The notes beneath the pieces were generated by a model. It searched no databases. It saw only the letters and a program-made list of their open reading frames with translations, and was not told the origin of the DNA. This document shows, one piece after another, positions 1-64,000 of a stretch of 64,000 bases of DNA (position 1 is the first letter of the stretch; every line of letters begins with the position of its first letter). A program made the translations under genes and the position numbers. Origin of the DNA: an uncultured Candidatus Saccharibacteria bacterium (GTDB lineage: Bacteria; Patescibacteriota; Minisyncoccia; Phycocordibacterales; UBA9973); the NCBI GenBank assembly GCA_964426555.1, contig CAYRQJ010000003.1, positions 1,229 to 65,228 on the forward strand, written 5' to 3'.

Positions 1-301
1 ATTTTCTAATTCTTTCTTTTTACTATTTTTTTCATCATTAGTACGAATAAATGACCTGGCCATACCAAAAAACCCATAAAATACTAATACCAAAAGAACA
101 AAAAATACAGTAGTCCGAACAGCTATTGGTCTTGTTTGGCTGTTTTTATAAAGCTGGCGTAAATCCCTTATCATGTGATATAGTATATAATATGTTTAGC
201 ACAAAAGCACGAAAAAGATTACGCGTATTTTTTAGTATTGCAGTAGTTTTAATTATTATCAGTATGGTACTACTTTATGTACCTTCACTTTATCAATAAA
301 T

Positions 302-541
302 ATGAAAAATATAACAATTTATAGCACACCAAGCTGTCATTTTTGCCACATGGCTAAAGAATACTTGACTGAAAAAAATATTCCTTATACAGACATTAAT
401 GTAGCCGAAGATGCAGAAAAAAGACAAGAAATGATAACTATGTCTGGGCAAATGGGTGTTCCAGTAATACGAATTGAAAATGATGTAATAGTTGGCTTTA
501 ATAAACCAATAATTGATGATTTATTAGGGCTTACTGCTTAA
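302..541 (+). CDS. glutaredoxin-like small redox protein (thioredoxin fold, CxxC)
   Basis: 79 aa. N-terminal 'YSTPSCHFCHMAKEYL' gives a CxxC (C-H-F-C) active site in a glutaredoxin/NrdH-like context; a strong intrinsic terminator follows directly. Confidence 0.6.
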   Translation: MKNITIYSTPSCHFCHMAKEYLTEKNIPYTDINVAEDAEKRQEMITMSGQMGVPVIRIENDVIVGFNKPIIDDLLGLTA

Positions 542-542
542 C

Positions 543-574
543 AAAAAAAACCGCATTAATGCGGTTTTTTGTTT
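543..574. terminator. rho-independent terminator (hairpin ACCGCATTAATGCGGT + T-run)
   Basis: Perfect 6-bp stem ccgcat/atgcgg flanked by an A-run and a T-run, so it works in both directions. It lies between the grx-like gene (+) and tRNA-Arg (-). Confidence 0.6.
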
Positions 575-576
575 TG

Positions 577-648
577 TGTCCCCAGTATGAATCGAACACG
601 CATCTTTCCCTTAGGACGGGACTGCTCTATCCATTGAGCTATGGGGAC
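577..648 (-). tRNA. tRNA-Arg (anticodon CCT)
   Basis: Reverse complement folds as a cloverleaf: acceptor gtcccca/tggggac, D-arm gctc..gagc, anticodon loop gTCCTAa, T-loop ttcgatt. One C-A mismatch in the T-stem. CCA not encoded. Resembles E. coli tRNA-Arg(CCU). Confidence 0.6.
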
Positions 649-676
649 AATTTATGCTAGGTCTTGCCTAGCATAT

Positions 677-2476
677 TTATTTCTCGTTTCTGATCATTTT
701 TAAGAATACATCGTGTGGAATATTTACTTTACCAGCTTCTTGCATTTTCTTTTTACCTTTCTTTTGTTTCTCCCACAGCTTCATACGGCGTGTAATGTCC
801 CCACCATACATATGCTGAGTCACGTCTTTACGAAACGCATTTATAGATTCTGCAGCAATAATACGCCCCATGGCTTTGGCTTGCATTTTAATATTTATTT
901 GTTGGCGTGGCATGTGTTCTTTTAATGTCTCTACTGCTTGACGCGCTTCTTCGTCTACTCGTCTTCTTGAAACTATGCGAGTAAATGCCGGCACTACATC
1001 GTTATTTATTAAAATATCCAGTCTTATTACATCAGCTTGTCGATATTCTGCAAATTCATAAGCAATAGATCCATAACCCGATGTAATACTTTTTAGTTTA
1101 TCAAAAAATCCTCGCATTAATTCACGCAGTGGCATTATCAAAGTTATTTCATTTCTTGATCCTCCAAAATTTACTGTGTCCAGTATTTCCCCTTCATGGT
1201 CATATAGTAATGGCATAATCGGTGAAATATATTCCGGAGGTACAATAATTCTTGTCATTACCCAAGGTTCTAAAACTTTGGTCACACTACCATCGTCTGG
1301 AAACATTGTCGGAGTATAAATAATTTCTTCCACGTCACTACCCTTGCGAATAATATTGTACGCAATACTAGGTAGTGTAATTATTAAATCCAAATCAAAT
1401 TCACGGTGTAATCTTTCTGTAAGAATTTCCATATGTAGCATCCCCAGGAATCCACTACGGAATCCCCGCCCTAATACCAACGATGTCTCTTCTTCAAAGG
1501 CAAATGCTGCGTCTTCTAAATGAAGCCTTTCCAGGGCTGTTTTTAGCCCCGTAAAGTCATCTTGGCTTTCAGGGTAGATACTAGCCCAAACCACAGGTTT
1601 AGGCTGTGTATAGCCCGGTAATGGACTACAGGGCTGCTTTAAATCTATAATAGTGTCTCCAACTGAAGCTATTCCGGGCTTTTTAATCCCAGTCACAATA
1701 TAGCCAATTTCTCCAGCCGAAATCTTGTCTTTTTTAATTTCTTTTGGTGATAATATCCCCACTTCTATTGGGTTAAATTTCTCTCCAGTTATAGCTAATG
1801 CTAAATTTGCATTACTACTAAAAGACCCCTGAGTAACTCGAATAAACACAACTATACCTTTGTGTTCAGAATATTTAAAATCAAAAACTAATGCTTGCGG
1901 TGGCAAATCTAATGCTGTTTTATCTGAATCAGCAACAGGAATTTTTTTCACAATTTCTTCTAAAAGCTCTGGCACGCCGTCTCCTGTTTTTCCAGAAACT
2001 GCCAACACATCGTCTGGGTCAATATCCAGTAATTCAGCCATTTCAATTCTAATATCATCAGGCCGTGCTAATGGCGAATCAGTCTTTGTCATTACAGGGA
2101 TAATAACTCGTTTTAAATTCTTTGCCATTTCCAACGTAGTCAATGTTTGTGCTTGTACACCCTGAGTTGAATCAACTAACAATAAACATCCTTCTACTGC
2201 TTGCAATGCGCGAGAAACTTCATAAGAAAAATCAATATGTCCCGGAGTATCAATAAGATTTAAAACATACTGCTTGCCATCCCGCGCAGTATAGTTCATT
2301 CTTACTGGCTGCATTTTAATTGTAATACCACGTTCACGTTCCAGCTCCATGGAATCCAATACTTGGTCTTTCATTTCACGAGCTGTAATAGTTCCGGTAC
2401 GCTCAAGTAGCCTGTCGGCTAATGTCGATTTTCCATGGTCAATGTGGGCAATAATACTAAAATTCCTTATATTCAT
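677..2476 (-). CDS. lepA: translation elongation factor 4 (LepA)
   Basis: 599 aa. N-terminal GTPase motifs 'NFSIIAHIDHGKSTLADRLL', 'DTPGHIDF' and 'TKTD', with a length and C-terminal domain typical of LepA/EF4. Confidence 0.9.
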   Translation of the reverse strand: MNIRNFSIIAHIDHGKSTLADRLLERTGTITAREMKDQVLDSMELERERGITIKMQPVRMNYTARDGKQYVLNLIDTPGHIDFSYEVSRALQAVEGCLLLVDSTQGVQAQTLTTLEMAKNLKRVIIPVMTKTDSPLARPDDIRIEMAELLDIDPDDVLAVSGKTGDGVPELLEEIVKKIPVADSDKTALDLPPQALVFDFKYSEHKGIVVFIRVTQGSFSSNANLALAITGEKFNPIEVGILSPKEIKKDKISAGEIGYIVTGIKKPGIASVGDTIIDLKQPCSPLPGYTQPKPVVWASIYPESQDDFTGLKTALERLHLEDAAFAFEEETSLVLGRGFRSGFLGMLHMEILTERLHREFDLDLIITLPSIAYNIIRKGSDVEEIIYTPTMFPDDGSVTKVLEPWVMTRIIVPPEYISPIMPLLYDHEGEILDTVNFGGSRNEITLIMPLRELMRGFFDKLKSITSGYGSIAYEFAEYRQADVIRLDILINNDVVPAFTRIVSRRRVDEEARQAVETLKEHMPRQQINIKMQAKAMGRIIAAESINAFRKDVTQHMYGGDITRRMKLWEKQKKGKKKMQEAGKVNIPHDVFLKMIRNEK

Positions 2477-2490
2477 AGATATAATTTACT

Positions 2491-4089
2491 TTAGCTTCTC
2501 TTTGGTAAAAGTGCAAGCACTATGCGCCAAAATACATTTTTAAAATAAATAGCACTATTATTTAATTTTGAATTTGAACTTTTTAAATATATATAATATA
2601 TAAATAATATATAAATCCAAAATACTACAAAATATAATCCATACATTACATATACATTATTAAAATTATTATAAATAAAATTCATTAAAATTTTAGATAA
2701 CTTTACAGAAACAATAATCGTAAATAACCCGTATACCATAAACAACCATTCAGTTTTTATTGTTTTTTTGTATTTTATATTATAAATCAATAATCCTAAA
2801 AACATACTTAGAAACTGTGCCGCAGAATAAGCAATAGGGATAGCTAAAATTGCCCATTCTTTTGTGTTTGTATATTTATACAAGAAAAAAGAAAAAACAT
2901 AGGTAGTTAATGCTGATATAAAATTTGTAAATAAAGGTAGAAAATAATCACCCATAGCATATGCAGCTCTGGACATTAATAGAATCGTATTTTGAGCAAT
3001 TAAAGATATTGAGAAAATAAATAATGCTAACCCAGTATATACAACATCGTATATATTAAAATTACCACTACCAAAAAGGAAGTATATTATTTCATAATGA
3101 AACAAATAAAGAAAACCCGTTAATAACAATGAGATAATATAAATATTTCTAAAATTATAATTTAATATGCCCGTAAAATTCTCAATGTTTCCTTCGGTGT
3201 ATTCTTTTGCAAGCAAAGGTAATATAGTTGTAGCGTAAGATACTCCTGTTAATGTATGAAATACTGTTTGAATAGAAAACGCAATAGCAATAATAGTAAT
3301 ACTGCCTGCTGGATAAAGTGAAGCAAAGTAAGTGATCAAAAAAAATGTTACCGCAGATAAAGACAATGAAATAGTTCTCATTATAGACTTGGATAGCATT
3401 TCTCGAAGAATTGAAAAAGAAAATGATTTTAATAAAAATTTACCATAACCCAAAAATAAATTAGATTTTCTAATTTCTGGTAATTGAATACACAAATGCA
3501 TTATTGACCCCAAAACTACACCAATACATACACCCGTGATACCTAAAAATGGACGCAGCATAACAATTCCCAGTATAGTTCCCAGATTATACAACACTGG
3601 GGCTAACCCAACATGAATAAAATCTCTTTTGACTTGTGCAACACTGGAAATAATGGATGACATCGACAAGAATAACGTTGAAATCAACAAAATAGAACCA
3701 TATAGTATAATGTCGCGCTGAAAATCAATACTTGAATGTTTATATAAATTTGAAATTATTTTTGGTAAAAAAATTATTATAATTCCATATATAAATATAA
3801 AAAACAATAAAAAAGTAGTGAACAATTTTTGAAACCATATTCTTATATCATCTTCATATAATTTTTTTGAAAAATACGGAACCAATATTGCGCTACTTAC
3901 AAAAGAACCAACTGACAGATAAATAAATTCTGGAACTCTAAAAGCAGCATAATACGAGTCCAAAACAAATCCTGCCCCATAAATATGAGACAGGATTTTA
4001 TCACGAAGAAATCCCAGTAATTGTGAAATAAACGAGCTAATAGCAATAAAAAGAGTACTGTTACCAAGTATTGCTAATCTTCGTTTCAT
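2491..4089 (-). CDS. murJ: lipid II flippase MurJ (MviN family), polytopic membrane protein
   Basis: 532 aa with ~14 predicted TM helices. N-terminal 'LGFLRDKILSHIYGAGFVLDSYYAAFRVPEFIY' matches the conserved MurJ/MviN N-terminal motif. Confidence 0.65.
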   Translation of the reverse strand: MKRRLAILGNSTLFIAISSFISQLLGFLRDKILSHIYGAGFVLDSYYAAFRVPEFIYLSVGSFVSSAILVPYFSKKLYEDDIRIWFQKLFTTFLLFFIFIYGIIIIFLPKIISNLYKHSSIDFQRDIILYGSILLISTLFLSMSSIISSVAQVKRDFIHVGLAPVLYNLGTILGIVMLRPFLGITGVCIGVVLGSIMHLCIQLPEIRKSNLFLGYGKFLLKSFSFSILREMLSKSIMRTISLSLSAVTFFLITYFASLYPAGSITIIAIAFSIQTVFHTLTGVSYATTILPLLAKEYTEGNIENFTGILNYNFRNIYIISLLLTGFLYLFHYEIIYFLFGSGNFNIYDVVYTGLALFIFSISLIAQNTILLMSRAAYAMGDYFLPLFTNFISALTTYVFSFFLYKYTNTKEWAILAIPIAYSAAQFLSMFLGLLIYNIKYKKTIKTEWLFMVYGLFTIIVSVKLSKILMNFIYNNFNNVYVMYGLYFVVFWIYILFIYYIYLKSSNSKLNNSAIYFKNVFWRIVLALLPKRS

Positions 4090-4091
4090 AA

Positions 4092-6485
4092 CTATTGTTG
4101 AACTTTGTCTGTTTTTTTAGTATCACCTTCTTTTTCGTCTTTTGGTGTTTCTTCAATTTTTTGGTTAGTTAAACTGCCACCTGCACTAAATGTAGCAATT
4201 AATTCATCAACTTTAGTTGTATCGTTTATATATTTTTTTACTGTTTCTAGTGTTCTAATTACTGAATCTCTGTCTCCCAGTTTTTCATAAGTTAAAGCTA
4301 AAGATGAATATGCGTCAATATAGTTAGGAGAAATAGATACTGCTTTTTCAAACATTCTAGCAGCAGAACTATAATCTTGTTTAGAAAAATAAAGTAATCC
4401 TTTTTGATAAGGCAAACTAGCACTACTTGGGTTATAAGTCATAGCTTTATCTATTTGACGATAAGCAGCATCAGTATCACCATTAACCAAATCAATTTGA
4501 GCTAATAATAAATAAGAATCTGAAATTGCTGGATTTATATTTATAATTTGGTTTATGTATTCTTTTGCTAAATCATAATCTTTTGCATTTACAGCAATTT
4601 GAGCTTTTTTGTAAATAAGCGTCATATTGTTTGGACTATATTCTAAACCTTTATCAATTATTGTAATTGCATCTTTGTATGTAGATTTATCTCCAAAATT
4701 TAACACCATTTCATTTACAGCACTTAGTGCCATATAGTTTTGGTAATTCTGGGGGTTATAAGCTATAGAAATCTTTGCACTATCTGCTGCAGATTTTATT
4801 CTGTTTTGCACTAATGTAGTTAATTTTTCTTGAGATATTGTTTTGTCATTCAAAGCATAATTTATAGCTAGTAAATTAATGTTTGATAAAGATCTGGCAT
4901 AAATATCAAGCGGATTAATACTGATAGCTTTTTGTATATAATATTCAGCTTGGGCCAAACCTTGTTCGTTTAATTGTTCAAGTGATGCTTTATTTACTAA
5001 ATATCCAGAATATATTGATCCAAAGATACTTAAAAATCCAAGAGCTACAGCCACCATCATTACAATAACACCTAATATTCCAAAAAAACTATGTCGTGGA
5101 TCATTTATAAATACAAATAATTTTGGACTTTTTTCTTTTATAGTATTGATATATGAAATAAACATTCCCCACAATGCAACACTGCTAATAAATAAAGCAT
5201 TGTTTGGGTTATCAAATAAAAACAAAACAAAAGTATAAGCAACCAATGCAGCGTATATTGTTAATTCTCTTGATTTTGATTTATTTACAAAATCAAAATT
5301 AAATATTGAAAAATATTTTAAAATAAATAAAATTACAAAATAAATTAATAGTAGTGAGCCAACAGCACCAATAGTAGTAATCAATGTGAAGAATAAACCA
5401 ATTGATTTATTAAACGAAGCATTCCAGTATTGTGTTTTAAAAAACTGACCACCAGATAATTTGTATTTACCAGATTCCCATGTTTGGTTATAACGATTTG
5501 GCCCAATTGATGTTACAGGATTATGCCAATAAGAATTTTTTATTATTTTAATAGAAGAAACCAAAGTTGGTCTTGGTTCACTATTTGTAAAATAAAATGG
5601 TTTTCCAGAAACAAGTTTTGCAATATTTCTAGCTCCAACAATTGCAACAAAAGAACAAATTAAAATAATAAATGCAAATTTTGAAAAACTACGTTTAATA
5701 GTTTGGTTTTCTGACCCATCAATTGTATTTTTGTCTATATTTTGAGTTGGCATTAATTTATATATAAACAACGACAAACCAACCATTCCTAAGATAAACC
5801 AAACAAATGTATAATTAAATATAAACAAATAAAATAAAGACAAGCCCATAAACACTAAAGACCATATCTTCATTGGTTTGTTCCAAAAATTCTTTTCAAG
5901 TGTAATGGTAATTAAAATAACAAATCCAGCAAGAAATATTGCCATGTCATTGTATGTTCCAATTAAATTAGAGTTAGTTAATGATATAAAAAATTTTGGG
6001 AATTTAGCTACATATGGAACAAAAATATTGATTGTAGAAAAAACCAAAGCAATAATACCAGTAAGATAGATAGTTTTTATTATTTTAGATATAAAATTAT
6101 AACCTTGACCCCAAAGAGAAATTAGAAATAAATAAATAAAAGCTATAGCAAGTGAAGCAACAGTTCCAAAATCAAAACCTGTTCCAAGTATGGAATTAGT
6201 TTTGTTAGGTAAAAAAAATGTTATAGCAGCAGTAGCTACAATACTTAAAAGAAGAACATAAATTAATCTTCCTCGTGGAAAAGCAAATCGTCCAACTGTA
6301 ATTGCATCCAAAAGCCATAATATTGTACCTAAAAAGGCTGCAGTGGTTAAAATAATACCTTTTGAAGCTATCATACCTAATGGTAAAAAAGGTATAAACA
6401 AAACTAAAGATATACCCAACGCCCAAAGCATTATTTGTAATCCTAATTTAGACATTTTTGTTAGAGCAAAACTATTTGTATCCAT
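4092..6485 (-). CDS. polytopic membrane protein (O-antigen ligase/Wzy-like N-terminal domain) fused to C-terminal TPR repeats
   Basis: 797 aa. About 12 hydrophobic helices in the first ~480 aa; the C-terminal ~300 aa has repeated TPR-like 34-aa units ('AEYYIQKAISINP', 'AITIIDKGLEYSPNN', 'AKEYINQIININP', 'AYRQIDKAMTYNP', 'AARMFEKAVSISPNY'). Confidence 0.55.
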   Translation of the reverse strand: MDTNSFALTKMSKLGLQIMLWALGISLVLFIPFLPLGMIASKGIILTTAAFLGTILWLLDAITVGRFAFPRGRLIYVLLLSIVATAAITFFLPNKTNSILGTGFDFGTVASLAIAFIYLFLISLWGQGYNFISKIIKTIYLTGIIALVFSTINIFVPYVAKFPKFFISLTNSNLIGTYNDMAIFLAGFVILITITLEKNFWNKPMKIWSLVFMGLSLFYLFIFNYTFVWFILGMVGLSLFIYKLMPTQNIDKNTIDGSENQTIKRSFSKFAFIILICSFVAIVGARNIAKLVSGKPFYFTNSEPRPTLVSSIKIIKNSYWHNPVTSIGPNRYNQTWESGKYKLSGGQFFKTQYWNASFNKSIGLFFTLITTIGAVGSLLLIYFVILFILKYFSIFNFDFVNKSKSRELTIYAALVAYTFVLFLFDNPNNALFISSVALWGMFISYINTIKEKSPKLFVFINDPRHSFFGILGVIVMMVAVALGFLSIFGSIYSGYLVNKASLEQLNEQGLAQAEYYIQKAISINPLDIYARSLSNINLLAINYALNDKTISQEKLTTLVQNRIKSAADSAKISIAYNPQNYQNYMALSAVNEMVLNFGDKSTYKDAITIIDKGLEYSPNNMTLIYKKAQIAVNAKDYDLAKEYINQIININPAISDSYLLLAQIDLVNGDTDAAYRQIDKAMTYNPSSASLPYQKGLLYFSKQDYSSAARMFEKAVSISPNYIDAYSSLALTYEKLGDRDSVIRTLETVKKYINDTTKVDELIATFSAGGSLTNQKIEETPKDEKEGDTKKTDKVQQ

Positions 6486-6548
6486 ATTTTATTATTTATT
6501 ATTAACTAACAAAGTATAACATAACGGGTATTAAATTTGTATTTAATT

Positions 6549-9137
6549 TTAAGACTTGACAACAAAGTTAATTAATTTTCCAGAAACATATATTGTTCTT
6601 ACTATTTCACCACTTTCAAGATAATGTTTTAATTTAGGGTCCATCATTATATGGCCCACTACTGTTTCTTGGTTACTTTCCGGAGGAACCAATATTTGCC
6701 CACGTAGTTTGCCATTTACCTGCATTACAATATTTATCATCTCCTTTCGTTCTTTTAGTTTTTTTACTTTTGGCCAAGAAATATTGTGTACTGATTTATT
6801 GCTACCAAAAATTTCAAATATCTCATCTGTAACGTATGGAGCAAATGGAGCTAGTATTTTTATAAATTCAATAAAATCTTCATTTGATATTTCAAAATTT
6901 TCTTTCTCTAAAATACCCATAAATATCATCATTCCCGATATTGCGGTATTAAATTTAAATTCATTTATATCGTTAGTGACTTTATTTACAGTGTCATTTA
7001 ATGCGTATAAAATATTTTCATTTGTTTTATGTTTATTTGTTAAAACATGTTGAGAGCCACGCCAAACACGTTCAATAAATCTACGAGACCCCATTATTCC
7101 TTGTTCATTCCATGGAAGATGCGAATCAAATGGTCCAAGAAACATTTCAAATACTCGTAATGTATCTGCCCCAAATGTTTTAATAACATCATCAGGATTT
7201 ATTACATTACCCCATCTTTTGCTCATTTTTCTACCATCTGCTCCACCAATCATACCTTGGTGTCTTAGTGCACGAAACGGTTCATCTGATTTTACAAAAC
7301 CTAAATCATGCATAACTTTATGCCAAAAACGTGCATATAGTAAATGCCCAGTGTTGTGCTCGGTACCACCTACATACATATCTACTCCACCATTTTTACC
7401 AAAGAAGTAATCTAAATTTTCATTACTTGCCATGGCTTTTTTATTTTGGGGATCAGTATAACGCATAAAATACCAACTTGACCCTGCCCAGCCAGGCATA
7501 GTGTTGGTCTCGTATCCTGCCTTTACCCAATCCGGTGAATTTACTAGTGGACTTTGACCATTACCCGATGGCTTAAATGATTTCAAATTTGGAAGTACTA
7601 ATGGTAATTTCTTTACTTCATGGATCACTCCATCAATACCCCGATATAGTGGAATAGGTTCACCCCAGTAACGTTGCCGGGCAAATATTGCATCACGCAT
7701 TTTGTATTTAGTAACTATTTTACCATTAACTTTTTTTGTAATTTCTTGTTTTGCCTCTTGTGAAGTTAAACCATTAAAACTAGAAGACTCCAATAATATT
7801 CCATACCCAGTATATAAATCATCTTCTGATTTAATAACTTTTTTAATAGGTAATTTATATTTATTTGCAAATTCAAAGTCGCGCTCGTCGTGTGCAGGTA
7901 CAGCCATAACAGCACCTGTTCCATAACTAGCTATTACATAGTCCGCTACCCATACAGGCACAACTTCATTATTAGCAGGATTTATTGCATACACTCCTTT
8001 TATTTCTATTCCAGTTTTTTCTTTATTATTTTGTCTTTCTTCTTCTGTTTTATTTTTTGTTTTTTCAATATAATTTTCTATTTCTTTTTTATTTACAGAT
8101 TTATTAATTAAAGATAAAACCAAATCATGTTCGGGGGCAATCACAACATAAGTAACCCCAAACAATGTATCAGCGCGTGTTGTAAAAACTTTTATTACAT
8201 CATTTGAATCTTTTATTTTAAAATCTATCTCACTACCCACGCTTTTACCTATCCAATTTCTTTGAGTTTCTTTTGTGGAATCAAGAAAATCTACATGATT
8301 TAGACCATCCAGTAGCCTGTCTCCATATGCACTAATTCGCATAAACCACTGGCGCATAGATTTCTTTGTAACAGGGTGTTCTCCGCGCTCAGACACTGGC
8401 CCAGTAGGTGTATCAATTATTTCGTCATTTGCTAGTACTGTACCCAATTCTTCACACCAATTTACTAACGCATTACCCTCGTACGCTAAACGGTAATTCA
8501 TTAAAATATTTTGTTTTTCAATTTTTGAAAAAGTTTTCCATTCTTTATTAGAAAATTCGGCTACATCACCATGCCAAGTAGTTTCATTTATAAATTTACT
8601 TCCAGATTTTTCAAAAACTTTAATTAGTTCGTCTATATGAATAGCTTTTTGTTTTTTTGTATCAAAATAACTATTATAAATCTTTAAAAATATTTCTTGA
8701 GTAAATTTATAATATTCGGGGCTGTGTGTTGTAACCATTCTGTCCCAGTCATAAGAAAAACCAATTATGGAAAGTTGTTTTTTATACTGCTGCACTAATT
8801 TATCAGTAAAAGGCCCTGGGTGCTTACCGGTTTTTATTGCGTATTGTTCAGCCGGTAAACCAAATGAATCAAAACCCATTGGATGCAGTACATTATAGCC
8901 TTGCATGCGCTTCATGCGTGCTAATACATCACTACCAATATAACCTCGTGGGTGACCCACATGTAATCCTGCTCCTGATGGATACGGAAACATATCTAAA
9001 ACATAATAAGGTTTTAAACCTTTTTTAATGGCAATTTTTGCATCTAATGTTTTATAAACATTATCTTTTTGCCATTTTGCCATCCATTTTTTTTCAATTT
9101 TTATATGATTATATTCTTCTACTTTTTTAACTTTCAT
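6549..9137 (-). CDS. leuS: leucyl-tRNA synthetase
   Basis: 862 aa. HIGH-type motif 'HVGHPRGYIGSDVLARMKRMQGYNVLHPMGFDSFGLPAE', 'KMSKRWGNV' (KMSKS) and a CP1 editing-domain insertion. Confidence 0.9.
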   Translation of the reverse strand: MKVKKVEEYNHIKIEKKWMAKWQKDNVYKTLDAKIAIKKGLKPYYVLDMFPYPSGAGLHVGHPRGYIGSDVLARMKRMQGYNVLHPMGFDSFGLPAEQYAIKTGKHPGPFTDKLVQQYKKQLSIIGFSYDWDRMVTTHSPEYYKFTQEIFLKIYNSYFDTKKQKAIHIDELIKVFEKSGSKFINETTWHGDVAEFSNKEWKTFSKIEKQNILMNYRLAYEGNALVNWCEELGTVLANDEIIDTPTGPVSERGEHPVTKKSMRQWFMRISAYGDRLLDGLNHVDFLDSTKETQRNWIGKSVGSEIDFKIKDSNDVIKVFTTRADTLFGVTYVVIAPEHDLVLSLINKSVNKKEIENYIEKTKNKTEEERQNNKEKTGIEIKGVYAINPANNEVVPVWVADYVIASYGTGAVMAVPAHDERDFEFANKYKLPIKKVIKSEDDLYTGYGILLESSSFNGLTSQEAKQEITKKVNGKIVTKYKMRDAIFARQRYWGEPIPLYRGIDGVIHEVKKLPLVLPNLKSFKPSGNGQSPLVNSPDWVKAGYETNTMPGWAGSSWYFMRYTDPQNKKAMASNENLDYFFGKNGGVDMYVGGTEHNTGHLLYARFWHKVMHDLGFVKSDEPFRALRHQGMIGGADGRKMSKRWGNVINPDDVIKTFGADTLRVFEMFLGPFDSHLPWNEQGIMGSRRFIERVWRGSQHVLTNKHKTNENILYALNDTVNKVTNDINEFKFNTAISGMMIFMGILEKENFEISNEDFIEFIKILAPFAPYVTDEIFEIFGSNKSVHNISWPKVKKLKERKEMINIVMQVNGKLRGQILVPPESNQETVVGHIMMDPKLKHYLESGEIVRTIYVSGKLINFVVKS

Positions 9138-9140
9138 AAA

Positions 9141-10151
9141 TTAATTTTTAGAGTTGGGTGGAAATTGAACTGGATCAATTTTTTTATCAAAACATGTGTA
9201 CCCTGATTTATGATTAATAAAGCCACTGTCTGATATCATGGAATTATAATTTGGAGTAATATTAGAACTTGTATTATCAGTACTAAATGTTGCACAAATT
9301 TTATAACTAGTATCAACTAAATAAATGTACTCAATTTTATTGTTTGAAGTAATATCAGGATCGAGATATCTATTAGTTTGAGAATAATATTGATTTGCGG
9401 TAATTAAATCATTAATATTTTTAGGTATGAAACCATGTGTCTGCCAATAATCCAACACATCTCTATTCATATTGTCTAATATAGTGACTCTTTGTTCGTC
9501 GAATTGCAATTTGCGTGTATTTTGTGGACTACCAAAAACAAAGAAAGTGCATACAATAGCAGATATAACAATTAAGAAAGAAGCAACTGCAAAAATTTTG
9601 ATAGTATTTGATTTTTCTGCAACATTTCTTCTTAAATCTGTTACATAATAACCACCCACGACTCCACTAACCAATAAAATACAAAGAACCTTAACAATAA
9701 ATCTAGTTGTAATTTCTCCTCTTAAAAAATATTGCAGCAATACAATTAAATCTGTAACTACCATTATACAAGCCAGAAAAATTGTAAGATATATTACGAA
9801 TTTTCTAAAACGTAACGATGCTCTTTCTGGATTCTTTTTTAATTGTTTATTTGTATAATAAGTTAGTAAAATAAAAATAGGAAAAGAAATAATAATAATA
9901 GACAAAGGAGTGCTAAGCGATGTAAGTCCATTAGAACTACTATTATATGAAGAATAATAACTAATTCCATCTAGTGCGTCAGGCAATGCTTTATTTAATA
10001 CACGGAAAATCATGTTTAGGAATGCAGAAACAGTAGAATATAAAGTAATTATTATTCCAAACCAAAGAAAAAATTCTTGATTACTTAATTTAGGTCTTTC
10101 AATGGTAACCGGAAATGGTTGTGGTATGGGTACGTTATTATAATTATCCAT
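9141..10151 (-). CDS. hypothetical membrane protein (start moved to internal Met 'MDNYNNV')
   Basis: Hydrophobic segments throughout and no recognisable family. The 368-aa ORF would overlap the convergent DUF1003 gene by 53 nt, so the internal ATG at 10149-10151 is preferred. Confidence 0.35.
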   Translation of the reverse strand: MDNYNNVPIPQPFPVTIERPKLSNQEFFLWFGIIITLYSTVSAFLNMIFRVLNKALPDALDGISYYSSYNSSSNGLTSLSTPLSIIIISFPIFILLTYYTNKQLKKNPERASLRFRKFVIYLTIFLACIMVVTDLIVLLQYFLRGEITTRFIVKVLCILLVSGVVGGYYVTDLRRNVAEKSNTIKIFAVASFLIVISAIVCTFFVFGSPQNTRKLQFDEQRVTILDNMNRDVLDYWQTHGFIPKNINDLITANQYYSQTNRYLDPDITSNNKIEYIYLVDTSYKICATFSTDNTSSNITPNYNSMISDSGFINHKSGYTCFDKKIDPVQFPPNSKN

Positions 10152-10194
10152 AAATATTTTTGCATTACTTGTATTTATTAAGTATACTAAAGCT

Positions 10195-10836
10195 ATGAAA
10201 ATTGGGCAACAAGCAAAATCTGCTGGTAAAATTAAAAAACCAAGCAAAAATAATATTGTAAATTTTACAACATGGATTGGGTCAAACGAATCGTTGATTA
10301 TTCATTCCATTGTATTTGGGTTCTTTTTTTTAATCTCAATACTGGGTGCTGATTTTGATAAAATATTATTAGTATTAACTACACTGGTATCACTGGAAGC
10401 AATATATTTGTCGATTTTTATTCAAATGAGTGTAAACCGCCAAGGAGAACAATTAGAAATAGTCTCTGAAGACATTGAAGAAATTCAAGAAGATGTGGAA
10501 GAAATTCAAAAAGATGTGGAAGGGATTGAAGAAGATATTGATGAAATTCAGGAAGATGTGGAAGAAATTGAAAAAGACATTGATGAAATTCAGGAAGATG
10601 TAGAAGAAATTCAGGAAGATGTAGATGAATTACCAAATACTCCAAACACAAAAAAATCTATTACAAAAGATAGTATCGATTCAAAACAAAACGATTTAAA
10701 TAAAAATATTCTTACACTACTACAAAGTATGGATCAAAAAATTCAAGACTTACAAAAAGAATTAGCTATAAGTAAGTCTAAAGAAGCAAAAACAGATTCT
10801 ATAACAAAAAAAGTAGCAAAGTTAATAAAAAAATAA
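10195..10836 (+). CDS. DUF1003-family membrane protein with C-terminal acidic heptad-repeat (coiled-coil) region
   Basis: 213 aa. 'NFTTWIGSNESLIIHSIVFGFFFLISILG...LVSLEAIYLSIFIQMSVNRQ' matches the DUF1003 two-helix core. It is followed by 8 perfect heptads (EDIEEIQ/EDVEEIQ/KDVEGIE...) and a Lys-rich tail. Confidence 0.55.
   Translation: MKIGQQAKSAGKIKKPSKNNIVNFTTWIGSNESLIIHSIVFGFFFLISILGADFDKILLVLTTLVSLEAIYLSIFIQMSVNRQGEQLEIVSEDIEEIQEDVEEIQKDVEGIEEDIDEIQEDVEEIEKDIDEIQEDVEEIQEDVDELPNTPNTKKSITKDSIDSKQNDLNKNILTLLQSMDQKIQDLQKELAISKSKEAKTDSITKKVAKLIKK
10468..10635 (+). repeat. 8 tandem 21-nt (heptad-encoding) repeats inside the DUF1003 gene
   Basis: Direct read: gaagacattgaagaaattcaa / gaagatgtggaagaaattcaa / aaagatgtggaagggattgaa ... 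In frame with the CDS; a-d positions are I/V, the rest D/E/Q/K. Confidence 0.8.
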
Positions 10837-10848
10837 TCCCCTACGGGA

Positions 10849-11442
10849 TTATTTTTTTATATCAATATTTACTTTACCTTGTCTTAATATTTTAGGTTTA
10901 GACCCAGAATAGTCAACAAGAGTAGAAGGTTCGCCACGGCGTGTACCACCAGCTAAATATGCATCCACAGTATCTTTAAAATACCTGTGTGCTTTATTTT
11001 CACATGTTGCAGGTGGCTGACCTTCGGGGTTAGCACTGGGGGCTAATACTGGCCCAACGGAATTTATGATTTTATATAAATTACGAGATTTTTTGCCGAT
11101 CATACGAAAAGCAATACTACCAATTCCCCTGTGTAAATATTCGTATTTTTTAGAATTACATGGCAATACTATACTTACAGCTCCCGGCCAATATTTATTC
11201 ATAAAATCTTGCTGTTTTTCTGTAATAGAAATTCCAAAAGATTTTATTTGAACAACATCAGTAACTAAAATTATACATGGCTTTTTTGTATCTCTTTGCT
11301 TTATTTTATATAATTTATTTACAGCACGCTTATCTATTGCACGACAAATTATTCCATACATTGTATCTGTAGGAACTATAGCTACCCCACTATTCTTTAG
11401 TGTATCTATAACTTGGTTTACAGTATTACCTTTAAAAAACAT
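10849..11442 (-). CDS. tsaC: L-threonylcarbamoyladenylate synthase (TsaC/YrdC family)
   Basis: 197 aa. 'VAIVPTDTMYGIICRAIDKRAVNKLYKIKQRDTKKPCIIL' is the YrdC/Sua5 signature. Short single-domain form. Confidence 0.75.
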   Translation of the reverse strand: MFFKGNTVNQVIDTLKNSGVAIVPTDTMYGIICRAIDKRAVNKLYKIKQRDTKKPCIILVTDVVQIKSFGISITEKQQDFMNKYWPGAVSIVLPCNSKKYEYLHRGIGSIAFRMIGKKSRNLYKIINSVGPVLAPSANPEGQPPATCENKAHRYFKDTVDAYLAGGTRRGEPSTLVDYSGSKPKILRQGKVNIDIKK

Positions 11443-11443
11443 T

Positions 11444-11824
11444 TTAAATATTATTTATTTTTGCAGCTAAAATAAAATCGTTATTTGATAGCCCACCAAT
11501 AGCATGAGTAGATAATGTAATTTCTACAAATTTATAATCTGTTAAATTAATGTCGGGGTGATGGCCTTCAACTTCAGCAATTACCCCAACTTTATTTACA
11601 AAATCCAATGCATGTTTAAAGTCTGCAAATATAAATTTTTGACTAATACTTTTAGCGTCATATGACAATACCCAATCATGTACGGCATCATTAACCAACA
11701 TCGCTTCGGCTTCTATTTGGTTTAAAGCTGGAAAATCTCCACCTTCGCACGGGATACATTTTTGGTTTATTAAATCTTGATCTTGCATATTTGTATTATA
11801 ACAAAAAAATTGGGAGTTACCCAA
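11444..11824 (-). CDS. pterin-4a-carbinolamine dehydratase (PCD/DCoH)
   Basis: 126 aa. 'AEVEGHHPDINLTDYKFVEITLSTHAIGGLS' contains the PCD [E]-x-H-H-P motif. Confidence 0.7.
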   Translation of the reverse strand: MGNSQFFCYNTNMQDQDLINQKCIPCEGGDFPALNQIEAEAMLVNDAVHDWVLSYDAKSISQKFIFADFKHALDFVNKVGVIAEVEGHHPDINLTDYKFVEITLSTHAIGGLSNNDFILAAKINNI

Positions 11825-11833
11825 TTCTTTGTA

Positions 11834-12541
11834 TTATTGTACTGTAGCTGGAATAGCACTAATTATTTCATTTATTTTATCTCGTGTTGTTTTACCAACA
11901 TAACCAGTTCCACTAATACCATAGTTTTTTTGAAATTTTCGTACAGAAGATAATGTTTTTATTCCAAAATATCCTGTAGGATTTCCATTAAATAAATTTT
12001 GGTCTACAAGAAAATTCTGTAATTTAACTACATCTTCACCACGACTGCCAAATCTTAGATTTGCATAAATCCCATTACCTATTATTTCAGTTGGTAATTG
12101 TTCTTCATTATCAACTATAGTTACCATTTTTGTTACAAATTGAGTTTGTCCCCCTCTTTCTAAATCTGGTTGTGGGCAAGGTGCCATAATACAATAAATT
12201 GTTGGCTGATAAGCATAATTTACATCGTAAATTGTACCGGGTTGTAAACCAGTAACAGTTACTTGTTTTTTACCTTCTGGAGTTTTTAAACATTCATTAT
12301 ATGTAGCACAGCCTTCAATATGACCTTTGGTATAATATTCAAAGTATAAATTATTTACATATTTATATGCTTCAGTTTTGTCTACAAAAACAAAAGTTGC
12401 TGAGTTAGTTGTAATATTAACAACATCAACTGTTGGTTTTTCACGAACCAGAGAAATATCATCAACTATTTCATTTGCCTTGGCTATATTAAAGGCAAAA
12501 ATACTTAGGACTATAAAAAATACTATGTTTATTTTTTTCAT
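11834..12541 (-). CDS. secreted protein with C-terminal peptidoglycan-binding domain (PG_binding_1)
   Basis: Signal peptide 'MKKINIVFFIVLSIFAFNIAKA'. C-terminus 'GSRGEDVVKLQNFLVDQNLFNGNPTGYFGIKTLSSVRKFQKNYGISGTGYVGKTTRDKI' matches the PGBD fold consensus. Confidence 0.6.
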   Translation of the reverse strand: MKKINIVFFIVLSIFAFNIAKANEIVDDISLVREKPTVDVVNITTNSATFVFVDKTEAYKYVNNLYFEYYTKGHIEGCATYNECLKTPEGKKQVTVTGLQPGTIYDVNYAYQPTIYCIMAPCPQPDLERGGQTQFVTKMVTIVDNEEQLPTEIIGNGIYANLRFGSRGEDVVKLQNFLVDQNLFNGNPTGYFGIKTLSSVRKFQKNYGISGTGYVGKTTRDKINEIISAIPATVQ

Positions 12542-12543
12542 AA

Positions 12544-13680
12544 CTATACCTTAAATTCTACCACATCTCCGTCTTTTACAATATAGTCTTTGCCTACTGT
12601 CATTAATTTACCTTTGGCACGAGCGTCACCATAACTACCGGCTTCCAAAAGATCTTTCCAGTATACTACTTCAGCGCGAATGAATTTATCACGAAAATCG
12701 GTATGTATTGCCATACCAGCAACTGGTGCGGTACTTCCTTTCTCAATAGTCCAAGCTCTTGTCTCGGTTTCGCCTGTTGTAAAATAAGTTTCTAGACCAA
12801 GTAATTCATAAGACCCACGGATAAGGTCGGTAATCCCGTCCCCTGATTCTCCTCCAAATTCACTGCGCATCTCTTCCTTCTCAGCGCCATCGAAATCTTT
12901 TAGTTCTTCTTCAATTTTTGCATCGAACAACACAAACCCTGCTCGTTCATTGTAAATTTCGTTTAATAATTCTTTGTAAATTTCTGGAGCTTCAATATTT
13001 AAATTTTTTGCACCAGCACGAGTGTTTAACCCATATAACATTGGTTTAATAGTAATTAACCCTAATTGTTTTATGGCTTTCATTTCAAACTCATCCAAAT
13101 CTGCACGACGTGCAGGTAAACCAATTTCAAGCAAAGCTAGCACTTTTTCAATTGCTGACAACTCAACTAATGCATTTTTGTCTCCGCGACTTGCGTCTTT
13201 AGCAACATTCCCACGACGCTTTGTAACAGTATCAAGATCAGCCAAAGCTAATTCCATATTAATTACAGACATATCACGAATAGGATTAAAATCGGTATAC
13301 ACATGTTGCATTTCCCCACCGCTTAATTCTTTTCCATCTTTACCCAGATTTGATATTGGGAATAATCGTACAAGATGTAAGATTGCATCAACTTCACGAA
13401 TATGAGTTAAAAATTTATTACCCAAGCCTTCGCCCTTGCTGGCGCCTTCTACTAACCCTGCAATATCCACAAATTCAATAATTGCTGGAACAGTTTTTAC
13501 AGACTCTGAAAATATACCCAGTAAATTTAATCTTTCGTCAGGGACAGGAACAATACCTACTGATGGGTCAATAGTACAAAAAGGATAGTTTTCTGCTGGA
13601 ACAGATTTTTTTGTAAGCGCGTTAAACAATGTTGATTTTCCAACATTTGGTAGTCCTACAATTCCGATACTTAATTTCAT
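12544..13680 (-). CDS. ychF: ribosome-binding ATPase YchF (Obg-family GTPase)
   Basis: 378 aa. 'MKLSIGIVGLPNVGKSTLFNALT' P-loop and C-terminal TGS domain 'TGETETRAWTIEKGSTAPVAGMAIHTDFRDKFIRAEVV'. Confidence 0.9.
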   Translation of the reverse strand: MKLSIGIVGLPNVGKSTLFNALTKKSVPAENYPFCTIDPSVGIVPVPDERLNLLGIFSESVKTVPAIIEFVDIAGLVEGASKGEGLGNKFLTHIREVDAILHLVRLFPISNLGKDGKELSGGEMQHVYTDFNPIRDMSVINMELALADLDTVTKRRGNVAKDASRGDKNALVELSAIEKVLALLEIGLPARRADLDEFEMKAIKQLGLITIKPMLYGLNTRAGAKNLNIEAPEIYKELLNEIYNERAGFVLFDAKIEEELKDFDGAEKEEMRSEFGGESGDGITDLIRGSYELLGLETYFTTGETETRAWTIEKGSTAPVAGMAIHTDFRDKFIRAEVVYWKDLLEAGSYGDARAKGKLMTVGKDYIVKDGDVVEFKV

Positions 13681-13782
13681 GTGGTTAATATAGCAGAAAT
13701 AAGGGTATTTGTCATTTATAAATTACATTATTTAAATTCTACTTTTATCGCAAAATATAGGTTTATCTGCTAGTATGGTTAT

Positions 13783-14355
13783 ATGACTATAAAGATAACT
13801 TCTACAAAATTTGTAAAAGGAGTTGTAGGTAATGACCCAATTTTAACCAATGGTATCCCCCATTTGGCGTTTATTGGTAGATCTAATGTGGGTAAATCCA
13901 GCCTTATAAATTCACTAACCCATAGTAAAATTTCACGTACTAGTAGTAAGCCCGGTAGTACAAGAGAAATAAATGTATATTTAATAAATGGAGAATATTA
14001 TCTTGTTGATTTACCAGGGTATGGATTTGCGCAAGGGTCAAAATCTAGTAAAGAAAAAATGAGTGATCTTATTGAATCTTATATTTTTAACCCTAACTAC
14101 ACTCAAAAAAAGATAGTTCTAATAATTGATGCCAATGTTGGCATGACTGAAAAAGATCTTAGCATGTACGAAGAACTAAAAGAAAGTAAAAAAGATTTTA
14201 TTGTAGCTGCCAGTAAAATAGATAAAATGACTCAGTCTGAATATCATCACAAAATCAAGGAATTAGAATCTATGGTTGGCGCAAGTATTCTGTACCCATT
14301 CTCTTCAAAGAAGAAAAAAGGGTTAGATAAAATTACAGAAGTAGTTTTTGGGTAA
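13783..14355 (+). CDS. engB: ribosome biogenesis GTP-binding protein EngB/YsxC (YihA)
   Basis: 190 aa. 'HLAFIGRSNVGKSSLINSLT', 'DLPGYGF' and 'SKIDK' are the G1, G3 and G4 motifs in EngB order. Confidence 0.85.
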   Translation: MTIKITSTKFVKGVVGNDPILTNGIPHLAFIGRSNVGKSSLINSLTHSKISRTSSKPGSTREINVYLINGEYYLVDLPGYGFAQGSKSSKEKMSDLIESYIFNPNYTQKKIVLIIDANVGMTEKDLSMYEELKESKKDFIVAASKIDKMTQSEYHHKIKELESMVGASILYPFSSKKKKGLDKITEVVFG

Positions 14356-14356
14356 T

Positions 14357-14395
14357 AAAAAAAGCAGGCCTTTTTAGACCTGCGTTTGATATGTT
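14357..14395. terminator. bidirectional intrinsic terminator between convergent engB and the T9SS-CTD protein gene
   Basis: Hairpin gcaggcc-ttttta-gacctgc with flanking A-run and T-run. Confidence 0.5.
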
Positions 14396-14407
14396 TTTTC
14401 TTATGGT

Positions 14408-15511
14408 TTAATTTTTAACCATAAGCTTTTTAGTTAGTATTCCATACCGATTATCAACCAATATGGTATATAAACCGGTTGGAAGATTCTGAATTTCTAA
14501 AAAATTGTTTAATTCTTGAGAATTAGCTTCGTAAACCACTTTTCCATAAAGATCTGTGATTTGAATTTTATTTTCCAAAAGTTCAGTACCTTTTAAATCA
14601 ATAATTACAATATCAGTAGAATTAGCCGGATTAGGATAAACAACCATTTCTGGCTTTCCACTTAATTCTGTACCAATCTTTGGCATAACTATTGGAGAGT
14701 ATTCAAACTTATCATCATGGTCAATCTGCTTGATTCTATATGCACAGAATTTTATTGGCATATTATCAATAAATTCATAGTACAAATTTTGACTTGAATT
14801 TCCGGCACCTTTGATAGTTCCGATTCTTTCAAAATCTTTACCATTTACAGTGCGTTCGATTTCAAATCGATCATTATTGATTTCTGTAGCTGTAACCCAA
14901 TTAATGATATTTTTTATTCCATTAATTTTTGCACCTACTGTTAACCATGTAACTGGTAATGGGCTATTTGTGGCATCTAGGGTAAAGATTGTGTAATAAA
15001 AATCATCATCACAATCAAAAGCAACACCTGAAAATTTAACTTCAGTACTAGTAGTACTACTAGCTCCGCTAACTAGAGCAGTCCAATTTCCACTGGTTCC
15101 GGTCCTGCGAGCTAATATATAATTACTAGCAGTTCCAGGAGAAACAGAAACCCCATAATCTGGGAAGTTAAAAATAAAATCTACAGAATATGTATGATTT
15201 CCAGAATGATGCCCCGCATCAATCCGATACACAACATCCCATCTTTCATCTGCGCTAGAGATTCCCGAGATATCGGTATTATTCATTGCTCCTGTAGTTC
15301 CAGAACCTGAGTAAAAATCAATATTATGCTGTGGATTAGAAGCAAGCACCAATTTCAATGCACCATTAGTATAAGTGCCTGCATTTGAAATAGTTGTTTG
15401 TGCAAAAGCTTTTTCAAAGCCAATGGTAAATAGTAAGATCATCATAACTGACGAAATACGAAATCTGTTGCTCACTAGAGCTTCTTTTGGTAAAAAATTT
15501 TTAAATAACAT
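14408..15511 (-). CDS. secreted protein with C-terminal T9SS (Por secretion) sorting domain
   Basis: 367 aa with an N-terminal signal-like hydrophobic stretch. Last ~85 aa 'MVVYPNPANSTDIVIIDLKGTELLENKIQITDLYGKVVYEANSQELNNFLEIQNLPTGLYTILVDNRYGILTKKLMVKN' closely match the Por_Secre_tail/TIGR04183 CTD consensus (VYPNPA..., ..I.DL.GK.V, ..L..GLY.I.V......TKKL.V.). Confidence 0.6.
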   Translation of the reverse strand: MLFKNFLPKEALVSNRFRISSVMMILLFTIGFEKAFAQTTISNAGTYTNGALKLVLASNPQHNIDFYSGSGTTGAMNNTDISGISSADERWDVVYRIDAGHHSGNHTYSVDFIFNFPDYGVSVSPGTASNYILARRTGTSGNWTALVSGASSTTSTEVKFSGVAFDCDDDFYYTIFTLDATNSPLPVTWLTVGAKINGIKNIINWVTATEINNDRFEIERTVNGKDFERIGTIKGAGNSSQNLYYEFIDNMPIKFCAYRIKQIDHDDKFEYSPIVMPKIGTELSGKPEMVVYPNPANSTDIVIIDLKGTELLENKIQITDLYGKVVYEANSQELNNFLEIQNLPTGLYTILVDNRYGILTKKLMVKN

Positions 15512-15585
15512 AGAAGGATAAGTTTTTTAAAGTAAAACAAATTTTTAATATTGTCAAGATTATAACATCTATACAAGTTTTTGTC

Positions 15586-15622
15586 AAATAAAATACCAAG
15601 ATATAATCTTGGTATTTTATTT
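15586..15622 (-). terminator. intrinsic terminator downstream of the 108-aa gene
   Basis: Hairpin ataccaagat-ataat-cttggtat followed by T-run on the minus strand. Confidence 0.4.
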
Positions 15623-15633
15623 ATATATTTTTT

Positions 15634-15960
15634 TTACAAACCCATATTCCCCATTCCACCCATTAATTCCATTAGTGGCATTAATGCTTCACGGTGTTTT
15701 ACAAATTCATCTTTGTATTTCATCATTACAGCCATTTGTGCCATTTCTGGATTCATACCATTTTTTATTTTTTCTTCAGTTTCAGTTTGAATTTTTTCTA
15801 GCAAATTTTTTACTTCTTTATTATCTTCAAGACTTTTTAGTTTCTTTGCAAGATCTGGATTTTCTTCAATCTTTTTTACAAGTTCGTCTATTTTGTCTTC
15901 AGGTACGCCCTTTAATTTACTGCCTAATGCTTTTTTTAGTATCCAATGTTTTAATCCCAT
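15634..15960 (-). CDS. hypothetical Lys/Glu-rich protein with Met-rich C-terminus
   Basis: 108 aa; ends 'MPLMELMGGMGNMGL'. No family recognised. Confidence 0.35.
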   Translation of the reverse strand: MGLKHWILKKALGSKLKGVPEDKIDELVKKIEENPDLAKKLKSLEDNKEVKNLLEKIQTETEEKIKNGMNPEMAQMAVMMKYKDEFVKHREALMPLMELMGGMGNMGL

Positions 15961-15984
15961 AAAAATTTTATTTTAATAATAATG

Positions 15985-16056
15985 TGATCCCACAGAGAAT
16001 CGAACTCTGATTCCATCCTTGAGAAGGATGTGTCCTAACCGTTAGACGATGAGACC
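15985..16056 (-). tRNA. tRNA-Glu (anticodon CTC)
   Basis: Reverse complement: acceptor ggtctca/tgggatc (two G-U pairs), D-arm gtct..agac, anticodon stem catcc/ggatg with loop tTCTCaa, T-arm cagag-ttcgatt-ctctg. CCA not encoded. Confidence 0.75.
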
Positions 16057-16101
16057 ATAATTGTATTTATAGCAAAAAAATACAATTATATCAATTTGCT
16101 A

Positions 16102-17394
16102 CTACACTCTCTTTTTCCATTCGGCATCCTGGCGGACAAGTAGATTTGGAATAGTTGATTTATCTTCAATTAATTCCTCTACTAATTTTTCCATACGCAT
16201 ACCCTGAGAACCTTTTACCAATACAACATCACCAAATTTTATTTTGTTTAATAAGTCAATTTGTACTGTCTCCATGTTGTCACTATACATTATTTTTGTT
16301 TTTGCATATTTTTTATCTATCAATAAATCATAAGCATACTGCATACGCGGACCAACCAAATAAATAAAATCTAATTTTTGATCTTTTAAGAAATACCCAA
16401 TTTCTTCATGAGCATCTTTTGTCATTTTACCTAAATCCAACATATCCCCAAGCACTGCAATATGGCGGCCATTTGTATCGATAGTGGTTAATGTTTCTAT
16501 TGCGGCTTCCATGGCTGCAGGTGACGCATTATAAGAATCGTCCAGTATTAATGTATTATTTATCCCAAGTATTGGATTTAATCTACCCGGAGTAATCCCC
16601 AGTGTCGACATAGATGTAGCAATTTGTTCTGCATCGTAACCCAATGCGTCACCGGCAGCTACTGCAAACATTACTCCATATATTTGATGACGCGCAATAA
16701 ATCCCGGAGCAAAAGTAGGAATAACTTTGCCTCGCATTATTATATTAAATTTCATACCGTAGACTCCATTTTCCGCTATTACTCGCTCTAAATTATTTGC
16801 GGTTACATCATTAGTAGGATCAAACCCTATAGTAACAACGGGGTGATTTGTATTTTTTGCAATATCGTACACATGTTTACTGTCTTTATTTAAAATAATA
16901 CTACCACCAGCACGAGTATATTTAACCAGTGCACTTTTTTCGTCTACAATATTTTCACGGGTTCCAAAAAATTCTATATGTACTGGCACATCAGGAATGT
17001 GTGTAATTATTGAAACATGAGGTTTTAACCATTTTGCAAGACGTGGAATATCTCCAGGGAATCTTGTTCCCACTTCTAAAATTAAAACTTTGGGGTATTC
17101 GTCTTTTATTAAAACTCTTATTCCTTTGGCGATAACATTAAACCACCCCAACACACTACCCCAAGCATTTGGCGCCATTATAATAGACAGTGGCACACCA
17201 AAATCACTATTATAGCTTTTGTCAGCTTTAGCAATTTTGGTAACTGAAGCCATACCATGGGCCACCACATCTTTTGTTGTAGTTTTACCAACAGACCCAG
17301 TAATAGCAATTACCACAGGTTTATGTCGCCATAATATTAACTGAGAAACTAATTTCAGTAAAAATATTATAATTTTTTTGATATATCTATTCAT
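16102..17394 (-). CDS. murF: UDP-N-acetylmuramoyl-tripeptide--D-alanyl-D-alanine ligase
   Basis: 430 aa. 'KPVVIAITGSVGKTTTKD' Mur-ligase P-loop. Positioned with ftsI in the dcw cluster. Confidence 0.85.
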   Translation of the reverse strand: MNRYIKKIIIFLLKLVSQLILWRHKPVVIAITGSVGKTTTKDVVAHGMASVTKIAKADKSYNSDFGVPLSIIMAPNAWGSVLGWFNVIAKGIRVLIKDEYPKVLILEVGTRFPGDIPRLAKWLKPHVSIITHIPDVPVHIEFFGTRENIVDEKSALVKYTRAGGSIILNKDSKHVYDIAKNTNHPVVTIGFDPTNDVTANNLERVIAENGVYGMKFNIIMRGKVIPTFAPGFIARHQIYGVMFAVAAGDALGYDAEQIATSMSTLGITPGRLNPILGINNTLILDDSYNASPAAMEAAIETLTTIDTNGRHIAVLGDMLDLGKMTKDAHEEIGYFLKDQKLDFIYLVGPRMQYAYDLLIDKKYAKTKIMYSDNMETVQIDLLNKIKFGDVVLVKGSQGMRMEKLVEELIEDKSTIPNLLVRQDAEWKKRV

Positions 17395-17439
17395 TGTTTT
17401 TCTTTTATACTTTATAACTTTACAAACTTTCAGTTTATC

Positions 17440-19125
17440 TTATCTGTCTGGTTCTATTCTTCCATAGGAAATTAAAAAGCGCAAATAAGAGAATAATGGT
17501 TTTGCTAGCGAATATGACGCGTATTCTACATTTTTAGGATACACATTATAAAGTAATACTATGTATTTAGGATTACTAGCTGGGATATAAGCAAACATTG
17601 TATGCAAATACCTGTCATCGTAATATTTACCATTTGGCCCAGCAATTTGAGCCGTTCCAGTTTTTGCTGCAACACTATGATGTGGAAATGCCAATGTACC
17701 ATTTTGCAAATCAGTATCTACAACTTTGGTTAATACACTACTAATTCTTTTTGCTGTTTCTTCTTTTAACGCTCGGTCTAAGTATGTATTTTCAAACTTT
17801 TTTACGACTTCTCCATCTGGGGTACGAATCTCTTTTACAATATGAGGATTTGCTGGAATTCCACCGTTAGCTAATGTTGAAAAAGCTCGAATTGCTTGAA
17901 TAGGTGTGACTGCAAACCCTTGACCAAAAGAAGCCGAGGCAAATTCAATATCACGATTTGAATCCCAGTTTTTGGTTAATGAATTTATTTCACTAGGTAA
18001 ATCAATATTTGTTTTTTCGCGAAAACCATAACTAGTCAAATATTTGCGCATATCACTAATCCCAATTTTTTGAAAAATCATTACCATTCCAGTATTTAGT
18101 GATTGACCAAGAATAGTTTTAATAGTTACAACCCCGCGCCCTTTTTTATCAAAGTTATGAATTGTTTCTACTCCTACTTTTATGCTACCAGTATCATTGA
18201 ATTTTGTATTTTCATCAACTACTCCCAAATCTATTCCCGTAGCAACAATTAAAGGCTTCATTACGGAACCAAATTCATAAACTTTTGAAACAGCAGGATT
18301 TAAAAATACTGATTCGTCTTTGGCTGATTTTAAATCATTTGGGTCAAAACCCGGAGTATATGTCATGGCTAAAATTTCTCCAGTTTTTGGATCCATTACT
18401 ATACCTCCGACACCTTCAGAACTATAAAGTTTTTGAACGTCTTCTACTGTTTTCTCTAATGCAACTTGGATTTCAGGTTCCAAAGTTGTAACAATATCCA
18501 TTCTTGTATTTTTGCCTTTTTTAATATTTCTAAAAACTGCAGCAAAAGAATTTATATTTGCCTGAGTATCCGGCGGGGTTAAATATTTTTCATAAAATTT
18601 TTCCAGACCATATACACCTTGTTCGTAATCTCCAACATGCGCTACTACACCTAATACATGCGATGCTTGCTTGCCAGCAGGATACGAGCGCCATAATTCT
18701 CTTGTTAAAATTACTCCTTCTATTTTTGCATTAAATAATTCTTCTTTTTTATTTTTTGGTACACGATGAGCTATTTCTTCATAAGGATCTGTTTTTTTCA
18801 ACATTTTTTCATTAAAAATATTTTTTTCTATTGGGTAAATGGTATTAATTTTTTTAAAAGTTTCTTCTGGGTTTATTATTGTTCTTGGAGATATTGCTAA
18901 AATATAACCACTGTTCATAGTAGCAGCTGATACCAAATTACCATCTTGTCTTGTAAAATAAATACTGCCCCTGGGTTCAGTTTCTCCTCGGCCAGTCATA
19001 TACTGACCATCACCACGAGTTTGATAAACGGATTTATGTATTACTTGTACATAAAAAAGTTTTACTATTATTAAAACAAAAAGCCCAACAATAAATAACG
19101 ATAGAATTCTTGTTCGGCTTATCAT
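17440..19125 (-). CDS. ftsI: peptidoglycan D,D-transpeptidase FtsI (class B PBP)
   Basis: 561 aa. N-terminal TM, 'FGSVMKP' (SxxK), 'SLNTG' (SxN) and 'KTGTAQ' (KTG) motifs. dcw-cluster position. Confidence 0.8.
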   Translation of the reverse strand: MISRTRILSLFIVGLFVLIIVKLFYVQVIHKSVYQTRGDGQYMTGRGETEPRGSIYFTRQDGNLVSAATMNSGYILAISPRTIINPEETFKKINTIYPIEKNIFNEKMLKKTDPYEEIAHRVPKNKKEELFNAKIEGVILTRELWRSYPAGKQASHVLGVVAHVGDYEQGVYGLEKFYEKYLTPPDTQANINSFAAVFRNIKKGKNTRMDIVTTLEPEIQVALEKTVEDVQKLYSSEGVGGIVMDPKTGEILAMTYTPGFDPNDLKSAKDESVFLNPAVSKVYEFGSVMKPLIVATGIDLGVVDENTKFNDTGSIKVGVETIHNFDKKGRGVVTIKTILGQSLNTGMVMIFQKIGISDMRKYLTSYGFREKTNIDLPSEINSLTKNWDSNRDIEFASASFGQGFAVTPIQAIRAFSTLANGGIPANPHIVKEIRTPDGEVVKKFENTYLDRALKEETAKRISSVLTKVVDTDLQNGTLAFPHHSVAAKTGTAQIAGPNGKYYDDRYLHTMFAYIPASNPKYIVLLYNVYPKNVEYASYSLAKPLFSYLRFLISYGRIEPDR

Positions 19126-19135
19126 GTTTTATATT

Positions 19136-19465
19136 TTACTTTTTTAGATTAGCAATTGCAATAGAATTTACAGATGTATCTATGTCAGATTTTACATAAA
19201 TTGCATTAGGTGATATTTGAAAACCACTACTATCAGTATTCCCAAGTGCAATAGAATTTTCTTCTGTCATGTATTCAATTTCTTTTGTAGCTAAATCTGT
19301 TTTTCGGTCTTCAACATTTTTTGTGATACTACGCATTGTTACAACATTACTAGATGTGGCGCATAATAACACTACATAGCTAAACATAAAAAACCCAATT
19401 CCGTATGCCATATACAAATTTAATTTTTGGAATTTCTGTATTTGTTTTTTTTGTATTTTATTCAT
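19136..19465 (-). CDS. small bitopic membrane protein, FtsL-like by position
   Basis: 109 aa with a single TM ('YGIGFFMFSYVVLLCA'), sitting between rsmH and ftsI where ftsL normally lies. No sequence-level confirmation. Confidence 0.35.
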   Translation of the reverse strand: MNKIQKKQIQKFQKLNLYMAYGIGFFMFSYVVLLCATSSNVVTMRSITKNVEDRKTDLATKEIEYMTEENSIALGNTDSSGFQISPNAIYVKSDIDTSVNSIAIANLKK

Positions 19466-19516
19466 CTTCCTAAACTTTTTATTATAATTAATAATTTCGG
19501 TGAATCATCTTTGCCT

Positions 19517-20434
19517 TTAAAAAGTTTTGGTAGATTCATGGGTTTTTTCTATTACTCTTAATTTACTACTTCTACTTCTTGGATTTTCTATTATTTCTTG
19601 GTCTTGTGGGATTATTGGTTTTTTTGTTATGGCTTTAAATTTACCCGTTTCTGTTAGATTTTTAAATTTTTGTTTTACTATTCTATCTTCCAGTGAATGA
19701 AAGGTTATAACCAACATTCGTCCACCAGGAGACAACAGTTGTGGTAATTCGTCTAATGCTTTAACTAGTGACGATAATTCCCCATTTATTGCAATTCTTA
19801 TGGCTTGGAATGTTTTTGTAGCAGGATGAGTACGTCCAAATCTTTTGTGCATTGGGTATGCGGAATAAACAATATCTCGCAATTCAAAAGTAGTTTCAAT
19901 TGGTTTAATACTGCGAGCTTCAATTATTTTTTGAACTATTCTTCGGGCATATGATTCTTCCCCCAGTTCAACCAACACATCCAGTAATTCTGTCTCATCT
20001 ACTGTGTTTATATATTCTTTAGCAGTATCAATATCATTCCCAGACATAAGCATATTCAAAGGAGCGTCAAATCTAAAAGAAAAACCACGCTCTGGGTCGT
20101 CCAGTTGCATGGAAGAAATACCAAGATCAAGCAAAATTGTATCTACATTTTTTACACTAAGATTAGTTAAAAATTTTGCTGCTTGAGAAAAATTTGTTTG
20201 GACAAAATGTACACAAGGATAACCAATTAATTTCTCTTTTGCTATAACTAATGCTTTTGGGTCTAAGTCAAACCCATAATATGCTGAGATATTTACAGAA
20301 TTTAAAAAACTAAATGCATGACCACCCAACCCCAGTGTTCCATCAACTACTACTGCCCCAGTAGGCAAATAAGAATTATTTAATACTTCGTGAGATAAAA
20401 CGCTTTTGTGGGTATACATATTACAATATTCCAA
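19517..20434 (-). CDS. rsmH: 16S rRNA (cytosine1402-N4)-methyltransferase RsmH (MraW)
   Basis: 305 aa. 'HKSVLSHEVL', 'VVDGTLGLGGHA', 'GFDLDPKAL', 'FHSLEDRIVK'. Overlaps mraZ by 14 nt, as in many bacteria. Confidence 0.9.
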   Translation of the reverse strand: MEYCNMYTHKSVLSHEVLNNSYLPTGAVVVDGTLGLGGHAFSFLNSVNISAYYGFDLDPKALVIAKEKLIGYPCVHFVQTNFSQAAKFLTNLSVKNVDTILLDLGISSMQLDDPERGFSFRFDAPLNMLMSGNDIDTAKEYINTVDETELLDVLVELGEESYARRIVQKIIEARSIKPIETTFELRDIVYSAYPMHKRFGRTHPATKTFQAIRIAINGELSSLVKALDELPQLLSPGGRMLVITFHSLEDRIVKQKFKNLTETGKFKAITKKPIIPQDQEIIENPRSRSSKLRVIEKTHESTKTF

Positions 20435-20855
20435 GATCTCCTAATGTCCCTGCAATAGAGTCGACACCAGTCTCTACGCCTTTTTTGTAAGCATTCCATT
20501 TTTCTTCACTCCAAATTTCCATTCGTGTTTTTACACCAATCAAAACTACTTTTTGAGATAATGTTGCAAGATTTCTTAAATTTTCAGGAACTAAAATACG
20601 CCCAGATGTATCAACATCCAGTTCCATTGCTTGTCCAAATAAATAACGAGAAAAACTACGAGTATTTTGTTCCAGCATTGAACCACTGGACAATTTATCA
20701 GCAATACGGTTCCATTCAGTTTTTGTAAATAAGAATAAACAAGAATCCAGCCCAGGAGCAACAACAATAGTTTTACCAAGTTCTTTCCTTAGTTTTGTAG
20801 GAAGAGTAATTCTCTTCTTGTCATCTAATGTGTGTGTAAATTCTCCAATTAACAT
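20421..20855 (-). CDS. mraZ: transcriptional regulator MraZ
   Basis: 144 aa. 'MLIGEFTHTLDDKKRITLPTKLRKEL' and a second 'DTSGRILVPENLR' half, giving the duplicated MraZ fold. Confidence 0.9.
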   Translation of the reverse strand: MLIGEFTHTLDDKKRITLPTKLRKELGKTIVVAPGLDSCLFLFTKTEWNRIADKLSSGSMLEQNTRSFSRYLFGQAMELDVDTSGRILVPENLRNLATLSQKVVLIGVKTRMEIWSEEKWNAYKKGVETGVDSIAGTLGDLGIL

Positions 20856-20894
20856 AATATCTTTGTTTTGTAAGGCTTTTTAGACAAATATTAT

Positions 20895-21000
20895 TTATCC
20901 CACTTCGCCCCACTTAAGTACTATTATACACCACTTTGTCCCACAATACTACAATAAAGTTATCCACAATATTAAAATTAACCCACAAAATATTAGTTTA
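20895..21000 (-). promoter_or_regulatory. putative MraZ operator: direct repeats of GTGGG (read on mraZ strand) upstream of mraZ
   Basis: Plus strand shows cccac at 20899-903, ccccac at 908-913 (10-bp phasing), cccac at 940-944, atccaca at 962-968 and acccaca at 991-997. Known MraZ boxes in other bacteria are GTGGG-type direct repeats. Confidence 0.4.
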
Positions 21001-21045
21001 CTTGCAAAATTCATAATTTGTTATATAATTTTTAAAATCAACAAA

Positions 21046-21240
21046 ATGGGAAACGATAACTTAAATACGCATCCTGGTATTGATTGTCGTTATGATCAAT
21101 ACACAGAAGAAGCATTGTTTAGAACAACGCTTAAAAATCTTTGTACACTATTAGACGAAGAACCAAAATCTCCTCTAATAAATGGATATGTATGGATACT
21201 TAAAAAACAAAACGAAATATGGCAAACAAGAACTACTTAA
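21046..21240 (+). CDS. hypothetical small protein
   Basis: 64-aa ORF; overlaps the next ORF in another frame. Confidence 0.25.
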   Translation: MGNDNLNTHPGIDCRYDQYTEEALFRTTLKNLCTLLDEEPKSPLINGYVWILKKQNEIWQTRTT

Positions 21241-21437
21241 ACGACTATTTTGATTTGCAAGAAAGACTGCAAAACAAAAACCAAATTCCCGCTAATAATA
21301 CTGGCATCGGAAATCTAATAGAAAAAATTGATCCAGAAAATATTCCACCGGAATTAGACCTTCATCTTCGGGGTCAAATTAAAGACATCCCAATTAATAG
21401 TACACCTAGTCAGCCGGATTATGGATACACCTTATAA
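21219..21437 (+). CDS. hypothetical small protein
   Basis: 72-aa ORF ending just before a strong terminator. Confidence 0.3.
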   Translation: MANKNYLNDYFDLQERLQNKNQIPANNTGIGNLIEKIDPENIPPELDLHLRGQIKDIPINSTPSQPDYGYTL

Positions 21438-21466
21438 AAACCCCGCAATGCGGGGTATTTTTTTAT
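21436..21466. terminator. intrinsic terminator (ccccgcaatgcgggg + T-run), bidirectional with lysS end
   Basis: Perfect 5-bp GC stem flanked by A-run and T9. Confidence 0.6.
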
Positions 21467-21471
21467 TAAAT

Positions 21472-22956
21472 TTAATCTTGTTTTGGGCGCATTATTGGAA
21501 AATATATTGTGTCTCGAAGATTTTTTTGTTCGGTTAGTATTGCTACAATTCTGTCTATCCCCATTCCAAATCCTGTCATTGGTGGCATACCATGCTCCAT
21601 TGCAGTTAAAAATCTCTCGTCTATTTCCATAGCTTCATCATCACCTGCATTACGAGCAATAGACTGGTCTTCCAATAATTTACGTTGAATTGTTGGATCT
21701 ACTAATTCTGCATATTGGTTTGTTACCTCTACGCCAGCAATTACAAGCTGAGCGACTTCTGCGCTACCGTCGGCATTTTGCTGAGCTAAAGGTTTTAAAA
21801 ATCCAGGATAATTTGTAACAAAAGTTGGGTTGATTAATTTTGGTCTTGCTGTTCTTTTGTAAATATAGTCCAACATATTTGCGCGTCCAGTTTTACTAAT
21901 TTCTTCATCCGGCATTCCGTATTTTTTTACTGATTCACGAAGTTCGGAATCGGTAATATTCATATAATCAATTCCAGCATATTCCATTAACAAATCTCCA
22001 AATTTTTTCTTCAACCATACCCCATCAAAATTTATAGTGTGCTCGTTTTCATCCTTGTCCCAAACCCTAAATTCTGTCTTGCCTATTACATCAGTAGCTA
22101 ATTTTTTCAACAAACTTTCTGTCCAAGAAATATTATCTTGCAGTGTATGATACGCTGCATACCATTCTATCATTGTAAATTCTTGAATGTGCGATGGGTC
22201 GCTACCTTCATTACGAAACATTTTACCTATTTCATATATTTTTGGTATACCACTAGCCATTATCATTTTATGGTCCAGTTCTACTGCAATACGCAGTACC
22301 ATATCCATATCGTAATCATTATGGTGTGTATCAAAAGTCTTGGCGTTAGCACCACCAGCTTGGTTTTGTAATATTGGAGTTTCTACTTCTATAAAACCAA
22401 GATTGTCAAAATGATTACGGATATTAGAAATAATTTTACTACGCATTACCATACGATTATATACAGTAGTATCTGATATCATTTCTAAATATCTTTTACG
22501 GTTTCTCTCGTCATCATCTTGCAACCCTGACCATTTTTCAGGTAATGGTAGTAATGATTTTGTAGCCATAGCCCAAGATAAAGCAAGAATACTATTTTCT
22601 CCACGCTGAGTTGTAAACAAATTTCCAGTTATAGAAATAAAATCACCAATATCTACAGTGTCCGTAAATAAAGAGAATTCTTGTTCACTTAATTCATCTT
22701 TTTTAAATACTGCTTGAAAAATATCTCCGGCATCTAAAATAGTTGCAAACATAATTGCGCCTTGCCCACGAATAGCTAAAATTCTACCAGCAATACTAAC
22801 TGACTGATTTAAGTTTACTAATTCATTAAAATCATTTTTTATTCCAGAAATAGAATGCGTTCGTGGAACGCTAGCTGGATAAGCAGAAATACCATTCTCT
22901 TCTAGAATTTTCTTTTTTGCTAAACGAACATTTTTTAATTCGTCTATACCTGCCAT
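21472..22956 (-). CDS. lysS: lysyl-tRNA synthetase (class II)
   Basis: 494 aa. N-terminal OB-fold region and class II motifs 'FRNEG' and 'GMGIDR'. Typical length. Confidence 0.9.
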   Translation of the reverse strand: MAGIDELKNVRLAKKKILEENGISAYPASVPRTHSISGIKNDFNELVNLNQSVSIAGRILAIRGQGAIMFATILDAGDIFQAVFKKDELSEQEFSLFTDTVDIGDFISITGNLFTTQRGENSILALSWAMATKSLLPLPEKWSGLQDDDERNRKRYLEMISDTTVYNRMVMRSKIISNIRNHFDNLGFIEVETPILQNQAGGANAKTFDTHHNDYDMDMVLRIAVELDHKMIMASGIPKIYEIGKMFRNEGSDPSHIQEFTMIEWYAAYHTLQDNISWTESLLKKLATDVIGKTEFRVWDKDENEHTINFDGVWLKKKFGDLLMEYAGIDYMNITDSELRESVKKYGMPDEEISKTGRANMLDYIYKRTARPKLINPTFVTNYPGFLKPLAQQNADGSAEVAQLVIAGVEVTNQYAELVDPTIQRKLLEDQSIARNAGDDEAMEIDERFLTAMEHGMPPMTGFGMGIDRIVAILTEQKNLRDTIYFPIMRPKQD

Positions 22957-22959
22957 ATA

Positions 22960-23424
22960 TTATAAAACTTTTACTACAGTATAGCTAACGTCCCCTTTAG
23001 GAGTATTAACCATAGCAGTATCACCTTTTGATTTACCAAAAATTGCTGCCCCAATAGGAGAGAGATAAGAGATTTTTCCTTCTGAAACATCTGCTTCTTC
23101 AGCCCCAACAATAGTAAATGTTTGTTCAGCTTTTTCACCTTTTTTAAGTATAGTAACAGTTGATCCAACATCAACTTGATTTGATTTAACTTTTGTTACA
23201 ACTTCTGCAACTTGTAGTAAATGCTCAATTTCTGAAATACGGTCTTCGTTACGGCCTTGATCTTCACGAGCTTGGTGATATTCAGCATTTTCTGAAAGGT
23301 CTCCAAGAGACTTGGCAAATTCTAATTGGTCTTTAATTTCTTTACGTTTTTCCCCTAAACGCATTGAAAGCTCTGCTTCTAATTCTTGCTTGTTTTCTTG
23401 GGTTATGATTATTTTGTCTTCCAT
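22960..23424 (-). CDS. greA: transcription elongation factor GreA
   Basis: 154 aa. 'SLGDLSENAEYHQARE' at the coiled-coil tip and a C-terminal FKBP-like domain 'ISYLSPIGAAIFGKSKGD'. Confidence 0.85.
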   Translation of the reverse strand: MEDKIIITQENKQELEAELSMRLGEKRKEIKDQLEFAKSLGDLSENAEYHQAREDQGRNEDRISEIEHLLQVAEVVTKVKSNQVDVGSTVTILKKGEKAEQTFTIVGAEEADVSEGKISYLSPIGAAIFGKSKGDTAMVNTPKGDVSYTVVKVL

Positions 23425-23445
23425 TTAAATACTATAGCATGTTTA

Positions 23446-25164
23446 CTAATTATTTTGAAGATACGTCAAAACTTCAGGATATTCACTACCCAGCTTTATA
23501 AAAAAGTCTCTCATTACAAAACTAGCTGACCTTTCTGCACTAGCAGGTGCTCCTTCCATTAAAACAGCAAAAGCATATTTGGGTTTTTCGTATGGGAAAA
23601 ACCCAATAACCCAAGAATTAATGCGTGCATTACCCACGCCAACTTGAGCAGTTCCTGTTTTTACGGCCATATGCATTTGTGGAATATTCAAAACCGTTGC
23701 GGTACCATCGGTTACCGTCATACGCATTCCTTCGCGAACTACATTATATTCATCTGTTGTATATTTTTTAGGGACATTCTCAATATTTATTTTTTCATTA
23801 AATGAAATACGGGGATGCGGTAAATTTCCACCTGTTGCAATACCCGCCGTGGCTCTGGCCATTTGAATAGGCGTGACTTGCCATCCATACTGACCAATTG
23901 CACTGTTATATGTGTCCCCCAATCTCCAAGCATCTCCGCTGAAAACGCGTTCTTTCCATTCAGGAGTTGGCAAAACTCCTGTAACTTCTCCGGGTAAGAT
24001 TAAATTTGTTTTTGTTGTGATACCAAAATTTTTTGCAACTTCGTCGATACTACTAATACCAATTCCTTTTTGAGATCCATACCCACCACCAACTTGATAA
24101 AAATAAACGTCAGATGATACTGCAATAGCCTTGCGCATATCAGTATAACCATGGGCTTTCCAGTCTTTAAAGATAGTTGGTTGATCAGGATTATATGGGT
24201 TTGGTACTGACAATGTACCCGTTGAAAGAATACTGACATACGGAGTAATGACTTTTTTGTTTAATGCTTCTATTGCAATAAAAGGTTTAACAATAGACCC
24301 TGGAGCATATGAACCTTGGAATACTCGATTTAAGAAAATAGACCTCTTGTCGTTAAAATATTCATTTACAATTTCTTTTTCTTTATTCTGAGAAATAATT
24401 CCACTTTTATATTCAGGATAAGAAACCATCGATAAAACATCTCCGTTTGTAATATCCATAATTACGGCTCCTCCTCCACGATAACCCATATCGTTAGCTA
24501 AAGAATTCATAGACCGATACATTACATCACTCATTCGTAAATCAATAGTTAAATTTATTTTTTCTCCAGATTTAGGGATTTGGGCTAAATTAGTAGACAA
24601 TATTTTACCAGTAACATCTACTTCTATTAATCTTGCACCATTCTCCCCAGTTAGTAAATTATTATATAATTTTTCTATACCATCTTTACCAATAAAAGAT
24701 GACTGCCAATAATTACCATTGTTATCTTTTTTAGGATAAGAAACATATCCAACAATATGTCCAACTCCGGATTTATCGGTATACAGCCTGTCTGGGATAT
24801 CTTCTAAGGTTTCTTCAAATTCTGCCCCATCTTTTTCTAATGCATTCCAAGCCAAAAGTTCACCATTTCTATCTTCAATGACTCCACGCCGTGCAAATAA
24901 AGGTATTTCATTTAGTCGATTATTCTCAGATCTTTTTGCAAATCTTTCGCCTTGGAACAATTGTAAATATGCGGCTTTTATACCAAGTAATATAAAAAAA
25001 GTAAATATAATAAAGAGCAATGCAGCAATAGTTTTTTTGTTTATGGTTTGTTCAATTGTTCCTTCTTTTTGAGAACGATCAAAAACCGGCATGTTTGCGC
25101 TATCTAAAAAAACAGTATCTACATCAAAAGATGAATATTTTTTCTTTTTATTAAATAATCCCAT
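23446..25164 (-). CDS. mrdA: penicillin-binding protein 2 (class B PBP, elongasome transpeptidase)
   Basis: 572 aa. N-terminal TM, 'GSIVKPF' (SxxK), 'SSDVYF' (SxD/N) and 'KTGTAQV'. Second class B PBP in the window. Confidence 0.75.
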   Translation of the reverse strand: MGLFNKKKKYSSFDVDTVFLDSANMPVFDRSQKEGTIEQTINKKTIAALLFIIFTFFILLGIKAAYLQLFQGERFAKRSENNRLNEIPLFARRGVIEDRNGELLAWNALEKDGAEFEETLEDIPDRLYTDKSGVGHIVGYVSYPKKDNNGNYWQSSFIGKDGIEKLYNNLLTGENGARLIEVDVTGKILSTNLAQIPKSGEKINLTIDLRMSDVMYRSMNSLANDMGYRGGGAVIMDITNGDVLSMVSYPEYKSGIISQNKEKEIVNEYFNDKRSIFLNRVFQGSYAPGSIVKPFIAIEALNKKVITPYVSILSTGTLSVPNPYNPDQPTIFKDWKAHGYTDMRKAIAVSSDVYFYQVGGGYGSQKGIGISSIDEVAKNFGITTKTNLILPGEVTGVLPTPEWKERVFSGDAWRLGDTYNSAIGQYGWQVTPIQMARATAGIATGGNLPHPRISFNEKINIENVPKKYTTDEYNVVREGMRMTVTDGTATVLNIPQMHMAVKTGTAQVGVGNARINSWVIGFFPYEKPKYAFAVLMEGAPASAERSASFVMRDFFIKLGSEYPEVLTYLQNN

Positions 25165-25165
25165 A

Positions 25166-25435
25166 CTATCTTCTTATATACGGTTTTAGAATATAAAACA
25201 AGAGTATTAGAATAATTGTAATTATTGAAAAAATGAATTGTCTACTTCCACTGGAGACAGCATCATAAATCAACATTATTGGTAAGATACTTAGTAATGG
25301 AATAGGTGCAATGTATACCAAAATAAATAAAGCAATTATTTGAATACTTAGAATATTTATAAAAATAAAAACTAAAATTAATACAATAGTAGCAATTATT
25401 TTTAAGTAATTATTTTTAGCTGTGTCTATTCCCAT
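25166..25435 (-). CDS. small polytopic membrane protein (MreD-like by position only)
   Basis: 89 aa with 3 hydrophobic helices, immediately upstream of PBP2. Confidence 0.3.
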   Translation of the reverse strand: MGIDTAKNNYLKIIATIVLILVFIFINILSIQIIALFILVYIAPIPLLSILPIMLIYDAVSSGSRQFIFSIITIILILLFYILKPYIRR

Positions 25436-26222
25436 GACGATGAATCTTTCGAATAATAAATCGCAAAATTATAAATACAAATAACAAACAAACTCCGTAA
25501 AATAAATATGCATTACTTAGAATATAAGCAATTGCCCCAAGAATCCAGGCATAAATATATTGTACAGGGGTAAGCAAGCTTCCGTCTGAGCGTGGTAGTG
25601 ATGATCTTAATTCTTGCAGTCTTTTTTCGTATTGCTGATTTTGTTTTACACTTTCGGTTATGTCTTTACGAATATCGATAATTTTTTTCTCGGCATCTAT
25701 TAAAAAATCTTGACGATAAGCATCAATCCCGCTTCCTGATTCTGGTACTACTTGGTTTTCGCTAGAAACAGTATATTCTTTAAATAGATTATCTTCTTTT
25801 ACTCCACCTTGTGTGTATATAGTTGTGCGAGCTTCTCTATTTTTTAAAACAACTAATTCTTTGGGTTTTTTAGGTAACGTTATATAAGTATCTTCCAATT
25901 TTAAAACAAAATTATTTATTCCAGGGCTTGCGTTCCATTCTAAAGAAAATCCAGAAAATTCTCCCACCTTTAAACTAAAGGCTTTTTCAGCTATTTTTTT
26001 ATCATTATTATATAATCTTGCAACACCACTAATTAACCCGCCAGATTCGTTATAAAAAGGCATTGAAATTCGGACCATTTCTCCTGAAACAGGTGAATCA
26101 TTTGACACTAAAATTTTATCACCGGTCAAACCAGCGTTACTTAATGTTTCAGCAAAAGACAAATTAGCAAAAATAACTAAAAAACTGGCAAGTACAAATT
26201 TTAAAATTATATTTTTTTTCAT
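25416..26222 (-). CDS. hypothetical exported protein with C-terminal membrane anchor
   Basis: 268 aa. Signal peptide 'MKKNIILKFVLASFLVIFANLSFA' and a C-terminal TM. Overlaps murE by 4 nt. Confidence 0.4.
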   Translation of the reverse strand: MKKNIILKFVLASFLVIFANLSFAETLSNAGLTGDKILVSNDSPVSGEMVRISMPFYNESGGLISGVARLYNNDKKIAEKAFSLKVGEFSGFSLEWNASPGINNFVLKLEDTYITLPKKPKELVVLKNREARTTIYTQGGVKEDNLFKEYTVSSENQVVPESGSGIDAYRQDFLIDAEKKIIDIRKDITESVKQNQQYEKRLQELRSSLPRSDGSLLTPVQYIYAWILGAIAYILSNAYLFYGVCLLFVFIILRFIIRKIHRHGNRHS

Positions 26223-27625
26223 ACAAAAGCTTTGATTAATTCTTCTTTGTCATCAAAATGATTTTTAACACCATTTATTTCTTGATAATCTTCGTGACCT
26301 TTACCTAATACCATTATAATGTCTCCTTCGCGAGCAATTTCTTTTGATTTTATTATTGCACCGTGGCGGTCAATAATAGTAAATACTTCTTTACCTAATT
26401 CTTCCGGTAAACCAGACTTCATTTCGTTTATTATAGATTCTGGGTCTTCATTGCGTGGGTTGTCGGATGTAAGAATTATTATATCAGCCATATCGTATGC
26501 AATACGCGCCATTACAGGTCTTTTTGATTTGTCTCTGTCTCCACCACAACCCAAAAGTGCAATAATTCTACCTTCTGTATTTATTTCTTTAGCTGCAGCT
26601 AATACATTTTCTACACCATCCGGAGTATGAGCATAATCCACAATGGCTTTAATATTGTTTTGTTCTACAGCTAATTCAAATCGTCCACGAGGAGCATCTA
26701 TTTCTTTGATAATTTTCTTTATATGATCTTCCTCAAAACCCAGTACTTTAAATACGGAATACGCCGCTAAGATATTATACTGGTTAAATCTTCCAATTAA
26801 TTTTGAATCTATAATTTCACCAAAATCTACTGTATTACTAAAACCATAGGTATAAACATTGGCCAATGTGTCTTTAACCATCATGCGTCCATATTCGTCG
26901 TCGGTATTAGTTATTGCCCATGCATTTTCACCCAAAGAATTAAAGAAATCTTTTTTTGCATTGGCGTAATTTTCGATAGTGTGATGAAAGTCTAAATGGT
27001 CATGTGATAAATTTGTAAATACTCCGCCAATAAAATTTACCCCATTTATCCGGTCTTGAACTACTGCATGAGAAGAAACTTCCATTACGGCGTATTCACA
27101 GTTTGCTTCTACCATTTCAAGAAATAATTTATGTAGTGCTATTGCGTCGGGTGTGGTTGGGGTTAGTCTTACAGTTTTTGCTGGATTTTCGTTTATAAAA
27201 TCTCCAAGTGTCCCAATTAACCCAACACGGCGATGGAAACCCATAAACATTTTATAGATTATATTAGTAACAGTTGTTTTACCGTTTGTACCAGTAACTC
27301 CTATAATTTTTAGCTTACTACTGGGGTTACCATAAAAAATACTAGCAACAGGACCAACTACTGTATTTGTGTCGTCTACTAATATGTACATGACCCCATC
27401 AGATAATTCCACAGGTAATACTTCACAAAAAATAACATTAGCCCCACTGTTAACAGCATTTGTAATATAATCGTGCCCATCCAGATTATTGCCCTTGATA
27501 GCAAAAAAACATGTGCTATCTGCAACTTCGTTTGAGTTAGTAGTAAGGTCATTTACCGTAGCAGTATTTGTACCATGAATTGTAAATTTAAAAGTTACCT
27601 GATTTAAAATTTCGTTTATGTCCAT
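26219..27625 (-). CDS. murE: UDP-N-acetylmuramoyl-L-alanyl-D-glutamate--2,6-diaminopimelate (or L-Lys) ligase
   Basis: 468 aa. 'IIGVTGTNGKTTVTNII' P-loop and C-terminal 'DNPRNEDP' motif typical of MurE. Confidence 0.85.
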   Translation of the reverse strand: MDINEILNQVTFKFTIHGTNTATVNDLTTNSNEVADSTCFFAIKGNNLDGHDYITNAVNSGANVIFCEVLPVELSDGVMYILVDDTNTVVGPVASIFYGNPSSKLKIIGVTGTNGKTTVTNIIYKMFMGFHRRVGLIGTLGDFINENPAKTVRLTPTTPDAIALHKLFLEMVEANCEYAVMEVSSHAVVQDRINGVNFIGGVFTNLSHDHLDFHHTIENYANAKKDFFNSLGENAWAITNTDDEYGRMMVKDTLANVYTYGFSNTVDFGEIIDSKLIGRFNQYNILAAYSVFKVLGFEEDHIKKIIKEIDAPRGRFELAVEQNNIKAIVDYAHTPDGVENVLAAAKEINTEGRIIALLGCGGDRDKSKRPVMARIAYDMADIIILTSDNPRNEDPESIINEMKSGLPEELGKEVFTIIDRHGAIIKSKEIAREGDIIMVLGKGHEDYQEINGVKNHFDDKEELIKAFV

Positions 27626-27727
27626 AAAATTATTATAGCATTAAACTGTTTGCTTTGAATAAATATTTAATTTGCTAAATTGTATTTATTGTGTTTAAAT
27701 TTATAAAATCCTAAAAGAAAACAGCAG

Positions 27728-28201
27728 ATGAAAAACTTAGTAACAATTGAAGAAGATCAAAATAAAATTGCTTTAATTAAAGGTATGGAAATTATGCAAG
27801 GAAGCCAAGGAGATGACTACATTAAATCTGGTAAAGATATACTACCAGCCAATTTAATGCGCATATATTTAAAAAGAGAACATTTATTTGATAAATCTCT
27901 TCGAAAAATAAATGGTATCCATAAAGAATTTGTAGAAGAAGGTATGTTTTATCATATACAAAAAATTGATGCATTTATACTGTGCGACAATAAATTCAAC
28001 AAAAATAATTCTCAAATTAGCGTTTTATCAAAAATTTCAAATATTAAAATTAATGGCAATTCAAATTATTTCAGGAAAAGAAACCCTGACCCAATATTTA
28101 AATTAATAAATATAATGCCAGGTTCAAGTATTGAATTTTTTTGCAAAAACAAAAGAATTATTACCTACGAAGAAATTTTTAAATTTATAAATGATGAATA
28201 A
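27728..28201 (+). CDS. hypothetical protein
   Basis: 157 aa; no recognisable motifs. Confidence 0.3.
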   Translation: MKNLVTIEEDQNKIALIKGMEIMQGSQGDDYIKSGKDILPANLMRIYLKREHLFDKSLRKINGIHKEFVEEGMFYHIQKIDAFILCDNKFNKNNSQISVLSKISNIKINGNSNYFRKRNPDPIFKLINIMPGSSIEFFCKNKRIITYEEIFKFINDE

Positions 28202-28215
28202 TATTCATCATTTTT

Positions 28216-29688
28216 TTATTTGTCTAAATCTAGCGTTTCGTCTATACGAATTGCACTAACAAATTCTGGAACGTGCGAAACCAATATCATAGCCCCAGTA
28301 AACTGGTTTAATGCTTCTGCAATTACAGGAATATGACGGAAATTTATATGGTTTGTTGGTTCGTCCAGTATTAATAGACCTGGTTTCTCAAGAACAAGAC
28401 GTGCAAAAGCCACAAGTCCTTTTTGACCTTCGGATAATGTACCAAATTTTGTGTTAATTAATTCCCCAGTTATTAAAAAGCTAGCTGCAGCACTACGCAA
28501 TGTTTCTTCGCGTGTAATTGTGCCAGATTTTTCCATGGCTTCAATTAAAATTTCATGAACAGTATGGTCAAAATTCATGTTTGAGAAATCTTGCCGATAA
28601 TAACCAATACGTACAGCTTTATCTACCATTACACCTTCTTCTGCCCTTTCAGCTATTTTTTCCAGTAATGTAGATTTACCAATACCATTAGGACCACGCA
28701 ACAGTAAATGCTGATTTTTCTTTAAAGTAATATTAGCTTTTCTAGAACTGGCTTTACCATTTTTAATAACAGTAAAAGAAGAAATTGTAGCAATAATACC
28801 CAATACTTCTTCCTGAGTTGGAATGCGAAAACTTTTTATTGTTTTATCTTCTTGTCTTACTTCTACTAGTTCATCTTCAAGATCTTCGGCAAGTTCACGC
28901 ATTTTCTTAGCAACAAGACGCATTTGCCCACCTTTGAAAGCAAATTGGTTGGCTTTTTCCTTTTTGGCAATAATAGTTTTTTGTAATTGAGCATTCTTCA
29001 TGTTTTCTCGTTCTACACGAACAGTAATGTTACCCAGTACATCGTTGTAGTTACCACTGTATTGTTCAATAATTTTTGTATGTACATCTAAATACAAGAC
29101 TCCATGAGTAAATGCATTCAAAAATTCTGCATCGTGAGAAATAACCAAAACTGTTTTTTTGTATTTTACAAGAAAGTCTGTAAGGTGTTCTATTCCTGCT
29201 TTGTCTAAATTATTTGTTGGTTCGTCTAATAGTAATATATCCGGTTCTTGAATTAAAGCCGATGCAAGTAGTATGCGTGCTAATTGCCCACCAGAAAAAC
29301 TTTTAATTATTCTGTCGTGGACTTTTTCGTGTCCTTTCAAATTTACAATTTCCAAAACATCGTCAATTCGTGGGTCAATGTCGTAAACGACTTTTGTAAA
29401 ACATTTTTGAAAGAATTCTCTTACAGTTAAATCCATTTCGTCGCGTGGAATAACTTGCCGAGCAATAGCAATACTGGCACCTGTAGCAATGTGGATTTCT
29501 CCTTCTTCAGGTTTATGTGCCCCGGTAATAAGACCAAACAATGTTGACTTACCAGCACCATTTTGTCCCATAATAGTAATTTTTGACCCGCGACGTACAG
29601 AAAAAGAAACCTGACTCAAAATAGGTTTATTATATCCATATTCAAACGAAACTTTGTTGAATCGTATTACGACGCCGTTATCTGCCAT
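28216..29688 (-). CDS. ABC-F family ATPase (two tandem ABC domains, no TMD)
   Basis: 490 aa. Walker A 'GQNGAGKSTLF' plus 'LSGGQ', then second Walker A 'GPNGIGKSTLL' plus 'LSEGQKGL', with an inter-domain linker. Confidence 0.8.
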   Translation of the reverse strand: MADNGVVIRFNKVSFEYGYNKPILSQVSFSVRRGSKITIMGQNGAGKSTLFGLITGAHKPEEGEIHIATGASIAIARQVIPRDEMDLTVREFFQKCFTKVVYDIDPRIDDVLEIVNLKGHEKVHDRIIKSFSGGQLARILLASALIQEPDILLLDEPTNNLDKAGIEHLTDFLVKYKKTVLVISHDAEFLNAFTHGVLYLDVHTKIIEQYSGNYNDVLGNITVRVERENMKNAQLQKTIIAKKEKANQFAFKGGQMRLVAKKMRELAEDLEDELVEVRQEDKTIKSFRIPTQEEVLGIIATISSFTVIKNGKASSRKANITLKKNQHLLLRGPNGIGKSTLLEKIAERAEEGVMVDKAVRIGYYRQDFSNMNFDHTVHEILIEAMEKSGTITREETLRSAAASFLITGELINTKFGTLSEGQKGLVAFARLVLEKPGLLILDEPTNHINFRHIPVIAEALNQFTGAMILVSHVPEFVSAIRIDETLDLDK

Positions 29689-29808
29689 GTATGTAGCTAC
29701 ATTACACTAAAAACTGATAAATTCAAAATTATTATCTTAATAATTAGCTTTACTTGTACTATAGGTATATACTAACTATAGTACTTAATAGCTAACAAAT
29801 AAATATTT

Positions 29809-30180
29809 ATGTCAAAAAAAATAGCGCCGAAGAAAAACCAGACTGGTAAAATAGTCGCAGGGGCAATTGGTATTGCCGCAATTAGTGCAGTTGCTTATTT
29901 ACTAATGGGTCCCAATGGTAAAAAGAATCGCAAAGATTTAAAAGCCTGGATGCTAAAAATGAAAGCTGAAGTTGCTGAAAAAATAGAAGGACTAAAAGAT
30001 ATAACAAAAGATAAATACGACAATATAGTTGATGAAGTTTCTAAAAAATATAGCAAGATTAAAAATATAGACCAGTCAGATTTAAACAACGAAATTAATC
30101 ACCTTAAAAAAGAATGGTCAAAAATAACAAATGCTGGGAAAAAGAAAGTTGTAAAAAAATTAACAAAGAAAACCAAATAA
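29809..30180 (+). CDS. YtxH-like (DUF948) small membrane-anchored protein
   Basis: 123 aa. N-terminal TM 'GAIGIAAISAVAYLLMGPNGKKNRKDLK' followed by a Lys/Glu-rich helical tail. Confidence 0.4.
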   Translation: MSKKIAPKKNQTGKIVAGAIGIAAISAVAYLLMGPNGKKNRKDLKAWMLKMKAEVAEKIEGLKDITKDKYDNIVDEVSKKYSKIKNIDQSDLNNEINHLKKEWSKITNAGKKKVVKKLTKKTK

Positions 30181-30184
30181 ATTT

Positions 30185-30322
30185 ATGTTAGAAACAATTG
30201 CAATAATTTTAATATTTCTTTGGGTTTTAGGATTTGTTGGTTTTCATATGGTGGGTGGATTTATTCATATACTGCTAGTTGTAGCTATAATTATGTTTTT
30301 GGTAAGATTTATTCGAGGATAA
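30185..30322 (+). CDS. lmo0937-family tiny membrane protein (45 aa), absent from the ORF track
   Basis: Direct translation: MLETIAIILIFLWVLGFVGFHMVGGFIHILLVVAIIMFLVRFIRG*. Conforms to the lmo0937-family pattern (...WLLGF...H..GG.IH.LLV.A...F...). A hairpin terminator follows. Confidence 0.6.
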   Translation: MLETIAIILIFLWVLGFVGFHMVGGFIHILLVVAIIMFLVRFIRG

Positions 30323-30395
30323 ACTGTATGCCATATAAATATATAAAATCCCGGAATACGGGGTTTTATATATTTATGCTAGAATACATTTATGG

Positions 30396-30592
30396 ATCCC
30401 GTTAGAGATGATGTTGTTAAACAATTATACGAAAATTATAAATACAGAATTATAGTAAAAATAATAAGCGTTATTTAATTAAAGACGGAAACGCCTAATA
30501 TATCATGGAACAAAGTTATATAAAATTATTAATTAATAAAATAGGAGTACCTGATTTACAAGGATTAGGCGATTCCTATCTCTAACGGGATG
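30396..30592. repeat. diverged copy (D) of the GTCCCGTTAGA-ended palindromic cassette; outer end abuts the ATG of the 87-aa gene
   Basis: Left arm ggATCCCGTTAGAGATg (30395-30410). Right arm ATCTCTAACGGGATG (30577-30592), whose ATG is the start of ORF 30590..30853. AT-rich core between the arms. Confidence 0.5.
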
Positions 30593-30853
30593 GAAACACT
30601 AATACACGCTGATATATTTTTCTTTATTGCATCTATTGCAACTATTATTTTTGTAATCTTAATTTCAATTGCATTGTTTTATTTAATAGGAATATTGAAA
30701 AATGTTAAAAATGCTACAAATTTACTACATGGTAAAATTGAAACCGCTAGCGACAATTTAGAAGCAATGCGCCGAAAAATATCTGAAAGCTTAATTTTTA
30801 ATCTTATCTTCGCCCCAAAGCCCAAAAAAGCTAAACATACTAAGAAAGACTAG
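30590..30853 (+). CDS. hypothetical small membrane protein
   Basis: 87 aa with one TM ('FFFIASIATIIFVILISIALFYLIGIL'). Start codon is fused to the cassette arm. Confidence 0.4.
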   Translation: METLIHADIFFFIASIATIIFVILISIALFYLIGILKNVKNATNLLHGKIETASDNLEAMRRKISESLIFNLIFAPKPKKAKHTKKD

Positions 30854-31854
30854 TTTATTTCTATATCCACATATTCAATTTGTGGAAATTTTTGAATAAT
30901 AGTTTTTTCTATTTCGTCGATTCTGCTACCTACTAGTCTTGGAATACGGTCGGTGGTTTTAAACATTAATTTTGTAAATTCTCTAAAATCATCTTTTATA
31001 AAATCAAATTCTTCTTGCAAATCCCCCGCTTCATAAATTTCTGCATATAGTGGAGAACCATTCCATTCTACTGTTGCAAAAATACGGTATTTACCAATGT
31101 CTACTGCTACAGATTTAAATTCTATAATTTTTTCAATACATGGGTCTACTAAAAGTTCTTTAATTATATCACCACGAACATCTTCGTTTAACGATTTACC
31201 TATAATATATTGATAATTTTTTGCTATTAGTATTACTGCCAAAAATCCCAAAATTAATCCAACTATTATTCCCCCAATTGCATCGTATTCATAATGTCCA
31301 GTATATGCTGCTAATACTTGAGCAATAATAGCAATAATAACACCCAATACTGCAGCGCTGTCTTCATACACTACTGCCAGTGTAACTGGGTCAGCATCGG
31401 CAAAAATTTTTTTAGATAATTTTCTACCATGCTTTAATTCTTTTACCGCTAGATAAAGTGTGATACTTTCTACAATTAAAGCTATAACTAAAACTGTAAT
31501 TCCAAGTGTATTAATATCAGTGTTAGCATGTGCTCCGTGATCCATTAATGAATCTATAGAATGATACACCGTTACCCCTGCACCAATAAACAAAATTCCG
31601 CAAGCTGAAATTAAAGACCAAAAAAATCTTTCAATTCCATAACCATAACCGCGAATATGGTCGGCGGGTCTTTTTGACCGGTTAAGCCCAATTAATAGCA
31701 ATGACTGGTTTAATGTGTCAGCAAAACTGTGTACACTTTCTGCAAACATACTGGCAGACCCAGTAAATGCCGAAGCAATGACTTTTAATACTGTAACTAT
31801 AGTGTTACCTGTTAATGCTGCAATAACCGATGTTTTTCCGTGTGAGTGAGCCAT
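30850..31854 (-). CDS. cation diffusion facilitator (CDF) family metal efflux transporter
   Basis: Starts 'MAHSHGKTSVIAALTGNTIVTVLKVIASAFTGSASMFAESVHSFADTLNQ', the CDF signature, with 6 TM and a C-terminal cytoplasmic domain. The 42-codon N-terminal extension in the ORF track is disfavoured. Confidence 0.75.
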   Translation of the reverse strand: MAHSHGKTSVIAALTGNTIVTVLKVIASAFTGSASMFAESVHSFADTLNQSLLLIGLNRSKRPADHIRGYGYGIERFFWSLISACGILFIGAGVTVYHSIDSLMDHGAHANTDINTLGITVLVIALIVESITLYLAVKELKHGRKLSKKIFADADPVTLAVVYEDSAAVLGVIIAIIAQVLAAYTGHYEYDAIGGIIVGLILGFLAVILIAKNYQYIIGKSLNEDVRGDIIKELLVDPCIEKIIEFKSVAVDIGKYRIFATVEWNGSPLYAEIYEAGDLQEEFDFIKDDFREFTKLMFKTTDRIPRLVGSRIDEIEKTIIQKFPQIEYVDIEIN

Positions 31855-31935
31855 AAATATTTTAATATTATAGCATAAGTTTTTATTTGACAATATATAA
31901 ATATAATGATTTAATAATAAAAAATTAAAAATCTT

Positions 31936-32556
31936 ATGAGCGAGAAAATTAAACAAATCAGCACAATGCATCTTTTGCATTTAATCGAAAGAACAATTGA
32001 AGAAGAAAACAATGTACTTGGAGAAAAGGTGGGTATTTTTACAAAGACAATAATGGAATTAACGACAAAGGTAATAATGACAATAGTAGTTCTCCATATT
32101 TGTAACCCAATATGGTCAAGAGGCTTAATTGAATTTTTCGTTTTATTTCTTGGATTGTTTTATGGTTTTTTAAAAGTAAATAAAAAAATTATAAACCAAT
32201 TAGACAATGTTGTAGGTAAACCATTAATGGAATACGCCGCGAAAATGGATGTATACATGAAATATACCGAATTAGACTACCTTGATGAACCTGTACATTA
32301 CGAATTAATCAATAAAGTTAAAGAACTAAAAAGACCAAGTGATGGCTTTAGAATAAATAATCCTAATAAAATAATTTATGGGAATAAATTCAAATGGTTA
32401 GTTTATTTTTTAATTATAGTAATTGGATTTTTATTCTTTTACTACAGCTCGGAAAAATTTGATTTATTTAAAATACTATTCCCTGCTATGTTTGTTTTTT
32501 ACGGAATTGGCTTATGGAATTCAATAATGGAATACCAATATACAAGAATTTTCTAA
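31936..32556 (+). CDS. hypothetical membrane protein
   Basis: 206 aa with several hydrophobic helices; a terminator follows. Confidence 0.35.
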   Translation: MSEKIKQISTMHLLHLIERTIEEENNVLGEKVGIFTKTIMELTTKVIMTIVVLHICNPIWSRGLIEFFVLFLGLFYGFLKVNKKIINQLDNVVGKPLMEYAAKMDVYMKYTELDYLDEPVHYELINKVKELKRPSDGFRINNPNKIIYGNKFKWLVYFLIIVIGFLFFYYSSEKFDLFKILFPAMFVFYGIGLWNSIMEYQYTRIF

Positions 32557-32584
32557 GTCTTACATGTGTAAGACATATAATACA

Positions 32585-32621
32585 AAAAGAACCCTGATAG
32601 AGTTGAGGGTTCTTTTTTTTT
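32585..32621 (+). terminator. intrinsic terminator (gaaccct...agggttc + T9)
   Basis: 7-bp stem followed by a T-run. Confidence 0.6.
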
Positions 32622-32646
32622 GCGACAAGTACCTATTTACAAATTT

Positions 32647-32901
32647 TTATGAAAGATGAGCAGAGACAAGCTTTGTCATTCTAAACATATCTACAACTTT
32701 TTCACCACCGAAAACTTTTAAAAGTTTTTCGTCAGCTACAATGTTTCTTTTGTTTGCTGGGTCTTGTAAATCATGCTTTTTTATATACACCCAGATGTTT
32801 TTTACAACTTCTGAACGTGGCATTGGACCAGCACCGACTACAGCAGCCAGGTCGGCACTAATAGTCATGGGCTTCATAAGAGCTGAATTTGGATTTGCCA
32901 T
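32647..32901 (-). CDS. SWIB/MDM2-domain protein
   Basis: 84 aa. 'VVKNIWVYIKKHDLQDPANKRNIVADEKLLKVFGGEKVVDMFRMTKLVSAHL' matches the SWIB domain consensus (..W.YIK...LQD..NK..I..D..L..VFG.......F.M.K....HL). Confidence 0.65.
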   Translation of the reverse strand: MANPNSALMKPMTISADLAAVVGAGPMPRSEVVKNIWVYIKKHDLQDPANKRNIVADEKLLKVFGGEKVVDMFRMTKLVSAHLS

Positions 32902-32981
32902 ACATTTATATTAATTAATAATGATATCCATATTATAGCACAATATATAAGAAAAGATAGCAAATAATAAGATTTACTGTG

Positions 32982-33557
32982 TTATCTAGTATGATCAACT
33001 ACCCCATTACTAATTATTCCAATAGCACGCGAATACGGGATTTTGTATACTAAAACTAATTCATCATACTCAGCTTTTGTAATATTTGTTTCTTCTAACA
33101 TAATTTTTAGAAGATTTGTTATAGGCTTTAAATCATTAATGGCAGTGAATCTTATTTTAAAAGTTTCTTTATCTTCTTCGTTCAGCTTATTAAAGGCTAT
33201 TTCACGATCAGCTTCAGGTATTTCTTTATTTGTAAAATTTGCAAATATCCATGTTAATTCCGCAGAAAGATTTGTTATGGTATTTAACTTTTCTATAGAA
33301 TGTTTATTTTTAAAATCTTCAATCAAATTAAGGAATTGGATTTTTTCTTGTTCATACCCACGTTTTGAATCTAATGGTATTTCTAATGCATCCATTTCTT
33401 CTCCTGTCTCACTGATTCTGTGTTTAATAACATCAGCTTGATCTTCAGGGCTTAAATCGCTAAACTTTTTATACAAAGACTTGGTTGTTTCAAGATCGAT
33501 CTTTTTATCAAGGCTTGAAATTTTGGGTTCTAATTTAGGGTTAAATTTTGGTGGCAT
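32982..33557 (-). CDS. hypothetical protein
   Basis: 191 aa, acidic; no motifs recognised. Confidence 0.35.
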   Translation of the reverse strand: MPPKFNPKLEPKISSLDKKIDLETTKSLYKKFSDLSPEDQADVIKHRISETGEEMDALEIPLDSKRGYEQEKIQFLNLIEDFKNKHSIEKLNTITNLSAELTWIFANFTNKEIPEADREIAFNKLNEEDKETFKIRFTAINDLKPITNLLKIMLEETNITKAEYDELVLVYKIPYSRAIGIISNGVVDHTR

Positions 33558-33617
33558 ATGCAGTTAGAATACCATAAAATCTATACAAAAAGCTAAAAAT
33601 ATGTATAATAGAATAAT

Positions 33618-33688
33618 TACCAGATCGTCTAAAGGTAGGACAGAAGCCTTTGAAGCTTTTAATCTAGGTTCGATTCCTAGTCTGGTAG
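33618..33688 (+). tRNA. tRNA-Gln (anticodon TTG)
   Basis: Acceptor taccaga/tctggta, D-arm gtct..ggac, anticodon stem gaagc/gcttt with loop cTTTGaa, T-arm ctagg-ttcgatt-cctag. Confidence 0.75.
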
Positions 33689-33935
33689 CAACAAATTTTT
33701 AATGAGCGCAGCAATTATAAAAATTGTTGCTACCAGAAGTACATTTATAATGTACGTCTAGGATATCGAAAAGCTTTTCGATGTGTATGAGAAATGTATA
33801 TTTTGAATACACCGAAAAGGTATACAGTTCATGTAATGAAAGATTCCTAGTCTATAGCGTTTCGACCGTTAAGGAGAGGCGATTCCTGGTTTGATACCTT
33901 TAATTCATAATTAACTTTATGATACAATAACTTTT

Positions 33936-34706
33936 ATGAATGAATTAAATTCGATAGAAGAAATCAAACAAAAATTTAGTAAGAATAAAACTGTTCCATT
34001 TCATTTAGAAGAAGTATTTTATAATGTTATAAAACATTACCCTGAACTTGAAAATACTTTTATTATAGTTCATGAAACTAAATTTTACGGGATACCCAAT
34101 ACTTTACGTGCATACCCACCACTACTTTCTTTTTTTAATAAAAATAGAGATCGTATTTATACAATAGTTGTAAATTTAAATGAAAAAATCCCAATTCCTT
34201 TTTATTCACTTACAATAGAAAATCAACAAGGAATGCTAGCTCATGAATTAGCACATGTTTTAGATTATAAAAGAAGAAATTCTTTTGGTTGCGTATGGAT
34301 GGGGTTACATTTCTTAGTTTCAAAAAAATTTGCTCGGGAAATGGAACGCAATACTGACAGAATAGTCGTAGCAAGAGGATGTGGAGACTTATTATTATCA
34401 TACAGACAACATTTACTTACTAAATCTGAAATTTTACATGCCGCTTATATAAACAATATATATCTAAGTCCAGAAGAAATATTAGAAGAAATGAAAAAAT
34501 ATTCTAATTTATATAATAATGCAATTTTAAATACTAAATTAGTTGATAACATTCTTAAATTTAAAGCTCATAGAAGAAGCTTATTAAATAGAATTAAGCA
34601 TATCTTTATAGTTGTTGTTGGATTTTTACCAGCAATAGTTGAAATGATTCATCTACTTCATATTGCAAAAATTCACCGAAAACCAGACTGGTATTCAAAA
34701 AAATAG
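33936..34706 (+). CDS. HExxH-motif protein (putative zinc metallopeptidase) with C-terminal TM
   Basis: 256 aa. 'GMLAHELAHVLDYKRR' carries HELAH. C-terminal hydrophobic helix 'IFIVVVGFLPAIVEMIHLL'. Confidence 0.4.
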   Translation: MNELNSIEEIKQKFSKNKTVPFHLEEVFYNVIKHYPELENTFIIVHETKFYGIPNTLRAYPPLLSFFNKNRDRIYTIVVNLNEKIPIPFYSLTIENQQGMLAHELAHVLDYKRRNSFGCVWMGLHFLVSKKFAREMERNTDRIVVARGCGDLLLSYRQHLLTKSEILHAAYINNIYLSPEEILEEMKKYSNLYNNAILNTKLVDNILKFKAHRRSLLNRIKHIFIVVVGFLPAIVEMIHLLHIAKIHRKPDWYSKK

Positions 34707-34710
34707 TTAT

Positions 34711-34745
34711 AAAAAAGCACCATCTACGTGGTGCTTTTTCTTTAT
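34711..34745. terminator. bidirectional intrinsic terminator (agcaccatctacgtggtgct)
   Basis: 8-bp stem with flanking A-run and T-run, between the convergent HExxH gene and dnaX. Confidence 0.55.
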
Positions 34746-35782
34746 CCTATTATATCCAACACTGCCAGTTCTAACGGCAGGGATTTTACAGGACTTCTTT
34801 TTACCATTTGAGCAGCTTCTAAGAATTTAATAATTGTTTGCGAATTTAATTTATTGTTTGGGTCTTGTGCAATCTCATTGAAGAAATTTGCTTCGTCTTT
34901 CCCAAAATTATTTACTACTTCATCCATTGTTATCATTTTATGTTTTAACATATGCACACTGCGCATATGTGATAACAATAAATTTATCAGCATTTCATGG
35001 TTAATATTTGTAAAATTTTTTGCAGATATTGCTTTCTCTGCACTAGCTCTGTCACCCAGTGCAATCGCTTTAATTAGATTTTCTAAAATACTTTTGTTTG
35101 GTACACCAAAAATATTTGATACGGCGTCGCCGTCTATCTCAATTCCTTGGCCGTGGACCATGGCTTCTTCCAGCCTTCCACAAGCGTCACGGTATGACCT
35201 GTCGGCAAGTTTAGCTAACAGCGCCAATGCTTCTTTAGTAATTTTGATTTTTTCCTTCTTAGCAATATTGGCAATGTATTCTACCAACACATCTTCAGTA
35301 GGTCTTACAAAATTAACCATTTGTGTACGACTGCGTACAGTATCCGGAACCTTGTCCAAGTCAGTTGTAGCCAACACGAAGATTACATGCTCTGGTGGCT
35401 CTTCCAATGTCTTTAAAAGCGCATTAAATGCTTCTTTGGTTAGCATGTGAACCTCGTCTATAATGTAGACTTTGTATTTAGACTCTAGTGGTGCTGCACG
35501 AACATGGTCGCGTAGTTCACGAATGTCATCAATTCCACGGCGACTAGCTGCATCTATTTCATAAATGTCCCCTGGTTTACTACCCAGACTTTTTGCTAAG
35601 ATTCTAGCTAATGTAGTTTTACCCAAACCTCGTCCACCGGTAAACAAATATGCATGTGCAGGCTTGCCCGAATTTACAGCATTTTGAATCAGGCTAACCG
35701 CCATTGGCTGACCAATAACATCTGTAAATTCTTCCGGTCGGTATTTACGGTACAGTACTGTGTGTGATACTTCTTTTGCCAT
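34742..35782 (-). CDS. dnaX: DNA polymerase III subunit gamma/tau, short form (clamp-loader AAA+)
   Basis: 346 aa. 'YRPEEFTDVIGQ', 'AYLFTGGRGLGKTTLARILAK' Walker A, 'YIIDEVHML' Walker B, 'SRTQ' sensor. Lacks the tau C-terminal domains. Confidence 0.75.
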   Translation of the reverse strand: MAKEVSHTVLYRKYRPEEFTDVIGQPMAVSLIQNAVNSGKPAHAYLFTGGRGLGKTTLARILAKSLGSKPGDIYEIDAASRRGIDDIRELRDHVRAAPLESKYKVYIIDEVHMLTKEAFNALLKTLEEPPEHVIFVLATTDLDKVPDTVRSRTQMVNFVRPTEDVLVEYIANIAKKEKIKITKEALALLAKLADRSYRDACGRLEEAMVHGQGIEIDGDAVSNIFGVPNKSILENLIKAIALGDRASAEKAISAKNFTNINHEMLINLLLSHMRSVHMLKHKMITMDEVVNNFGKDEANFFNEIAQDPNNKLNSQTIIKFLEAAQMVKRSPVKSLPLELAVLDIIG

Positions 35783-35798
35783 ATATACAAATATAACA

Positions 35799-36932
35799 CT
35801 ATTTATTTAAAAATTCATTTATCACTGTTTCAAGCTGGGATACATTATTTGTAGCCATTAGTTTTTCACGTAAGACTTTTGCACCAACAAATCCATGACA
35901 ATATGCTTTGAAATGTTTTTTCATTACACTGTAGCTTTTTACATCACCCAGTTTTTCGTTATAAAGTTGTGCATGTTCCAGTAGCACACGCATCTTTTCG
36001 CTCTGTGACACGGCCGACGCTGTATAGCGCGCGTCCCCTAATATTTTCTTTATCCATTTGTTAGGTAATATTTGATAAACAAATTTTGGTAGTCTTACTG
36101 GTCTTTTTGTAACTATTCTATCCCAGTCAAATATCCAAGGATTACCAAACACTGCTCGGCCTATCATTACCCCATCAACACTATACTTATCGTACAAATC
36201 TTTTGCATGGTTCAAATCCATTACATCACCATTACCAATTATAATTGTGTTGGGTGAAATTTTATTACGCAATTTTATAACATCCCGAATTAGTTCCCAA
36301 TTTGCCGGAACTGAAGACATTTCTTTACGTGTTCTCACATGTACAGTTAATGCATCAATATTACAACTCAGCAGTATCGGAATCCATTCATTAATTTGAA
36401 TAGTATTGTAGCCAACTCGTGTTTTTACACTAACAGGAATAGTTTGTTTATTGTATTCCATTGCCCCGTCAACTATCCCGCGCTGAACAGCTTCTATTAC
36501 TTGCTTTGCAATATCCGGAGTCTTTATCATACTTGCGCCGGCGCCTTGTTTCTCTATTGCTTTGTCTGGACAACCCATATTTATATCTACACCATCAAAA
36601 CCCAGCTCTACTGCAAGCTTTGCAGCTTTGTACATTTTTTCAGGATCGGCAGAAAATATTTGAGCAATTATTGGTCTCTGGTTTTCGGTATATTGTAAAT
36701 CCTTTAGTAAGGCTTCACGCCCAGGAGAATCTAGCCCATTTGCACTAACAAATTCAGTCCAAAAAACATCTGGGCCTCCGTTAGGTAACCCCGATCTTCC
36801 ATACTTAGAAATCATTTCACGAAAAGCAACATCCGTAACATCAGCCATTGGGGCCAGTACTACTATTGGTCTTTTTTCGTTTCTTGATTTAACTAATAAA
36901 TTATTCCAAAAATTATTGTGGTTCTTTTTCAC
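35799..36932 (-). CDS. dus: tRNA-dihydrouridine synthase
   Basis: 377 aa. 'VVLAPMADVTDVAFR' and 'VDINMGCP' (catalytic Cys) in a TIM-barrel Dus family. Confidence 0.8.
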   Translation of the reverse strand: MKKNHNNFWNNLLVKSRNEKRPIVVLAPMADVTDVAFREMISKYGRSGLPNGGPDVFWTEFVSANGLDSPGREALLKDLQYTENQRPIIAQIFSADPEKMYKAAKLAVELGFDGVDINMGCPDKAIEKQGAGASMIKTPDIAKQVIEAVQRGIVDGAMEYNKQTIPVSVKTRVGYNTIQINEWIPILLSCNIDALTVHVRTRKEMSSVPANWELIRDVIKLRNKISPNTIIIGNGDVMDLNHAKDLYDKYSVDGVMIGRAVFGNPWIFDWDRIVTKRPVRLPKFVYQILPNKWIKKILGDARYTASAVSQSEKMRVLLEHAQLYNEKLGDVKSYSVMKKHFKAYCHGFVGAKVLREKLMATNNVSQLETVINEFLNK

Positions 36933-37779
36933 CTTTTTTCTTATACACTACTTGTCCGTTAAAACGCAAATCAATATATTCCAAGTCTGGTAAATTATCA
37001 ATTAATAATTTTTGAACATTTGCGTCTCTCATTGCTGGACCCATTACAGAATCCACATCTAAATCTGTAGCATTTTGTAATACTCTAACTCGTGGTAATT
37101 CTTTAAAACTACTACCAGTATCCAACAACATTTCGTCATAAGTAGACCCATAAACGTAACCAATAGTATTTATTTCATATGAACTAATTTTGTTTTTAAT
37201 TTGTTTTATTCTATTTATTTCAGTTAAAGTTATTATGTTTTGTCCAACATAAGGCACATCACTAGTGATTTTATAAAATGTAAAATAAGGCGAATAACTA
37301 AATTCTGGAGCAACAGATGCAATCTTGCCATCAAAATGTAGTAAATAACATTTCTGTATTTCCAAATCTAGCGGAATGACAGTACAATACATACTTTCAA
37401 AAATTGGTTCTGTAATTTCAATATTTAAAGTTTGACCTTTATTTATTTTTATATTTTCAAGTCTTGGAAATTTTTGTGCAATACTATATTGCAATTTTTC
37501 TTTATCTAAAAAGATAATAGAATTTTTTGGTATTAAAAAATATCTATATCCGCTAATAGAACTTTCAACATATGATTTTACATCTTCATTATTTACTAAT
37601 GTAATTCCAGAAACATTTACAGAATTAATTCTAAAATACGGTTTACGAATTGTAATAAAAAAACCTACTAACAATAAAATCATAAACAACAAAAAAACAT
37701 TTCTCTTTCTATGAGAATGTTTTTTTCTTTGCGCAATTAACGCCTCTTGTTTTGTGGAAACTAAAGACGCGTTATACAT
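36913..37779 (-). CDS. FtsQ/DivIB-like cell-division protein (TM + POTRA)
   Basis: 288 aa. N-terminal TM 'VFLLFMILLLVGFFI' followed by a POTRA-like segment 'YFRINSVNVSGITLVNNEDVKSYVE'. Confidence 0.5.
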   Translation of the reverse strand: MYNASLVSTKQEALIAQRKKHSHRKRNVFLLFMILLLVGFFITIRKPYFRINSVNVSGITLVNNEDVKSYVESSISGYRYFLIPKNSIIFLDKEKLQYSIAQKFPRLENIKINKGQTLNIEITEPIFESMYCTVIPLDLEIQKCYLLHFDGKIASVAPEFSYSPYFTFYKITSDVPYVGQNIITLTEINRIKQIKNKISSYEINTIGYVYGSTYDEMLLDTGSSFKELPRVRVLQNATDLDVDSVMGPAMRDANVQKLLIDNLPDLEYIDLRFNGQVVYKKKGEKEPQ

Positions 37780-37781
37780 AA

Positions 37782-39047
37782 TTATTTTGCAATTCTAACT
37801 TGGCCACCCATATATGGACGTAGTACCTCGGGAATTATTATACTACCATCAGCTTGTTGGAAATTTTCTACCAATGCTGCAGGTAAACGACTGGTTGCAC
37901 AAGCAGTATTGTTTAAAGAATGAACAAATCTTAGTTTTCCATCAGTATCGCGATATTTTATGTTTAGTCTACGAGTTTGAAAATCATGAAAATAAGAAGA
38001 AGAATGTGTTTCTCTGTATTTGTTTTGTGATGGCATCCAAGCTTCGATGTCGTATTTTTTTACCTGACCTAAACCAAGATCCCCTCCGCAGTTTACAACT
38101 ACATGATAAGGTAAACCTAGTTCACGCATTAAATGTTCTACATGAGCTGTAATTTCTTCGTGCCATTTTACAGATTCTTCATGATTGGCTTCTGTTAAAA
38201 TAACTTGTTCAATTTTAAAAAATTCATGAACACGAATTATGCCTTTGGTATCAGCACCGTGCTTACCAGCTTCTGCACGGAAACATGGAGAAAATGCAAT
38301 ATATTTTTTAGGTAAATCTGTTTGTTCGATTACTTCGTTCATATGGTAACCCATAGTAGCTACTTCGGCAGTACCAGCTAAATATTCATTTTCGCCTACT
38401 TTATATAAATCATCTTCTGACTGTGGAAGCATTCCGGTACCAATAAGAGATTCTTTACGCACAAGTGATGGCACTATCATAGGAGTATAACCTTGGTCAA
38501 TAAAATAATTCAAAAAATATTGCCATAAAGCAAAAAATAATTTTACTCCATCATTTTTCATAAAATATCCACGAAATCCAGAAACCTTTACTCCTCGTTC
38601 AAAATCAACCATATTTAAATTCTCCATTAGTTCAATATGGTCTTTGGGTGTAAATTCAAATTGTGGAATATCTCCCCATACACGAATTTCTACATTGTCT
38701 TCGTCACTGTCCCCGTCTGGCACAGACATGTCTGGAACATTTGGAACTTCTAACATCATCTTTTGCCAATTTGTAATAATATTACGCAAAGATTCTTCTT
38801 TTGTTTGAAGTTCATCTTTTACAATTTTCATTTCTTCCAGTGCGGTAGTTTTTTCATCTGCTGAAAGATTGGCAATATTAGCTGAAACTGCATTTTGACG
38901 ACTTCGAAGTTCTTCGACTTCTTTTAACAGAGACAATCTCTGGTCGTCCAAATTAACTAGTTCATCAATATTTAAATTAATGTGTTTTTTAGTTATTGCA
39001 TTTTTAACAATATCGGTATTTTCGCGAATGAATTTAATGTCTAACAT
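37782..39047 (-). CDS. serS: seryl-tRNA synthetase
   Basis: 421 aa. N-terminal coiled-coil arm 'MLDIKFIRENTDIVKNAITKKH...' and class II core 'FRAEAG'/'RVHEFFKIEQV'. Start codon fused to a cassette arm. Confidence 0.9.
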   Translation of the reverse strand: MLDIKFIRENTDIVKNAITKKHINLNIDELVNLDDQRLSLLKEVEELRSRQNAVSANIANLSADEKTTALEEMKIVKDELQTKEESLRNIITNWQKMMLEVPNVPDMSVPDGDSDEDNVEIRVWGDIPQFEFTPKDHIELMENLNMVDFERGVKVSGFRGYFMKNDGVKLFFALWQYFLNYFIDQGYTPMIVPSLVRKESLIGTGMLPQSEDDLYKVGENEYLAGTAEVATMGYHMNEVIEQTDLPKKYIAFSPCFRAEAGKHGADTKGIIRVHEFFKIEQVILTEANHEESVKWHEEITAHVEHLMRELGLPYHVVVNCGGDLGLGQVKKYDIEAWMPSQNKYRETHSSSYFHDFQTRRLNIKYRDTDGKLRFVHSLNNTACATSRLPAALVENFQQADGSIIIPEVLRPYMGGQVRIAK

Positions 39048-39170
39048 CCCGTTTAGAAGCAGGTCACGATCCAGATGGTCCCGTTAATGCTTTAGTTAAG
39101 TGAATAATGAATTTTATATTTATATATATCCTGTTCTTGTAATCGTGATCGTGGCTTCTAACGGGATAAC
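39045..39170. repeat. copy A of the palindromic intergenic cassette (between divergent serS and dprA)
   Basis: On the plus strand: CATCCCGTTTAGAAGCAGGTCACGATC ... AT-rich core ... GATCGTGGCTTCTAACGGGATaac. The CAT at 39045-47 is the serS start codon on the minus strand. Confidence 0.65.
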
Positions 39171-39211
39171 ATATAGCTATACTATAGCAAAAATAGTAAA
39201 ATGTATAAAGT

Positions 39212-40060
39212 ATGCAAATAAAAGAGTTATTAAAAAATGACTTTCCTAAAAGATTTGACGATTTACCACAATACCCAAAGAATCTTTTTATTATTGGTAA
39301 TTTGCCCGACCCAAATAAATATAAAAATTTAGTTATTGTAGGATCTCGTAAACATACCAGCTATGGTAAACAAGTTGTGCGTGACATTATAGCCGGACTT
39401 GCAACATATCCTATTAATATTGTATCCGGACTGGCTTTGGGAATTGATACACTGGCTCACGAAGAAGCGTTACGTCATGGAATGATAGTTACAGCATTCC
39501 CCGGTTCCGGATTAAATAAAAATTCTATACACCCGCAAAATAATGTAAGACTGGCAGAAAAAATTTTTGAATCCGGAGGATGCTTAATTTCCGAATACGA
39601 ACCCAATTTCAAAGCAACTCAATATAGCTTCCCACAAAGAAATCGTCTTATGGCTGGGTATGCTCACGCGGTATTAATAATTGAAGCCGAAGAAAAATCA
39701 GGAACATTAATTACTGCAAGACTAACCACAGAATATAATCGAGATTTATTAGTTGTACCTGGTTCAATTTATAATTCTACATCCAAAGGTACGAATTGGT
39801 TACTATCCCAAGGTGCTACCCCAGTAACATGTGCCAACGATGTATTGATTGCATTAGGTTTTGATATAAATACCCACACACAAAGAAATGATATTTCAAA
39901 AGAAGAAGCAGTAATACTGGAAATATTAACCGAACCCAAAACAAGAGACGAAATAATTCGTGAATGTGACGGTAGCACTGAAGAAATAAATAGTTTATTA
40001 ATGAAAATGGAACTACGTGGAATAATTGTGGAAGACGCTGGGTATTTTAGAGTAGTTTGA
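39212..40060 (+). CDS. dprA: DNA processing protein DprA (Smf)
   Basis: 282 aa. Rossmann-like 'VIVGSRKHTSYGKQVVRDIIAGLATYPINIVSGLALGIDTLAHEEALRHG' is the DprA signature. Confidence 0.85.
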   Translation: MQIKELLKNDFPKRFDDLPQYPKNLFIIGNLPDPNKYKNLVIVGSRKHTSYGKQVVRDIIAGLATYPINIVSGLALGIDTLAHEEALRHGMIVTAFPGSGLNKNSIHPQNNVRLAEKIFESGGCLISEYEPNFKATQYSFPQRNRLMAGYAHAVLIIEAEEKSGTLITARLTTEYNRDLLVVPGSIYNSTSKGTNWLLSQGATPVTCANDVLIALGFDINTHTQRNDISKEEAVILEILTEPKTRDEIIRECDGSTEEINSLLMKMELRGIIVEDAGYFRVV

Positions 40061-40108
40061 CAAATTATCTTATTAGTGGAATGATATATTAAATTTAATA
40101 TATCTACT

Positions 40109-40600
40109 ATGGACACAACAGAAATTCAAATTAACACTCTAAACATTACAACCAAGGTTCCTGTTAGAAGTAACTATGATGCAAAAAAATTTATTAAAGT
40201 TTCAGTTTCACTTGACTGGGATATTAAATTCTTTAAAACAGGACACCGGTTAAAAAAGTTTTTACGTGAAGAACATGTCAGAACATTGGATGAATTTATT
40301 CAACACTACGATCAACTATATGATAGCTGCCCATGGAAAGCATTGACTCAATTAGAAACATTCAATACTGCAATTCATAATATTCTGACCGGGCCTCCTT
40401 ATACAAAGGAAACTATGCAGTTTATTAAAAAGAACATAATTGGTCCAAGAAAAAGACCAAATGCAATTCAAAAGTCTTTCTTAAATGCTTTATATTTTTT
40501 TGAAACAATTTTTAATAAGTCAAAAGAATTCAAAGCTTTTGTAAATAAAAAAGCTAAAGATCTACAAATTACATGGGTTCCTATTTATAAATATTTATAA
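40109..40600 (+). CDS. hypothetical protein
   Basis: 163 aa, basic; sits between dprA and topA. Confidence 0.3.
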   Translation: MDTTEIQINTLNITTKVPVRSNYDAKKFIKVSVSLDWDIKFFKTGHRLKKFLREEHVRTLDEFIQHYDQLYDSCPWKALTQLETFNTAIHNILTGPPYTKETMQFIKKNIIGPRKRPNAIQKSFLNALYFFETIFNKSKEFKAFVNKKAKDLQITWVPIYKYL

Positions 40601-40604
40601 ATCA

Positions 40605-40656
40605 CCCAAAAAAATATTTTTTGCCAAGCAAACATGCTTGGCAATTTTATTTTTTA
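40605..40656 (+). terminator. intrinsic terminator (ttgccaagcaaacatgcttggcaa + T-run)
   Basis: 9-bp stem followed by T-rich run. Confidence 0.6.
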
Positions 40657-40740
40657 TTTGCCCCGTAGTAGATATTTTTTAAAAATATTCACTACAGGGT
40701 TTGCAAAAAAATTTAGTGTGTAGTATTAGTATAAGTACCT

Positions 40741-40858
40741 GTCCCGTTAGAAACCGCGATCGCAATAATAAAAAACATAAATATGAAAATACATTTAATC
40801 AACATTAAAAGAATAAATAAACAAGAACGTGATATGATCGCGATCTGTTTCTAACGGG
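40741..40858. repeat. copy B of the palindromic intergenic cassette; outer end runs directly into the topA ATG
   Basis: GTCCCGTTAGAAACCGCGATCGCAATA ... 65 nt AT-rich ... CGTGATATGATCGCGATCTGTTTCTAACGGG followed by ATG (40859). Contains the GCGATCGC and GATCGCGATC palindromes. Confidence 0.7.
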
Positions 40859-43129
40859 ATGAATAAGACATTAGTAATTGTAGAATCACCATCAAAAGCT
40901 AAAACTATTGAAAAATATTTAGGTACTGGTTTTACAGTGCGCGCATCTATTGGTCACATTCGTGATCTACCAAAATCAAACAAAATAGCTATTGATATTC
41001 CAGGTGGATTTATCCCCCATTACGAAGTTTCTAAAGGAAAAGAAAAAGTAATAAAAGAACTGCGTGATTTATCTACTAAAGCTGACAATATAATACTGGC
41101 AACCGACCCGGACCGCGAAGGTGAAGCTATAGCATGGCATTTACAAGAAGTTTTAAACGAAAAGCACAAAAAACCTTTGACAAATATTAAACGTGCTACT
41201 TTTCATGAAATTACAAAAGACGCAGTTTTAACTGCAATAAATCACCCTCGAGAAATTGACCAAGATTTACGTAAAGCTCAAGAAGCTCGTCGCGTACTGG
41301 ATCGTCTTGTGGGTTACGATTTGTCCGGAGTAATTTGGAAAAAAGTTCGTTATGGTTTGTCTGCGGGACGAGTTCAGTCCCCTGCAATGCGAATACTTTG
41401 CGAAAGAGAAAGAGAAATTTTAGCTTTTATACCCGAGCAATATTTTGTAATTGAAGCTGATTTAAAACCAGCCGGTAGTGAATTTTTAACATTTACATGC
41501 AGTATCGAACCAACAGATAAAAAAATAGTTGATGATATTTTAAAAAATGGCAAACAGGAAGATTGGTACGTAAAAGACATAAAAGACACCGAAGCAAAAC
41601 GTAGCCCAAAGCCACCTTTTGCAACATCGTCTTTACAACAAACAGCTTCAACAAGACTGGGATTTTCTCCATCTCGAACAATGCAAGTAGCCCAAAAATT
41701 GTATGAAGCCGGACATATTACATATATGCGTACAGATTCTACAAATCTTGGAACCGCCGCTATTGCTCAAATAAGTGACTTAATAAAAAAACAATACGGA
41801 GTAAATTATTTAGAAAACCGAGTATATAAAACAAAATCCAAAAATGCTCAAGAAGCTCACGAAGCAATTCGTCCTACTGACGTAAATAAAAAAAATATTG
41901 GCCAAACTGAAGAACAAAAGAAATTATATAACTTGATTTGGGAAAGAACCGTAGCATCACAAATGGTAGACGCACGTGTTATGCGCAGTAAAATTACAGC
42001 AAATATAAAAACAAATTCAATTCCCGATTTTACAGTAAATGGTTCAAAGTTAATTTTTGACGGATTTTTAAAAGTTGATACGGGAGCAATTGGCGAAGAA
42101 ACAATTCTACCAAAACTAAGTAAAGACGAAGATTTAAAATTAGTAGATTTACGTGATATTGAAAAATTTACTCAGCCACCAAATCGTTATACGGAAGCTG
42201 GACTAATTAAAGAATTAGAAGAACGTGGTATTGGCCGGCCTTCTACATATGCATCTATTATGCGCACTATTGAAGAACGCGGTTATGTAGATAAACAAGG
42301 TCGTACTTTATTCCCTACCGATACTGGTATGGTAGTTTCTGGATTTCTGGAAGAACATTTTGCAGACTATATTAGTGATACTTTTACAGCTGAGATGGAA
42401 GACAAGTTAGATGAAATTTCTGAAGGTAAAAGAGATTATAGTAAAACACTAACCGAATTTTATAATCCATTTTTAAAACTAGTTAAAGAAAAAGATAAAC
42501 TAGACAAAGCTACAAATATTGAGGGGGCACCTGATGATATTCTTTGCCCTAAATGTGGTAAGGCTATGATGGTAAAGCTGGCCCGTAATGGAAAATTTTA
42601 TTCTTGTATTGATTACCCAGATTGTATGGGTGCAAGAAAAATTGATGGCACAGAAATGCAAGGACCAAAAGAAATTGGTAGACCTTGTCCTAAATGTGGA
42701 ACCCCTGCCACAGAAGAAGTAATATACAACAAAGACGGCAGTGTTCGTAAAAGCCGAAAAACAAAAATAGTAGAACTGGGTAAATTGGTTCTGCGTGAAG
42801 GTAAATTTGGTAATTTTATATCTTGTTCTCGTTACCCTAAATGTAAATACATCGAAGAAGATGAAGAAGAAAAGAAGAAACGCGAAACTGGAGTAAAATG
42901 CCCACAATGTAGTGACGGTGTTATGAGCGAACGTCGCGGTAGATTTGGAATATTTTATTCTTGTAGTAATTACCCAACTTGCAAAAATGCGATAAAAGCT
43001 AAACCAACAGGAAATATTTGCCAAATGTGCAGTTCTTTAATGATGGATGGCACAAAAACTATACCGGAACGATGTAGTAATACTAAATGTCCAAACCATA
43101 GACCAGACAAACTAGAAAAAACCAAATAG
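40859..43129 (+). CDS. topA: DNA topoisomerase I with four C-terminal zinc ribbons
   Basis: 756 aa. Toprim 'TLVIVESPSKAKTIEKYLG', 'LATDPDREGEAIAWHL', catalytic 'ITYMRTDST' (Tyr), then 4 C4 modules (CPKCG...CIDYPDC; CPKCG...; CSRYPKC; CPQCS...CSNYPTC). Confidence 0.9.
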   Translation: MNKTLVIVESPSKAKTIEKYLGTGFTVRASIGHIRDLPKSNKIAIDIPGGFIPHYEVSKGKEKVIKELRDLSTKADNIILATDPDREGEAIAWHLQEVLNEKHKKPLTNIKRATFHEITKDAVLTAINHPREIDQDLRKAQEARRVLDRLVGYDLSGVIWKKVRYGLSAGRVQSPAMRILCEREREILAFIPEQYFVIEADLKPAGSEFLTFTCSIEPTDKKIVDDILKNGKQEDWYVKDIKDTEAKRSPKPPFATSSLQQTASTRLGFSPSRTMQVAQKLYEAGHITYMRTDSTNLGTAAIAQISDLIKKQYGVNYLENRVYKTKSKNAQEAHEAIRPTDVNKKNIGQTEEQKKLYNLIWERTVASQMVDARVMRSKITANIKTNSIPDFTVNGSKLIFDGFLKVDTGAIGEETILPKLSKDEDLKLVDLRDIEKFTQPPNRYTEAGLIKELEERGIGRPSTYASIMRTIEERGYVDKQGRTLFPTDTGMVVSGFLEEHFADYISDTFTAEMEDKLDEISEGKRDYSKTLTEFYNPFLKLVKEKDKLDKATNIEGAPDDILCPKCGKAMMVKLARNGKFYSCIDYPDCMGARKIDGTEMQGPKEIGRPCPKCGTPATEEVIYNKDGSVRKSRKTKIVELGKLVLREGKFGNFISCSRYPKCKYIEEDEEEKKKRETGVKCPQCSDGVMSERRGRFGIFYSCSNYPTCKNAIKAKPTGNICQMCSSLMMDGTKTIPERCSNTKCPNHRPDKLEKTK

Positions 43130-43133
43130 CTAC

Positions 43134-43234
43134 GCACCTCATCCCCGACCCTTCTCCAGTAAACTAGAGAAGAGAGTGTGGTTAAATGCGATTTCCCTCG
43201 CCATTTAATGGAGAGGGATGTAAGGGTGAGGTGG
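43134..43234 (+). other. GC-rich imperfect palindromic structure between topA and the rel gene
   Basis: cacctcatccccgacccttctc ... gagagggatgtaagggtgaggtg, outer arms complementary with bulges. Internal hairpin tccctcgccatttaatggagaggga. GC-rich against an AT-rich background. Confidence 0.3.
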
Positions 43235-43235
43235 G

Positions 43236-43274
43236 TTTAAAAATAGAACAGAGGTTGTGCTATAATACTCTCAT
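43236..43274 (+). promoter_or_regulatory. putative extended -10 promoter (TGcTATAAT) 8 nt upstream of rel ATG; likely leaderless
   Basis: tgctataat at 43258-43266 and ATG at 43275. No room for an SD, implying a leaderless or very short leader. Confidence 0.35.
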
Positions 43275-44726
43275 ATGCAACATATTGAGAGTATTTTTAA
43301 TATAAAGAAATTTTCAAAAAAAGAACGGGACGTATTGGAAAAAGCGTACGATTTTGCAAAGGCAGCTCACACTGGCCAACTAAGAAAAAGCGGTGAGCCT
43401 TATTTTGTGCATGTATTTACTACTGCAAAAAATTTAGCTGAACTAAATATGGACGGTAATGTAGTAGCTGCAGGATTTTTACATGACGTACTAGAAGATA
43501 CAAAAGTTACAGAAGAAGAAATGCAGAAATCTTTTGGTGATGATATTACAAATTTGGTTTTGGGTGTTACAAAACTGGGAACTGTAAAATATAAAGGAGT
43601 TGAACGTAGTGTAGAAAATTTGCGTAAATTTTTTGTATCTATGGCTGAAGACATGCGAGTTATAATTATTAAACTTGCAGATAGATTACATAATATTGAA
43701 ACACTATCTCACGTACGAGAAGACAAACAAAAACGAATTGCACTGGAGACACTGGAAGTATACGCCCCATTAGCAGATAGATTGTCCATGGGTAAATTAA
43801 AAGGTCGTCTTGAAGATGCAGCGTTTCCTTATGCTTATCCTAAAGAATATGGCGAAGTAAAACTATTAAGAGAATCTCGTAAAGATGCGGCACTACCTGA
43901 ATTAATAAAAGTAGAAAACAATATTAAAAAAATTCTAAATCAATATTCGTTAAAACCAATTACCGTAGACCACAGAGAAAAACATTTATATTCTCTATGG
44001 AAAAAACTGCATAAATATAAAATGGATATAAACCATGTATACGACATTATAGCTATGCGTATAGTGGTAAAAAATATTGAAGAATGTTATTTGGCATTGG
44101 GGTTAATTCATGGTGCTTACAAACCCCTGCCAGGCCGTATAAAAGACTATATAGCCCTGCCAAAGCCCAATGGCTACAGATCTCTCCATACCACAATTAT
44201 TACCGAATCTGGAGCAATTATAGAAATTCAAATTAGAACTGAAGAAATGCATAACGAAGCAGAATATGGTCTTGCTGCACACTATGCATACAAAGGAAAT
44301 TTCAATACTGAAGACGAAAAATACAATTGGGTTAAAGAATTGCGTGATACTCAAAGCGAAGAAGAAACCGTTGATGGGTTTTACAAAAATTTAAAAATGG
44401 ACTTTTTTAAAGATCGAGTTTTTGCTTTTACTCCCAAAGGTGACATTGTAAATCTTCCTGACGATGGGACTGTACTAGATTTTGCTTTTAATGTTCACAG
44501 TGAAATAGGGATGCATGCTCAAGCTGGCGAAGTAAATGGTAAATTTGCTGCGCTAAACCACAAATTGGTAAATGGTGATGTTGTAAAAATAATTACCGCT
44601 AAAAATGTAAAGCCATCCAGTAAATGGCTAGAATTTGCAAAATCTACAATGGCTCGTAAACATATAGAAAAACATTTAAAACAAAATTCCCTACTTTCAA
44701 AATTTCTTTCTTTTGGACAAAAATAA
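43275..44726 (+). CDS. RelA/SpoT homolog (HD hydrolase + (p)ppGpp synthetase + TGS), short form
   Basis: 483 aa. HD 'HDVLEDT', synthetase 'DIIAMRIVV' and 'RIKDYIALPKPNGYRSLHTTI', TGS 'VFAFTPKGDIVNLPDDGTVLDFAFNVHSEIG'. Ends after TGS, with no ACT/RIS domains. Confidence 0.8.
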   Translation: MQHIESIFNIKKFSKKERDVLEKAYDFAKAAHTGQLRKSGEPYFVHVFTTAKNLAELNMDGNVVAAGFLHDVLEDTKVTEEEMQKSFGDDITNLVLGVTKLGTVKYKGVERSVENLRKFFVSMAEDMRVIIIKLADRLHNIETLSHVREDKQKRIALETLEVYAPLADRLSMGKLKGRLEDAAFPYAYPKEYGEVKLLRESRKDAALPELIKVENNIKKILNQYSLKPITVDHREKHLYSLWKKLHKYKMDINHVYDIIAMRIVVKNIEECYLALGLIHGAYKPLPGRIKDYIALPKPNGYRSLHTTIITESGAIIEIQIRTEEMHNEAEYGLAAHYAYKGNFNTEDEKYNWVKELRDTQSEEETVDGFYKNLKMDFFKDRVFAFTPKGDIVNLPDDGTVLDFAFNVHSEIGMHAQAGEVNGKFAALNHKLVNGDVVKIITAKNVKPSSKWLEFAKSTMARKHIEKHLKQNSLLSKFLSFGQK

Positions 44727-44760
44727 AAGCCGTATGATAATTCATACGGCTTATTACCTC
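44724..44760. terminator. bidirectional intrinsic terminator (agccgtatg..catacggct)
   Basis: 9-bp stem with flanking A-run and T-run. Confidence 0.6.
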
Positions 44761-44775
44761 TTTTAAAGAGATGCT

Positions 44776-45315
44776 TTAAGAATTAGCTTTAGCAAATTCT
44801 TCAGTGACTTCGGTTTTTAAAAAACCTTTGGCCACCATTTCAGTAACTACGGCTTTGGTCAAAGGCCTAATTTCTTTACCATTGATATGGCTTTTATTCA
44901 GTAAAAGAGAAACCGGAACCCATATTTCACCTTCCTTTGGTGAATTATTTACTGGTGTTTCTGCTGTAAAGATATTCACCTTTACTTTTTCGTTCCCAGA
45001 GTCTCCTGGGTCCTGAAACTGAATTGTTTTTTCTTTTTTGATACCAAACATTCCTGAACCACTTTTGGTTTGAGAAATTCTCCAGGCTGCACTGGTACTG
45101 TTTTCATCTTCATCAATTTTACCTCCCAAAAGTTGAATGGTTCCGTCACTTTTTTTGATACAACATACAGTATTGCCATTAGAGCAAACTAGTAGGTCGA
45201 TTTCTTTTTGTTTTTTAACAACCGACATTTCAGTAGATTGATTTTGGTTTTCATTTTTGGTTTTAGGTGTTCTACCTTTTTTACCGTCTCCGTTGATTGT
45301 TTTTCTTTTGTTCAT
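44776..45315 (-). CDS. hypothetical protein with degenerate Nudix-like box
   Basis: 179 aa. 'GGKIDEDENSTSAAWRISQTKSG' fits G-x5-E-x7-R but lacks the REx2EE catalytic glutamates. Confidence 0.3.
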   Translation of the reverse strand: MNKRKTINGDGKKGRTPKTKNENQNQSTEMSVVKKQKEIDLLVCSNGNTVCCIKKSDGTIQLLGGKIDEDENSTSAAWRISQTKSGSGMFGIKKEKTIQFQDPGDSGNEKVKVNIFTAETPVNNSPKEGEIWVPVSLLLNKSHINGKEIRPLTKAVVTEMVAKGFLKTEVTEEFAKANS

Positions 45316-45408
45316 GTTTTTTAGTTTTAAGAGTTGATTTTGGTTTTAAATGTTCTACAAAAAATACTCCTTTCGGAGTATTTTGTCAATAGTTACTATA
45401 GATATAAA

Positions 45409-46590
45409 CTATAGACTAAAGTTTGAAATATTATACAGATCTTCCTCACTTTCTTGATTTTCTTCTTCTTTTTTTGCTTCTTCTGTTATTATTTCGTTTT
45501 GAATTTCTTGTTTAATTTCTTCTACTATTTCAGGATTTAATACTATTTGATTTTCTTCTATATTTTGAACGAGACCAACTTCTATATTTTCTTTTAAAAT
45601 AGAATTATTTTCTAATAATATTTCCTGAGCAATTTCTTCAATATTATTAATTGTTTCTTCTGGGATATTTTCTATAATTATTTCTTCAGTTATTAAATTA
45701 GCTGGAGGCATTACTACACCACGCTCTCTTTCAAATCTTGTTAACATTGTTTCTCCCCGTGCAATTTCCTTTGATTTTAGTAATTGTAATATTTCATCCA
45801 AATCAGCATCTGAGAAAAAGTCTATTGTTATTTTACCACCATCAGCTTTTCTTTGAATATGAACACGTGTACCCAGTCTTTCTTCAAGATCATCTTCCAT
45901 GCTCATTACATTAGCATCAGGCAATAATTCGTGTTTACGAACACGGTCCACTGCAATACGACGAGCTATTCTTTCAGCTTCACGAACAGAAAGTTTTTTA
46001 TAAACTATTTCTTTAAACAAAGTTTGTTGTTCTTCGGGTCGAGATGCCAACATCATCAAAGGTCTAGTATGTCCTTCGTTTATTTTTCCGGCTTGCAATG
46101 CGTCCAGTATTTCTTGAGACATTTGCAAAATTCTAAGAGAGTTAGAAACATATTCGCGACTCTTACCCATTTTAAGACCAACCTGTGCATGAGTTAAATT
46201 AAATTCATCAATCAGTCTCATAAATGCACGTGCACGATCTACTGCATTTAGATCTTCACGTTGCAGGTTTTCAATGATAGCCAATTCCAGCTTCATCTTA
46301 TCGTCGTCCCCTTCACGAATAATAACAGGGACTTGTTTTATACCAGCCAGTTTTGAAGCACGTAAACGACGCTCTCCTGCAATCAGCTCGTACCTAGTTT
46401 CTAGACCCATGCCGTCGGGTCGTTCAAATTCACTGCGTGATACTACTAATGGTTGCAACACTCCGTATTGACGAATAGAATCTGAAAGATCTCTTAGTGG
46501 ACCATCTTCAAATTCCTTGCGTGGTTGGTAAGGATTTGGGTCGATTTTTTCGACATCGATTAAAAAAATTGAATTAGGATAAGGTGACAT
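45409..46590 (-). CDS. parB: chromosome partitioning protein ParB (Spo0J) with long acidic low-complexity C-terminal tail
   Basis: 393 aa. 'IDPNPYQPRKEFEDGPLRDLSDSIRQYGVLQPLVV' and 'ELIAGERRLRASKLAGIKQVPVIIRE' are ParB boxes. The last ~100 aa are E/I/N-rich ('EEIIIENIPEETINNIEEIAQEILLENN...'). Confidence 0.8.
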   Translation of the reverse strand: MSPYPNSIFLIDVEKIDPNPYQPRKEFEDGPLRDLSDSIRQYGVLQPLVVSRSEFERPDGMGLETRYELIAGERRLRASKLAGIKQVPVIIREGDDDKMKLELAIIENLQREDLNAVDRARAFMRLIDEFNLTHAQVGLKMGKSREYVSNSLRILQMSQEILDALQAGKINEGHTRPLMMLASRPEEQQTLFKEIVYKKLSVREAERIARRIAVDRVRKHELLPDANVMSMEDDLEERLGTRVHIQRKADGGKITIDFFSDADLDEILQLLKSKEIARGETMLTRFERERGVVMPPANLITEEIIIENIPEETINNIEEIAQEILLENNSILKENIEVGLVQNIEENQIVLNPEIVEEIKQEIQNEIITEEAKKEEENQESEEDLYNISNFSL

Positions 46591-46676
46591 AAAAAAATTA
46601 TATCATAAAGTAGATATTTTATAACTGTTGATAATAAGTTGATTTCAGTGTAAAGTAGATAAATAATTAAATACAT

Positions 46677-46759
46677 GCCCAGATGGCGGAATGGTAGACG
46701 CAGTGGACTCAAAATCCACCGTTGGCAACAACATGAGAGTTCGAGTCTCTCTCTGGGCA
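46677..46759 (+). tRNA. tRNA-Leu (anticodon CAA)
   Basis: Acceptor gcccaga/tctgggc, anticodon stem gtgga/tccac with loop cTCAAaa, long variable arm, T-arm gagag-ttcgagt-ctctc. Confidence 0.8.
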
Positions 46760-46762
46760 CAA

Positions 46763-46800
46763 ATAAAAAAACCGATGTTTTTAAAACATCGGTTTTTGGT
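46763..46800 (+). terminator. intrinsic terminator after tRNA-Leu (aaccgatgtttt aaaacatcggtt + T-run)
   Basis: 11-bp stem followed by a T-run. Confidence 0.6.
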
Positions 46801-46812
46801 ATTAAATACCAA

Positions 46813-47427
46813 TTAGTTTCTTGTTAACAATTCCTTTGTTGGCCAGACAGTTCTTTTGTTTTTTAAAATCTCATCAATTACATTTAATGATTTTTTATAA
46901 ACATCAGAATCAATTGTACGAACCTCGGACTTATTCATGATTACAGCAATTAAAGAACCTGCTCGATTTGTATACTGGGCTTCTACTGGGTAAGGAGAAA
47001 AATATTCTTCAATAGCAAATGCTAAAAACACAACTGCTAAAGCTAAATTCTCGTGAGCCATTAGACCCCCAACAGCAATAAATCTACCATCAAATTCAAC
47101 CCCGGCACATACTATTTCTTCGGGATTTTTACTTTTTTCATGATTTGCAATTTTTCTTTTTTTTAATAAAAGATTTAGTGAACCTTTGGCCATTTCATAA
47201 GTGATTTCAGTTAGAATTTCTTCCACTTCTTTGGCTCTCTCTGGAGAATTCTTTAACAGAGTTCTTGAAATAAATAAATGGCCATCAGCATCAGCTATTC
47301 GGATATAGCCATTTTTATTATTCATAGTAATAGTGTTAAATTTTCCTCGAAGGGAAATAATAAGTTTTGCTAATCCTTCGAATTTATCCAAAGGAAATTT
47401 TTCTGCTATTTTCAATATCTGACTCAT
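46813..47427 (-). CDS. hypothetical protein
   Basis: 204 aa; no confident family. It is not a ParA (no Walker A), so parB lacks an adjacent parA. Confidence 0.35.
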   Translation of the reverse strand: MSQILKIAEKFPLDKFEGLAKLIISLRGKFNTITMNNKNGYIRIADADGHLFISRTLLKNSPERAKEVEEILTEITYEMAKGSLNLLLKKRKIANHEKSKNPEEIVCAGVEFDGRFIAVGGLMAHENLALAVVFLAFAIEEYFSPYPVEAQYTNRAGSLIAVIMNKSEVRTIDSDVYKKSLNVIDEILKNKRTVWPTKELLTRN

Positions 47428-47477
47428 AAGATTTTTAATTTAAAATCTATTCTATACCTATTGTAGAAAAAATCAAA

Positions 47478-48500
47478 CTATACAAATTCGGGTTCACTGG
47501 ATAGCTCTATTCCAAATTTGTCTTTTACTGTATTTATTATTGTGTTTTTAGCATTTAAAACATCATCATATGTTGCCCCGCCAAGGTTTATTAAGACCAG
47601 TGCATTCTTTTCGTATGTTCCTACATTACCAAACGATACTCCTTTTAACCCAGCATTTTCTACTAGCCAGCCAGCAGGAATTTTAACCATATCTTCGTTT
47701 ACTTCAAAACTTGGCATATCAGGGTAATCTAATTTTAGTTTATTATAAATAGATTTTTCTACAATTGGATTTTCAAAAAAAGACCCACAATTCCCCCAGT
47801 CTTCTGGGTGCGGTAATTTACTCCATCTTATTTCTATAATGGCATCTCGAATTTGTTGTAGTGTGGGATTTACTATATTTAAATTTTGGAAATATTTTTT
47901 CACCCCAGCATATTCTGGAATAGCTGGTGGTAATGTAGATAATTTTAGAATTATATCAATAATGATATATCTGCCTTTTTGTGTACTTTTAAAAATACTA
48001 TTTCTGTAGTTAAAATTACAGTCTTCATTTTTTATTGTGACTAATTTTTTTTCTAATGTGTCGTATGCAGTTAGTGATATAAAAACATCTTTTATCTCAC
48101 GTCCATACGCCCCAACATTTTGTACAGGAGTAGCTCCGGCTGTTCCTGGAATTGCAGACAATGATTCAATACCAGACAAATTATTGTCTACTGACCATTT
48201 AACTACGTCGTCCCAATTTTCTCCAGAACCTATTTTTACAAAAACTTCAGTATTATTAGTATCTACTATTTCGACACCTTTTACTTCAATTTTTAGAATA
48301 TTTAATTTTTCTACATCAGGTGACAATATAATGTTTGAACCACCACCAATCACAAAATAGTCTTCTCCAGTATGGGTATTAAAATAGTCTAATAAATTAA
48401 TTGTATTTTTAATACTAAAAACATTGGCTTTTACGTCTATTCCAAAAGTAGTAATTTGACCCAAATTTATCACCATACTGTGCAAATCCATATACAACAA
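47478..48500 (-). CDS. murB: UDP-N-acetylenolpyruvoylglucosamine reductase
   Basis: 340 aa. FAD-binding 'FVIGGGSNIILS' and C-terminal 'IPAGWLVENAGLKGVSFGNVGTYEKNALVLIN'. Confidence 0.8.
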   Translation of the reverse strand: MLYMDLHSMVINLGQITTFGIDVKANVFSIKNTINLLDYFNTHTGEDYFVIGGGSNIILSPDVEKLNILKIEVKGVEIVDTNNTEVFVKIGSGENWDDVVKWSVDNNLSGIESLSAIPGTAGATPVQNVGAYGREIKDVFISLTAYDTLEKKLVTIKNEDCNFNYRNSIFKSTQKGRYIIIDIILKLSTLPPAIPEYAGVKKYFQNLNIVNPTLQQIRDAIIEIRWSKLPHPEDWGNCGSFFENPIVEKSIYNKLKLDYPDMPSFEVNEDMVKIPAGWLVENAGLKGVSFGNVGTYEKNALVLINLGGATYDDVLNAKNTIINTVKDKFGIELSSEPEFV

Positions 48501-48526
48501 TATATCATATATGATATATTAGTACC

Positions 48527-50053
48527 ATGGCAAAAATAAAATCATTACAAAGCTACATTGGCTATTTAATTAAAACTATTCGTGAGCGTGAAGGTTTGAC
48601 TCAATCCAAATTTGCAAAAATGTTGGATACTTCACAGTCGGCAATTGCAAGAATGGAAAAAGGTGACCAAAACTTTACAACTAAAGAGCTAGAAAGAATT
48701 AGTGATACGCTTGGTGAGAGACTTATTACTATTGCTCCAAAAGTAGACGACTTTGAAGTTGTTGGTGGTAAAAAATTATCTGGATCTGTAACTACACATT
48801 ATTCTAAAAATGGAGCATTGGCGTTAATGGCGGCGGCATTATTAAACGAAAATACAACTACTTTGTATGGTATTCCAAGAATAGAAGAAGTTTTTCGTTT
48901 TATAGAAGTTTTTGAAAGTATTGATATTAAAATAACTTGGATAGACGACCATACATTGCGCATTACCCCACCAGAAAAATTTGATATTGAAAACATCGAC
49001 GAAAAAATAGCCGGAGGAATTCGTGTAAATTTATATCTTATTCCACCATTAGCTCATAAAATGAAGGAATTTCGTTTACCAAATCCAGGCGGATGTAAAA
49101 TGGGAGAAAGAACAATTTCTGCACATAAATACGCACTGGAAAAATTTGGTATTAAAATCAAATCTGAAGCTAAACATTATTTAGTTAAAAATTCTAAATT
49201 AAAATCAGCCGACATTACACTGTATGAAGCGTCAGACATGGCTGCAATTAATGCACTTATGGCGGCGGCACTAATTCCGGGTAAAACAATAATTCGTTTT
49301 GCTCCACCAAATTACCAAGTACAAGATGTATGTTTCTTTTTAAAACATTTAGGTGTACGCATAGAAGGTATTGGCACAACTACACTAACAGTGTACGGCG
49401 TAGAATACATTAACGAAGAGACTGAATGGTATAACAGTGAAGACCCAATTGAAAGTATGTTTTTCTTAGCGGCTGGTATTGTTACAGGTAGTAGTATAAC
49501 TATAAAAAGATGCCCTATTGAATTTTTACGTCTTGAAATGTTAAAGCTAGAAAAGATGGGATTAAAGTATACAATGTCTAAAATTTACAAAGGCCAAAAT
49601 GGTCATGTGGATTTAGTAGATATAAAAATAAAAGAAAGTAAATTACGTGCACTACCGGACAAAATCCATGCATTACCTTTCCCGGGAATAAATAACGACA
49701 ATTTACCTTTCTTTGTGCCTATTTCAGCTGTTGCCAAAGGTACTACTTTAATCCACGACTGGACATGGGAAAATAGAGCAATCTATTTTACCGAACTTAA
49801 CCGTCTTGGAGCTAAAGTATTACTGGCTGACCCACACCGTGTATATGTAGAAGGTGGTAGCGAATTACGCGGAGCACAAATTGTATGTCCACCGGCACTA
49901 CGCCCGGCTACAATTATTCTTATTGCCATGCTTGCAGCCGAAGGTAAATCAATACTACGTAATGTATACGCTATTAACCGTGGATACGAAGGCTTGATAG
50001 AAAGACTAACTGAATTAGGTGCTGAAGTAAGCCAAGTCCAAAATCTAAGTTAG
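48527..50053 (+). CDS. murA: UDP-N-acetylglucosamine 1-carboxyvinyltransferase (MurA) with N-terminal XRE-type HTH domain fusion
   Basis: 508 aa. Residues ~10-65 'LIKTIREREGLTQSKFAKMLDTSQSAIARMEKGDQNFTTKELERISDTLGERL' form an HTH_XRE. The remainder is the EPT fold with the catalytic Cys loop 'NPGGCKMGERTISAHKYAL' and 'KNGALALMAAALL'. Confidence 0.7.
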   Translation: MAKIKSLQSYIGYLIKTIREREGLTQSKFAKMLDTSQSAIARMEKGDQNFTTKELERISDTLGERLITIAPKVDDFEVVGGKKLSGSVTTHYSKNGALALMAAALLNENTTTLYGIPRIEEVFRFIEVFESIDIKITWIDDHTLRITPPEKFDIENIDEKIAGGIRVNLYLIPPLAHKMKEFRLPNPGGCKMGERTISAHKYALEKFGIKIKSEAKHYLVKNSKLKSADITLYEASDMAAINALMAAALIPGKTIIRFAPPNYQVQDVCFFLKHLGVRIEGIGTTTLTVYGVEYINEETEWYNSEDPIESMFFLAAGIVTGSSITIKRCPIEFLRLEMLKLEKMGLKYTMSKIYKGQNGHVDLVDIKIKESKLRALPDKIHALPFPGINNDNLPFFVPISAVAKGTTLIHDWTWENRAIYFTELNRLGAKVLLADPHRVYVEGGSELRGAQIVCPPALRPATIILIAMLAAEGKSILRNVYAINRGYEGLIERLTELGAEVSQVQNLS

Positions 50054-50054
50054 T

Positions 50055-50972
50055 ATGAAAAAAGTTATTGTAGTTTGTGGACAAACAGCTACTGGTAAAA
50101 GTGATTTAGCTGTAAGTATTGCGCTGAAACTAAAGCAACAAAATATTAATACTGAAATTATTTCTGCAGATTCACGCCAAGTATACATTGGCGCTGATAT
50201 GACAAGTGCAAAAATTACACAGAGTGAAATGTGTGGTGTACTCCACCATATGATTTCCGTTACATCATTTAAAAAAGACTATACAGTAGCTGATTATAAA
50301 AAAACTGTAACAAAAATAATAAATAAATTACACAAACAAAATATTGTGCCTATTCTTTGTGGTGGAACAGGGCTATATATTGATAATGTAATTTATAATA
50401 ATAGTATTCCCGAAGTATTACCAAATGCAGAATTGCGCGTGAAATTAGAGAAATTAAGTACCGAAGATTTATTTAATATACTAAAAAAGAAGGATCCAAA
50501 TCGTGCAAAAAACATAGATAGTAAAAATAAAAGAAGAATTATTCGAGCACTAGAAATAGTTGAAGTTTTGGGTTATGTCCCCCAAAATGAAACACCCATT
50601 TTAAATTATGAAACATTGTTTATAGGGTTAAAGCTAGAGAACGAAGAATTAAAAAATAGAATAACAAAACGCACCAATAAAAGAATACGTGCAGGAATGG
50701 TAGATGAGATAGTATCTCTACACAATAAAGAAAAATTAAGTTACGTTAGAATTGCCAGTTTTGGTATGGAATTTAAATGGCTGTCTTTATATGCAGAAAA
50801 TTTAATTAATAAAGATGAATGTATAAATGGAATAAATAAAGATAGTTTAGCCTATGCCAAGCGCCAATTAACCTGGTTTAAAAGAAATAAAGACATAAAC
50901 TGGCTAAATCCATTAAAGAAAGCAGATTTAAACAAACAAGCTATTAAATTGGTAAAAGATTTTATAAAATAG
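50055..50972 (+). CDS. miaA: tRNA dimethylallyltransferase
   Basis: 305 aa. P-loop 'VIVVCGQTATGKSDLAVSIA' and 'ISADSRQVYIGADMTSAK'. Start is 2 nt after the murA stop. Confidence 0.85.
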   Translation: MKKVIVVCGQTATGKSDLAVSIALKLKQQNINTEIISADSRQVYIGADMTSAKITQSEMCGVLHHMISVTSFKKDYTVADYKKTVTKIINKLHKQNIVPILCGGTGLYIDNVIYNNSIPEVLPNAELRVKLEKLSTEDLFNILKKKDPNRAKNIDSKNKRRIIRALEIVEVLGYVPQNETPILNYETLFIGLKLENEELKNRITKRTNKRIRAGMVDEIVSLHNKEKLSYVRIASFGMEFKWLSLYAENLINKDECINGINKDSLAYAKRQLTWFKRNKDINWLNPLKKADLNKQAIKLVKDFIK

Positions 50973-50974
50973 TG

Positions 50975-51045
50975 CGGGCGATGGAGGAATCGGACCCCCA
51001 CCAAAGGTTTTGGAGACCTTCGTTCTACCACTAAACTAATCGCCC
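50975..51045 (-). tRNA. tRNA-Trp (anticodon CCA)
   Basis: Reverse complement: acceptor gggcgat/atcgccc, anticodon stem aaggt/acctt with loop cTCCAaa, T-arm ggggg-tccgatt-cctcc. Confidence 0.75.
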
Positions 51046-51075
51046 AGTCCTGTGAATATATCACATTTTGGGTAA

Positions 51076-51110
51076 TAAAAAAAGGGACAATTTTGTCCCT
51101 TTATATTCTG
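51076..51110. terminator. intrinsic terminator hairpin (agggacaattttgtccct)
   Basis: 7-bp stem with A-run upstream and T-run downstream. Confidence 0.5.
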
Positions 51111-51119
51111 TATTTTTTT

Positions 51120-51959
51120 TCAAATTAATTCTACTCTTTTATTTTGTTCACTATCCCAATATTTTATATCGGTAGCAAGATTAAATAACCATAGTAAATA
51201 AATGAACACCCAGCCAATATCAAATTCCCATTTTTTAATAGTGAATCTAGCTGAATTTTGATGTAAATGGTGAAAATAATGACGCCATTCTCCACCAGTC
51301 ATAAAGTTTAAAACTATCTTTACAACAAACCATATTGGGTATATTAACCAATATATTATTTTTGGAAGTTTTTCAATAGATTCAAATAAATTACTTGAAT
51401 AATCTTTGGTTATACGATCCTTTTCTTTTTTTGCATGACCCAGACCGTTTATAAAACCTCCGGCAACTATTGGTAAATACAAAAATTGAATAGCGAACAT
51501 TAATATTCCCGAAGTGTTAAAAATCAAAAGATAAGAAGCTAAGAGAATAACAGGACCAAACCAACTAAGTTTATAGAAAATATTCTTTTCAACCCAGCTA
51601 TTCCCCCATTCCATTTTTTCCATTTTTTCTTTTCTATTTTCGTCTACTGGTTTCAGTAAAAAGAAATACTCAACAAAAGTTGCAAATGGTCCTTTTATTT
51701 TTAATCCAAAAATTTTAATTGGATTTTTGGGACTATGCACATCTTCTAGTTTGTCAGAAGATGAATGATGGAATTTATGGACGATCACCCAGAATTTTGA
51801 CTTTACTCCGGTATTTAACCACAAAAAGAATTGTAGTATGTATTCAACTATTATATTGAGTTTTACTGCCCGGTGAGTTTTTGACCTGTGTAAATACACA
51901 GTAGTTGCAATTGTGCTCATAAAACACATAATGCAAACAATTATTATTTTGTTGTTCAT
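51120..51959 (-). CDS. membrane fatty-acid (acyl-lipid/acyl-CoA) desaturase
   Basis: Three histidine boxes 'HRSKTH', 'HKFHH' and 'HYFHHLH' in the characteristic order, with 4 TM. Start placed at the internal 'MNNKII' (the ORF track extends it to 52019). Confidence 0.65.
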   Translation of the reverse strand: MNNKIIIVCIMCFMSTIATTVYLHRSKTHRAVKLNIIVEYILQFFLWLNTGVKSKFWVIVHKFHHSSSDKLEDVHSPKNPIKIFGLKIKGPFATFVEYFFLLKPVDENRKEKMEKMEWGNSWVEKNIFYKLSWFGPVILLASYLLIFNTSGILMFAIQFLYLPIVAGGFINGLGHAKKEKDRITKDYSSNLFESIEKLPKIIYWLIYPIWFVVKIVLNFMTGGEWRHYFHHLHQNSARFTIKKWEFDIGWVFIYLLWLFNLATDIKYWDSEQNKRVELI

Positions 51960-52032
51960 GACATTATATTTTAAATTTTTATTATAATACCACAAAAAAT
52001 AAAATAAAAAAGGGTGCAAATAATTGCCCCTT

Positions 52033-52482
52033 TTATATTTTAAGATCTCTGTAATTAACAGTCTTTTTGTATTTTTGACTACCAGTTATTGATACTTCTA
52101 ATTCAAGTGTAGTATTTTTACTAATCCTAATTATAGTAAAATCATGATCTTTTTTTGGTGTCACTATAAATTCAGCATATCCTTTTAATATTTTAAATTT
52201 TTTAGCTCGAGTAAGAATAATTTTTCCACCTGAATTATTTTTAGCCTTAGAAATTTTTAATAAATTTTGATCCTTAATAAAAACTCCATTAGTTATTACA
52301 TTTATACGAATCATACCAAGACGACGCAAATAAATCTTTGGAATATCTTTAGTATCTAGAAAAATTATGTCTTCACAATCAAGACTTCCTTCTTTTAAAG
52401 AAACCCATTTTTCGGTTTGATTTTCAGATATTTTAATACCTGAATATGTGGAGAATGACTCCACTGTGTACAGTTTTGTCAT
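52033..52482 (-). CDS. hypothetical protein
   Basis: 149 aa; no motifs. Confidence 0.3.
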   Translation of the reverse strand: MTKLYTVESFSTYSGIKISENQTEKWVSLKEGSLDCEDIIFLDTKDIPKIYLRRLGMIRINVITNGVFIKDQNLLKISKAKNNSGGKIILTRAKKFKILKGYAEFIVTPKKDHDFTIIRISKNTTLELEVSITGSQKYKKTVNYRDLKI

Positions 52483-52542
52483 TTTTGTTTTCTCCTTTCT
52501 TTTTACAATTTAACCACACATAGTTAAATTATGCAATATATA

Positions 52543-52572
52543 AGAAAAAACCGCTTTGAGCGGTTTTTTACT
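52543..52572. terminator. intrinsic terminator (aaccgctttgagcggtt) downstream of rpmG
   Basis: Stem ccgct/agcgg with A6 and T7 flanks; overlaps the rpmG stop. Confidence 0.55.
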
Positions 52573-52723
52573 TCTTTACTTCTTTAAAGATTACATGTTT
52601 ACGCAATTTCTTTGAAAATTTCTTAAATTCAAGTTTTGCTGTAACAGTCTTTTTATTCTTACGAGTAAAATAGATTTCTTTTGTATCTTTATTCTGTAAT
52701 TTAACAAGGGATTTTTGTGCCAT
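52568..52723 (-). CDS. rpmG: 50S ribosomal protein L33, absent from the ORF track
   Basis: Direct translation of the minus strand: MAQKSLVKLQNKDTKEIYFTRKNKKTVTAKLEFKKFSKKLRKHVIFKEVKK*. Matches the L33 C-terminal signature (...KNKRN.P.RLE.KKY.P..RKHV..KE.K). Confidence 0.65.
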   Translation of the reverse strand: MAQKSLVKLQNKDTKEIYFTRKNKKTVTAKLEFKKFSKKLRKHVIFKEVKK

Positions 52724-52783
52724 AATATGTTGGTTAGCTGCTAGATTTTAGTGCTTAGCAGTACATGTAGATTAACACATTTA

Positions 52784-53905
52784 TTACTTTATTGCAATTC
52801 TCTTTATATTTGGGTTAATCCTGGTGACTATTTCATAGTTAATAGTACCGGCTAACCCAGCTACTTCGTCTGCTGTAATCTCTGCTTTGCCGTGTTTACC
52901 TATTATTGTAGCAGTATCCCCTGATTTTATGTTTTTAACAGCTGTAGCGTCTACTACACACATATTCATCATTACGCGACCTAAGATTTTACATTTAACA
53001 CCGCCACAAATTACATAACCAGTGTTAGACAATATTCGTGGTACCCCGTCCCAATACCCCACAGGTAATATTGCAATTTTCATTTTGTTTTTTGCAACAA
53101 ATGTAGCATTGTACGCCACAACATCACCCTTTGATATAACTTTCACTTGGGCAACTTTTGTTTTCCAAGACAAAGCCGGGGTTAGTTTTAATTTATTACC
53201 AATAGCTTTTTTTACTTCCATATCTGGCCATAAGCCATACATTCCAATTCCCACACGCACCATATCAAACGCTAAGTCATGATTCATTACAAAACCAGAT
53301 GTGGCACTAATATGAACTATTGGGTAATAATCGCGCTGATTAAATTCGTCTTGCCAAATTTTTATTTTTTCTGTTTGTTCTTTTGTAATTTTATTGAACT
53401 TTTTATTTTCTGCTCCAACAAAATGAGAATATATTGCAACAATATTTAAATCTATATTTTCTTTTAGAATTTTTAATACAGCTGGTAAATCTTCCATTAG
53501 CATTCCTTGTCTTGAAAGACCAGTATCTATTTTAAGATGAATTAAAAAGTTTGCTTTGTTTTTATTTTTTACTATTTTGTTTAATGTAACAAGCGATGCA
53601 ACAGTAATGTCTAATTTGTATTTTAGTGCTGTATCAAATTCGTCTTCTTCAATTTGCTTTAGTACAAGTATTGGTACTGATTTATAAGTTTTGCGCAACA
53701 CAACTGCGTCCGCAATATCAAAAACTGCTAAATAATCTACCCCAGCTCTTACGGCAGCATCTGCACATATATCCATACCATGACCATACGCATTGGCTTT
53801 AACCACTGCCATAAGCATAGTATTTTTGGGTAAAATTTTCTCGTAATTTTTAATATTACTTTGAACCGCACTACTACTAATTTCTACCCATGTTTTTTCA
53901 TTCAT
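52784..53905 (-). CDS. alr: alanine racemase
   Basis: 373 aa. PLP-lysine motif 'MAVVKANAYGHG' near the N-terminus and a C-terminal beta domain. Confidence 0.85.
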   Translation of the reverse strand: MNEKTWVEISSSAVQSNIKNYEKILPKNTMLMAVVKANAYGHGMDICADAAVRAGVDYLAVFDIADAVVLRKTYKSVPILVLKQIEEDEFDTALKYKLDITVASLVTLNKIVKNKNKANFLIHLKIDTGLSRQGMLMEDLPAVLKILKENIDLNIVAIYSHFVGAENKKFNKITKEQTEKIKIWQDEFNQRDYYPIVHISATSGFVMNHDLAFDMVRVGIGMYGLWPDMEVKKAIGNKLKLTPALSWKTKVAQVKVISKGDVVAYNATFVAKNKMKIAILPVGYWDGVPRILSNTGYVICGGVKCKILGRVMMNMCVVDATAVKNIKSGDTATIIGKHGKAEITADEVAGLAGTINYEIVTRINPNIKRIAIK

Positions 53906-54076
53906 ATAACTATTCTAACATATTTGAAGTTTATTGAAAAAATCCCCATATTATGGGGATTTTATCATTGGCCACTCATAATTTTCTTGACTTAAAATTT
54001 GTGCGACCCCACCTCGCGGTTTTTGCCTTTCATTATCACTCAAACAAAAACATCGCTCCGGTTCACAAAACCTAAA

Positions 54077-54100
54077 AATCCCCAGCAGTGGGGATTTTAT
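54077..54100 (-). terminator. hairpin terminator downstream of tRNA-Tyr (aatccccagcagtggggatt)
   Basis: 6-bp GC-rich stem with a T/A-run. A near-identical hairpin (atccccatattatggggat) lies at 53942-53960. Confidence 0.4.
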
Positions 54101-54111
54101 TAACGGTTTTG

Positions 54112-54194
54112 TGCGCCGGGTTGGATTTGAACCAACGAAGCCCTGGGGCGACAGATTTACAGTCTGTTGTAATTGACCACTCTACCACCGACGC
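54112..54194 (-). tRNA. tRNA-Tyr (anticodon GTA)
   Basis: Reverse complement: acceptor gcgtcgg/ccggcgc, anticodon stem acaga/tctgt with loop cTGTAaa, long variable arm cgccccagggcttc, T-arm gttgg-ttcaaat-ccaac. Confidence 0.75.
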
Positions 54195-54284
54195 ATGTAA
54201 AGAATATACACTATTTCTTATAATTTTTCAATTAAATAAAAATCTCCCATACGCTCTACGTCTGGGAGATTTTTATAATTAAAG

Positions 54285-56963
54285 TTATTTAACTTTTGGT
54301 CGCATTACAACTGTAGACTTTACACGTTTTCTTGTTTTATGTTCTACAACTAATTCCCCATTTTTTTCAGTTACTTCTACTATTGTTCCTGGTTTTATAT
54401 CATGAGCAATAATATGTGTAGCTATTGGATTTAAGATTTTAGTTTGAATTAATCTATTTAATGGTCGTGCTCCATAGTGTGGGTCGTAACCCAATTTTGC
54501 AAGTAGTTTGTATGCAGCATCGTTGATTTGTAAATCAATTCCTTTTAGAAGCAATCTATCTCTTACAACTTGAGTACGCAATGTTACAATTTCACGAATT
54601 GTCTCAGGTGACAAAACATCAAATACAATTACTTCATCTAATCTATTCAAGAATTCTGGACGGAAATGATTTTTTAATGCATCCAAGACTTTATCTTTTA
54701 CATCATTATATGCACTTGTTTGATTATGATCATTAAACCCAATAGATTCCATTTTATCTATAAACTGTGACCCTATGTTAGATGTAAGAATAATTATTGT
54801 ATTTTTAAAGTTTACTACGCGACCCTTTGCATCAGTCAGGCGGCCTTCGTCTAATACTTGTAGTAAAATATTGAATACTTCTGGATGAGCTTTTTCAACT
54901 TCGTCAAACAAAACTACAGAATAAGGACGGTGGCGCACAGCTTCGGTAAGTTGACCACTGTCATCGTGCCCTACATAGCCCGGAGGAGACCCCACAAGCT
55001 TTGATACGCTATGTCTTTCCATATATTCGCTCATATCTACACGAATAAGCGCCCTTTCGTCATTAAACATAAATTCAGCCAAAGCTTTGGTTAATTCAGT
55101 TTTACCTACACCAGTTGGACCCAGGAATATAAAAGATCCTATTGGTTTGTTTGGGTCACCAATTCCGGCACGGCTTCGTCTTACGGTTTCTGCAACTTTT
55201 TGTACAGCACTATCTTGCCCCACTACACGTTTGCGTAGTTCGTCTTCCATACGAATAAGTTTTTGCTTTTCTTCTTCTAACATGCGCATTAGTGGTATAC
55301 CAGTCCAACGGCTTACTACTTCGGCAATATCTTCCGCGGTAATTTCTTCTTTTAAGACACGACGAACTTTTTGCATCTTTTTTAGTTTCTGCATTTTTGC
55401 ATCCAGTTCTTTTTTTAGTATTGGAATTTCACCGTAACGAATTTCTGCGGCACGAGATAAATCTTGTTTTAGCTGAGCACTATCAGCTTCGTGACGCAGG
55501 GCTTCCAAATCTTTTTTAATTTGTCTTACACTAATTACAATTCCTTTTTCGTTATTCCAACGAACTTCTAAATCTTTTGTTTTACTTTTTTGAGAATTTA
55601 TTTCTTCGTCAATTATACTAATTCTGTCTTTTATCTCTTTATTTTGACCTTGTTTTGATAAATCTTTTTTTAATGCTTCTTTTTCTATTTCAAGACGCAT
55701 GATTCTACGATGAGAATCTTCTAATTCTTTTGGTTTGTTTTCTAGCGCAATCTTTAAAGAACTAGACGCTTCATCTATTAAATCTACTGCTTTGTCTGGC
55801 AAGAAACGGTTAGTAATATAGCGTGTTGAAAGATTTACTGCTGCCAAAATAGCATCATCAGTAATATGCACTCCGTGGAAAATTTCATATTTATCTTTAA
55901 GACCACGAAGAATTGCTACCGCGTCTTCTATACTTGGTTCTTCTACATAAACTGGTTGAAATCTTCTTGCTAATGCTGGGTCTTTTTCTATATGTTTTTG
56001 GTATTCTTTTATGGTTGTTGCGCCAATTGCTCGCAATTCCCCGCGTGCCAAGGCAGGCTTCAACATGTTTGAAGCGTCCAGTGATCCTTCACTGGCTCCT
56101 GCGCCTACAATGGTGTGTAATTCATCAATAAACAATATTATTTTACCTTCAGACTTTTCAACTTCTTTCATAATGTTGCGTAGTCTTTCTTCAAATTCTC
56201 CACGATATTTTGTACCAGCTAAAAGTAATCCCAAATCCAGTGAAATTATTTCTTTATCTTTCAGTGTATCTGGAATATCGCCTTTTACTATACGATTTGC
56301 AAGACCTTCTACTACTGCAGTTTTACCAGTACCGGCTTCTCCGATTAAAACTGGATTATTTTTTGTACGACGAGAAAGTATTTGCATTATGCGCATTATT
56401 TCACTGTCTCTCCCAATTACTGGATCCAGTTTATCTTCACGTGCCAGTGCATTTAAATTTCTAGCGTATTTGTCTAAATTTTTTGTCTTACTATTTTTTG
56501 AAGATACTTCATTTGGTGATTCTTTTACTTCATTCATTATTTTTAAAACAGATTCTTTTGATATTTTAAAACGGTCTAATATATGTCTTGCTTCAGATTG
56601 AACATCAAACAAAGATAAGAATAAATGTTCTACATCTACAAATTCACTTTTAGAAGCTGTTGCTACTTTACTAGAATGCTCAATAACCTGAGCCAAGTCA
56701 GGTGTAAGATAAATTTGGTATGAAGCAGACAATGTATTACCGCGTTCAGGCATTTCAATTTGTTCTAGTATTACGTCTACAAGATGCGCAGTATCAATAT
56801 CTAGCCTGTCTAGTAGTGGTAGTACTACAGAATCTTCTGTGGTTACAAGTGCCGCAAGAAGATGCAGTGATGACACGTGATTTTGACCACGTTCAATAAC
56901 AAATTCGTGTGCGTGACGAATAATTTCTTTTGCTTTTGTTGTAAAATGATTAAATGGTGGCAT
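54285..56963 (-). CDS. clpB: ATP-dependent chaperone ClpB
   Basis: 892 aa. N-domain, AAA-1 '[18 protein letters not shown]', long coiled-coil middle domain, AAA-2 '[16 protein letters not shown]', and 'GARPLNR' sensor. Confidence 0.9.
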
Positions 56964-56971
56964 ATATATTC

Positions 56972-58219
56972 TTAGTATAACACGCCCTTGTATGTTCGGG
57001 CTATATCGTTAATTGCTATTAATAATTTGTCTATATCTTTTTTATTTGTTTTATTTCCAAAGGAAATTCTAATGCTTCCTAACTGATTATACGTTTTATT
57101 TTCTTTTTTCTTACTAATTTCTTGTATTACATAAGATTCCCCAGAATCACTGGATTTACAAGCACTTTTACTGGATACTATTACCCCGCGTGCATCTAGC
57201 TCTATCGCCAATTGTTGTCCAGTTAAATAAGGAAAAGATAAATTTACAATACTGGGAATAGAATTAGTATTACTATTTTCTACAAAATACAGTTCTTTGG
57301 GTTTACTAATTTTATTTATTGAATCTAATAAATATTTTTTTAATTCAGTATATTTTTGTTCATTTTTATTTATTACTTTTTTTAAATCACTAACAGCTAA
57401 ACTAAAACCGTAAGCTAACGCATGTGGTACAGTCCCAGGTCGTAAATTCATCTCTTGATTTCCACCACCGTAAATTGACATAACATCAACATGTCTTTTT
57501 TTATAAAGTACAGCAATACCTTGGGGGCCGTTTATTTTTACACTGTTATATGACATTAGCTCTACCCCCTTTCTAATAAATGGAGAAATATCCATATGGG
57601 CAAAGGCTTGGCAAGCATCTAAATGAATATACGGATAAAATGGTTTTGCAAAAAATCTTGTACTTTTAATATTGTTAGATTGTTCTTTGTATAAATTTAT
57701 TTTTTTTATTAGATCATTTATGTTTTGCACCACACCAATTTCACTGTTTACTAAATGTATACTAATAATTACAGTGTCTTTGTTTATTAAACTAACTATT
57801 TCATTTATATTTAAAATTCCAAATTCATCGGGCGCTACATAGCTAATATTTGCCATTTTTAATTCAGATAGTAATTTACATGTTTCCAATACTGCGCTAT
57901 GTTCAATAGTTGAAGTAATTATATGAGGTAAATTTATTTCTTTTTTTGCAGTATAGACTGTTCCCATTATTGCCAGTGCTATGCTTTCTGTACCACTACT
58001 AGTAAAAAATATTTCGTCATTATGCGCATTAATATAACTGGCGATATTATTTCTAGCATTATTTAAAAAAATATTTGATTTTTCACCAGCAGAATGTGGT
58101 GACGAACTATTTGCCCAAAATAAAGCCATTGCAACACCAATTCTCTTTGCAATAGATTTGTTTATAATTCCACCCGACGCATAGTCCAAATATGTTTTTT
58201 TTGGCCCCAAAATACTCAT
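56972..58219 (-). CDS. cysteine desulfurase-family class V aminotransferase (IscS/NifS-like)
   Basis: '[13 protein letters not shown]', '[12 protein letters not shown]', PLP-Lys region '[17 protein letters not shown]', C-terminal Cys 'SSKSACKS'. Start placed at internal Met '[14 protein letters not shown]'. Confidence 0.7.
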
Positions 58220-58284
58220 ATATTTTATACTATCATACAAAAAATATCCTTGCAAAATAAGCATTTTCATGTATAATATAAAAC

Positions 58285-58743
58285 ATGTTTTCACCCTCAT
58301 TTATAGTAATTTTAATTCTTTGTATCATAGTACTAGTACTGGCAATACATGCTTTTATTTTAGAAAGCAGACTTAAAAAACTATTTCGTGGAGAAAATGC
58401 AAAATCTCTTGAAAAAATTATTGCAGAAATGCAATCAAGACTAAATGCGCACAACGCTCATGCTGTAAAAAATTCAAGTGATTTATTAGCATTAGCTGAT
58501 AATATGAAAAGCAGAATTAGAAGCGTAAAAGCTATGAGATTTAAGCCTTTTGAAGATGCTGGTAGTAATCAAAGTTTTGCAATAGCAATAATTGACGACC
58601 ACCAAGACGGAGTTGTGCTTTCTAGTCTTTACACCAGAGATAGAATGAGTGTTTTTGCAAAACCAATTACAAAAGGTAAATCTGAATACGAATTAACTAA
58701 TGAAGAAAAAAATGTTTTAGAGTCGGCAAAACAACAAGCTTAA
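58285..58743 (+). CDS. DUF4446-family membrane-anchored protein
   Basis: 152 aa. N-terminal TM, then 'MRFKPFEDAGSNQSFAIAIIDDHQDGVVLSSLYTRDRMSVFAKPI', resembling the conserved DUF4446 core. Confidence 0.45.
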   Translation: MFSPSFIVILILCIIVLVLAIHAFILESRLKKLFRGENAKSLEKIIAEMQSRLNAHNAHAVKNSSDLLALADNMKSRIRSVKAMRFKPFEDAGSNQSFAIAIIDDHQDGVVLSSLYTRDRMSVFAKPITKGKSEYELTNEEKNVLESAKQQA

Positions 58744-58755
58744 TAAGAAAAATAT

Positions 58756-60252
58756 ATGCAAGAAAAAACTAAAATAATTTCAAAACAACCGATTGTGTCT
58801 GTAATGGGCCATGTTGACCATGGTAAATCTACCCTGCTTGATTATATTCGTAAATCTAATATTGTAGCTGGAGAATCTGGAGGAATTACTCAACACATTG
58901 CGGCTTATGAAGTAATGCACGAAACAAAAGATGGAGATTTAAAGAAAATAACATTTCTAGATACTCCGGGGCATGCGGCTTTTACTGCTATGCGTGTTCG
59001 TGGAGCTAACTGTGCTGATATAGCAATACTTGTGGTTTCAGCAGAAGATGGAGTAAAGACTCAAACACTGGAAGCATTGTCTGCAATTGTTGATAGCAAA
59101 ATTCCATATATCGTAGCTATTAATAAAATAGACAAACCCGGAGCAAATATTGAACGTACTAAAAATACATTACTTGAAAACGGAGTATATCTTGAAGGTA
59201 TGGGTGGAGATATTCCTTGGGCAGCAATTTCAGCTAAAACTGGAGAAGGAATCGACGAATTACTAGAATTAGTATTATTCGTTACAGAATTTCATGAAAT
59301 GCGTGTAGATTTAGCACGCCCCGCAAATGGTATAGTCTTAGAGTCTTTAAACGACCCAAAACGCGGTATAACTGCAACACTTATAATAAAAGAAGGTACA
59401 CTAAAAAAGGGCTCATTTATAGTATCTGGCGAAACAATAGTTACTACAAGAATGATGGAGAATTTCTTAGGTAAATCAATTACTGAAGCATATGCTTCGT
59501 CCCCTGTTACTGTAGTTGGTTTTAATACTGTTCCAGCTGTTGGGGCAGAATTTACTACATTTGATAATAAAAAAGATGCAGAAAAAGCAATAGAAAAAAA
59601 CAAAGAAGGAGCTTTGACTCAAAATAAATTTGCTGAAAAACATACAGAATTTTCAGTACCATTAATTATCAAAGCAGATGTAGTTGGTAGTATTGAAGCT
59701 ATTGAAAAAGAAGTACACAAATTAGATACCGAATTAGCTGGATTTCATATAGTTCACACTGGTGTTGGTAATATAAATGAAAATGATATGAAATTAGCTT
59801 TAGCTGATAGATCTACAATTATTGTAGGTTTTAATGTGGCTATCGACAAAAAAGCAACAGACTACAAAGACCAAATGGGTATAAATGTAGAGGTATTTGA
59901 TATTATTTATAAACTTACAGAAAAATTAGAAACTACACTGGAAGAACTACGTCCAAGAAAAGAAATAGAAAGCGTTAGTGGTGAAATGAAAATACTAAAA
60001 TGTTTTAACCAAACAAAAGACAAACAAGTAATTGGTTGTAGTGTTATTACTGGGTCAGTAAAAATTGGGTCATTTGTAAAAATAATGCGAAGAGAACATA
60101 TGATAGGCCAAGGTAAAATTACTGAGATGCAACACAATAAAAGTAAATCCAAAGAAGTATTTGAAGGTGACGAATGTGGTATTCAAGTTGAAACAAAGAT
60201 AACATTGGCTCCGGCAGATGTATTACAAGCTGTGTATAAAGAAATAAAATAA
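58756..60252 (+). CDS. infB: translation initiation factor IF-2 (short form lacking the N-terminal region)
   Basis: 498 aa. Begins directly with the G domain '[42 protein letters not shown]', 'DTPGHAAF' and 'NKIDKPGAN', followed by beta-barrel and C2 domains. Confidence 0.9.
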
Positions 60253-60253
60253 T

Positions 60254-60589
60254 ATGGCAGGATACAGAGGTGAACAAATACGAGAGCGAGTTCGTGAAAT
60301 AGTTTCTAAATATGTTAGTCGCGAAACTAATGGTAGAAGCATAATTAGCGTATCTACTGTGGACATAAACGACAAGGCAGACATAGCAGTAATCTTTGTA
60401 ACTGTTATTCCGGAAAGTGAGGAAAAAGCTGCAATGGATTTCCTAAAAAGAAAAAGAAGTGAAATTAGAAAAGATATAATGAAAAAATTACCAATTGCAC
60501 GCATACCCGTAATTGATTTTAAAATAGATGTCGGAGAAAAATTAGTAAGTAGAATTACTGAAATAGAACAAAATGAAAAAACCGCATAA
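60254..60589 (+). CDS. rbfA: ribosome-binding factor A
   Basis: 111 aa with a KH-like fold ('RVREIVSKYVSRE...ISVSTVDINDKADIAVIFVTV'). Adjacent to infB as in the nusA-infB-rbfA operon. Confidence 0.8.
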   Translation: MAGYRGEQIRERVREIVSKYVSRETNGRSIISVSTVDINDKADIAVIFVTVIPESEEKAAMDFLKRKRSEIRKDIMKKLPIARIPVIDFKIDVGEKLVSRITEIEQNEKTA

Positions 60590-60604
60590 TGCGGTTTTTT
60601 CATT
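60575..60604 (+). terminator. intrinsic terminator after rbfA (accgcataatgcggt + T-run)
   Basis: Near-identical to the terminator at 543-574. Confidence 0.6.
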
Positions 60605-60616
60605 TTGTCATTTAGT

Positions 60617-60688
60617 GCCTCGTGAGGGGATCGAACCCCCGACCATCTCCTTAAGAGGGAGCTGCTCTACCAGCTGAGCTAACAAGGC
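60617..60688 (-). tRNA. tRNA-Lys (anticodon CTT)
   Basis: Reverse complement: acceptor gccttgt/acgaggc, D-arm tagctcagctggtagagca, anticodon loop cTCTTaa, T-arm ggggg-ttcgatc-ccctc. Confidence 0.7.
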
Positions 60689-60789
60689 AAAACAAAAATT
60701 AAAATTTTGTTAAGTTAGTTTATAATAAATAAACATAAAAATCAATCTGCTATTGAATATTTTCTTAAAATAGTATAAAGTATATCCAT

Positions 60790-60871
60790 GCCGAGGTGGC
60801 GAAATTGGTAGACGCACTGGTCTTAGGAACCAGCTCCGCAAGGAATGGAGGTTCAAGTCCTCTCCTCGGCA
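60790..60871 (+). tRNA. tRNA-Leu (anticodon TAG)
   Basis: Acceptor gccgagg/cctcggc, anticodon stem ctggt/accag with loop cTTAGga, long variable arm, T-arm ggagg-ttcaagt-cctct. Confidence 0.8.
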
Positions 60872-60888
60872 CACGCCCTCACCCAATT

Positions 60889-60974
60889 GCCCGAGTGATG
60901 GAATGGTAGACATAGGGGACTTAAAATCCCCAGGACATAGTCCGTGTGGGTTCGAGTCCCACCTTGGGCACCAA
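60889..60974 (+). tRNA. tRNA-Leu (anticodon TAA), CCA encoded
   Basis: Acceptor gcccgag/cttgggc, anticodon stem gggga/tcccc with loop cTTAAaa, long variable arm, T-arm gtggg-ttcgagt-cccac, 3' ACCA. Confidence 0.8.
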
Positions 60975-61106
60975 GAGAGCACGCAAGGCGTGCGTGTGGA
61001 CGAGAAAACCTTTTCTATATTTATGAGCCCCGTTATGTTCTCGGGGTGAATAAATAGAAAAGGTGTACAGATCCTGTAAGGATCGAGTTCTGGTATTAAA
61101 TAACAA

Positions 61107-61178
61107 GGTCCAGTCGCCAAGTGGTAAGGCAAGAGTCTGCAAAACTCTTATACGGCGGTTCGATTCCGCCCTGGGCCT
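61107..61178 (+). tRNA. tRNA-Cys (anticodon GCA)
   Basis: Acceptor ggtccag/ctgggcc (one G-U pair), anticodon stem agagt/actct with loop cTGCAaa, T-arm ggcgg-ttcgatt-ccgcc. Confidence 0.75.
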
Positions 61179-61193
61179 CACTAAACGACAATA

Positions 61194-61224
61194 TAAAAAA
61201 CCGCTATTAATAGCGGTTTTTTAT
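61194..61224. terminator. bidirectional intrinsic terminator (accgctattaatagcggt)
   Basis: 7-bp stem with A6 and T6 flanks, between tRNA-Cys (+) and the pilin-like genes (-). Confidence 0.55.
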
Positions 61225-61231
61225 ATTTATT

Positions 61232-61480
61232 TTATGAAGCAGATTGTAATGTATTTATAAGTAAGTTTAATATTCCATAAACTCCAAACATTATAAACAA
61301 ACCAATTAATCCCCACATCATATGTTTAGTCCCCTTGTTTCTAGCTTCTTCACTGCTAGCATCCATTATCATTTCAACTACTCCCCAAATAAACACAACC
61401 AGGGCAACTATAAACATTAGTTTAATTAAAGGTTGTACAATATTTGAGACCAATGCTCCGATAATTTTGGAACTATCCAT
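61232..61480 (-). CDS. TrbC/VirB2-like pilin paralog P1 (two-helix small membrane protein)
   Basis: 82 aa. Hydrophobic helix 'LMFIVALVVFIWGVVEMIM', charged loop 'DASSEEARNKGTKH', second helix 'MMWGLIGLFIMFGVYGIL'. Same architecture as P2-P4. Confidence 0.5.
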   Translation of the reverse strand: MDSSKIIGALVSNIVQPLIKLMFIVALVVFIWGVVEMIMDASSEEARNKGTKHMMWGLIGLFIMFGVYGILNLLINTLQSAS

Positions 61481-61488
61481 AAATTAAA

Positions 61489-61890
61489 TTAACAGTTTTG
61501 ACTTTGACCAGGAACACAAGGAAGTGTTACATCAGCAGAACCAGGTGTACCAGTACCTAATGTACGACGTACGATAGCTACAAGACCCCAAATTGTTGTT
61601 ATAACGAATAGACCCAACACACCATACAAGATTGTACCTTGAGCTTTCTTTTGAGCTTCTTCCCCACCACTACGTCCTGCAATGATGAATTGCACTACAC
61701 CAATGATGATCATTAAGATAGCAAACCCTACTAAAACACGAATGAACAAGTTCATTAATGATTGACCAGTACTAAGGATTGTTCCTACTGTTTGTGGACC
61801 AGTATAAGCTGGACCAACGTTAGTAGTACCCTGAGCAAATGATGCAATAGGAGCCAAGAAACCGAAAGCAAGTATTAATAAATTACGCAT
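61489..61890 (-). CDS. TrbC/VirB2-like pilin paralog P2
   Basis: 133 aa. Signal peptide 'MRNLLILAFGFLAPIASFA', helix 'FIRVLVGFAILMIIIGVVQFIIAG', loop 'RSGGEEAQKKAQG', helix 'TILYGVLGLFVITTIWGLVAIVRRTLG'. Cys-containing C-terminal tail. Confidence 0.5.
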   Translation of the reverse strand: MRNLLILAFGFLAPIASFAQGTTNVGPAYTGPQTVGTILSTGQSLMNLFIRVLVGFAILMIIIGVVQFIIAGRSGGEEAQKKAQGTILYGVLGLFVITTIWGLVAIVRRTLGTGTPGSADVTLPCVPGQSQNC

Positions 61891-61979
61891 ATTAAATGAA
61901 AATTCTTTGTTAATAATATAGTCTTATTATACTATATATTCTTATAATCAAGCAAGGAAATAAGGTCTTTTGTGTATAA

Positions 61980-63326
61980 CTATTTTATAATAATCTTTAC
62001 TTCGTTAGTTACATAGACTTTACTAGTTGTAATATCTTTATAGTGATACATTATACAACTTTGTGTCCCGGAGCCTGGTATTGTATAAGTTGGAGAAGTA
62101 TAACCAGTATCAGCAGTTAAGCTTTTATTAGAATTTTTTTCTAAAATATTCGGTCCAATAGTTCCGTCTCCTCCAATTATTTTGCATTGCACAAATAACA
62201 CACCATTATATGGAGTAAATGATTTATTAACATCCCAACCAAATTTACCTGTTACTGATCCAGCTTTTTCGCTAATCTTACTAAATGTTAAATTAGCAGT
62301 ATAAGGATTTGGAGTAATAGCATCTTTTGTTATTAAAGGAAAATTACCACTTGTTGTACCAGAACTTGTATTATTATTTGAAGCTGGCGCTTGACTACCA
62401 GCAGTAAGTAAGCTTTTTGAAGTATAACCAAGAAATGTTTTATCAGATTTAAAGATATTCCAAAAACCACTGGTTTCCCCACTAACATTTAAAACAGTTC
62501 CATAAGCATTTTTAGTAATAATATTGGCTGATGAAGCAGTGCTTGGGTCAGATCTTAGGTTTGCACCATTTAGAGCATTTACATAGTATTGTTTCAAAGT
62601 TCCAGCTACAGGAGAATTATCCGCAGGAGGAGTTACTACTGGGTCAGTTTTAACTGAATCACCCTGAGAATTTGTTGGTTCTTTTGCTACATCTTTTTGA
62701 GTATTAGGGTCTACTACTGTTCCAGTATTTGTTCCGTTGGTAGTTGTATTACCAGTACCCACCCCGGTTGTTGTATTATTATTTAAAACTGCACCTGCTG
62801 TTGCTGTTCCGTTAGAATTATTTACATTATTAACTACCCCAGCATTGGAGCCTGAATTAACTAGATTATTATTGTTGGTAATACTGGAATTACTAACCCC
62901 ACTGTCTTTTGAAATATTTGAAACAGTATCAATAATTACATTTGAAATTAACTGTGCCCCAAGAATTATTGCGGCCCCAATCAAAGTCCAAGTTAAAGTT
63001 TTATGAGCTGTTTCGATTGCTTCTGGTTTACCACGAGCAACAACATATAAGAATCCAGAATATATAACCATTACAATAATAACTGGTATAGCAAACTCAA
63101 TCACAACTTTTAAAATTTTTGCAATTAAATCTTTGATTGTAGTAGTACAACCCGTACCACCTTTTTTGTCACAAATTGGATTATCAATTGCTACCTTTAA
63201 TTCAAAATTATCCGCCGGAGTAGCAGTTTTAGCATCTTGTGCAATTGCTAATTTAGGAAGCATTGCAAAGTTTCCAGAAAATACAACTATTAAAAACAAT
63301 AAAGATGTTAGAAAATTTTTTTTCAT
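61980..63326 (-). CDS. giant pilin-like paralog P3: TrbC/VirB2-like N-terminal module + N/T/G/S low-complexity linker + SH3b-like domain + unknown C-terminal domain
   Basis: 448 aa. Signal peptide, helix 'ILKVVIEFAIPVIIVMVIYSGFLYVVARG', loop 'KPEAIETAHKT', helix 'LTWTLIGAAIILGAQLIS'. A ~120-aa linker follows ('NNNNLVNSGSNAGVVNNVNNSNGTATAGAVLNNNTTTGVGTGNTTTNGTNTGT'), then 'YYVNALNGANLRSDPSTASSANIITKNAYGTVLNVSGETSGFWNIFKSDKTFLGYTSKSLL' (SH3_3-like). Start codon fused to the cassette C arm. Confidence 0.5.
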   Translation of the reverse strand: MKKNFLTSLLFLIVVFSGNFAMLPKLAIAQDAKTATPADNFELKVAIDNPICDKKGGTGCTTTIKDLIAKILKVVIEFAIPVIIVMVIYSGFLYVVARGKPEAIETAHKTLTWTLIGAAIILGAQLISNVIIDTVSNISKDSGVSNSSITNNNNLVNSGSNAGVVNNVNNSNGTATAGAVLNNNTTTGVGTGNTTTNGTNTGTVVDPNTQKDVAKEPTNSQGDSVKTDPVVTPPADNSPVAGTLKQYYVNALNGANLRSDPSTASSANIITKNAYGTVLNVSGETSGFWNIFKSDKTFLGYTSKSLLTAGSQAPASNNNTSSGTTSGNFPLITKDAITPNPYTANLTFSKISEKAGSVTGKFGWDVNKSFTPYNGVLFVQCKIIGGDGTIGPNILEKNSNKSLTADTGYTSPTYTIPGSGTQSCIMYHYKDITTSKVYVTNEVKIIIK

Positions 63327-63447
63327 CCCGTTAGAAGCAGATCGCGATCAAATCACGATTTTGCTTTATTATACTTATAATTTTACTTTTATTTAAATTC
63401 ATATATTTATTATCTTATCATATTGCGATCGCGGCTTCTAACGGGAC
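63324..63447. repeat. copy C of the palindromic intergenic cassette, in opposite orientation to copy B; outer end abuts the P3 start codon
   Basis: CATCCCGTTAGAAGCAGATCGCGATCAAATCACG ... AT-rich ... ATTGCGATCGCGGCTTCTAACGGGAC. The reverse complement aligns end-to-end with copy B. Confidence 0.65.
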
Positions 63448-63452
63448 AGGTT

Positions 63453-63998
63453 CTACTTTAAATTTAAAGCTTTATCTTTTAATTGTTCATAAGGCGCCGA
63501 ATCACCTGTATTTATACCAAAACCAAATGTTCTTCTTATAACAGCAACCAATGCATATACTGCTGTTATAACAAAAAAACCAATAATTCCATAAAGAATA
63601 AATTGTCTACCTTTTGCTTGAGATTCTTCACTTGCAGGATTACGAAGCATTACTGTGACTCCCCATACAAAAGAAACTGTAGCAATAGCAAAAATAAATG
63701 GCAGTATAGATACCCGAACTAAACAACCGATGTAATCTACATAACCACCAAATGTTTTATTGTTGCTAGCCACAGTACATGTATTTGTCCCAGCACTGCG
63801 CAAAATAGATGTATCATTATTAATATTACCTTCTGTTGTAATATTTACTTTTTCATTACCAACAACATTAGTATCACTGCCAACAAAATTATCCTCGGCT
63901 GTCCAGTTAACTGGACTATTTGTGTCGTCGGCTCCAAAACCACTAAACTGTGCATTTGTAAACACCGGTACAATACATATTAAAAGCATAACTAGCAC
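63453..63998 (-). CDS. TrbC/VirB2-like pilin paralog P4 (GTG/ATG start near window edge; may be slightly truncated by the window)
   Basis: 181 aa. Signal peptide 'MLVMLLICIVPVFTNA', ~90-aa Cys-containing N-terminal region, then helix 'LVRVSILPFIFAIATVSFVWGVTVML', loop 'RNPASEESQAKGRQ', helix 'FILYGIIGFFVITAVYALVAVIRRTFG' (C-terminus homologous to P2). Confidence 0.5.
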   Translation of the reverse strand: MLVMLLICIVPVFTNAQFSGFGADDTNSPVNWTAEDNFVGSDTNVVGNEKVNITTEGNINNDTSILRSAGTNTCTVASNNKTFGGYVDYIGCLVRVSILPFIFAIATVSFVWGVTVMLRNPASEESQAKGRQFILYGIIGFFVITAVYALVAVIRRTFGFGINTGDSAPYEQLKDKALNLK

Positions 63999-64000
63999 AC

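Follow-up and report, generated by a model that had tools for sequence, protein, structure and literature searches.

A predicted modular VirB2-like pilin with an SH3b domain and a hypervariable tip in a five-gene Patescibacteria array

Results

Organization of the pilin array

The gene described here lies within a 64-kb stretch of DNA, which at its full length we call the window, and it occupies the third position in a five-gene pilin array that is conserved in Patescibacteria and consists of a giant pilin followed by proteins of ~190, 448, 133 and 82 aa (Table 1). The source bacterium is an ultrasmall, probably host-dependent member of this phylum. The five-gene array is syntenic at six other loci (L001, L005, L009, L016, L018 and L023). 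The array has an SBP gene on one side and tRNA, rbfA and infB housekeeping genes on the other. Three of the neighboring array genes match the Pfam family T4SS_pilin (PF18895), a family name that is itself a prediction. At all six syntenic loci the upstream member has an orthologue of 185-192 aa in the same position. The 133-aa pilin is syntenic in L005, L016, L018 and L023, and its residues 1-101 agree fully with those of the orthologue, a partial gene, at the L001 end; the 82-aa pilin has syntenic orthologues of 80-82 aa. The giant pilin (781-811 aa) carries long multi-domain ectodomains.

Table 1. Coordinates of the array genes, protein segments and DNA elements in the window.
Feature	Position	Strand	Basis
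Upstream array member, ~187-192-aa pilin-like protein, cut by window end	63453..63998	-	weak PF18895, E 2.2e-4
Inverted-repeat element, ~115 bp, 5' leader and promoter region	63327..63445	-	ends exactly at ATG
Modular pilin gene, complete, 448 aa	61980..63326	-	ATG start; stop codon 61980-61982; listed ORF
Sec-type signal peptide, aa 1-29	63240..63326	-	hydrophobic window 4-29
Short N-terminal segment, extracytoplasmic, aa 30-60; contains Cys52 and Cys60	63147..63239	-	sequence, orthologue alignment
VirB2-like pilin module, aa 61-140, basic loop ARGKPEAIETAHK between two hydrophobic helices	62907..63146	-	PF18895
Asn/Thr/Gly/Ser/Val-rich disordered spacer, aa 141-244	62595..62906	-	composition, pLDDT below 30
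Bacterial SH3 (SH3b, SH3_3-type) domain, aa 245-310	62397..62594	-	Pfam, profile search, AF2, Foldseek
Hypervariable distal cassette: S/N/T spacer and Ig-like domain A	61983..62396	-	divergence, fold
Downstream array member, 133-aa VirB2-like pilin, C-terminal Cys pair	61489..61890	-	PF18895, 31.2 bits
Last array member, 82-aa minimal VirB2-like pilin	61232..61480	-	PF18895, 37.3 bits
Perfect 19+19-nt palindrome with T-runs	61190..61227	.	sequence

The third slot of the array varies among relatives. In a survey of loci it held a bare pilin in eight cases and a pilin extended with some other head in four. The bare pilins are 125-136 aa long (133 aa in L005), and the other relatives' heads are absent from Pfam. 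Among the relatives compared, the SH3b domain was found in this small clade only. Metagenome scans with patterns from the SH3b region returned zero confirmed loci, and those with pilin patterns returned only four.

The inverted-repeat leader that directly precedes the gene contains the motif TTTAAA-18-TATAAT. It is present in L023-L025, absent at the orthologous loci L001, L002 and L016, and matches no Rfam family. The palindrome beyond the 82-aa gene is likely a bidirectional terminator that closes the array.

A scan of 20 large ORFs in the window turned up no T4SS core gene (VirB4, VirB6, VirB3/PrgI or VirD4), and relatives have none in the 10 kb that lie upstream of the array. In about 40% of CPR assemblies, pilin genes and virB4 are found at separate places (PMC12102498). 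The organism encodes genes for peptidoglycan synthesis (PBPs, Mur ligases, MurJ and alanine racemase).

Integrity and architecture of the 448-aa protein

The 448-aa protein comprises, in order, a Sec-type signal peptide, a VirB2-like two-helix module, an N/T/G/S spacer, an SH3 domain, a short spacer and an Ig-like β-sandwich with two cysteines. The order of pilin module, low-complexity linker, SH3b and two-Cys domain given in the original prediction is correct, as judged from Pfam, orthologue alignment and structure models. As 308 aa lie downstream of the pilin module, this is not a small protein made up essentially of that module. Orthologues align with it starting at Met1; the NCBI gene call has a different 5' end and gives 427 aa. 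That this combination of domains is not a standard annotation also proved right: the only source name in the protein cluster look-up is "hypothetical protein", and the literature searched held no paper uniting Patescibacteria, a pilin and SH3.

The same fusion is present in related genomes. Four divergent orthologues (P0002-P0005, 42-66% identity) have an uninterrupted ORF with linkers of different length, and three metagenomic copies (L023, L024 and L025) carry an identical or near-identical, unbroken ORF. The ORF is thus continuous in at least eight independent assemblies whose linkers vary in length and sequence, and is not the product of two genes joined by a frameshift. Amino acid identity falls along the protein, from 96-97% in the pilin module through 83-87% in the SH3b domain to 24-31% in the tip.

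Direct reading of the N-terminus (MKKNFLTSLLFLIVVFSGNFAMLPKLAIAQD) gave a signal of the Sec type that has an AxA site and lacks a G/FTLxE-type motif. Cleavage is predicted after the A-I-A motif, before Q30, and both A29 and Q30 are invariant across five orthologues. The Cys52/Cys60 pair of the following segment is limited to the closest orthologues; in paralogues this segment is longer and Cys-rich. The proposal of a conserved two-helix pilin-like module within the first ~130 aa held up, since residues 61-131 match PF18895 with 28.4 bits, above the gathering score of 26.6, and the model contains two long helices at 64-99 and 102-139. Paralogues and orthologues score 31-39 bits against this family. 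Against TrbC/VirB2 (PF04956) the protein scores a sub-threshold 18.6 bits, and its paralogues 22-27 bits. Hydropathy windows lie at 4-29, 66-100 and 110-136, so that signal peptide, two hydrophobic helices and short charged loop (ARGKPEAIETAHK) follow the VirB2-like layout. The module is 96-97% identical in amino acid sequence to those of P0002 and P0003, and the comparison with L001 gives a dN of 0.012 and a dS of 0.24 (dN/dS 0.05).

The linker was expected to be an Asn/Thr/Gly/Ser-rich run of ~120 aa; the composition stands (N 20%, T 17%, V 13%, G 12%, S 10% over residues 141-244), and the length was corrected to ~104 aa. The predicted pLDDT is below 30, in keeping with disorder. Eight N-x-S/T sequons fall between residues 137 and 197, the length of the spacer varies among orthologues, and no tandem repeats or signs of slippage were found in the linker DNA. 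The 448-aa sequence, read directly to its C-terminus (...TNEVKIIIK), holds no LPXTG sorting signal.

Evidence for the SH3b domain

The window protein alone matches SH3_3 (PF08239) with 23.1 bits (E=8.6e-5) to 24.4 bits, below the gathering score of 27, and all five orthologues match the same family, with a best E of 4e-7. An exhaustive profile search with the C-terminal 208 aa against 1.84 billion representatives yielded 37 matches, 34 of them outside the family; 33 of these 34 carry SH3_3, and many are cell-wall hydrolases (NlpC/P60, Amidase_3, GH25, SpoIID, PG_binding_1). A profile search against PDB sequences returned nothing at E≤10.

An AlphaFold (AF2) model reaches pLDDT 92-98 over the domain, a value biased toward the SH3 fold because the alignment was enriched with hand-picked SH3 fragments. 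The first full-length model, made without these added fragments, has a mean pLDDT of 43 and low confidence over the SH3 region. In Foldseek, the domain from the enriched-alignment model superposes on 2krs (TM 0.70, rmsd 2.5 Å, 26% identity) and 2kt8 (TM 0.71), and the same biased model matches phage SH3 and endolysin wall-binding domains with TM 0.54-0.73. Orthologue matches, the reciprocal profile search and the fold together bear out the proposed SH3b-like segment and, by these profile and model data, the SH3 domain is genuine. Its ligand specificity is not readable from sequence.

A hypervariable distal cassette

The remainder of the protein had been described as a last stretch of ~150 aa with two cysteines. 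Both cysteines are there, at positions 381 and 424, invariant in all orthologues and located within β-strands. The stretch is not a single domain, and instead divides into a 30-aa S/N/T spacer (aa 311-340) and a β-sandwich of ~108 aa (aa 341-448; model pLDDT 64-92), which we call domain A. Its fold matches are generic Ig-like only, and it also occurs in paralogues P0007-P0013.

In two independent strain comparisons, with L001 and with L016, nucleotide identity across this cassette is 42-61%, compared with 84-99% in its flanks. Put in rounder figures, strains that share 85-97% of the flanking DNA share ~45-55% here. The drop has sharp boundaries: identity is more than 90% before it, is low exactly over 62400-61980 and rises again from the stop codon on. 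Within the cassette dN is 0.80 and dS 1.37, the latter ~5 times the flank value. From these observations, we conclude that recombination has exchanged the distal Ig-like domain among strains that are nearly identical elsewhere. A search of the window for silent copies of the tip or the SH3b domain found none, and the repeats of the giant pilin, tested as donors of the cassette, showed no significant similarity to it.

Diversification of the tip by a DGR was considered and rejected. The divergence takes in the whole domain, indels included, with saturated dS over ~420 bp, rather than adenine-specific change in a short variable region, and the window holds no second copy that could be a template repeat.

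Discussion

A displayed wall-binding head

The best reading of these sequence features is that the protein would be a VirB2-type pilin, or a surface protein with a pilin anchor, and would display an adhesin head that binds the wall. In its fuller form, which we favor with moderate confidence, this reading holds that the product is a modular pilin of the VirB2 (conjugative) type, which would serve as the adhesin module of a five-gene Patescibacteria array. The SH3b-bearing pilin is thus a candidate attachment protein for the secretion pilus of this group.

We envisage that the protein would be exported by Sec, with the helix hairpin in the membrane, so oriented that the basic loop faces the cytoplasm and the two ends of the protein lie outside. 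A signal peptide followed by a hairpin with a basic loop would leave everything C-terminal of the hairpin on the outer side of the cytoplasmic membrane, which makes display of a ligand-binding head reasonable. The pilin module would be polymerized with the other array pilins by the T4SS of the organism, or be kept as a membrane stalk, and in either form the head would be carried across the wall by the long spacer. The SH3b domain, itself conserved, would bind a conserved cell-wall polymer, most likely the peptidoglycan of a partner or host. The hypervariable Ig-like tip may serve strain-specific surface recognition, or the evasion of something that targets the tip. The termini of the pilin point outward in F- and T-pili, and a short peptide added at the C-terminus of F-pilin is displayed on the pilus. 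To our knowledge, there is no precedent for a VirB2-type helical polymer in which each subunit bears an extension of ~300 aa.

A more general proposal, which we offer tentatively, is that the VirB2-like pilins of Patescibacteria could form a modular display platform, in which one array slot carries interchangeable heads and the outermost domain is swapped between strains. The SH3b version would be the adhesin of the CPR T4SS pilus that docks the epibiont on the host wall, and the tip cassette would set the range of host strains, as phage receptor-binding proteins do. The head types for such a platform are none, Ig-like A and/or B domains, and SH3b plus A.

Alternative explanations

It is possible, although we think it rather unlikely, that the protein is not built into a filament and is instead held in the membrane as a surface protein: the hairpin would be the anchor, the spacer a wall-spanning stalk fixed by the SH3b domain to the cell's own peptidoglycan, and the Ig-like tip an exposed epitope diversified by pressure from phage, predators or neighbors. 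The array has no T4SS core genes near it, in the window or in relatives, and the organism makes its own peptidoglycan, so that the SH3b ligand could be its own wall. A fully extended spacer of 104 aa could reach about 30 nm or more, and the multi-domain ectodomains of the 781-811-aa giant would also be hard to pack in a VirB2-type polymer. A pilus is in addition described as a possibility for the PF18895 family, not demonstrated for any member (PMC12857230). However, the constraint on the pilin module (96-97% amino acid identity, dN/dS 0.05) is far above what a generic anchor needs, and the module is kept at 59-67% identity in bare orthologues of 127-136 aa that have nothing to anchor. The array of five divergent paralogues resembles sets of major and minor pilins, and in the cultivated Saccharibacterium Southlakia epibionticum ML1 VirB2-like pilin arrays of this kind lie within the T4SS cluster and are essential (PMC10633639).

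Other accounts of the head fare worse. That the ORF is an artefact, with a small pilin gene and an SH3b gene run together through a frameshift that sequencing or assembly introduced into the low-complexity stretch, or with an SH3 match due to chance, might be suspected from the biased linker composition, the single-sequence SH3_3 score below the gathering threshold and the deviating NCBI gene call; the unbroken ORF in at least eight independent assemblies with different linkers, a linker free of tandem DNA repeats, and an SH3b domain backed by all orthologues, the reciprocal search and the fold make this extremely improbable. We also see very little chance that the head directs a secreted toxin or wall-degrading enzyme to its target, in the style of endolysins or NlpC/P60 proteins, or that a DGR diversifies its tip. 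SH3_3 domains do mostly accompany cell-wall hydrolases, and DGRs are common in CPR bacteria. Yet the head lacks a catalytic domain, its other folded domain being the ~108-aa Ig-like sandwich with generic fold matches, and the tip diverges over its whole domain, with indels and saturated synonymous change that are not adenine-specific; the window has no template copy of this region.

Significance

The candidate adhesin matters because T4SS-linked VirB2-like arrays are essential for epibiotic growth of the sole genetically tractable Patescibacterium. Among the family members found here, the 448-aa protein is the only one whose head has a domain of a known ligand class, namely cell-wall binding, so the adhesin question becomes directly experimental. 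The sharply bounded, replaced tip domain is a population-genomic marker, which one could relate to the identity of the host in metagenomic data.

Comparison with known systems

The array shares with the described VirB2-like arrays of Patescibacteria (PMC10633639, PMC12102498, PMC12857230) the PF18895 module, the tandem divergent paralogues and the phylum, and its five paralogues compare with 2-11 per array in that literature. In contrast to the described members, which are treated as small pilins, the protein studied here has a C-terminal extension of ~300 aa with SH3b and Ig-like domains; this array also includes a giant of ~790 aa and, unlike those described, adjoins no virB4 or other T4SS core genes. 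Strain-level replacement of a tip cassette is not described in these papers.

Classical VirB2/TrbC/TraA pilins (PF04956) have in common with this protein a signal peptide, two hydrophobic helices, a short charged loop and weak sequence similarity. They differ in that the protein scores below the PF04956 threshold, has no adjacent T4SS genes and is about 4 times larger in its mature form, and neither the cyclization nor the short C-terminus of these pilins has left a sign in the 448-aa sequence. The SH3b domains of endolysins, NlpC/P60 hydrolases and autolysins (PF08239) are alike in fold and sequence profile, whereas here there is no catalytic partner and a long disordered spacer connects the domain with a pilin module.

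By analogy, the modular type IV pilins PilB (vWA) and PilC (lectin) of Streptococcus sanguinis (PMC8179133, PMC9934059) may follow the same logic, with a pilin module followed by a C-terminal ligand-binding module, several pilins and a monoderm cell. The superfamilies are unrelated: the protein here has no class III signal peptide, prepilin-peptidase motif or N-terminal α1 with Glu5; its signal peptide is of the Sec type and precedes a helix hairpin like that of VirB2. PrgB-like adhesins have not been detected for CPR T4SS (PMC12102498). A likeness to the VirB5 tip protein of diderms and to PrgB of Gram-positive conjugation would lie in the proposed role in contact of a T4SS with its target cell, with no similarity in sequence or domains and no LPXTG signal; in contrast to both, the adhesin would here reside within the pilin polypeptide itself.

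Architecture and continuity of the reading frame

The N-terminal two-helix module that the original prediction assigned to the 448-aa protein was recovered in a Pfam scan, in which T4SS_pilin (PF18895, VirB2-like) matched residues 61-131 at 28.4 bits, above the gathering score of 26.6, and TrbC/VirB2 matched below threshold. Hydropathy analysis identified a signal-peptide-like stretch at residues 4-29, ending in A-I-A/Q, and two hydrophobic helices (residues 66-100 and 110-136) with a basic loop, ARGKPEAIETAHK, between them. The following linker (residues 141-244) is Asn/Thr/Gly/Ser-rich as predicted (20% N, 17% T, 13% V, 12% G, 10% S), spans ~104 rather than ~120 residues, and is predicted to be disordered (pLDDT < 30); we found no tandem DNA repeat within it. 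In the spacer region, eight N-x-S/T sequons lie between residues 137 and 197.

The NCBI gene call (P0001, 427 aa) begins at Met22 and leaves out most of the signal peptide; as orthologues align from Met1, they support Met1 as the probable true start. The signal-peptide region had a dN of 0.2-0.3, versus 0.01 in the adjoining pilin module. This region is mosaic in the window, L024 and L025, with two versions, MKKNFLTSLLFLIVVFSGNFAMLP and MKKFIITFLFALVIFSGNFITVP, found among strains with an identical terminal domain and pilin module. Two antisense ORFs of 87-89 aa that overlap the gene mirror low-complexity sequence of its coding strand, and were rejected as unsupported.

We found the same fusion uninterrupted in four divergent orthologues, P0002 (66% identity), P0003 (59%), P0004 (42%) and P0005 (44%), with differing linker lengths and, in P0005, two copies of the terminal domain. 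L023-L025, one from an NCBI assembly and two from SRA-derived contigs, also carry near-identical full-length ORFs, and together these unbroken ORFs rule out two genes fused by a frameshift artefact. In the contig L024 (logan SRR12762275_777468), P3-P2-P1 (P3 being the pilin-SH3b gene) recurs as P1-P2-P3 on the other strand, a perfect inverted duplication that most likely arose in assembly and has no biological meaning.

Coordinates of the pilin-SH3b gene and associated features
Feature	Sequence	Position	Strand
Pilin-SH3b gene (448-aa ORF)	window	61980..63326	-
Identity drop vs L001	window	~62400 to 61980	
Part omitted from P0001	window	63263-63326	-
Mosaic signal-peptide region	window	63240-63326	-
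Antisense ORF	window	62737-63006	+
Antisense ORF	window	63133-63396	+
~115-bp element	window	63327-63445	-
~115-bp element	window	~39050-39165	-
~115-bp element	window	40743-40858	+
Clipped 181-aa ORF	window	63453-64000	-
tRNA Lys-CTT	window	within 60615-61179	-
tRNAs Leu-TAG, Leu-TAA, Cys-GCA	window	within 60615-61179	+
19+19-nt palindrome	window	61190-61227	
Giant pilin array region	L023	5486-8441	
Giant pilin array region	L001	7044-9999	
595-aa relative	L006	10805-12592	

The SH3b domain and the terminal beta-sandwich

On its own, the 448-aa sequence matched SH3_3 (E=8.6e-5, 23.1 bits) below the Pfam gathering score of 27, so that by this evidence alone the predicted SH3-like segment is only suggestive. 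Scanned separately, all five orthologues matched SH3_3 (best E 4e-7). We built a profile from the C-terminal 208 aa and searched it against 1.84 billion representative proteins without a word index, which gave only 37 matches at E<=1e-3; SH3_3 was present in 33 of the 34 from outside the family, often in multiple copies and frequently fused to domains for wall hydrolysis or wall binding, among them NlpC/P60, Amidase_3, GH25, SpoIID, PG_binding_1, GW and SLH. AlphaFold2 modeled residues 241-310 at pLDDT 92-98 from an alignment of orthologues and SH3 fragments, the latter picked for matching the profile and thus biasing the model toward an SH3 fold; a first model that excluded these fragments had strands in the same places, at low confidence. 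In Foldseek, this part superposed on the solved clostridial SH3b domains 2krs (TM 0.70, rmsd 2.5 A, 26% identity) and 2kt8, and on phage SH3 and endolysin binding domains (TM 0.54-0.73). As these four lines of evidence agree, we conclude that the SH3b domain is genuine.

The original prediction treated the last ~150 aa as one region with two Cys and no known family. The two Cys stand and residues ~341-448 matched no Pfam family; the region itself divides into a 30-aa S/N/T spacer (residues 311-340) and a modeled beta-sandwich (residues ~341-448, pLDDT 64-92), domain A. Its fold matches were generic Ig/Fn3-like only (E~1e-3 to 1e-2), namely RhoGDI, the arrestin N-lobe, GH2/GH3 accessory domains, SoxY, CARDB, FlaF and the SgrA adhesin region. 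The two Cys, Cys381 and Cys424, do not vary among orthologues, and the model puts both within strands, which would fit an Ig-type disulfide and an extracytoplasmic location. With an iterated HMM of domain A, we detected it once or twice in the paralogous pilin fusions P0007-P0013, which also bear a second two-Cys domain type, B.

A replaced terminal cassette and interchangeable heads

Conservation falls from the pilin module through SH3b to the terminal domain, or tip, where a cassette has been replaced; this recombining tip is an unexpected addition to the original prediction. At the DNA level, the window and the related locus L001 share 92-97% identity over most of the gene, its pilin module included, and over the genes beside it; identity drops to ~45-55% over the tip and returns to 95% directly past the stop codon. 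L016 shows the same drop. The tip dS is also raised about five-fold, which favors recombination bringing in a long-diverged allele over point diversification in situ. Across three closely related lineages there are three tip alleles, each recovered from at least two samples. We found no donor copy in the window or the giant pilin, and the pattern does not fit a DGR.

Divergence by region (dN and dS, Nei-Gojobori estimates, window vs L001)
Region	Identity vs P0002 and P0003 (aa)	dN	dS
Pilin module	96-97%	0.012	0.24
SH3b	83-87%	0.125	0.56
Terminal domain (tip)	24-31%	0.80	1.37
Neighbouring genes		0.01-0.02	0.20-0.31

The C-terminal head is an add-on to the pilin module, and heads are interchangeable. 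A search with the module alone retrieved proteins of 127-136 aa (59-67% identity), and in the perfectly syntenic array of L005 the orthologous slot holds a 133-aa pilin that ends directly after the module. Among 13 species-representative loci, 8 had bare pilins (125-148 aa) and 4 had extended pilins (321, 439, 448 and 667 aa) with A and/or B domains as heads, none of either kind with SH3b; the SH3b-bearing version is limited to five 90%-identity clusters. For L006 (Ca. Nomurabacteria RIFCSPLOWO2_01_FULL_33_17), the ORF first picked for this survey was a different paralogue, the true relative being a 595-aa protein that joins this pilin module to a (PPVT)n linker, a B-type domain and a further ~250-aa C-terminal domain, which is another head type for the family. 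Pfam scans of the non-SH3b heads gave no match.

Genomic context

The window is a low-GC (~32%) housekeeping segment encoding LepA, MurJ, LeuRS, PBPs, Mur ligases, TopA, RelA/SpoT, ClpB, alanine racemase, IF-2 and DUF5671, and every relative of the gene comes from a Patescibacteria (CPR) MAG with the label Ca. Saccharibacteria or Ca. Nomurabacteria. Within a conserved pilin array the gene takes third place: gyrA, a methyltransferase and SBP_bac_1 come first, then a giant pilin (781-811 aa) and a ~185-192-aa pilin-like protein, and after the gene a 133-148-aa pilin, an 80-82-aa pilin, tRNAs, rbfA and infB. The window holds the last four members, with the giant pilin just past position 64000; the window end clips one ORF, whose real product is 187-192 aa. 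The giant T4SS_pilin protein contains many two-Cys beta domains, and its start overlaps the SBP_bac_1 gene end by ~26 nt, which suggests co-transcription of the solute-binding protein and the array. Four tRNA genes separate the array from rbfA/infB, with a perfect palindrome between tRNA-Cys and the last pilin gene.

Three copies of a ~115-bp intergenic element, against 0.02 occurrences of its motif expected by chance, all end flush with the start codon of a gene (pilin-SH3b, serS or topA). Terminal inverted repeats of ~20 bp (CCCGTTAGAAGCCGCGATCGC ... GATCGCGATCTGCTTCTAACGGG) flank an AT-rich centre with a sigma70-like TTTAAA-18-TATAAT. The copy 5' of the pilin gene is present in L023-L025 and absent from the 85-95%-identical L001 and L016, and an Rfam search found no match. 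The element may be a mobile promoter/leader cassette or MITE-like.

Discussion

The observation behind the original prediction, a pilin module joined to a linker, an SH3b domain and a two-Cys terminal domain, is confirmed and extends to membership in a pilin array; its interpretation as a tip adhesin is partly supported. The protein would be exported by Sec, with cleavage after Ala29, and would form a membrane hairpin with the basic loop inside and both termini outside, as the VirB2/TraA paradigm and the positive-inside rule suggest. The head would then be displayed beyond the membrane on a ~104-aa flexible, possibly glycosylated spacer, where SH3b could bind a conserved wall polymer and the terminal domain could serve strain-specific recognition or evasion.

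The best explanation, which we favor by a little, is that the module is polymerised into a T4SS pilus. Extreme constraint on the module, the existence of bare orthologues and a multi-pilin array resembling a major-plus-minor pilin set argue for polymerisation over a module that merely anchors the head in the membrane, a reading we consider rather unlikely. Against polymerisation, the head is bulky, the T4SS_pilin family lacks a demonstrated pilus, and neither the window nor the 10 kb upstream in relatives yielded a VirB4, VirB6 or VirD4-like gene. CPR arrays of 2-11 VirB2-like pilins are known, and about 40% of assemblies have them not adjoining virB4 (PMC12102498). Placing the head at a pilus tip is an analogy, not a result.

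VirB2-like pilin arrays are essential in Southlakia epibionticum (PMC10633639), and the pilin-SH3b protein offers a concrete, testable adhesin candidate for this uncharacterised but essential machinery of ultrasmall episymbionts. In the CPR T4SS survey, extended pilins go unmentioned and no adhesins are reported (PMC12102498), and our literature search found no paper joining Patescibacteria, pilin and SH3, in keeping with the prediction that the combination is not a standard annotation. By sequence the protein belongs to the CPR T4SS_pilin family, although as an atypical, extended member. Its SH3b resembles the domains by which endolysins and autolysins bind the wall, but here it comes with no enzyme. 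The protein is unrelated to VirB5 and PrgB. Its design recalls that of the S. sanguinis modular type IV pilins (PMC8179133, PMC9934059), but the 448-aa protein falls outside their superfamily, as it lacks a class III signal peptide.
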